A stretch of DNA of 64,000 nucleotides from Escherichia coli (GCF_002854065.1 NZ_CP024147.1), one strand, 5' to 3'; counted from the first letter of the stretch, positions 1-64,000 are shown. Translations and numbers: made by a program. The notes: a model not told the origin generated them from the sequence alone.

Positions 1-1722
1 GCCAGCACCCGTCTTGGATTTGGCGTGAAAAAAACCATGATGATGGCGCAGCGTTTGTATGAAGCAGGCTATATCACTTACATGCGTACCGACTCCACTA
101 ACCTGAGTCAGGACGCGGTAAATATGGTTCGCGGTTATATCAGCGATAATTTTGGTAAGAAATATCTGCCGGAAAGTCCGAATCAGTACGCCAGCAAAGA
201 AAACTCACAGGAAGCGCACGAAGCGATTCGTCCTTCTGACGTCAATGTGATGGCGGAATCGCTGAAGGATATGGAAGCAGATGCGCAGAAACTGTACCAG
301 TTAATCTGGCGTCAGTTCGTTGCCTGCCAGATGACCCCAGCGAAATATGACTCCACGACGCTGACCGTTGGTGCGGGCGATTTCCGCCTGAAAGCACGCG
401 GTCGTATTTTGCGCTTTGATGGCTGGACAAAAGTGATGCCTGCACTGCGTAAAGGCGATGAAGATCGTATCTTACCGGCAGTCGATAAAGGCGATGCTCT
501 GACGCTCGTTGAACTGACACCAGCCCAGCACTTTACCAAGCCGCCAGCCCGTTTCAGTGAAGCATCGCTGGTTAAAGAACTGGAAAAACGCGGTATCGGT
601 CGTCCGTCTACCTATGCGTCGATCATTTCGACCATTCAGGATCGTGGCTATGTGCGTGTAGAAAACCGTCGTTTCTATGCGGAAAAAATGGGCGAAATCG
701 TCACCGATCGCCTGGAAGAAAATTTCCGCGAGTTAATGAACTACGACTTCACCGCGCAGATGGAAAACAGCCTTGACCAGGTGGCAAATCACGAAGCAGA
801 GTGGAAAGCTGTACTGGATCACTTCTTCTCGGATTTCACCCAGCAGTTAGATAAAGCTGAAAAAGATCCGGAAGAGGGTGGTATGCGCCCGAACCAGATG
901 GTTCTGACCAGCATTGACTGCCCGACTTGTGGTCGCAAAATGGGGATTCGCACAGCGAGCACCGGGGTATTCCTTGGCTGTTCTGGTTATGCGCTGCCGC
1001 CGAAAGAGCGTTGCAAAACCACCATTAACCTGGTGCCGGAAAACGAAGTGCTGAACGTGCTGGAAGGCGAAGACGCTGAAACCAATGCGCTGCGCGCAAA
1101 ACGTCGTTGCCCGAAATGCGGCACGGCGATGGACAGCTATCTCATCGATCCGAAACGTAAGTTGCATGTCTGTGGTAATAACCCAACCTGCGACGGTTAC
1201 GAGATCGAAGAGGGCGAATTCCGCATTAAAGGTTATGACGGCCCGATCGTTGAGTGTGAAAAATGTGGCTCTGAAATGCACCTGAAAATGGGGCGTTTCG
1301 GTAAATACATGGCCTGCACCAACGAAGAGTGTAAAAACACGCGTAAGATTTTACGTAACGGCGAAGTGGCTCCACCGAAAGAAGATCCGGTTCCTCTGCC
1401 AGAACTACCTTGCGAAAAATCAGATGCTTATTTCGTGTTGCGTGACGGCGCTGCGGGTGTTTTCCTGGCTGCCAACACTTTCCCGAAATCGCGTGAAACG
1501 CGTGCGCCGCTGGTGGAAGAGCTGTATCGCTTCCGCGACCGTCTGCCGGAAAAACTGCGTTATCTGGCCGATGCGCCGCAGCAGGATCCGGAAGGTAATA
1601 AGACCATGGTTCGCTTTAGCCGTAAAACCAAACAGCAATATGTCTCTTCGGAAAAAGACGGAAAGGCGACTGGCTGGTCAGCATTTTATGTTGATGGCAA
1701 ATGGGTTGAAGGGAAAAAATAA
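1..1722 (+). CDS. topA: DNA topoisomerase I, C-terminal part (5' end lies outside the window)
   Basis: Open frame runs from base 1; translation matches the TopA Zn-ribbon C-terminal region (multiple CxxC motifs); followed by a terminator hairpin. Confidence 0.9.
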
Positions 1723-1753
1723 CCTTTAATTCTGTCAGGTTTTTATAAACAAA

Positions 1754-1779
1754 GGGTCGCGAAAGCGGCCCTTTTTTAT
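1754..1779 (+). terminator. Rho-independent terminator downstream of topA
   Basis: GGGTCGC-GAAA-GCGGCCC hairpin (one wobble pair) followed by a T6 run. Confidence 0.6.
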
Positions 1780-1907
1780 TGCATATTATTTTTTCTTCAC
1801 ACCTATACACTAAGGCTATAAATGATATAGTGGTTATAGTTAGCACCTTTTTTATTATTAAATCGTATTAGTCACCCGCCAGGTGTGACGAAAAAACGAT
1901 GTTCTGA

Positions 1908-2906
<999 letters not shown>

Positions 2907-3160
2907 TTTCTTGCGTTATTTTCGGCACCTTTTATGTAGCGAAGGTGCCGGAATATATTCTCTTTTGTTACTTATTTGTATACCGTGCACAATATTTTTA
3001 TCCCTCATATTTATAGGGTAAATTACCTGTAAAGTAGTGTCTAATTACCCGCCTCGCAAATTCCAGTTTTCAAATATCTATTTCAGGTCAAAAGATTGAA
3101 TTATTGGTGATGCTGCCAACTTACTGATTTAGTGTATGATGGTGTTTTTGAGGTGCTCCA

Positions 3161-3436
3161 GTGGCTTCTGTTTCTATCAGCTGTCCCTCCTGTTCAGCTA
3201 CTGACGGGGTGGTGCGTAACGGCAAAAGCACTGCCGGACATCAGCGCTATCTCTGCTCTCACTGCCGTAAAACATGGCAACTGCAGTTCACTTACACCGC
3301 TTCTCAACCCGGTACGCACCAGAAAATCATTGATATGGCCATGAATGGCGTTGGATGCCGGGCAACCGCCCGCATTATGGGCGTTGGCCTCAACACGATT
3401 TTCCGCCATTTAAAAAACTCAGGCCGCAGTCGGTAA
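3161..3436 (+). CDS. insA: IS1 InsA (DNA-binding protein, N-terminal part of the InsAB' transposase)
   Basis: 91-aa ORF with a Cys-rich zinc-finger N-terminus typical of IS1 InsA; A6C slippery site AAAAAAC at 3412-3418 for the -1 frameshift. Confidence 0.9.
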
Positions 3437-3858
3437 CCTCGCGCATACAGCCGGGCAGTGACGTCATCGTCTGCGCGGAAATGGACGAACAGTGGGGATA
3501 CGTCGGGGCTAAATCGCGCCAGCGCTGGCTGTTTTACGCGTATGACAGGCTCCGGAAGACGGTTGTTGCGCACGTATTCGGTGAACGCACTATGGCGACG
3601 CTGGGGCGTCTTATGAGCCTGCTGTCACCCTTTGACGTGGTGATATGGATGACGGATGGCTGGCCGCTGTATGAATCCCGCCTGAAGGGAAAGCTGCACG
3701 TAATCAGCAAGCGATATACGCAGCGAATTGAGCGGCATAACCTGAATCTGAGGCAGCACCTGGCACGGCTGGGACGGAAGTCGCTGTCGTTCTCAAAATC
3801 GGTGGAGCTGCATGACAAAGTCATCGGGCATTATCTGAACATAAAACACTATCAATAA
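3355..3858 (+). CDS. insB: IS1 InsB (transposase catalytic part, expressed as InsAB' by -1 frameshift)
   Basis: 167-aa ORF overlapping insA in the -1 frame; inside the IS1 inverted repeats. Confidence 0.9.
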
Positions 3859-4012
3859 GTTGGAGTCATTACCGAATTATTCACTGGAGACGATTCGTAA
3901 ATTCGCTGGATTTTTGACTAAAGTTTCTTTAGGATTTGTCTCATCGTATGATTAATTACACCAATCGTTCAACGTCTTGCTGATAAGTGATGGCGATTAT
4001 ATGAGGTTAGCA

Positions 4013-4141
4013 ATGCCTTCTGGAAATCAGGAACCCCGCCGCGATCCTGAATTAAAACGTAAAGCCTGGCTGGCGGTTTTTCTTGGTTCTGCACTTTTCT
4101 GGGTGGTTGTCGCACTGCTGATTTGGAAAGTGTGGGGATAA
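4013..4141 (+). CDS. ymiA: Small membrane protein (42 aa)
   Basis: ATG at 4013 to TAA at 4139-4141; single hydrophobic helix (AWLAVFLGSALFWVVVALLIW); located upstream of acnA as ymiA-yciX in K-12 (from memory). Below the ORF-track size cut-off. Confidence 0.55.
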   Translation: MPSGNQEPRRDPELKRKAWLAVFLGSALFWVVVALLIWKVWG

Positions 4142-4143
4142 CT

Positions 4144-4311
4144 ATGGTTGGTCAGGAGCAACTGGAGTCGTCACCATTATGCCAGGATAGTGACAATGAA
4201 CCAGAAACGAAACGGGAATGTTCCGTCGTTATTCCAGACGACTGGCAACTAACATCGCAGCAGCAAGCCTTTATAGAACTGTTTGCTGAAGATGATCAGC
4301 CGAAACAATAA
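4144..4311 (+). CDS. yciX: Small acidic protein
   Basis: ORF-track frame 4123..4311; internal Met at 4144 gives the likely product; immediately after ymiA. Start codon uncertain. Confidence 0.5.
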   Translation: MVGQEQLESSPLCQDSDNEPETKRECSVVIPDDWQLTSQQQAFIELFAEDDQPKQ

Positions 4312-4683
4312 TTATCATCATTCTTATTACCCATTTTTAATGAATTACAGGGCTTTTAATACACCGCAGCAATAACAGGTTGAGTTATCTCAACACAAAG
4401 TAATAACCGTTAAGGGTGTAGCCTATGATCAACACAAATATGAAATATTGGTCCTGGATGGGCGCGTTTTCTCTGTCGATGCTCTTCTGGGCCGAACTCA
4501 TCTGGATCATTACTCACTGATCCCTGACCCCGTTGCGGCGGGGTTTTCATTTGCTTTGCCACAAGCTTTCTCCTCTTTTATCAATTTGGGTTGTTATCAA
4601 ATCGTTACACGATGTTTGTGTTATCTTTAATATTCACCCTGAAGAGAATCAGGGCTTCGCAACCCTGTCATTAAGGAGGAGCT

Positions 4684-7359
4684 ATGTCGTCAACCCTACG
4701 AGAAGCCAGTAAGGACACGTTGCAGGCCAAAGATAAAACTTACCACTACTACAGCCTGCCGCTTGCTGCCAAATCACTGGGCGATATCACCCGTCTACCC
4801 AAGTCACTCAAAGTTTTGCTCGAAAACCTGCTGCGCTGGCAGGATGGTAACTCGGTTACCGAAGAGGATATCCACGCGCTGGCGGAATGGCTGAAAAATG
4901 CCCATGCTGACCGTGAAATTGCCTACCGCCCGGCAAGGGTGCTGATGCAGGACTTTACCGGCGTACCTGCCGTTGTTGATCTCGCTGCAATGCGCGAAGC
5001 GGTTAAACGCCTCGGCGGCGATACTGCAAAGGTTAACCCGCTCTCACCGGTCGACCTGGTCATTGACCACTCGGTGACCGTCGATCGTTTTGGTGATGAT
5101 GAGGCATTTGAAGAAAACGTACGCCTGGAAATGGAGCGCAACCACGAACGTTATGTGTTCCTGAAATGGGGAAAGCAAGCGTTCAGTCGGTTTAGCGTCG
5201 TGCCGCCAGGCACAGGCATTTGCCATCAGGTTAACCTCGAATATCTCGGCAAAGCAGTGTGGAGCGAATTGCAGGACGGTGAATGGATTGCTTATCCGGA
5301 TACACTCGTTGGTACTGACTCGCACACCACTATGATCAACGGCCTTGGCGTGCTGGGGTGGGGCGTGGGTGGCATCGAAGCAGAAGCCGCAATGTTAGGC
5401 CAGCCGGTTTCCATGCTTATCCCGGACGTAGTGGGCTTTAAACTTACCGGAAAATTACGTGAAGGTATTACCGCCACAGACCTGGTTCTCACTGTTACCC
5501 AAATGCTGCGCAAACATGGCGTGGTGGGGAAATTCGTTGAATTTTATGGTGATGGTCTGGATTCACTACCGTTGGCGGATCGCGCCACCATTGCCAATAT
5601 GTCGCCAGAATATGGTGCCACCTGTGGCTTCTTCCCAATCGATGCTGTAACCCTCGATTACATGCGTTTAAGCGGGCGCAGCGAAGATCAGGTCGAGTTG
5701 GTCGAAAAATATGCCAAAGCGCAGGGCATGTGGCGTAACCCGGGCGATGAACCGATTTTTACCAGTACGTTAGAACTGGATATGAATGACGTTGAAGCGA
5801 GCCTGGCAGGGCCTAAACGCCCACAGGATCGCGTTGCACTGCCCGATGTACCAAAAGCATTTGCCGCCAGTAACGAACTGGAAGTGAATGCCACGCATAA
5901 AGATCGCCAGCCGGTCGATTATGTTATGAACGGACATCAGTATCAGTTACCTGATGGCGCTGTGGTCATTGCTGCGATAACCTCGTGCACCAACACCTCT
6001 AACCCAAGTGTGCTGATGGCCGCAGGCTTGCTGGCGAAAAAAGCCGTAACTCTTGGCCTCAAGCGGCAACCGTGGGTCAAAGCGTCGCTGGCACCGGGTT
6101 CGAAAGTCGTTTCTGATTATCTGGCAAAAGCGAAACTGACACCGTATCTCGACGAACTGGGGTTTAACCTTGTGGGATACGGTTGTACCACCTGTATTGG
6201 TAACTCTGGGCCGCTGCCCGATCCTATCGAAACGGCAATCAAAAAAGGCGATTTAACCGTCGGTGCAGTGCTGTCCGGCAACCGTAACTTTGAAGGCCGT
6301 ATCCATCCGCTGGTTAAAACTAACTGGCTGGCCTCGCCGCCGCTGGTGGTTGCCTATGCGCTGGCGGGAAATATGAATATCAACCTGGCTTCTGAGCCTA
6401 TTGGTCATGATCGTAAAGGCGATCCGGTTTATCTGAAAGATATCTGGCCATCGGCACAAGAAATTGCCCGTGCGGTAGAACAAGTCTCCACAGAAATGTT
6501 CCGCAAAGAGTACGCAGAAGTCTTTGAAGGCACTGCAGAGTGGAAAGAAATTAACGTCGCACGATCCGATACCTACGGATGGCAGGAGGATTCAACCTAT
6601 ATTCGTTTATCGCCTTTCTTTGATGAAATGCAGGCAACACCAGCACCTGTGGAAGATATTCACGGTGCGCGGATCCTCGCAATGCTGGGGGATTCAGTCA
6701 CCACTGACCATATCTCTCCGGCGGGCGGTATTAAGCCCGACAGCCCAGCGGGTCGATACCTACAAGGTCGGGGTGTTGAGCGAAAAGACTTTAACTCCTA
6801 CGGTTCGCGGCGTGGTAACCATGAAGTGATGATGCGCGGCACCTTCGCCAATATTCGCATCCGTAATGAAATGGTGCCTGGCGTTGAAGGGGGGATGACG
6901 CGGCATTTACCTGACAGCGACGTAGTCTCTATTTATGATGCTGCGATGCGCTATAAGCAGGAACAAACGCCGCTGGCGGTGATTGCCGGGAAAGAGTATG
7001 GATCAGGCTCAAGCCGTGACTGGGCGGCAAAAGGTCCGCGTCTGCTTGGAATTCGTGTGGTGATTGCCGAATCGTTTGAACGAATTCACCGTTCGAATTT
7101 AATTGGCATGGGCATCCTGCCGCTGGAATTTCCGCAAGGCGTAACGCGTAAAACGTTAGGGCTAACCGGGGAGGAGAAGATTGATATTGGCGATCTGCAA
7201 AATCTACAACCCGGCGCGACGGTTCCGGTGACGCTTACGCGCGCGGATGGTAGCCAGGAAGTCGTACCCTGCCGTTGTCGTATCGACACCGCGACGGAGT
7301 TGACCTACTACCAGAACGACGGCATTTTGCATTATGTCATTCGTAATATGTTGAAGTAA
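4684..7359 (+). CDS. acnA: Aconitate hydratase A
   Basis: 891-aa ORF; SD AGGAGG upstream; aconitase-family sequence with Fe-S cysteine motifs ([17 protein letters not shown]). Confidence 0.95.
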
Positions 7360-7364
7360 CAAGT

Positions 7365-7401
7365 ATTTGCTTGCCGGTTATTTTGCTTCCGGCAAGCAAA
7401 T
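7365..7401. terminator. Bidirectional hairpin between convergent acnA and ribA
   Basis: Perfect inverted repeat ATTTGCTTGCCGG ... CCGGCAAGCAAAT flanked by T/A runs on both sides. Confidence 0.6.
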
Positions 7402-7422
7402 TAATTACACAATGCAAGAGGG

Positions 7423-8013
7423 TTATTTGTTCAGCAAATGGCCCATTTTCTCGGCTTTGGTATCGAGATAATGTTCGTTTTTGGGGTTACGACCTACAAT
7501 CAATGGTACGCGTTCAACAATATTAATCCCCGCTTCGGTCAGAATTTCGACTTTTTTCGGGTTATTGGTTAACAAGCGGACTTCATTGACGCCAAGGAGT
7601 TTGAACATATCAGCGCAAAGAGTGAAGTCGCGCTCATCAGCGGCGAAGCCTAACTGGTGGTTAGCCTCTACGGTATCGTAACCTTGATCCTGCAGTGCGT
7701 AAGCGCGGATTTTATTCAGCAGACCAATGTTACGACCTTCCTGACGGTGATACAGCAAAATACCACGGCCTTCCTCGGCAATTTGCGTCAATGCCGCTTC
7801 GAGCTGGAAGCCACAATCGCAGCGCAAGCTGAACAGGGCGTCACCGGTCAGACATTCGGAATGGACGCGCGCAAGTACCGGGGTATGCCCGGAAATATCG
7901 CCATAGACTAGCGCGACATGATCGTGTCCGGTTGCCAGTTCTTCAAATCCCACCATCAGGAAATCGCCCCATGGGGTTGGCAGTTTGGCTTCTGCCACAC
8001 GTTTAAGCTGCAT
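7423..8013 (-). CDS. ribA: GTP cyclohydrolase II
   Basis: 196-aa product starting [18 protein letters not shown] (ORF-track frame extends to 8076; start trimmed to the conserved N-terminus); CxGxxxxC zinc motif. Confidence 0.9.
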
Positions 8014-8182
8014 GAAATTCTCCAGATAATGCTGGTTCTGTATTGGCTTATTTTGCCATAACGAGAAGGGGTTCACCTAATCACGACGCGTCGATCGTTC
8101 ACGGAATGGCACAAATCTGTCAATTTTTCCTGGAACTGGCATTTTCAGTTATGATTGTGGGACTTATCAAAAAGGAGAGGCC

Positions 8183-8947
8183 ATGCGTTCGATTGCCCGA
8201 CGTACCGCAGTGGGAGCTGCACTATTGCTTGTTATGCCAGTAGCCGTATGGATTTCTGGCTGGCGTTGGCAACCTGGAGAACAAAGTTGGCTACTAAAAG
8301 CGGCTTTTTGGGTTACTGAAACTGTCACCCAGCCCTGGGGCGTCATTACACATTTGATTTTATTCGGCTGGTTTCTCTGGTGTCTGCGTTTTCGCATTAA
8401 GGCTGCCTTTGTATTATTTGCCATTCTGGCGGCCGCAATCCTTGTGGGACAAGGCGTTAAATCCTGGATCAAAGACAAAGTCCAGGAACCACGACCTTTT
8501 GTTATCTGGCTGGAAAAAACACATCATATTCCGGTTGATGAGTTCTACACTTTAAAGCGAGCAGAACGCGGAAATCTAGTGAAAGAACAGTTGGCTGAAG
8601 AGAAAAATATCCCACAATATTTGCGTTCACACTGGCAGAAAGAGACGGGGTTTGCCTTTCCTTCCGGTCACACGATGTTTGCTGCCAGTTGGGCACTGCT
8701 GGCCGTTGGTTTGCTGTGGCCGCGTCGGCGAACGTTAACCATTGCTATCTTGCTGGTCTGGGCAACTGGAGTCATGGGAAGCCGCCTGCTGCTCGGGATG
8801 CATTGGCCACGCGATCTGGTAGTAGCTACGTTGATTTCGTGGGCGCTGGTGGCGGTGGCAACGTGGCTTGCGCAACGAATTTGTGGGCCATTAACACCAC
8901 CTGCGGAAGAAAATCGCGAAATAGCGCAACGAGAACAAGAAAGTTAA
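8183..8947 (+). CDS. pgpB: Phosphatidylglycerophosphatase B (PAP2 family)
   Basis: 254-aa multi-pass membrane ORF with PAP2 motifs (PSGHT...). Confidence 0.9.
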   Translation: MRSIARRTAVGAALLLVMPVAVWISGWRWQPGEQSWLLKAAFWVTETVTQPWGVITHLILFGWFLWCLRFRIKAAFVLFAILAAAILVGQGVKSWIKDKVQEPRPFVIWLEKTHHIPVDEFYTLKRAERGNLVKEQLAEEKNIPQYLRSHWQKETGFAFPSGHTMFAASWALLAVGLLWPRRRTLTIAILLVWATGVMGSRLLLGMHWPRDLVVATLISWALVAVATWLAQRICGPLTPPAEENREIAQREQES

Positions 8948-9095
8948 CGCTGGTTGATTTTCCGAATTTAGCCCTTAAATCATCAACAATGCGCGTGGAT
9001 GCCATTTCGCAGACGGCGCGAAAATGGTACTTTAAAGGGCTATTGCGGTAAGTTGACCATAATTTATTCGCTCTAACCACATAACGGGAAGTAAT

Positions 9096-9404
9096 GTGAA
9101 ATATTTACTCATTTTCTTACTGGTGTTAGCGATCTTCGTGATTTCGGTCACGTTGGGTGCGCAGAACGATCAACAGGTGACGTTTAATTATCTGTTAGCG
9201 CAAGGGGAGTACCGTATTTCCACATTGCTGGCGGTATTGTTTGCTGCGGGTTTTGCTATCGGTTGGTTGATTTGTGGCCTGTTCTGGCTGCGAGTTCGTG
9301 TTTCCCTGGTGCGCGCTGAACGTAAAATAAAGCGACTGGAAAACCAGCTTTCACCCGCGACTGACGTGGCTGTAGTGCCGCACTCGTCAGCGGCGAAGGA
9401 ATAA
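9096..9404 (+). CDS. lapA: LPS assembly protein LapA (YciS)
   Basis: 102-aa two-helix membrane protein, GTG start, directly upstream of lapB. Confidence 0.85.
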   Translation: MKYLLIFLLVLAIFVISVTLGAQNDQQVTFNYLLAQGEYRISTLLAVLFAAGFAIGWLICGLFWLRVRVSLVRAERKIKRLENQLSPATDVAVVPHSSAAKE

Positions 9405-9410
9405 CTTTCT

Positions 9411-10580
9411 ATGCTGGAGTTGTTGTTTCTGCTTTTGCCTGTAGCCGCTGCCTATGGCTGGTATATGGGCCGCAGAAGTGCGCAACAAAACAAGCAAGAT
9501 GAAGCCAACCGCTTGTCGCGTGATTACGTAGCGGGGGTTAACTTCCTGCTTAGTAATCAACAGGATAAAGCGGTAGACCTGTTTCTCGATATGCTTAAAG
9601 AGGATACAGGCACCGTTGAAGCCCACCTTACGCTCGGAAACCTGTTCCGTTCGCGTGGCGAAGTTGATCGCGCTATTCGCATCCATCAGACCCTAATGGA
9701 AAGCGCCTCGCTGACCTATGAACAGCGTCTGTTGGCGATTCAACAACTGGGGCGTGATTACATGGCCGCCGGGTTATATGACCGCGCGGAAGACATGTTC
9801 AATCAGCTGACCGATGAAACTGACTTCCGCATTGGCGCGCTGCAACAGTTGCTACAAATCTACCAGGCTACCAGTGAGTGGCAGAAAGCAATTGATGTTG
9901 CCGAACGCCTGGTGAAGCTGGGTAACGATAAACAGCGCGTCGAAATTGCCCATTTCTACTGTGAGTTAGCCCTGCAGCATATGGCCAGCGACGATCTCGA
10001 TCGTGCCATGACCTTGCTAAAAAAAGGGGCGGCGGCAGATAAAAACAGCGCCCGCGTATCCATCATGATGGGACGCGTGTTTATGGCGAAAGGAGAATAC
10101 GCCAAAGCCGTCGAAAGTCTGCAACGTGTCATATCCCAGGACAGAGAACTGGTCAGCGAAACGCTGGAAATGTTGCAAACCTGCTATCAGCAGTTGGGTA
10201 AAACTGCCGAATGGGCAGAATTCCTGCAACGCGCGGTGGAAGAGAACACCGGTGCCGATGCTGAATTGATGCTTGCTGATATCATCGAAGCGCGCGACGG
10301 TAGTGAGGCCGCACAGGTCTATATTACGCGCCAGCTTCAGCGTCATCCGACCATGCGTGTGTTCCATAAGTTAATGGATTACCACTTAAATGAAGCGGAA
10401 GAAGGGCGTGCCAAAGAGAGCCTGATGGTGCTGCGTGACATGGTTGGCGAGAAGGTACGTAGTAAGCCTCGTTATCGCTGCCAGAAATGTGGTTTTACCG
10501 CATACACCCTCTACTGGCATTGTCCGTCTTGTCGTGCCTGGTCAACTATTAAACCGATACGCGGTCTTGATGGCCTGTAA
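9411..10580 (+). CDS. lapB: LPS assembly protein LapB (YciM), TPR plus rubredoxin-like domain
   Basis: 389-aa ORF; N-terminal membrane anchor, TPR repeats, C-terminal CxxC...CxxC motif. Confidence 0.9.
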   Translation: MLELLFLLLPVAAAYGWYMGRRSAQQNKQDEANRLSRDYVAGVNFLLSNQQDKAVDLFLDMLKEDTGTVEAHLTLGNLFRSRGEVDRAIRIHQTLMESASLTYEQRLLAIQQLGRDYMAAGLYDRAEDMFNQLTDETDFRIGALQQLLQIYQATSEWQKAIDVAERLVKLGNDKQRVEIAHFYCELALQHMASDDLDRAMTLLKKGAAADKNSARVSIMMGRVFMAKGEYAKAVESLQRVISQDRELVSETLEMLQTCYQQLGKTAEWAEFLQRAVEENTGADAELMLADIIEARDGSEAAQVYITRQLQRHPTMRVFHKLMDYHLNEAEEGRAKESLMVLRDMVGEKVRSKPRYRCQKCGFTAYTLYWHCPSCRAWSTIKPIRGLDGL

Positions 10581-10772
10581 TTTTTTAAAAAAACCGACTT
10601 TAGTTACAACATACTAGTTATTGATGTCCCATTGTGCTCCGGCAACGACAGCGCAGAAAAAGCCTGCCAGGGGAGAAATCGCAACTGTTAATTTTTTATT
10701 TCCACGGGTAGAATGCTCGCCGTTTACCTGTTTCGCGCCACTTCCGGTGCCCATCATCAAGAAGGTCTGGTC

Positions 10773-11510
10773 ATGACGTTAACTGCTTCATCTTCTTCCC
10801 GCGCTGTTACGAATTCTCCTGTGGTTGTTGCCCTTGATTATCATAATCGTGATGCCGCGCTGGCCTTTGTCGACAAGAGCGACCCACGCGATTGTCGTCT
10901 GAAGGTCGGCAAAGAGATGTTTACATTGTTTGGGCCACAGTTTGTGCGCGAACTTCAACAGCGTGGTTTTGATATCTTTCTTGACCTGAAATTCCACGAT
11001 ATCCCCAACACTGCAGCGCACGCTGTCGCTGCTGCAGCTGACTTAGGCGTGTGGATGGTGAATGTTCATGCCTCTGGTGGGGCGCGTATGATGACCGCAG
11101 CGCGTGAGGCACTGGTTCCGTATGGCAAAGATGCACCGCTTTTGATTGCTGTGACAGTGTTGACCAGCATGGAAGCCAGCGACCTGGCCGATCTTGGCGT
11201 GACACTGTCACCTGCAGATTATGCAGAACGTCTGGCGGCACTGACGCAAAAATGTGGCCTTGATGGTGTGGTGTGTTCTGCTCAGGAAGCTGTGCGCTTT
11301 AAACAGGTATTCGGTCAGGAGTTCAAACTGGTTACGCCGGGCATTCGTCCGCAGGGGAGTGAAGCTGGTGACCAGCGCCGCATTATGACGCCAGAACAGG
11401 CGTTGGCGGCTGGTGTTGATTATATGGTGATTGGTCGCCCGGTAACGCAATCGGTAGATCCAGCGCAGACGCTGAAAGCGATCAACGCCTCTTTACAGCG
11501 GAGTGCATGA
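10773..11510 (+). CDS. pyrF: Orotidine-5'-phosphate decarboxylase
   Basis: 245-aa product from ATG 10773 (ORF-track frame starts at 10713); OMP decarboxylase motifs ([10 protein letters not shown]). Confidence 0.9.
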
Positions 11511-11836
11511 TGAGTGATTCCAACAGCCGTCTGGTCTACTCAACAGAAACCGGACGTATTGATGAGCCAAAAGCGGCCCCAGTACGCCCTAAAGGCGACG
11601 GTGTGGTGCGTATTCAGCGTCAGACCAGTGGACGTAAAGGTAAGGGCGTTTGCCTGATTACCGGTATCGATATCGATGATGCCGAACTGACAAAACTTGC
11701 AGCGGAACTGAAGAAAAAATGCGGCTGCGGCGGAGCAGTTAAAGATGGAGTTATTGAAATCCAGGGCGATAAGCGTGATTTATTAAAATCACTACTTGAA
11801 GCGAAAGGGATGAAGGTAAAACTCGCAGGCGGTTAA
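11510..11836 (+). CDS. yciH: SUI1/eIF1-family translation initiation factor-like protein
   Basis: 108-aa ORF overlapping the pyrF stop (ATGATGA), as expected for the pyrF-yciH operon. Confidence 0.85.
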   Translation: MSDSNSRLVYSTETGRIDEPKAAPVRPKGDGVVRIQRQTSGRKGKGVCLITGIDIDDAELTKLAAELKKKCGCGGAVKDGVIEIQGDKRDLLKSLLEAKGMKVKLAGG

Positions 11837-11843
11837 CATAAAA

Positions 11844-11864
11844 AGCCACGGATATATCCGTGGC
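11844..11864. terminator. Hairpin downstream of yciH
   Basis: Perfect stem AGCCACGGA-TATA-TCCGTGGCT followed by a T-rich stretch. Confidence 0.55.
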
Positions 11865-11961
11865 TTTCGAATATTTTACTGTGTGTATTATTCAGTTATT
11901 TCGTACTGAACAGAATCAAGCGTATTATAATTGCGAGTCGATAATCGACATTTATTTACGA

Positions 11962-12180
11962 TTATTTACCGACCTGGTGACCAATAACACCACCGACAGC
12001 TGCGCCACCTAATGTACCCAACGTACTGCCATCGGTCAGTACTGCACCGCCTAATGCCCCTGCACCCGCGCCAATAGCGGTGTTACGGTCCCGTTTAGAC
12101 CAGTTAGAACAGGCACTCAGAGACATTGCCAGGGTAATTGCCAGAACAGCCGCGGTCATTTTTTTGCTCGTTACAAACAT
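11962..12180 (-). CDS. osmB: Osmotically inducible lipoprotein B
   Basis: 72-aa ORF with lipoprotein signal peptide (LSAC) and Gly-rich repeats. Confidence 0.9.
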   Translation of the reverse strand: MFVTSKKMTAAVLAITLAMSLSACSNWSKRDRNTAIGAGAGALGGAVLTDGSTLGTLGGAAVGGVIGHQVGK

Positions 12181-12448
12181 AATACTCTCTCCTGAATTTA
12201 TGATTCACGGAAGTAAGCTCTCTATAACTATAATAGCTAAGAATAAGCATGGTGAAATTATTCCGTGAAATCCGCTCGCGCGCAGGGTTATATCACGCAG
12301 GTGATAATGACTTCCTGTTATATCGCTGATAATAATTTTATATCTTAAGAGTGTTAATAACAGGTAAATAGTCTTAATTATCAACCAGGAATCATCTTAG
12401 AGCGGATGATTTGCCAAACTGCAAATCATCCGTAGAGAAGGGAAATGG

Positions 12449-35086: not shown

Positions 35087-35219
35087 TATTTGCCCCTGGG
35101 GTTAATGCGCTAAGCATAAGGGCGGATGATAGCACTCGTGATCCGGGTCATACATCTTTTTATAGTTAATGGCGCGGCGCATTACCCTCAGGCAGGATAA
35201 TGCGCCGCGCATCCGACTA

Positions 35220-36605
35220 TTACGTTTCGCTCACTGGCGTTCTGTCACCTTCGTACAGCGGCACTTTGCGATAGCGGCGGATCAGATACCACAAATATGC
35301 GCCGCCTAACGAAGCCCATACCAGACCGAGTGTCAGTGACGTTGACTCGAGGTTAACCCACAGCACACCCACCGTCAGCGCGCCAACCAGCGGCATCAGC
35401 AAATAGTGGAAGTGATCCTTCCAGCTTTTATTCATTCCTTTGCGCCGCCAGAAATGATTAAACACCGACAGATTCACGAAGGTAAACGCCACCAGAGCAC
35501 CGAAGTTAATTAACGCTGTGGCGGTAACTAAATCGAAGAACAGCGCCGACAACGCGACAATCCCGACCATAATGACGTTCAGTGCCGGAGTCCGCCATTT
35601 TGGGTGCACATAGCCAAACACGCGCTCCGGAAACACATTGTCACGCCCCATCACATACAGCAGACGCGACACGCTGGCATGTGAAGCCAGGCCAGAGGCT
35701 AACGTGTTCACAAACGTGGTGCAGAGGAAAATCGACTGGAAGAGCTTGCCGCCGACGTACAGCGCAATTTCAGGCAGTGCGGCGTCCGGGTCTTTAAAGC
35801 GGCTGATATCGGGGAAGAACAGCTGCATAAAGAACGACGCCGCGATAAAGATAACGCCACCATAGACCGCCGTCAGGAAGATGGCTTTCGGGATCACGCG
35901 TGCGGCGTCTGGTGTCTCTTCCGAAAGTGTGGTCACCGCATCGAAACCAAGGAAAGAGAAGCAGACGATCGTCGCCCCGGTAATAATCGGAATCAGATGC
36001 GCGTTCTCGCTGATAAACGGCTGAAGTGACCAGACGGTGCCAACGCCTTCTCCTTTATGCAGTCCCTGAACCACCAGGAAGATAAACACCACCATGATGG
36101 AGATTTGCACCAGTACAAACAGGGTATTGAAGTTAGCGACCAGGTTGACGCTCTTCAGATTCGCGGCGGTTAAAATGGCGACGAAGGTTACCACCCACAC
36201 CCACGGCGGCACTTCCGGGAAGAGGGCGGAGAGATAGATTTTCGCCAACAAAACGTTGATCATCGGCAAAAAGAGATAATCCAGCAGTGATGACCAGCCG
36301 ACCATAAATCCGACGTGCGGGTTAATCGACTTTTGCGCGTAGGTATAGGCCGAACCGGCCTCCGGAAACTGGCGAACCAGTTTGCCGTAGCTGATAGCGG
36401 TAAACAGCACGCCCGCCAGCGCCAGCAAATAGGACGCCGGAACGTGACCGTCGCTAATGCCGGAGACAATACCAAAAGTATCAAATACGGTCATCGGCGT
36501 GAGATAGGCCAGACCCATCATCACCACCTGCCACAATTTCAGTGATTTTCGCAGACGGGTTTTGCCGGGTTGCGCGGCAATATTCAGTGGTGAATTAATA
36601 GCCAT
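35220..36605 (-). CDS. puuP: Putrescine:H+ symporter (APC family)
   Basis: 461-aa product from the Met at 36605 ([15 protein letters not shown]...); 12-TMS amino-acid permease. Confidence 0.9.
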
Positions 36606-38323
36606 AATTGCTGCCTCCCCTGCGTAATAAGGTTTGCGGTCGTGTCGACCTGAAATCAAACCTGTTTAGCAAGGGAAGCAAAGGGGGCGGAGTCCAGTCA
36701 GTCGCAGGAGGGGCGCATACGCAGCCTCCCTCGCCATGCGGGGATTTAATCATCGGCATCATCTCATTTCCTCGTCACAGTCTTAATCGTTAACGGAAGC
36801 CCGTTGCCGCCTGCGCTCCATAACGCGACATCCGGGAAATGTCTGGATTACCAGCAAATGTCAGGCCTGGCTCCGCTCAGGCCGATGAAACAACCCCGCA
36901 AGGGGTATTACGCGTTTTTCAACATCCACTCAATTTCTGTTTCTGTGATGAGGCGCTCAAACTGCAACAGCTCATCATTTTTACAGGCGTGATACACATG
37001 GCAAAACCGTTCGCCTAAATAGCGGCGCAGGTGATCATTCTCGATAAACTCACCCAGGGCATCGCTCTGGCGAATCGGGAAGGGTAAGCCATCCTGTTCC
37101 AGCCCGTTGCCTTCGACTTCTTCCTGCAACGGCAGCTCGTTATCAAGACCGTGCAAAATACCGGCAAAAATCGCTGCCATCACCAGATATGGGTTGGCAT
37201 CGGCACCCGCCACGCGATATTCCACGCGGTGATTATGGCGATCGCCGCATGGAATACGCAGGGCGACGGTACGGTTATTATGGCCCCACGACGCCTGCGT
37301 CGGTACATACATACCTGGCTGGAAGCGGCGATACGAGTTCACGTTTGGTGCCAGCAACGCCATTGATGACGGCATCAGGTCAATCATCCCGGCGAGCATC
37401 TTTTTCAGCAGCGGCGAATCTTCGCCTTCTGTGTCAGAAAGCACGTTCTCGCCACGATTATTTTGCATACTGATATGGATATGCATTCCGCTGCCCGCGT
37501 GCTCTTCATACGGCTTCGCCATAAAAGTGGCGTGCATCTTATGCTTTTCTGCCATCAGACGCACCAGGCGTTTTAGTGCCAGCGCATCATCGCAGGCTTC
37601 CAGCACGTTATCAGTATGGTAAAGGTTGATTTCAAACTGACCCGGCGAGGCCTCAGCGACCGCGCCATCTGCCGGAATCAGCTGTAACTGCGCCAGTTCA
37701 TCAATATCATTGAGCACGTCGGCGAAGTGGTTGAGGTTATCAACGGAGTAAACCTGGCTTTGTGTATTGCGGTCATCAGTGCCGGGCGCGCAGGGCGGTT
37801 GCAGATACCCTTCAGCGTCGCGCTGGCGATCCAGTAAATAGAACTCCAGCTCTACCGCTACGACCGGGAACAATCCGCGCTGGCGCAGCTGCTGCCACAG
37901 GCGGTTAAGAACGTTCCGCGGCTCAACGTCAAAGGGAGCGCCATCTTCATCGACCATGGTCAGGAGCATCTGACCGATAAACTCTGGATCGGCGGCAGAA
38001 GGGGTTAAGGAACCGAGAACAGGAACACAGGTACGATCCGGCTCGCCCATTTCCTGACCCAGACCTGCTTCTTCTACTACGTTGCCCAGAATATCCATTG
38101 CAAATACCGAGGCCGGGAAATAACACCCTTTCTCGAGCTTCTTCAGGCTTGAAACAGGAATACGTTTTCCACGGAAGCAACCATTCAAATCGGTAAGTAA
38201 AACATCAACATATTGCGTATTCGGGTAGCGCTCCAGGTAGCGTTTCACTTCCTGCGTAAAGGCGCTACCCCGCCTCTCTTCTGACTGCTGAACAAAGTTC
38301 TCTACTTCGGTAATGACTCCAAC

Positions 38324-38827
38324 TTATTGATAGTGTTTTATGTTCAGATAATGCCCGATGACTTTGTCATGCAGCTCCACCGATTTTGAGAACGACAGCG
38401 ACTTCCGTCCCAGCCGTGCCAGGTGCTGCCTCAGATTCAGGTTATGCCGCTCAATTCGCTGCGTATATCGCTTGCTGATTACGTGCAGCTTTCCCTTCAG
38501 GCGGGATTCATACAGCGGCCAGCCATCCGTCATCCATATCACCACGTCAAAGGGTGACAGCAGGCTCATAAGACGCCCCAGCGTCGCCATAGTGCGTTCA
38601 CCGAATACGTGCGCAACAACCGTCTTCCGGAGCCTGTCATACGCGTAAAACAGCCAGCGCTGGCGCGATTTAGCCCCGACGTATCCCCACTGTTCGTCCA
38701 TTTCCGCGCAGACGATGACGTCACTGCCCGGCTGTATGCGCGAGGTTACCGACTGCGGCCTGAGTTTTTTAAATGGCGGAAAATCGTGTTGAGGCCAACG
38801 CCCATAATGCGGGCGGTTGCCCGGCAT
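38324..38827 (-). CDS. insB: IS1 InsB
   Basis: Translation identical to the InsB at 3355..3858. Confidence 0.9.
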
Positions 38828-39021
38828 CCAACGCCATTCATGGCCATATCAATGATTTTCTGGTGCGTACCGGGTTGAGAAGCGGTGTAAGTGAACTGCA
38901 GTTGCCATGTTTTACGGCAGTGAGAGCAGAGATAGCGCTGATGTCCGGCAGTGCTTTTGCCGTTACGCACCACCCCGTCAGTAGCTGAACAGGAGGGACA
39001 GCTGATAGAAACAGAAGCCAC
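38746..39021 (-). CDS. insA: IS1 InsA
   Basis: Translation identical to the InsA at 3161..3436. Confidence 0.9.
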
Positions 39022-39314
39022 TGGAGCACCTCAAAAACACCATCATACACTAAATCAGTAAGTTGGCAGCATCACCCTCTACTTCAACGATATTGGTTTC
39101 CATGATTCTTCGCCTTTGGTTTGTTTTCCGCTCGTTATCAAAGCGTAAAATATAATGACCACCATTCGAATCTGTATGCAAACTAAATGTTTGTCAAATG
39201 TTAAATTGAGTTTGCAAAAATGAAAACTCACTGCTAGATTGAAAAAATATTGAACATAAAGGTCATTTAAACCGCAGTAATGGCGATAATTTAGTCCACT
39301 TTGTGAGATTGAGC

Positions 39315-40079
39315 ATGGAAAATATAATGAACAATCCGGTTATCGGTGTCGTAATGTGCAGGAACAGGCTTAAGGGTCATGCGACCCAGACTCTGCAAGA
39401 AAAGTACCTGAATGCCATCATCCATGCAGGCGGCTTGCCAATTGCGCTGCCACATGCGCTGGCGGAACCGTCGTTACTTGAACAACTTTTGCCGAAACTC
39501 GATGGCATTTACCTTCCTGGTAGTCCCAGCAATGTGCAGCCGCACCTATATGGTGAAAACGGCGATGAGCCTGACGCCGATCCCGGGCGTGATCTTCTGA
39601 GCATGGCGTTAATTAATGCCGCACTCGAAAGGCGCATCCCCATTTTCGCCATCTGCCGGGGTTTACAGGAACTGGTGGTGGCAACCGGTGGTTCGTTGCA
39701 TCGCAAGCTGTGCGAACAGCCTGAATTGCTGGAACATCGGGAAGATCCCGAACTGCCGGTGGAACAGCAATATGCACCGTCGCATGAAGTTCAGGTTGAA
39801 GAGGGGGGATTGCTGTCTGCGTTGTTACCTGAATGTAGCAACTTTTGGGTAAACTCTCTGCATGGACAAGGGGCAAAGGTCGTTAGCCCACGGTTGCGTG
39901 TTGAAGCTCGCTCGCCGGATGGCTTAGTTGAGGCGGTTAGCGTCATCAATCATCCTTTTGCGCTGGGCGTACAGTGGCACCCGGAATGGAACAGTAGCGA
40001 GTACGCGCTTTCGCGTATATTGTTCGAGGGCTTTATCACCGCTTGTCAGCACCATATCGCTGAAAAACAGCGACTCTGA
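39315..40079 (+). CDS. puuD: gamma-Glutamyl-GABA hydrolase (class I glutamine amidotransferase-like)
   Basis: 254-aa product from ATG 39315 (MENIMNNPVIGVV...); catalytic Cys in AICRGLQ. Confidence 0.9.
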   Translation: MENIMNNPVIGVVMCRNRLKGHATQTLQEKYLNAIIHAGGLPIALPHALAEPSLLEQLLPKLDGIYLPGSPSNVQPHLYGENGDEPDADPGRDLLSMALINAALERRIPIFAICRGLQELVVATGGSLHRKLCEQPELLEHREDPELPVEQQYAPSHEVQVEEGGLLSALLPECSNFWVNSLHGQGAKVVSPRLRVEARSPDGLVEAVSVINHPFALGVQWHPEWNSSEYALSRILFEGFITACQHHIAEKQRL

Positions 40080-40105
40080 CCACTACAGTTTAAGGAAATG
40101 CAAAT

Positions 40106-40663
40106 ATGAGTGATGAGGGACTGGCGCCAGGAAAACGCTTGTCGGAAATCCGCCAGCAGCAGGGGCTTTCACAACGTCGTGCCGCCGAACTCTCCGGGCT
40201 GACTCACAGTGCTATCAGTACGATAGAACAAGATAAAGTCAGCCCTGCCATCAGTACGCTGCAAAAGCTGCTGAAGGTGTATGGTCTGTCACTCTCGGAA
40301 TTCTTTTCCGAGCCGGAAAAACCTGATGAGCCGCAGGTCGTCATTAATCAGGACGATTTAATTGAGATGGGCAATCAGGGTGTGTCAATGAAGCTGGTTC
40401 ATAACGGTAAGCCGAATCGCACGCTGGCGATGATCTTTGAAACGTACCAGCCGGGCACAACCACTGGGGAAAGAATTAAGCATCAGGGTGAGGAAATAGG
40501 CACTGTACTGGAAGGTGAAATTGTTCTGACGATTAATGGTCAGGATTACCACCTCGTCGCGGGGCAAAGTTATGCCATTAATACCGGCATCCCGCACAGT
40601 TTCAGTAATACGTCGGCAGGTATTTGCCGAATTATCAGCGCCCATACGCCCACCACGTTTTAA
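40106..40663 (+). CDS. puuR: Repressor of the puu operon (helix-turn-helix plus cupin)
   Basis: 185-aa ORF with XRE-type helix-turn-helix N-terminus. Confidence 0.9.
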   Translation: MSDEGLAPGKRLSEIRQQQGLSQRRAAELSGLTHSAISTIEQDKVSPAISTLQKLLKVYGLSLSEFFSEPEKPDEPQVVINQDDLIEMGNQGVSMKLVHNGKPNRTLAMIFETYQPGTTTGERIKHQGEEIGTVLEGEIVLTINGQDYHLVAGQSYAINTGIPHSFSNTSAGICRIISAHTPTTF

Positions 40664-40812
40664 TCTTTTTGTTCTGTAAGCCGGGTAAGCGCAATGCGCC
40701 CGGCAATCCATAAAGAATGTCGCCAGAAATAAACGGGCATACGGCCCGGGGATCTCTGCGCCCTGACGTTCACAAACTGCATATATCTGATAGACGTGAA
40801 ACAGGAGTCATA

Positions 40813-42300
40813 ATGAATTTTCATCATCTGGCTTACTGGCAGGATAAAGCGTTAAGTCTCGCCATTGAAACCCGCTTATTTATTAACGGTGAATATACTG
40901 CTGCGGCGGAAAATGAAACCTTCGAAACATCCGATCCGGTTACCCAGGCACCGCTGGCGAAAATTGCCCGCGGCAAGAGCGTCGATATCGACCGTGCGGT
41001 GAGCGCAGCACGCGGCGTATTTGAACGCGGCGACTGGTCACTCTCTTCTCCGGCTAAACGTAAAGCGGTACTGAATAAACTCGCCGATTTAATGGAAGCC
41101 AACGCCGAAGAGCTGGCACTGCTGGAAACTCTCGACACCGGCAAACCGATTCGTCACAGTCTGCGTGATGATATTCCCGGCGCGGCGCGCGCCATTCGCT
41201 GGTACGCCGAAGCGATCGACAAAGTGTATGGCGAAGTGGCGACCACCAGTAGCCATGAGCTGGCGATGATCGTGCGTGAACCGGTCGGCGTAATTGCCGC
41301 CATCGTGCCGTGGAACTTCCCGCTGCTGCTGACTTGCTGGAAACTCGGCCCGGCGCTGGCGGCGGGAAACAGCGTGATTCTAAAACCGTCTGAAAAATCA
41401 CCGCTCAGTGCGATTCGTCTCGCCGGGCTGGCGAAAGAAGCAGGTCTGCCGGATGGCGTACTGAACGTAGTAACGGGTTTTGGTCATGAAGCGGGGCAGG
41501 CGCTGTCGCGTCATAACGATATCGATGCCATCGCCTTTACCGGTTCAACCCGTACCGGGAAACAGCTGCTGAAAGATGCGGGCGACAGCAACATGAAACG
41601 CGTCTGGCTGGAAGCGGGCGGCAAAAGCGCCAACATCGTTTTCGCTGACTGCCCGGATTTGCAACAGGCGGCAAGCGCCACCGCAGCAGGCATCTTCTAC
41701 AACCAGGGTCAGGTGTGCATCGCCGGAACGCGCCTGTTGCTGGAAGAGAGCATAGCTGATGAATTCTTAGCCCTGTTAAAACAGCAGGCGCAAAACTGGC
41801 AGCCGGGCCATCCACTTGATCCCGCAACCACCATGGGCACCTTAATCGACTGCGCCCACGCCGACTCGGTCCATAGCTTTATTCGGGAAGGCGAAAGCAA
41901 AGGGCAACTGTTGTTGGATGGCCGTAACGCCGGGCTGGCTGCCGCCATCGGCCCGACCATCTTTGTGGATGTAGACCCGAATGCGTCCTTAAGCCGCGAA
42001 GAGATTTTCGGTCCGGTGCTGGTTGTCACGCGTTTCACATCAGAAGAACAGGCGCTACAGCTTGCCAACGACAGCCAGTACGGCCTTGGCGCGGCGGTAT
42101 GGACGCGCGACCTCTCCCGCGCGCACCGCCTGAGCCGACGCCTGAAAGCCGGTTCCGTCTTCGTCAATAACTACAACGACGGCGATATGACCGTGCCGTT
42201 TGGCGGCTATAAGCAGAGCGGCAACGGTCGCGACAAATCCCTGCATGCCCTTGAAAAATTCACCGAACTGAAAACCATCTGGATAAGCCTGGAGGCCTGA
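40813..42300 (+). CDS. puuC: gamma-Glutamyl-gamma-aminobutyraldehyde dehydrogenase
   Basis: 495-aa product from ATG 40813 (MNFHHLAYWQDKA...); aldehyde dehydrogenase family with catalytic Cys (QGQVCIAGTR). Confidence 0.9.
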   Translation: MNFHHLAYWQDKALSLAIETRLFINGEYTAAAENETFETSDPVTQAPLAKIARGKSVDIDRAVSAARGVFERGDWSLSSPAKRKAVLNKLADLMEANAEELALLETLDTGKPIRHSLRDDIPGAARAIRWYAEAIDKVYGEVATTSSHELAMIVREPVGVIAAIVPWNFPLLLTCWKLGPALAAGNSVILKPSEKSPLSAIRLAGLAKEAGLPDGVLNVVTGFGHEAGQALSRHNDIDAIAFTGSTRTGKQLLKDAGDSNMKRVWLEAGGKSANIVFADCPDLQQAASATAAGIFYNQGQVCIAGTRLLLEESIADEFLALLKQQAQNWQPGHPLDPATTMGTLIDCAHADSVHSFIREGESKGQLLLDGRNAGLAAAIGPTIFVDVDPNASLSREEIFGPVLVVTRFTSEEQALQLANDSQYGLGAAVWTRDLSRAHRLSRRLKAGSVFVNNYNDGDMTVPFGGYKQSGNGRDKSLHALEKFTELKTIWISLEA

Positions 42301-42301
42301 A

Positions 42302-43582
42302 ATGACCGAACATACCAGCAGTTATTACGCCGCCAGTGCGAATAAATACACGCCATTCGACACGCTGAATGAGTCAATCACCTGCGACGTTTGCGTGGTC
42401 GGCGGCGGCTATACCGGGCTGTCTTCCGCGCTACATCTGGCGGAAGCGGGCTTTGACGTAGTGGTTCTCGAAGCCTCACGCATCGGCTTTGGCGCCAGCG
42501 GACGCAACGGCGGACAGCTTGTGAACTCCTACAGCCGCGACATTGACGTGATCGAAAAAAGCTACGGCATGGACACCGCCCGTATGCTCGGCAGCATGAT
42601 GTTTGAGGGTGGTGAGATCATCCGCGAACGTATCAAACGTTATCAGATTGACTGCGACTACCGCCCCGGCGGTCTGTTTGTGGCGATGAATGATAAACAG
42701 CTCGCCACACTTGAAGAGCAGAAAGAGAACTGGGAACGCTACGGCAATAAACAGCTGGAGATGCTGGACGCCAACGCCATTCGCCGCGAGGTCGCCAGCG
42801 ATCGCTACACTGGTGCGCTGCTGGATCACAGCGGCGGGCATATTCACCCGCTGAACCTCGCCATTGGTGAAGCCGATGCCATTCGTCTCAACGGCGGACG
42901 TGTGTATGAGCTTTCTGCGGTGACGCAGATCCAGCACACCACGCCCGCCGTGGTGCGTACTACCAAAGGCCAGGTGACGGCGAAGTATGTGATTGTCGCC
43001 GGGAATGCGTACCTGGGCGATAAAGTGGAGCCGGAACTGGCGAAGCGTAGTATGCCGTGCGGCACGCAGGTGATCACCACTGAGCGGCTGTCAGAAGATT
43101 TAGCCCGTTCGCTGATCCCGAAAAACTACTGTGTGGAAGACTGTAACTATCTGCTTGATTACTACCGTCTTACCGCCGACAACCGTTTGCTGTACGGCGG
43201 CGGCGTGGTGTACGGCGCGCGCGACCCGGATGACGTTGAGCGTCTTGTGGTGCCGAAACTGCTGAAAACCTTCCCGCAGTTGAAGGGCGTGAAAATCGAC
43301 TATCGCTGGACGGGCAACTTCCTGCTGACCCTGTCGCGTATGCCGCAGTTCGGTCGCCTCGATACCAACATCTATTACATGCAGGGTTACAGCGGCCACG
43401 GCGTCACCTGTACTCATCTTGCCGGACGTTTGATTGCCGAACTGCTGCGCGGCGACGCCGAACGTTTCGACGCCTTCGCCAATCTGCCGCATTACCCGTT
43501 CCCCGGCGGGCGCACGCTGCGTGTGCCGTTTACCGCGATGGGCGCGGCTTATTACAGCCTGCGCGATCGTCTGGGCGTTTAA
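42302..43582 (+). CDS. puuB: gamma-Glutamylputrescine oxidase (FAD)
   Basis: 426-aa ORF with FAD dinucleotide-binding motif (VCVVGGGYTG). Confidence 0.9.
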   Translation: MTEHTSSYYAASANKYTPFDTLNESITCDVCVVGGGYTGLSSALHLAEAGFDVVVLEASRIGFGASGRNGGQLVNSYSRDIDVIEKSYGMDTARMLGSMMFEGGEIIRERIKRYQIDCDYRPGGLFVAMNDKQLATLEEQKENWERYGNKQLEMLDANAIRREVASDRYTGALLDHSGGHIHPLNLAIGEADAIRLNGGRVYELSAVTQIQHTTPAVVRTTKGQVTAKYVIVAGNAYLGDKVEPELAKRSMPCGTQVITTERLSEDLARSLIPKNYCVEDCNYLLDYYRLTADNRLLYGGGVVYGARDPDDVERLVVPKLLKTFPQLKGVKIDYRWTGNFLLTLSRMPQFGRLDTNIYYMQGYSGHGVTCTHLAGRLIAELLRGDAERFDAFANLPHYPFPGGRTLRVPFTAMGAAYYSLRDRLGV

Positions 43583-43619
43583 TTTCCGATTAACAGTGAA
43601 GAGTCAAAAGGTGTGAAAC

Positions 43620-44885
43620 ATGAGCAACAATGAATTCCATCAGCGTCGTCTTTCTGCCACCCCGCGCGGGGTTGGCGTGATGTGTAACTTCTTCGCCCAG
43701 TCGGCAGAAAACGCCACGCTTAAGGATGTTGAGGGCAACGAGTACATCGATTTCGCCGCAGGCATTGCGGTGCTGAACACGGGGCATCGCCACCCTGAAT
43801 TGGTCGCGGCGGTGGAGCAGCAACTGCAACAGTTTACCCACACCGCGTACCAGATTGTGCCGTATGAAAGCTACGTCACCCTGGCGGAGAAAATCAACGC
43901 CCTTGCCCCGGTGAGCGGGCAGGCCAAAACCGCGTTCTTCACCACCGGTGCGGAAGGGGTGGAAAACGCGGTGAAAATCGCCCGCGCCCATACCGGACGC
44001 CCTGGCGTGATTGCGTTTAGCGGCGGCTTCCACGGTCGTACGTATATGACCATGGCGCTGACCGGAAAAGTTGCGCCGTACAAAATCGGCTTCGGCCCGT
44101 TCCCCGGTTCGGTGTATCACGTACCTTATCCGTCAGATTTACACGGCATTTCAACACAGGACTCCCTCGACGCCATCGAACGCTTGTTTAAATCAGACAT
44201 CGAAGCGAAGCAGGTCGCGGCCATTATTTTCGAACCGGTGCAGGGCGAGGGCGGTTTCAACGTTGCGCCAAAAGAGCTGGTTGCCGCCATTCGCCGCCTG
44301 TGCGACGAGCACGGCATTGTGATGATTGCTGATGAAGTGCAAAGCGGCTTTGCGCGTACCGGTAAGCTGTTTGCCATGGATCATTACGCCGATAAGCCGG
44401 ATTTAATGACGATGGCGAAAAGCCTCGCGGGCGGGATGCCGCTTTCGGGCGTGGTCGGTAACGCGAATATTATGGACGCACCCGCGCCGGGCGGGCTTGG
44501 CGGCACCTACGCCGGTAACCCGCTGGCGGTGGCTGCCGCGCACGCGGTGCTCAACATTATCGACAAAGAATCACTCTGCGAACGCGCGAATCAACTGGGC
44601 CAGCGTCTGACAAACACGCTGATTGATGCCAAAGAAAGCGTTCCGGCCATCGCGGCGGTACGCGGTCTGGGGTCTATGATTGCGGCAGAGTTTAACGATC
44701 CGCAAACGGGCGAGCCGTCAGCGGCGATTGCACAGAAAATCCAGCAACGCGCGCTGGCGCAGGGACTGCTTCTACTGACCTGTGGCGCATACGGCAACGT
44801 GATTCGTTTCCTGTATCCGCTGACCATCCCGGATGCGCAATTCGATGCGGCAATGAAAATTTTGCAGGATGCGCTGAGAGATTAA
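43620..44885 (+). CDS. puuE: 4-Aminobutyrate aminotransferase (PLP)
   Basis: 421-aa class-III aminotransferase (ADEVQSGFARTG). Confidence 0.9.
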   Translation: MSNNEFHQRRLSATPRGVGVMCNFFAQSAENATLKDVEGNEYIDFAAGIAVLNTGHRHPELVAAVEQQLQQFTHTAYQIVPYESYVTLAEKINALAPVSGQAKTAFFTTGAEGVENAVKIARAHTGRPGVIAFSGGFHGRTYMTMALTGKVAPYKIGFGPFPGSVYHVPYPSDLHGISTQDSLDAIERLFKSDIEAKQVAAIIFEPVQGEGGFNVAPKELVAAIRRLCDEHGIVMIADEVQSGFARTGKLFAMDHYADKPDLMTMAKSLAGGMPLSGVVGNANIMDAPAPGGLGGTYAGNPLAVAAAHAVLNIIDKESLCERANQLGQRLTNTLIDAKESVPAIAAVRGLGSMIAAEFNDPQTGEPSAAIAQKIQQRALAQGLLLLTCGAYGNVIRFLYPLTIPDAQFDAAMKILQDALRD

Positions 44886-44912
44886 TACGCAGAAGCAGGG
44901 GCAACGCAATAA

Positions 44913-44995
44913 TGCCTGATACGCTGCGCTTATCAGACCTGCAAACGACGTATTGATTATGTATGCCGGATAAGGCGTTCACGCCGCATCCGGCA
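44913..44995. repeat. REP-type extragenic palindromes (BIME-like pair)
   Basis: GCCGGATAAGGCGTTCACGCCGCATCCGGCA (44965-44995) and an adjacent REP-like palindrome (44913-44943) between convergent puuE and pspF. Confidence 0.6.
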
Positions 44996-45015
44996 AGTTG
45001 TATTGCCCAACTTCG

Positions 45016-45993
45016 CTAAATCTGGTGCTTTTTCAACAACGCGCGGAACTGATGATAGGTTAACCCCAGTAATTCAGCCGCGCGCTTCTGGTTATATTTC
45101 CCTTGTTGCAAACTGAGTTGCAGCAACTCTTTTTCCTGCTGCATCTGAAACTCACGTAAATCCAGCGGCAGTGTTGGAAGCGAGGTGGTTTCTGAAACGG
45201 CGATAGCGTCTTCAGGCGGACGCCGTTTAAAGGGATCAATAATGATGTCATCAAGCGGATAATCGCTGGTGCCGTGGCGATACACTGAACGTTCCACCAC
45301 GTTTTTCAATTCACGAATATTTCCCGGCCAGCGATAATTCAGCAATGTTTCTCTGGCGCGCTCCGTAAACCCCGGGAACAGAGGCAGCTTGATTTCCCGA
45401 CACATCTGAATGGCAAAGTGTTCTGCCATCAGCATAATGTCGCTTTCGCGCTCGCGCAGGGGCGGCAGTTGCACAACATCAAAAGCCAGGCGGTCGAGCA
45501 GGTCAGCGCGAAAAGTACCTTCATTGACCATCGCCGGGAGATCGGCATTCGTCGCGCATACCAACCGCACATTCACCTGCAACGGCTGGCTGCCGCCAAC
45601 GCGCTCCAGTTCACCGTACTCAATCACGCGCAATAATTTTTCCTGTACCATCATCGGTGCTGTAGCGAGTTCATCAAGAAATAGCGTACCGCCGTCGGCA
45701 CGTTCAAATCTTCCTGGATGACGTTTTTGCGCACCGGTAAACGCCCCCGCTTCGTGACCAAACAGTTCGGAATCCAGCAGATTTTCATTTAACGCCGCGC
45801 AGTTAAGGGAAATAAACGGCCCTTGCCAACGGGAGGAGAGATAATGCAGGCGGCTGGCGATCAGCTCTTTACCGGTGCCGCGCTCGCCGATGATGAGCAC
45901 AGGTTTGTCCAGCGGCGCGAGATGCGAAACCTGTTCCAGCACTTCGAGAAAGCTGTTCGCCTCACCGAGTAAATTATCTTTGTATTCTGCCAT
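45016..45993 (-). CDS. pspF: sigma54-dependent activator of the psp operon (AAA+ enhancer-binding protein)
   Basis: 325-aa product from the Met at 45993 (MAEYKDNLLGEANSF...); Walker A GERGTGKE and GAFTGA motif. Confidence 0.9.
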   Translation of the reverse strand: MAEYKDNLLGEANSFLEVLEQVSHLAPLDKPVLIIGERGTGKELIASRLHYLSSRWQGPFISLNCAALNENLLDSELFGHEAGAFTGAQKRHPGRFERADGGTLFLDELATAPMMVQEKLLRVIEYGELERVGGSQPLQVNVRLVCATNADLPAMVNEGTFRADLLDRLAFDVVQLPPLRERESDIMLMAEHFAIQMCREIKLPLFPGFTERARETLLNYRWPGNIRELKNVVERSVYRHGTSDYPLDDIIIDPFKRRPPEDAIAVSETTSLPTLPLDLREFQMQQEKELLQLSLQQGKYNQKRAAELLGLTYHQFRALLKKHQI

Positions 45994-46087
45994 GATGAAA
46001 TTCGCCACTTGTTAGTGTAATTCGCTAACTCATCCTGGCATGTTGCTGTTGATTCTTCAATCAGATCTTTATAAATCAAAAAGATAA

Positions 46088-46828
<741 letters not shown>

Positions 46829-46881
46829 TAACATCCAGGCGGCGTCCGAAAGCGCCGCCGCTCATCGTCTAAGGAGTACTT

Positions 46882-47106
46882 ATGAGCGCGCTATTTCTGG
46901 CTATTCCATTAACCATTTTTGTGCTGTTTGTTTTACCGATCTGGTTATGGCTGCATTACAGCAATCGTTCTGGTCGCAGTGAATTGTCGCAAAGTGAGCA
47001 GCAGCGATTAGCGCAACTGGCTGATGAAGCAAAACGGATGCGCGAACGTATTCAGGCGCTGGAATCTATTCTTGATGCAGAACATCCGAACTGGAGGGAT
47101 CGCTAA
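46882..47106 (+). CDS. pspB: Phage shock protein B
   Basis: 74-aa single-pass membrane ORF. Confidence 0.9.
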   Translation: MSALFLAIPLTIFVLFVLPIWLWLHYSNRSGRSELSQSEQQRLAQLADEAKRMRERIQALESILDAEHPNWRDR

Positions 47107-47465
47107 TGGCGGGCATTAATCTCAATAAAAAATTATGGCGTATTCCACAGCAGGGCATGGTCCGTGGCGTCTGCGCCGGGATTGCCAACTATTTTGATGT
47201 ACCGGTAAAACTGGTGCGTATCCTGGTGGTGCTGTCGATTTTCTTCGGTCTGGCGCTGTTTACCCTGGTTGCTTACATCATTTTGTCATTTGCGCTTGAT
47301 CCAATTCCGGACAACATGGCCTTTGGTGAGCAGCTACCTTCCAGCAGCGAATTGCTGGATGAAGTCGACCGTGAACTGGCGGCAAGTGAAACGCGTTTAC
47401 GCGAGATGGAACGTTATGTCACTTCCGATACTTTCACGTTACGTAGCCGTTTCCGTCAACTGTGA
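47106..47465 (+). CDS. pspC: Phage shock protein C
   Basis: 119-aa ORF overlapping the pspB stop; PspC domain. Confidence 0.9.
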
Positions 47466-47473
47466 GGAAAGTT

Positions 47474-47695
47474 ATGAATACTCGCTGGCAACAGGCCGGG
47501 CAAAAGGTGAAGCCTGGTTTCAAATTAGCAGGCAAGCTGGTACTTCTTACCGCACTGCGCTATGGCCCGGCGGGTGTGGCGGGCTGGGCGATAAAATCAG
47601 TTGCTCGCCGACCGCTGAAAATGTTGCTGGCTGTGGCGCTGGAACCGCTGTTAAGTCGGGCTGCTAATAAACTGGCACAGCGTTATAAAAGGTGA
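47474..47695 (+). CDS. pspD: Phage shock protein D
   Basis: 73-aa product from ATG 47474 ([10 protein letters not shown]...). Confidence 0.8.
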
Positions 47696-47769
47696 GGGGA
47701 GTTTCGCAAAAATTGTTAAATCTCAGGCCTATAATGGATGGCAATTTTCATCCATAGAAGGACGCTTAC

Positions 47770-48084
47770 ATGTTTAAAAAAGGCTTACTTGCTCTGGCAC
47801 TGGTGTTTTCACTGCCCGTTTTTGCCGCTGAACACTGGATCGATGTTCGTGTTCCAGAGCAGTATCAGCAAGAGCACGTTCAGGGGGCCATCAATATTCC
47901 CCTGAAGGAAGTGAAAGAGCGCATTGCCACCGCCGTTCCCGATAAAAACGACACCGTGAAAGTGTATTGCAATGCCGGACGCCAGTCAGGGCAGGCAAAA
48001 GAGATCCTTAGCGAGATGGGATATACCCACGTTGAGAACGCCGGTGGCCTGAAAGACATCGCAATGCCGAAGGTCAAAGGTTAA
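47770..48084 (+). CDS. pspE: Thiosulfate sulfurtransferase PspE (rhodanese)
   Basis: 104-aa ORF with signal peptide and rhodanese active-site Cys (YCNAGRQS). Confidence 0.9.
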   Translation: MFKKGLLALALVFSLPVFAAEHWIDVRVPEQYQQEHVQGAINIPLKEVKERIATAVPDKNDTVKVYCNAGRQSGQAKEILSEMGYTHVENAGGLKDIAMPKVKG

Positions 48085-48202
48085 CAAATTACTTATTGAG
48101 CGGTGTAAACAACGCCGCTTATTCATTTGATAAATCAAAATTAACCCACATTATTATCTCCAGTATCTAATCCTTTCTACAGCTTTCTGGCACAGGACAG
48201 CA

Positions 48203-49600
48203 ATGAAGCGACTTAAAAATGAACTTAATGCGCTGGTGAATCGGGGTGTCGACAGACATCTGCGCCTCGCCGTAACCGGACTTAGCCGCAGCGGCAAAAC
48301 GGCGTTTATCACTGCGATGGTCAATCAGTTGCTCAATATTCACGCCGGAGCACGCTTGCCGCTGTTAAGCGCGGTGCGTGAAGAACGGCTGCTGGGCGTA
48401 AAACGCATTCCCCAGCGTGACTTTGGCATTCCGCGCTTCACCTATGATGAAGGGCTGGCGCAGTTATATGGCGATCCACCTGCCTGGCCAACGCCAACGC
48501 GCGGCGTCAGCGAAATTCGCCTGGCGCTACGTTTTAAATCGAACGATTCGCTGCTACGCCACTTTAAGGATACCTCCACGCTGTATCTGGAGATTGTGGA
48601 TTATCCCGGCGAATGGTTGCTCGACCTGCCGATGCTGGCGCAGGACTATTTAAGCTGGTCGCGCCAGATGACGGGCTTACTTAATGGTCAGCGCGGCGAA
48701 TGGTCGGCGAAATGGCGAATGATGTGCGAAGGGCTGGACCCGCTAGCGCCTGCCGACGAAAACCGGCTGGCAGACATTGCCGCCGCGTGGACCGATTATC
48801 TCCACCACTGTAAACAGCAGGGGCTGCACTTTATTCAGCCTGGGCGCTTTGTCTTGCCGGGGGATATGGCAGGTGCGCCCGCGCTGCAATTCTTCCCGTG
48901 GCCGGATGTCGATGCCTGGGGCGAGTCCAAACTCGCGCAGGCCGATAAGCACACCAATGCCGGAATGCTGCGCGAGCGGTTTAATTATTACTGCGAGAAA
49001 GTGGTGAAGGGGTTCTATAAGAATCATTTTCTGCGCTTTGACCGCCAGATTGTGCTGGTGGATTGCCTGCAACCTCTCAACAGTGGGCCACAGGCATTTA
49101 ATGATATGCGTCTGGCGCTGACGCAGCTGATGCAAAGTTTCCACTATGGGCAGCGTACCCTGTTCAGGCGTTTGTTTTCGCCGGTTATCGATAAGCTATT
49201 GTTTGCTGCCACTAAAGCGGACCATGTGACCATCGATCAGCACGCCAATATGGTTTCATTGCTGCAACAACTAATTCAGGATGCCTGGCAAAATGCGGCG
49301 TTCGAAGGGATCAGCATGGATTGCCTGGGGCTGGCGTCAGTTCAGGCGACCACCAGTGGCATTATTGATGTTAACGGTGAGAAAATCCCGGCGCTGCGCG
49401 GTAATCGACTTAGCGATGGCGCACCGCTCACTGTTTATCCTGGCGAAGTTCCCGCACGTTTGCCTGGTCAGGCGTTCTGGGATAAGCAAGGCTTCCAGTT
49501 TGAGGCATTTCGTCCGCAGGTGATGGATGTCGACAAACCACTACCGCATATTCGTCTTGATGCTGCGCTGGAATTTTTAATAGGAGATAAATTGCGATGA
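48203..49600 (+). CDS. ycjX: YcjX (P-loop NTPase)
   Basis: 465-aa ORF with Walker A (GLSRSGKT); 4-nt overlap with ycjF. Confidence 0.85.
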
Positions 49601-50658
49601 CCGAACCGTTAAAACCACGTATTGATTTCGACGGTCCGCTGGAGGTCGATCAGAATCCAAAATTCAGGGCGCAGCAGACCTTTGACGAAAATCAGGCGCA
49701 AAATTTTGCCCCGGCCACGCTCGACGAAGCGCAGGAAGAAGAGGGGCAAGTCGAAGCGGTAATGGACGCAGCGTTACGTCCGAAACGCAGCCTGTGGCGC
49801 AAAATGGTGATGGGCGGGCTGGCTCTGTTTGGCGCAAGCGTTGTCGGGCAGGGTATACAGTGGACAATGAATGCCTGGCAAACTCAGGACTGGGTGGCGC
49901 TGGGTGGATGTGCCGCTGGGGCATTGATTATCGGCGCTGGCGTAGGTTCTGTGGTAACAGAGTGGCGGCGCTTATGGCGCTTGCGACAGCGCGCCCATGA
50001 ACGCGACGAAGCGCGTGATTTATTGCATAGCCACGGAACCGGCAAAGGCCGCGCATTTTGCGAAAAACTGGCGCAGCAGGCGGGCATCGATCAGTCACAT
50101 CCGGCGCTGCAACGCTGGTATGCCTCAATCCATGAAACGCAAAACGACCGTGAAGTGGTCAGTTTGTATGCGCATTTGGTCCAGCCAGTTTTAGATGCCC
50201 AGGCGCGGCGCGAAATCAGCCGTTCGGCAGCGGAATCAACGTTGATGATTGCGGTCAGCCCGCTGGCGCTGGTGGATATGGCATTTATCGCCTGGCGCAA
50301 TCTGCGTTTGATTAATCGCATCGCCACGCTGTATGGCATTGAACTGGGATATTACAGCCGTTTGCGCCTGTTCAAGCTGGTATTGCTGAATATCGCTTTC
50401 GCCGGAGCCAGCGAATTGGTGCGCGAAGTGGGGATGGACTGGATGTCGCAAGATCTCGCTGCTCGTTTGTCTACCCGCGCAGCTCAGGGGATTGGTGCTG
50501 GGCTTCTGACGGCACGACTCGGGATTAAAGCTATGGAGCTTTGCCGCCCGCTGCCGTGGATTGACGATGACAAACCTCGCCTCGGGGATTTCCGTCGTCA
50601 GCTTATCGGTCAGGTGAAAGAAACGCTGCAAAAAGGCAAAACGCCCAGCGAAAAATAA
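49597..50658 (+). CDS. ycjF: YcjF (UPF0283 membrane protein)
   Basis: 353-aa ORF, translationally coupled to ycjX. Confidence 0.85.
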
Positions 50659-50717
50659 TACAATATCGGGTGCTGACCGGATATCTTTACGCCGAAGTGC
50701 CCGTTTTTCCGTCTTTG

Positions 50718-50735
50718 TGTCAATGATTGTTGACA
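50718..50735 (+). promoter_or_regulatory. TyrR-box-like palindrome upstream of tyrR
   Basis: TGTCAA-N6-TTGACA resembles the TyrR box consensus TGTAAA-N6-TTTACA; about 70 bp upstream of the tyrR ATG. Confidence 0.5.
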
Positions 50736-50805
50736 GAAACCTTCCTGCTATCCAAATAGTGTCATATCATCATATTAATTGTTCTTTTTTCAGGTGAAGG
50801 TTCCC

Positions 50806-52347
50806 ATGCGTCTGGAAGTCTTTTGTGAAGACCGACTTGGTCTGACCCGCGAATTACTCGATCTACTCGTGCTAAGAGGCATTGATTTACGCGGTATTGA
50901 GATTGACCCCATTGGGCGAATCTACCTCAATTTTGCTGAACTGGAGTTTGAGAGTTTCAGCAGTCTGATGGCCGAAATACGCCGTATTGCAGGTGTTACC
51001 GATGTGCGTACTGTCCCGTGGATGCCTTCCGAACGTGAGCATCTGGCGTTGAGCGCGTTACTGGAGGCGTTGCCCGAACCTGTGCTCTCTGTCGATATGA
51101 AAAGCAAAGTGGATATGGCGAATCCGGCGAGCTGTCAGCTTTTTGGGCAAAAATTGGATCGCCTGCGCAACCATACCGCCGCACAATTGATTAACGGCTT
51201 TAATTTTTTACGTTGGCTGGAAAGCGAACCGCAAGATTCGCATAACGAGCATGTCGTTATTAATGGGCAGAATTTCCTGATGGAGATTACGCCTGTTTAT
51301 CTTCAGGATGAAAATGATCAACACGTTCTGACCGGTGCGGTGGTGATGTTGCGATCAACGATTCGTATGGGCCGCCAGTTGCAAAATGTCGCCGCCCAGG
51401 ACGTCAGCGCCTTCAGTCAAATTGTCGCCGTCAGCCCGAAAATGAAGCACGTTGTCGAACAGGCGCAGAAACTGGCGATGCTAAGCGCGCCGCTGCTGAT
51501 TACGGGTGACACAGGTACAGGTAAAGATCTCTTTGCCTACGCCTGCCATCAGGCAAGCCCCAGAGCAGGCAAACCTTACCTGGCGCTGAACTGTGCGTCT
51601 ATACCAGAAGATGCGGTCGAGAGTGAACTGTTTGGTCATGCTCCGGAAGGGAAGAAAGGATTCTTTGAGCAGGCGAACGGTGGTTCGGTGCTGTTGGATG
51701 AAATAGGGGAAATGTCACCACGGATGCAGGCGAAATTACTGCGTTTCCTTAATGATGGCACTTTCCGTCGGGTTGGCGAAGACCATGAGGTGCATGTCGA
51801 TGTGCGGGTGATTTGCGCTACGCAGAAGAATCTGGTCGAACTGGTGCAAAAAGGCGTGTTCCGTGAAGATCTCTATTATCGTCTGAACGTGTTGACGCTT
51901 AATCTGCCGCCGCTACGTGACTGTCCGCAGGACATCATGCCGTTAACCGAGCTGTTCGTTGCCCGCTTTGCCGACGAGCAGGGCGTGCCGCGTCCGAAAC
52001 TGGCCGCTGACCTGAATACTGTACTTACGCGTTATGCGTGGCCGGGAAATGTGCGGCAGTTAAAGAACGCTATCTATCGCGCACTGACACAACTGGACGG
52101 CTATGAGCTGCGTCCTCAGGATATTTTGTTGCCGGATTATGACGCCGCAACGGTAGCCGTGGGCGAAGATGCGATGGAAGGTTCGCTGGACGAAATTACC
52201 AGCCGTTTTGAACGCTCGGTATTAACCCAGCTTTATCGCAATTATCCCAGCACGCGCAAACTGGCAAAACGTCTCGGCGTTTCACATACCGCGATTGCCA
52301 ATAAGTTGCGGGAATATGGTCTGAGTCAGAAGAAGAACGAAGAGTAA
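50806..52347 (+). CDS. tyrR: Transcriptional regulator TyrR (ACT-PAS-AAA+-HTH)
   Basis: 513-aa product from ATG 50806 (MRLEVFCEDRLG...); ATPase motifs (GDTGTGKD). Confidence 0.9.
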   Translation: MRLEVFCEDRLGLTRELLDLLVLRGIDLRGIEIDPIGRIYLNFAELEFESFSSLMAEIRRIAGVTDVRTVPWMPSEREHLALSALLEALPEPVLSVDMKSKVDMANPASCQLFGQKLDRLRNHTAAQLINGFNFLRWLESEPQDSHNEHVVINGQNFLMEITPVYLQDENDQHVLTGAVVMLRSTIRMGRQLQNVAAQDVSAFSQIVAVSPKMKHVVEQAQKLAMLSAPLLITGDTGTGKDLFAYACHQASPRAGKPYLALNCASIPEDAVESELFGHAPEGKKGFFEQANGGSVLLDEIGEMSPRMQAKLLRFLNDGTFRRVGEDHEVHVDVRVICATQKNLVELVQKGVFREDLYYRLNVLTLNLPPLRDCPQDIMPLTELFVARFADEQGVPRPKLAADLNTVLTRYAWPGNVRQLKNAIYRALTQLDGYELRPQDILLPDYDAATVAVGEDAMEGSLDEITSRFERSVLTQLYRNYPSTRKLAKRLGVSHTAIANKLREYGLSQKKNEE

Positions 52348-52352
52348 GCGCG

Positions 52353-52388
52353 AATATGCCTGATGGTGCAACACCATCAGGCATATTA
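52353..52388. terminator. Bidirectional hairpin between convergent tyrR and tpx
   Basis: Perfect inverted repeat AATATGCCTGATGGTG-CAA-CACCATCAGGCATATT. Confidence 0.65.
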
Positions 52389-52390
52389 AC

Positions 52391-52897
52391 TTATGCTTTC
52401 AGTACAGCCAGAGCTGCTTCGTAATCCGGCTCGGTGGTGATTTCATCCACCAGCTGACTGAAAATCACATTGTCATTTTCATCAATAACCACAACGGCAC
52501 GCGCTGCCAGACCTTTCAGTGGGCCATCAGCAATTGCCACACCGTAGGCTTGCAGGAATTCAGCGTTACGGAAAGTGGAGAGGGTGATAACGTTGTTCAG
52601 ACCTTCTGCGCCGCAGAAACGAGACTGGGCGAACGGCAGATCGGCAGAGATACACAGCACAACGGTGTTGTCGATCTCGGTTGCCAGTTGGTTAAACTTA
52701 CGTACTGATGCGGCGCAAACACCGGTATCAATACTCGGGAAAATGTTCAGCACTTTGCGTTTACCCGCAAACTGACCGAGGGTGACGTCAGACAGATCTT
52801 TTGCCACGAGAGTAAAAGTCTGCGCTTTGCTACCCGCCTGCGGGATGGAGTTGGCGACTGTAACCGGGTTGCCCTGGAAATGAACGGTTTGTGACAT
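52391..52897 (-). CDS. tpx: Thiol peroxidase
   Basis: 168-aa ORF; peroxiredoxin with peroxidatic Cys (TGVCAASV). Confidence 0.9.
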
Positions 52898-53015
52898 GAT
52901 TATCTTTCCTGTTTACATATAGTTAACGTCACACCTAGTTTATGCTAACTGTCAATAACACAGCAAACGCTATTTGCGCTTAATCCGCAGACCACTGCGA
53001 CAACAAGGAGTAAAG

Positions 53016-53981
53016 ATGAGAACCGTTAAGGTATTTGAGGAAGCCTGGCCCTTACATACCCCGTTTGTGATTGCCCGGGGAAGTCGCAGTGAAGCGCGCG
53101 TGGTGGTGGTTGAACTGGAAGAAGAGGGTATTAAAGGCACCGGCGAATGCACGCCGTATCCGCGTTATGGAGAAAGTGATGCCTCGGTAATGGCGCAAAT
53201 TATGAGCGTCGTACCGCAATTAGAGAAAGGGCTGACACGGGAGGAGTTGCAAAAAATTCTCCCTGCCGGCGCAGCACGTAATGCGCTGGATTGTGCATTG
53301 TGGGATCTGGCCGCGCGAAAACAGCAGCAATCGCTGGCTGATTTGATCGGCATAACGCTTCCCGAGACAGTTATCACTGCACAGACGGTTGTCATCGGTA
53401 CGCCTGATCAGATGGCCAATAGTGCATCAACACTCTGGCAGGCCGGCGCGAAATTACTGAAAGTGAAGCTGGATAACCATCTTATCAGTGAGCGGATGGT
53501 GGCAATTCGCACAGCTGTGCCCGATGCCACGCTGATCGTTGATGCAAATGAATCCTGGCGTGCAGAAGGGTTGGCGGCACGTTGCCAGCTATTGGCGGAT
53601 TTAGGCGTTGCGATGCTTGAACAACCGCTTCCTGCGCAGGACGATGCGGCGCTGGAGAATTTTATTCATCCGTTGCCGATTTGTGCTGATGAAAGTTGTC
53701 ATACTCGTAGCAATCTGAAGGCGCTGAAAGGGCGCTATGAGATGGTTAATATTAAGCTCGATAAAACCGGTGGTCTGACGGAAGCGCTGGCGCTGGCAAC
53801 TGAAGCGCGTGCACAAGGTTTTCGTCTGATGCTGGGCTGCATGTTGTGTACCTCTCGTGCCATTAGCGCCGCTTTACCGCTGGTGCCGCAGGTCAGTTTC
53901 GCCGATCTTGACGGACCGACCTGGCTGGCGGTAGATGTGGAACCGGCGCTTCAGTTCACGACGGGCGAATTGCATCTTTAG
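53016..53981 (+). CDS. ycjG: L-Ala-D/L-Glu epimerase (enolase superfamily)
   Basis: 321-aa product from ATG 53016 (MRTVKVFEEAW...); 3' end overlaps convergent mpaA by 26 bp. Confidence 0.85.
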   Translation: MRTVKVFEEAWPLHTPFVIARGSRSEARVVVVELEEEGIKGTGECTPYPRYGESDASVMAQIMSVVPQLEKGLTREELQKILPAGAARNALDCALWDLAARKQQQSLADLIGITLPETVITAQTVVIGTPDQMANSASTLWQAGAKLLKVKLDNHLISERMVAIRTAVPDATLIVDANESWRAEGLAARCQLLADLGVAMLEQPLPAQDDAALENFIHPLPICADESCHTRSNLKALKGRYEMVNIKLDKTGGLTEALALATEARAQGFRLMLGCMLCTSRAISAALPLVPQVSFADLDGPTWLAVDVEPALQFTTGELHL

Positions 53982-54684
53982 GATGCCAGCGCAGCAAGTT
54001 TGCCATCGCAAAGAGATATTTTTCGCTGGCTTCGTCGGAGGAGATGGGCGGAAACTCTGCGGTGATGCAATGCAAGTTGAGATCTGCACACCAACTGCCG
54101 AAAGAGCCAGGCGTTTCATAACCGACGCTGGTTACCAGAGGCAATTCAAACGCCTGGGCCAGCCATTCGCCTAATTCGCTGTGTCTGGGATCTTCAATAC
54201 AAGCCAGTGGATCATGGAATGAGACCACCCAGGCAGGTTGAATGCGGTGTATAAGCTGGCACAGCGCCTGGGTTTCAGGTTCGGAGCCAGGTTTGTCACC
54301 TGTCAGTAATACGACATCACGTTCTTCAGCGGCGCTGTTCCAGCGATAAACCGTTTCACCTTCCTTCCAGTTCGCCGCCGGAAAGTTTCTGTTTAAATCC
54401 ACACCATTAGCATTGGCCCGTAACCCCAGCTGGCAGCCGTCAGGATTCACACACAGCACCACATGATGGCGGCGCAAAGAAGGTGTCAAAGTCCGCAGAG
54501 CACAGGAGAGCGTGACGACCGAAGAGTTTTCATCACCGTGAGTGCCAGCCAGAATCAAACCACTTTCGCGACTGGCTGCAGGGGCCGGAAACCAGATTAA
54601 CGGCGCGCCCAATAATGAACGTCCGTAATGTTCTGTTCCGGGCGGAAATGCGCCGCGTTCGGCGCGTGGGCGGGTTACGGTCAT
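53956..54684 (-). CDS. mpaA: Murein peptide amidase A (zinc carboxypeptidase family)
   Basis: 242-aa product from the Met at 54684 (MTVTRPRAERG...); ORF-track frame extends to 54744. Confidence 0.85.
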   Translation of the reverse strand: MTVTRPRAERGAFPPGTEHYGRSLLGAPLIWFPAPAASRESGLILAGTHGDENSSVVTLSCALRTLTPSLRRHHVVLCVNPDGCQLGLRANANGVDLNRNFPAANWKEGETVYRWNSAAEERDVVLLTGDKPGSEPETQALCQLIHRIQPAWVVSFHDPLACIEDPRHSELGEWLAQAFELPLVTSVGYETPGSFGSWCADLNLHCITAEFPPISSDEASEKYLFAMANLLRWHPKDAIRPS

Positions 54685-54974
54685 GATCGTCTCTGGTTCA
54701 GGAAGTATTACAGGCAGTGTTGTGCAAATTTTGCGGATTATCAAATCCTTTTCTTCAACGCTATGTCATCGATCTTGTATCACTTTTTTGCCGGAAGTTG
54801 TTTGTATTTTCATTGATGTGCAGATATTAGAATTGTCGTAATGTTATATACATGGCGTATTTTATTCTTACTGGTTCTACACATGTTAATCGCATCTGAT
54901 TGATCAGTTCACCTTAATAAGTTTAATAAATCGTACTGCACATAGTACAGTACGATGGTAGCTATATAATTGAT

Positions 54975-55625
54975 TTACATGAAGAATGGCTTATCGCCAT
55001 CAGTCCCGGGTTGATTGATGCCTATATTCTCACCAATGTGTTTCTCAGGTTTATCGATGATATCTGTGATTAATGCGGCGACACTCTTACGCGATACGAT
55101 CGTACCTTTGAATAGTTCATTGCGTGAGGTAATCTCGTAATCAATAATATCTTCATCAGTCAGCCAGGCAGGGCGAAGAATTGTATAATCCAGTCCAGAA
55201 GCCTCAATTGCATCCGCAGCCCTGCGGAATGGTTTTAGGGGCTCACCAATAACTGCATTATTCCATTCGCCAAATTTTCCTGGAACTTCATCATAAATGC
55301 CGAGGGAAAGAACAAAGATCAGACGTTTAACATCACAGGCTTTCATCGCAGCGATCACTGAATTTGCCTGAATATCTAAATCTTCCCCCGTAAGGTTGGC
55401 ATACACAATATCCTGTCCCTGCATGGCCTGCTTCAGTGCTGCATGATTCAGTACATCCCCCATAATAATCTGGCTATTAGTTGGATAGGGTTTGTGTATT
55501 TTTGCTGGCTGACGAGCAAATAAAGTTTGTTTAATGGTTTGTTTATCTGCCAGTTGATTAATCACATGGCGGGCTATCTGACCGCCAGCACCAAGAATGA
55601 GTACATTTTTCATAATATTTCTCAT
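54975..55625 (-). CDS. ymjC: NAD(P)-binding (NmrA/atypical SDR-like) protein
   Basis: 216-aa ORF with Rossmann motif (LILGAGGQIARHV). Sits where K-12 has the ymjC remnant in the ycjY-ymjD-ymjC-mpaA operon; gene symbol assigned from position (from memory). Confidence 0.6.
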   Translation of the reverse strand: MRNIMKNVLILGAGGQIARHVINQLADKQTIKQTLFARQPAKIHKPYPTNSQIIMGDVLNHAALKQAMQGQDIVYANLTGEDLDIQANSVIAAMKACDVKRLIFVLSLGIYDEVPGKFGEWNNAVIGEPLKPFRRAADAIEASGLDYTILRPAWLTDEDIIDYEITSRNELFKGTIVSRKSVAALITDIIDKPEKHIGENIGINQPGTDGDKPFFM

Positions 55626-55630
55626 GAAAC

Positions 55631-56564
55631 TTATCCCAGATGGGTGTTGAGAAAAGGAATAACTTTTTCCAGCGCCTCCTGAACTGCTTCCGGTTTGTCA
55701 TACAGTTCATAATGTGAGAAATCGGGTAATGAAACTAACTGACGATCCTGCGAAACCATCGCCCGGCCATAGACTTCCAGTCCATCACGATAAGCACCGA
55801 AGGCACCGACTTTTTCACCAACTACTACCATCACCGGCTGAGTCAGTAACACTTCAGTAAATGCGAAGGCATCCCAGGCCAGCGTTTTCTGTGCATGTGA
55901 GAACAACATTTTTGTCGCACCTCCCGGTTGTTGCCCGCGTGGTGTTTTATAGTAGTCAGTTGCTTCATAAACATCGCGTTCGGTCAGTCCATGGGCTTTT
56001 GCTGCATCCAGGCTGGCGGGAAGTAATTCGTTGATCTGTAATTCTCCACCACGAGCCTCTTTGGTTCGTTGCGACGCCATTGCATTCAATGCGCCAATCG
56101 GATCGTAATTGCTGAAACCTTCCCGAAAAAGACGCCCGATATTAACACCCGTAATACTCACTACAGCTTTAATTCGTTTTTCTGTCAGCGCGGCATTAAT
56201 GGCATAGCCACCCCCCCCCACACACACCCAGCACGCCAATGCGTTCAGCATCAACATATGGCAGAGTTACTGCATAATCGATAACACGGCTAATATCCTC
56301 TACGCGCTGTGTCGGATCTTCTATCCAACGAGGCTCCCCACCAGATTCTCCCTGGAAACTGGCGTCATAAGCGAGAACGACATAGCCTTTTTCAGCCAAT
56401 GCCTTGCCATAGATATTGCCAGACGTCTGCTCCTTACAACTGCCAAAAGGATGGACGCTGATAATCGCCGGATACTGTTTTGACTCATCAAAATTTGGTG
56501 GAAACTGAATATTGGCAGCAATATGCCAGGCCATATCACTATTGCGGATTTGAATATGTTTCAT
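55631..56564 (-). pseudogene. ymjD: alpha/beta-hydrolase gene (ycjY paralogue) split by a +1 frameshift in a G9 homopolymer
   Basis: ORF-track fragments 56196..56564 and 55631..56257 are both homologous to YcjY and are joined across a C9 run at 56211-56219 (G9 on the coding strand); removing one base restores a ~310-aa frame. Confidence 0.7.
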
Positions 56565-57496
56565 TACAGAGTTTCCTCAAAGAACGGAGCTAATACTGAA
56601 ATTGCTTCAGCCACATAGGCTTTGCCGTCATAAAGATCCATATGGTTTGCGCCTTCAACAATGTGATAGCGTTTATCCTGGCTTGATGCCCGATCGTACA
56701 GGTCGTCACTCATCCATTTGCTCCCTGCCTGGCTGCCCGCCACAATCTGCGTCGGCTGAGTCAGGTACACTTCCGCCATATGGTAAGCATCATAGGTAAT
56801 AATCTGGTTAAGGCTGCGCAAAGTAGCGTAACCCGGTGCTGTTGGATACTGCGCGCGAGGGGTGTGGTAATACTCCCAGGCCTGACGCAGTTCTTCGTTC
56901 GGCGCATCGGACTCCTTCATTGGTGCCAGTGGCATAATGGCGTATTCTCCGCTGCTAATATCGCTGGTTCTGGCGTTTGAACCCGCGTCAACGTATGGCA
57001 GGGCATCAATAGATTTCACATTGTTTTCCCAACCATTACGGAACATCGAACCAATATTGACCGCACTAACGGTACCGATGGCCTTGATGCGGCGATCCTG
57101 AATTGCAGCATTGGCTGTATATCCTGCACCGGCACAAATTCCCATCGCACCAATTCGGGTATTGTCGACATAAGAAAGCGTTGTCAGGTAATCAATCACG
57201 GCACTGACGTCTTCAGTACGAATGTATGGGTTTTCTAACTGACGCGGCTCGCCGCCACTTTCACCCTGATAAGATGCGTCATAAGCAATAGTGACAAATC
57301 CCTTTTCCGCCAGTTTTTCGGCATAGGTCCCGGCCGTTTGTTCTTTAACGCCCCCACCTGGGTGAGATACCACAATTGCCGGATGCTGACGGGTTTCATC
57401 AAATTTTGGAGGGAAATAGATCACTGCAGACAAAGAGATGGTTGGATTATTGCTGTTAGTGAAGCTGACTTTATTATTCATCATTCCGTTCCTCAT
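56564..57496 (-). CDS. ycjY: alpha/beta hydrolase (dienelactone hydrolase-like)
   Basis: 310-aa ORF; first gene of the operon, divergent from the LysR regulator gene. Confidence 0.85.
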   Translation of the reverse strand: MRNGMMNNKVSFTNSNNPTISLSAVIYFPPKFDETRQHPAIVVSHPGGGVKEQTAGTYAEKLAEKGFVTIAYDASYQGESGGEPRQLENPYIRTEDVSAVIDYLTTLSYVDNTRIGAMGICAGAGYTANAAIQDRRIKAIGTVSAVNIGSMFRNGWENNVKSIDALPYVDAGSNARTSDISSGEYAIMPLAPMKESDAPNEELRQAWEYYHTPRAQYPTAPGYATLRSLNQIITYDAYHMAEVYLTQPTQIVAGSQAGSKWMSDDLYDRASSQDKRYHIVEGANHMDLYDGKAYVAEAISVLAPFFEETL

Positions 57497-57621
57497 GGAG
57501 TTGTCGGTTCGTTTTAACGGTTGGTGATATCACTATAGATATTGATCATTAAGTTGATTAGACCCAAAATCATGATTAGACCTATCATTTAAATGATTAA
57601 TAGATTGTATGGAGATACTGA

Positions 57622-64000: not shown

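Follow-up and report, generated by a model that had tools for sequence, protein, structure and literature searches.

Identical insertion sequences that face each other on one chromosome raise the question of whether the DNA between them has been inverted, and of how the pair came to be there. In the window, by which we mean the whole 64,000-nucleotide stretch of Escherichia coli DNA that was analysed, two copies of IS1 lie in opposite orientation, and the original prediction held that these copies are identical, that they lie 34.4 kb apart, and that they have not recombined with each other. To answer the question, the window was compared with E. coli K-12, with its nearest complete genome (CUWW06), and with 5,426 complete E. 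coli genomes, a set that does not include the window's source genome. The features discussed below are listed in Table 1.

Table 1. Positions of the two IS1 elements, their target-site duplications and associated features, counted from the first nucleotide of the window.
Feature	Position	Strand	Remarks
IS1-1, left 8-bp target-site duplication GAATTATT	3098-3105	.	abuts element
IS1-1, complete 768-bp IS1	3106-3873	+	IS1B family label; identified by comparison, Pfam and the PGAP annotation of the CUWW06 copy; cysB-ymiA intergenic, 200 bp past the cysB stop and ~128 bp ahead of ymiA
IS1-1 terminal repeats	IRR end 3873		IRL GGTGATGCTGCCAACTTACTGAT
IS1-1 insA	3161-3436	+	
IS1-1 A6C frameshift motif	3412-3418	+	
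IS1-1 InsAB' end	3858	+	
IS1-1, right 8-bp target-site duplication GAATTATT	3874-3881	.	abuts element
Potentially invertible segment, 34,435 bp	3874-38308	.	ancestral orientation; collinear with the annotated CUWW06 region
Segment genes, part 1			ymiA, yciX, ymiC, acnA, ribA, pgpB, lapAB, TerA, pyrF, yciH, osmB
Segment genes, part 2			yciT, pdeR, rnb, yciW, fabI, IS2, TetR-RND-OMF-MFS island
Segment genes, part 3			sapFDCBA, ymjA, puuP, ymjE, puuA body
Replication terminator TerA AACTAGTATGTTGTAACTAAAGT	10597-10619	-	between lapB and pyrF; compared with K-12 TerA
IS2 target duplication AATAT, 5 bp	20096-20100 and 21432-21436		
IS2, 1331 bp	20101-21431	+	absent from CUWW06
puuA body, codons 7-472, intact	36908-38308	-	reading-frame check
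IS1-2, first 9-bp target-site duplication CTCTACTTC	38300-38308	.	puuA codons 7-9 (minus-strand codons)
IS1-2, complete 768-bp IS1	38309-39076	-	100% identical to IS1-1, inverted; in puuA after codon 9
IS1-2, second 9-bp target-site duplication CTCTACTTC	39077-39085	.	abuts element
puuA 5' stub, start and codons 2-9 (METNIVEVE)	39077-39103	-	CUWW06 puuA annotation mapped to the window

Two complete and identical IS1 elements

A repeat search detected a single long inverted repeat in the window, with arms at 3106-3879 and 38303-39076. When IS1-1 was aligned with the reverse complement of IS1-2, all 768 of 768 positions agreed, so that the nucleotide-level comparison of the copies that had been called for gave 0 mismatches; such identity at the DNA level means that the InsA and InsB' proteins do not differ either, as was predicted. 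The arms returned by the repeat search (774 nt) and by BLAST (771 nt) overrun the 768-bp element because the flanks on the IRR side of both copies start with GAA (GAATTA versus GAAGTA). The spacing between the copies is 34,435 bp, in agreement with the distance originally given.

IS1 is 768 bp long, encodes InsA and InsAB', and generates target duplications of 8 or 9 bp (PMC12428005). Every defining feature of ordinary IS1 insertions is found in both copies, with no difference in kind, and the only particular aspect is their sites, which are specific to the window's lineage. Both copies are exactly 768 bp, with an IRL (GGTGATGCTGCCAACTTACTGAT) that matches the IRR (GGTAATGACTCCAACTTATTGAT) at 18 of 23 positions. 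Pfam searches matched InsA to PF03811 (3e-21) and PF12759 (1.7e-30) and InsB' to PF03400 (1.6e-78), and the domains Zn_ribbon_InsA, HTH_Tnp_IS1 and DDE_Tnp_IS1 were all found well over cutoff. The slippery motif TTAAAAAAC is located at 3410-3418, ahead of the insA stop (3434-3436), and the identical copy in CUWW06 is labelled by PGAP as 'IS1-like element IS1B family transposase, programmed frameshift'. The chance of abutting duplications of the observed lengths is ~1.5e-5 (8 bp) and ~4e-6 (9 bp), and the combination of a 768-bp perfect repeat with such duplications lies far beyond chance expectation.

Target duplications and empty sites

As the original prediction stated, each IS1 copy has its own matched duplication, both of them exact and directly abutting the element. 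For the 8-bp duplication of IS1-1, the empty site was found in K-12, where the homologous position carries GAATTATT only once, and for the 9-bp duplication of IS1-2 it was found in CUWW06, where region positions 36964-36972 align to both sides of the element and puuA is uninterrupted. The IS1-2 site is empty in essentially all other genomes as well, and IS1-2 was present in 0 of the 5,426 complete E. coli genomes, while IS1-1 is found in CUWW06 at the same base and with the same sequence. These empty sites in other genomes settle the reality of both insertions.

IS1 lies between cysB and acnA in ~400 genomes, and we considered whether IS1-1 might be an old insertion common to the 402 genomes that matched IS1 together with its cysB and acnA flanks. 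This was rejected, since the examples fetched carry IS1 at other sites: all four of those sampled differ from the window, one having IS1 35 bp downstream of the IS1-1 site with the duplication GATTTTTG, and another having it after yciX with the duplication CAATAACAG. The multi-piece matches behind the figure of 402 consist of flank and IS1 pieces joined by the search, and the 394 genomes found with a 140-bp junction query at a coverage of at least 80% are an unusable figure, in which the flank was merged with any nearby IS1 end. Among the five genomes whose junctions were read, only CUWW06 has the window's IS1-1 site, and it is also the sole single-piece match to IS1-1 with its flanks among the 30 matches listed.

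Orientation of the segment between the copies

RecA-dependent recombination between the IS1 copies would turn the segment around and exchange their flanks. The cross-combination expected after such an inversion, GAATTATT on one side of an element and GAAGTAGAG on the other, is absent in the window, where the duplications are matched for each copy. Gene order in the window is that of CUWW06 and K-12 across both junctions, and because of this collinearity the segment is in its ancestral orientation. Its contents agree with the ymiA-to-puuA interval named in the original prediction, and collinearity with CUWW06 places most of puuA (the body) inside it. With a synthetic query composed of the cysB flank, IS1, and the reverse-complemented puuA body, the recombinant cysB-IS1-puuA junction was found in 0 of 5,426 complete E. 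coli genomes, a negative result of low power, given that IS1-2 is missing from every other genome. Matched duplications and collinearity thus uphold the claim that the copies have not recombined, in the sense that the consensus assembly shows no net inversion; flips in even number, or a subpopulation in the minority, would leave no trace in it.

The proposal that the pair remains a substrate for inversion of a segment spanning fabI and the efflux locus also agrees with the segment content and with the 768 bp of perfect inverted homology, and on this basis the pair would be a passive substrate for RecA-dependent recombination. With ~38 or more IS1 copies, the genome contains several hundred possible IS1 pairs, and this pair is just one of them, equivalent to the rest as a recombination substrate; nothing suggests that its inversion is programmed, frequent or selected. 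In contrast to programmed invertible switches of the fimS or hin type, the repeats are whole IS1 elements, and no recombinase gene is present in the annotation of the homologous 65 kb in CUWW06.

Disruption of puuA

IS1-2 lies within puuA, which had not been noticed earlier, and this end of the segment is a gene disruption and not a neutral boundary. The insA/insB' genes of IS1-2 share their reading direction with puuA. The puuA stub runs on into the IS1 IRL and reaches a stop after 8 further codons (METNIVEVEGDAANLLI), while the body no longer has its promoter, ribosome-binding site and start codon in front of it. An in-frame stop, that of insB', lies 5 codons upstream of the body, and no ATG, GTG or TTG occurs between the two. 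IS1-2 is thus likely to be a puuA knockout, similar to classic IS1 insertional gene knockouts, and is probably polar on ymjE-puuP. The broken frame makes it likely that PuuA (glutamate-putrescine ligase) is lost and that the Puu putrescine catabolic route is disabled; in practical terms, IS1-2 very likely leaves the strain without the Puu putrescine-utilisation pathway.

Origin of the IS1 pair

The arrangement is very probably the result of one and the same IS1 variant having inserted twice by simple transposition, in independent events, into an IS1-rich E. coli lineage, with no net inversion and with loss of puuA. IS1-1 would have entered the AT-rich cysB-ymiA spacer first, in ancestry common to CUWW06, and IS1-2 would have inserted into puuA later, after the split from CUWW06, in the opposite orientation and with a 9-bp duplication; its donor could have been IS1-1 or any other identical genomic copy. 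The element identity, target duplications, empty sites, collinearity and disrupted puuA frame that carry this account were all read directly from the DNA, nothing contradicts it, and the pair is ordinary textbook IS biology of a kind that is already known.

Relative to CUWW06, the window has 13 SNPs and 1 indel over ~62 kb, and differs further by two new IS insertions, IS1-2 and IS2, both absent in CUWW06, which are a noticeable share of the recent changes in an IS-rich lineage. IS1 matches in CUWW06 comprise at least 40 pieces, compared with a median of ~10 places per genome. Together with the presence of IS1-1 and an empty IS1-2 site in CUWW06, this number bears out the suggestion of a recent IS1 expansion, although the suggestion was originally drawn from the identity of the copies, and recency is more directly supported by the CUWW06 comparison. 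Copy identity by itself is weak evidence of recency; at a background divergence of ~2e-4 per bp, ~0.15 differences are expected in 768 bp. Gene conversion could likewise homogenise IS1 copies.

Both insertions could also be imagined as the outcome of a single event, in which intramolecular replicative transposition of IS1-1 into puuA ('inversion-insertion') inverted the segment in one step. IS1 transposes mainly replicatively (PMC12428005) and has been shown to hop locally (PMC5009759), and the pair here consists of identical copies separated by 34 kb of a single molecule. However, inversion-insertion predicts that the new duplication is split, one per copy and inverted, that the old duplication is broken up, and that the segment is inverted, whereas each copy is still flanked by a direct duplication of its own and gene order in the segment follows that of CUWW06 and K-12, so that there is almost no chance that the pair arose in this way. 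A composite transposon that arrived, or is mobile, as a unit would resemble Tn9 and Tn1681, in which two IS1 copies likewise flank a DNA segment. The IS1 copies of Tn1681 are in inverted orientation, and here two complete elements bracket a segment with an accessory efflux island. Unlike those transposons, the window has no common outer duplication, since the outer flanks differ (GAATTATT on the left, CTCTACTTC on the right); the enclosed genes are resident core chromosome in K-12 order, and each copy has a separate empty site in other genomes, indicating that the elements inserted separately. Moreover, a 36-kb unit is far bigger than the IS1 composites that are mobilised efficiently, and we regard this origin as virtually discounted. 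Short-read assemblers are known to struggle with identical repeats, here of 768 bp, and one copy could in principle be an assembly artefact, a misplaced repeat or an orientation imposed by a reference. A misplaced repeat would make no target duplication, though, whereas the ends are precise, the 8- and 9-bp duplications are clean and are single-copy in the empty sites, and IS1-1 is confirmed by CUWW06, an independent complete assembly; an artefact is very improbable.

It is also very unlikely, if somewhat less so, that the copies recombine to an appreciable extent, with the assembly representing the majority or ancestral isomer of a mixed culture or of a flip and return. Lee et al. measured rates of IS insertion and recombination (PMC5009759), obtaining ~4.5e-5 IS-IS recombination events per genome per generation for all K-12 pairs summed; about as many are expected between copies in inverted orientation, where the resulting inversions are invisible to short reads. 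The pair in the window offers 768 bp of perfect inverted homology, and IS1-mediated inversions have become fixed in the LTEE, an example being the 1.49-Mb RRE-IS1 inversion of population Ara-1 (Raeside et al., 2014, PMC4173774). RRE-IS1 resembles the present case in element family, in having an inverted IS1 pair on one chromosome, and in the RecA-dependent mechanism expected. In contrast to the LTEE inversions, that of the window has not happened, its segment measures 34 kb as opposed to 164 kb to 1.8 Mb, and one of its copies is a strain-specific insertion in puuA. Against appreciable flipping, those figures imply a very low rate per pair, no more than ~1e-6 per generation, neither a site-specific recombinase nor any sign of selection for switching is present, the inverted junction is missing from all 5,426 genomes (a search of low power, as noted above), and an inverted TerA would block the clockwise fork and is unlikely to be favoured.

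Features inside the segment and their meaning

The segment also contains TerA and another new insertion sequence, IS2, neither of which had been noticed earlier. TerA has the same position and strand as in K-12 (AATTAGTATGTTGTAACTAAAGT); the two sequences differ only at position 3, which lies outside the core. Because TerA lies within the invertible segment, inversion would flip it. We consider it decidedly unlikely that a subpopulation of the strain inverts this 34-kb block, which contains TerA only, so that TerA blocks the clockwise fork and the trap shifts to terD-terA with dif outside. If this were true, the innermost fork trap would be the ~60-kb terD-terA interval, the strain would represent a natural forerunner of the single-ter flips of Shigella, and it would provide a ready-made system for measuring the cost of a mis-oriented inner terminator. 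Small natural inversions that change the orientation of terC only are found in Shigella flexneri and S. boydii (Goodall et al., 2021, PMC8347550), and inverting the window's segment would similarly flip one innermost terminator, TerA, alone. In contrast to the Shigella flips, the case of the window is hypothetical, with TerA in its normal orientation, and whereas dif stays in the re-formed innermost trap of the Shigella genomes (PMC8347550), here it would fall outside terD-terA.

The importance of the IS1 pair is small beyond annotation of the strain, and a flip of TerA alone is its one mildly interesting, hypothetical consequence. For assemblers and for comparative genomics, the orientation of DNA between identical inverted IS copies is trustworthy only with reads that span the IS. 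The IS2 element, which is strain-specific, is inserted in the divergent intergenic region of fabI and the TetR regulator, between fabI and the efflux island, and in its orfB the domains rve, rve_3 and HTH_21 were identified.

Structure of the IS1 pair

A repeat search of the 64-kb window returned an inverted pair as its sole long repeat, with arms at 3106-3879 and 38303-39076. Both arms are IS1 elements, IS1-1 in the cysB-ymiA spacer and IS1-2 in puuA, spaced 34,435 bp apart, and when the copies were compared base by base, IS1-1 and the reverse complement of IS1-2 showed 0 differences over 768 bp. Each copy is flanked by its own exact duplication, as described in the original prediction, and the two lengths agree with the 8 or 9 bp known for IS1 (PMC12428005). 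BLAST gave 771 identical bases for the pair and the repeat search arms of 774 nt; both exceed the element by a few bases only because GAA starts both flanks on the side of the right terminal repeat, IRR (GAATTA vs GAAGTA). This GAA, directly outside the IRR end of both copies (3874-3876 and 38306-38308), is probably a coincidence (about 1.6%) or the mark of a slight preference in target choice.

All defining IS1 features are present in each copy. The terminal repeats are 23 bp long and imperfect, matching at 18 of 23 positions; insA encodes the InsA zinc-ribbon and HTH domains and the insB' frame the IS1 DDE domain (Pfam E-values 3e-21, 1.7e-30 and 1.6e-78), and the slippery motif TTAAAAAAC lies directly upstream of the insA stop. 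The comparison set consisted of 5,426 complete RefSeq E. coli genomes, the nearest of which was CUWW06 (NZ_CP182139.1; wastewater, Thailand), where PGAP labels the identical copy 'IS1-like element IS1B family transposase, programmed frameshift'.

Features of the window and IS1 sites in other E. coli genomes
Feature	Position	Strand	Details
IS1-1	3106-3873	+	768 bp; ends read directly, copies compared
IS1-1 target duplication	3098-3105 and 3874-3881		GAATTATT; 8 bp, exact direct repeat
IS1-2	38309-39076	-	768 bp; ends read directly, copies compared
IS1-2 target duplication	38300-38308 and 39077-39085		CTCTACTTC; 9 bp, exact direct repeat
TerA	10597-10619	-	between lapB and pyrF, inside the segment between the IS1 copies
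IS2	20101-21431		1331 bp; starts TAGACTGGCCCCCTGAATCTCC, ends GGGGCAAATCCA
IS2 target duplication	20096-20100 and 21432-21436		AATAT; 5 bp, flanks element
puuA start	39103	-	5' stub METNIVEVE (nine codons), then left terminal repeat (IRL) of IS1
puuA body	38308 down to 36908	-	codons 7-472, intact
IS1 in B18271, strain 10, 1506D011	35 bp downstream of window's site		duplication GATTTTTG
IS1 in MIN6	between yciX and ymiC		duplication CAATAACAG
IS1 in 50EVAW (L009)	3' end of puuA		co-oriented with puuA
IS1 in TUM10008 (L008)	ymjE		co-oriented with puuA

Orientation of the segment and order of insertion

Recombination between the two copies should leave one copy with GAATTATT on one side and GAAGTAGAG on the other, and this pattern is not present. 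Independently, the genes on either side of the two junctions, marked here by bars (topA, cysB | ymiA, yciX, acnA … fabI … sapFDCBA, ymjA, puuP, puuA | puuD, puuR), stand in the order and on the strands found in CUWW06 and K-12. The segment is therefore without net inversion, in agreement with the original prediction, which had named swapped flanks in an independent assembly as the contrary observation. An artificial copy of the predicted recombinant sequence, joining 800 bp from the cysB flank to IS1 and 800 bp of reverse-complemented puuA body, was used as query, and none of the 5,426 complete genomes exceeded the 66% coverage expected from flank plus IS1. The collection thus holds no independent assembly in which the flanks are exchanged, although IS1-2 is found in no other genome, so that this comparison has little power.

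The window was aligned to 65 kb of CUWW06, revealing 13 SNPs and one 1-bp indel over ~62 kb, and exactly two blocks extra in the window, IS1-2 and a 1336-bp block at 20101-21436. An identical IS1-1 stands at the same base in CUWW06, whose puuA is uninterrupted at the IS1-2 site and contains a single CTCTACTTC. At the IS1-1 site, K-12 MG1655 shows GAATTATT just once (…AAAAGATTGAATTATTCACTGGAG…). Since the empty sites hold single target copies, each duplication arose from its own insertion. The presence of IS1-1 in CUWW06, where the IS1-2 site is empty, suggests that IS1-1 was inserted before the window strain and CUWW06 split and IS1-2 after it. Two other origins were considered. Intramolecular replicative transposition, which would also produce an inverted IS1 pair, is excluded by the direct duplications at each copy and the uninverted segment. 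Against a composite transposon stand the unlike outer flanks and the core-chromosome content, which exclude it as well.

Recent IS1 expansion had been proposed from the identity of the copies. At a background divergence of ~2e-4 per bp, a 768-bp stretch should hold only ~0.15 differences, so identity by itself is weak evidence. Expansion is better supported by the IS1-2 site, empty in a relative 13 SNPs away over 62 kb, by a third IS1 copy in CUWW06, and by the IS1 count, with at least 40 match pieces in CUWW06 against a median of ~10 places per genome, indicating about 38 or more copies in CUWW06. That third copy, 100% identical to those of the window, is found in CUWW06 shortly after the window's right end (locus L002, 18814-19581), between ogt and zntB and adjoining an abgT-family gene that is truncated; the window ends ~1 kb before the homologous position. 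Two new IS insertions (IS1-2 and IS2) set beside 13 SNPs give a ratio similar in magnitude to the one measured in K-12 without selection, where IS elements insert about one third as often as bases are substituted (PMC5009759).

Recurrent IS1 insertion between cysB and acnA

In 402 of the 5,426 genomes, the cysB flank, IS1 and the acnA-side flank were covered in one place. An ancient shared IS1-1 insertion was rejected as the source of these matches, since the four genomes examined use other insertion points when mapped onto K-12. The five genomes read have three sites, GAATTATT, GATTTTTG and CAATAACAG, in the cysB-acnA spacer (window about 2907-4680; loci L004-L007), and these differing insertion points identify the spacer as a recurrent IS1 target. 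Among the five, only CUWW06 has the window's IS1-1 site, and it was the sole single-piece match to the cysB-IS1-acnA region among the 30 matches listed. A short junction query was unusable for counting genomes because nearby pieces were joined into one match. The elements occupying the GATTTTTG site share 99.1%, 99.0% and 94.1% identity with the IS1 of the window, and the occurrence of 99% and 94% variants there in different strains could reflect either repeated hits on a hotspot or gene conversion. Strain 10 (L006, NZ_CP048330.1) has an apparent ~33-bp extra IS1 left end before its element (locus about 1336-1368), reading …ACTTACTGATTTAGTGTATG directly ahead of the full IRL.

Disruption of puuA by IS1-2

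The location of IS1-2 inside puuA was absent from the original prediction. The frame of the 5' stub meets a stop 8 codons into IS1, and the insB' stop lies in frame ahead of the puuA body with no start codon between. IS1 insertions are classically strongly polar, and ymjE-puuP lie downstream of the broken puuA in the same direction; the sequence thus argues that putrescine catabolism by the Puu pathway is probably disabled in the window strain. IS1 also occurs elsewhere in the puuA-ymjE-puuP operon in two other complete genomes, 50EVAW and TUM10008, and IS1-2 shares their orientation relative to puuA.

TerA and inversion potential

As originally predicted, fabI and the efflux locus, a TetR/RND/OMF/MFS island, lie within the segment. 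It also contains TerA, whose 18-mer core AGTATGTTGTAACTAAAG matches exactly, where random sequence would give 0.03 hits; over the full 23-mer one non-core position departs from K-12 (AACTAG… vs AATTAG…), and K-12 TerA occupies the homologous place on the same strand. TerA normally blocks the anticlockwise fork. A hypothetical inversion between the IS1 copies would flip TerA alone, making it block the clockwise fork; terD and the flipped TerA would then presumably bound the innermost trap and leave dif outside. TerA belongs to the innermost pair of fork-trap sites, and Shigella genomes are described in which one inner ter site, terC, is flipped alone (PMC8347550), so single-ter-flipped states are viable. 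The TerA flip is hypothetical and does not exist in the sequence as it stands.

In K-12, homologous IS copies recombine with one another at ~4.5e-5 per genome per generation, all pairs summed, and inverted pairs should yield a comparable number, events to which short reads are blind (PMC5009759); IS1-mediated inversions became fixed in the long-term evolution experiment (PMC4173774). With ~38 or more IS1 copies, several hundred pairs are possible, and the window pair is one unremarkable substrate among many, with a very low expected inversion rate per generation. In the annotation of the homologous CUWW06 region, neither a recombinase nor a switchable promoter nor any other sign of programmed inversion appears. 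Two simple insertions of IS1, one of which knocks out a gene, have left a potential but unused substrate for inversion, a textbook case already known in kind. The factual statements of the original prediction all proved correct, and its interpretation is upheld overall, with puuA disruption, TerA, IS2 and the recurrent IS1 sites as refinements.

IS2 and the efflux island

The second block extra in the window is a complete IS2 with two IS3-family frames, of which orfB matches rve, rve_3 and HTH_21 (Pfam). Since it is missing from the near-identical CUWW06, the insertion is strain-specific. It occupies the divergent spacer between fabI and the TetR-family regulator of the efflux island, upstream of both genes at distances of 209 bp from the fabI start and ~273 bp from the regulator, which its reading frames face. 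The island's RND periplasmic adaptor gene (22420-23541) is intact in the window (373 codons plus stop) and is annotated in CUWW06 as a pseudogene with an internal stop; the sole difference in this gene is at 22480, C in the window and T in CUWW06.
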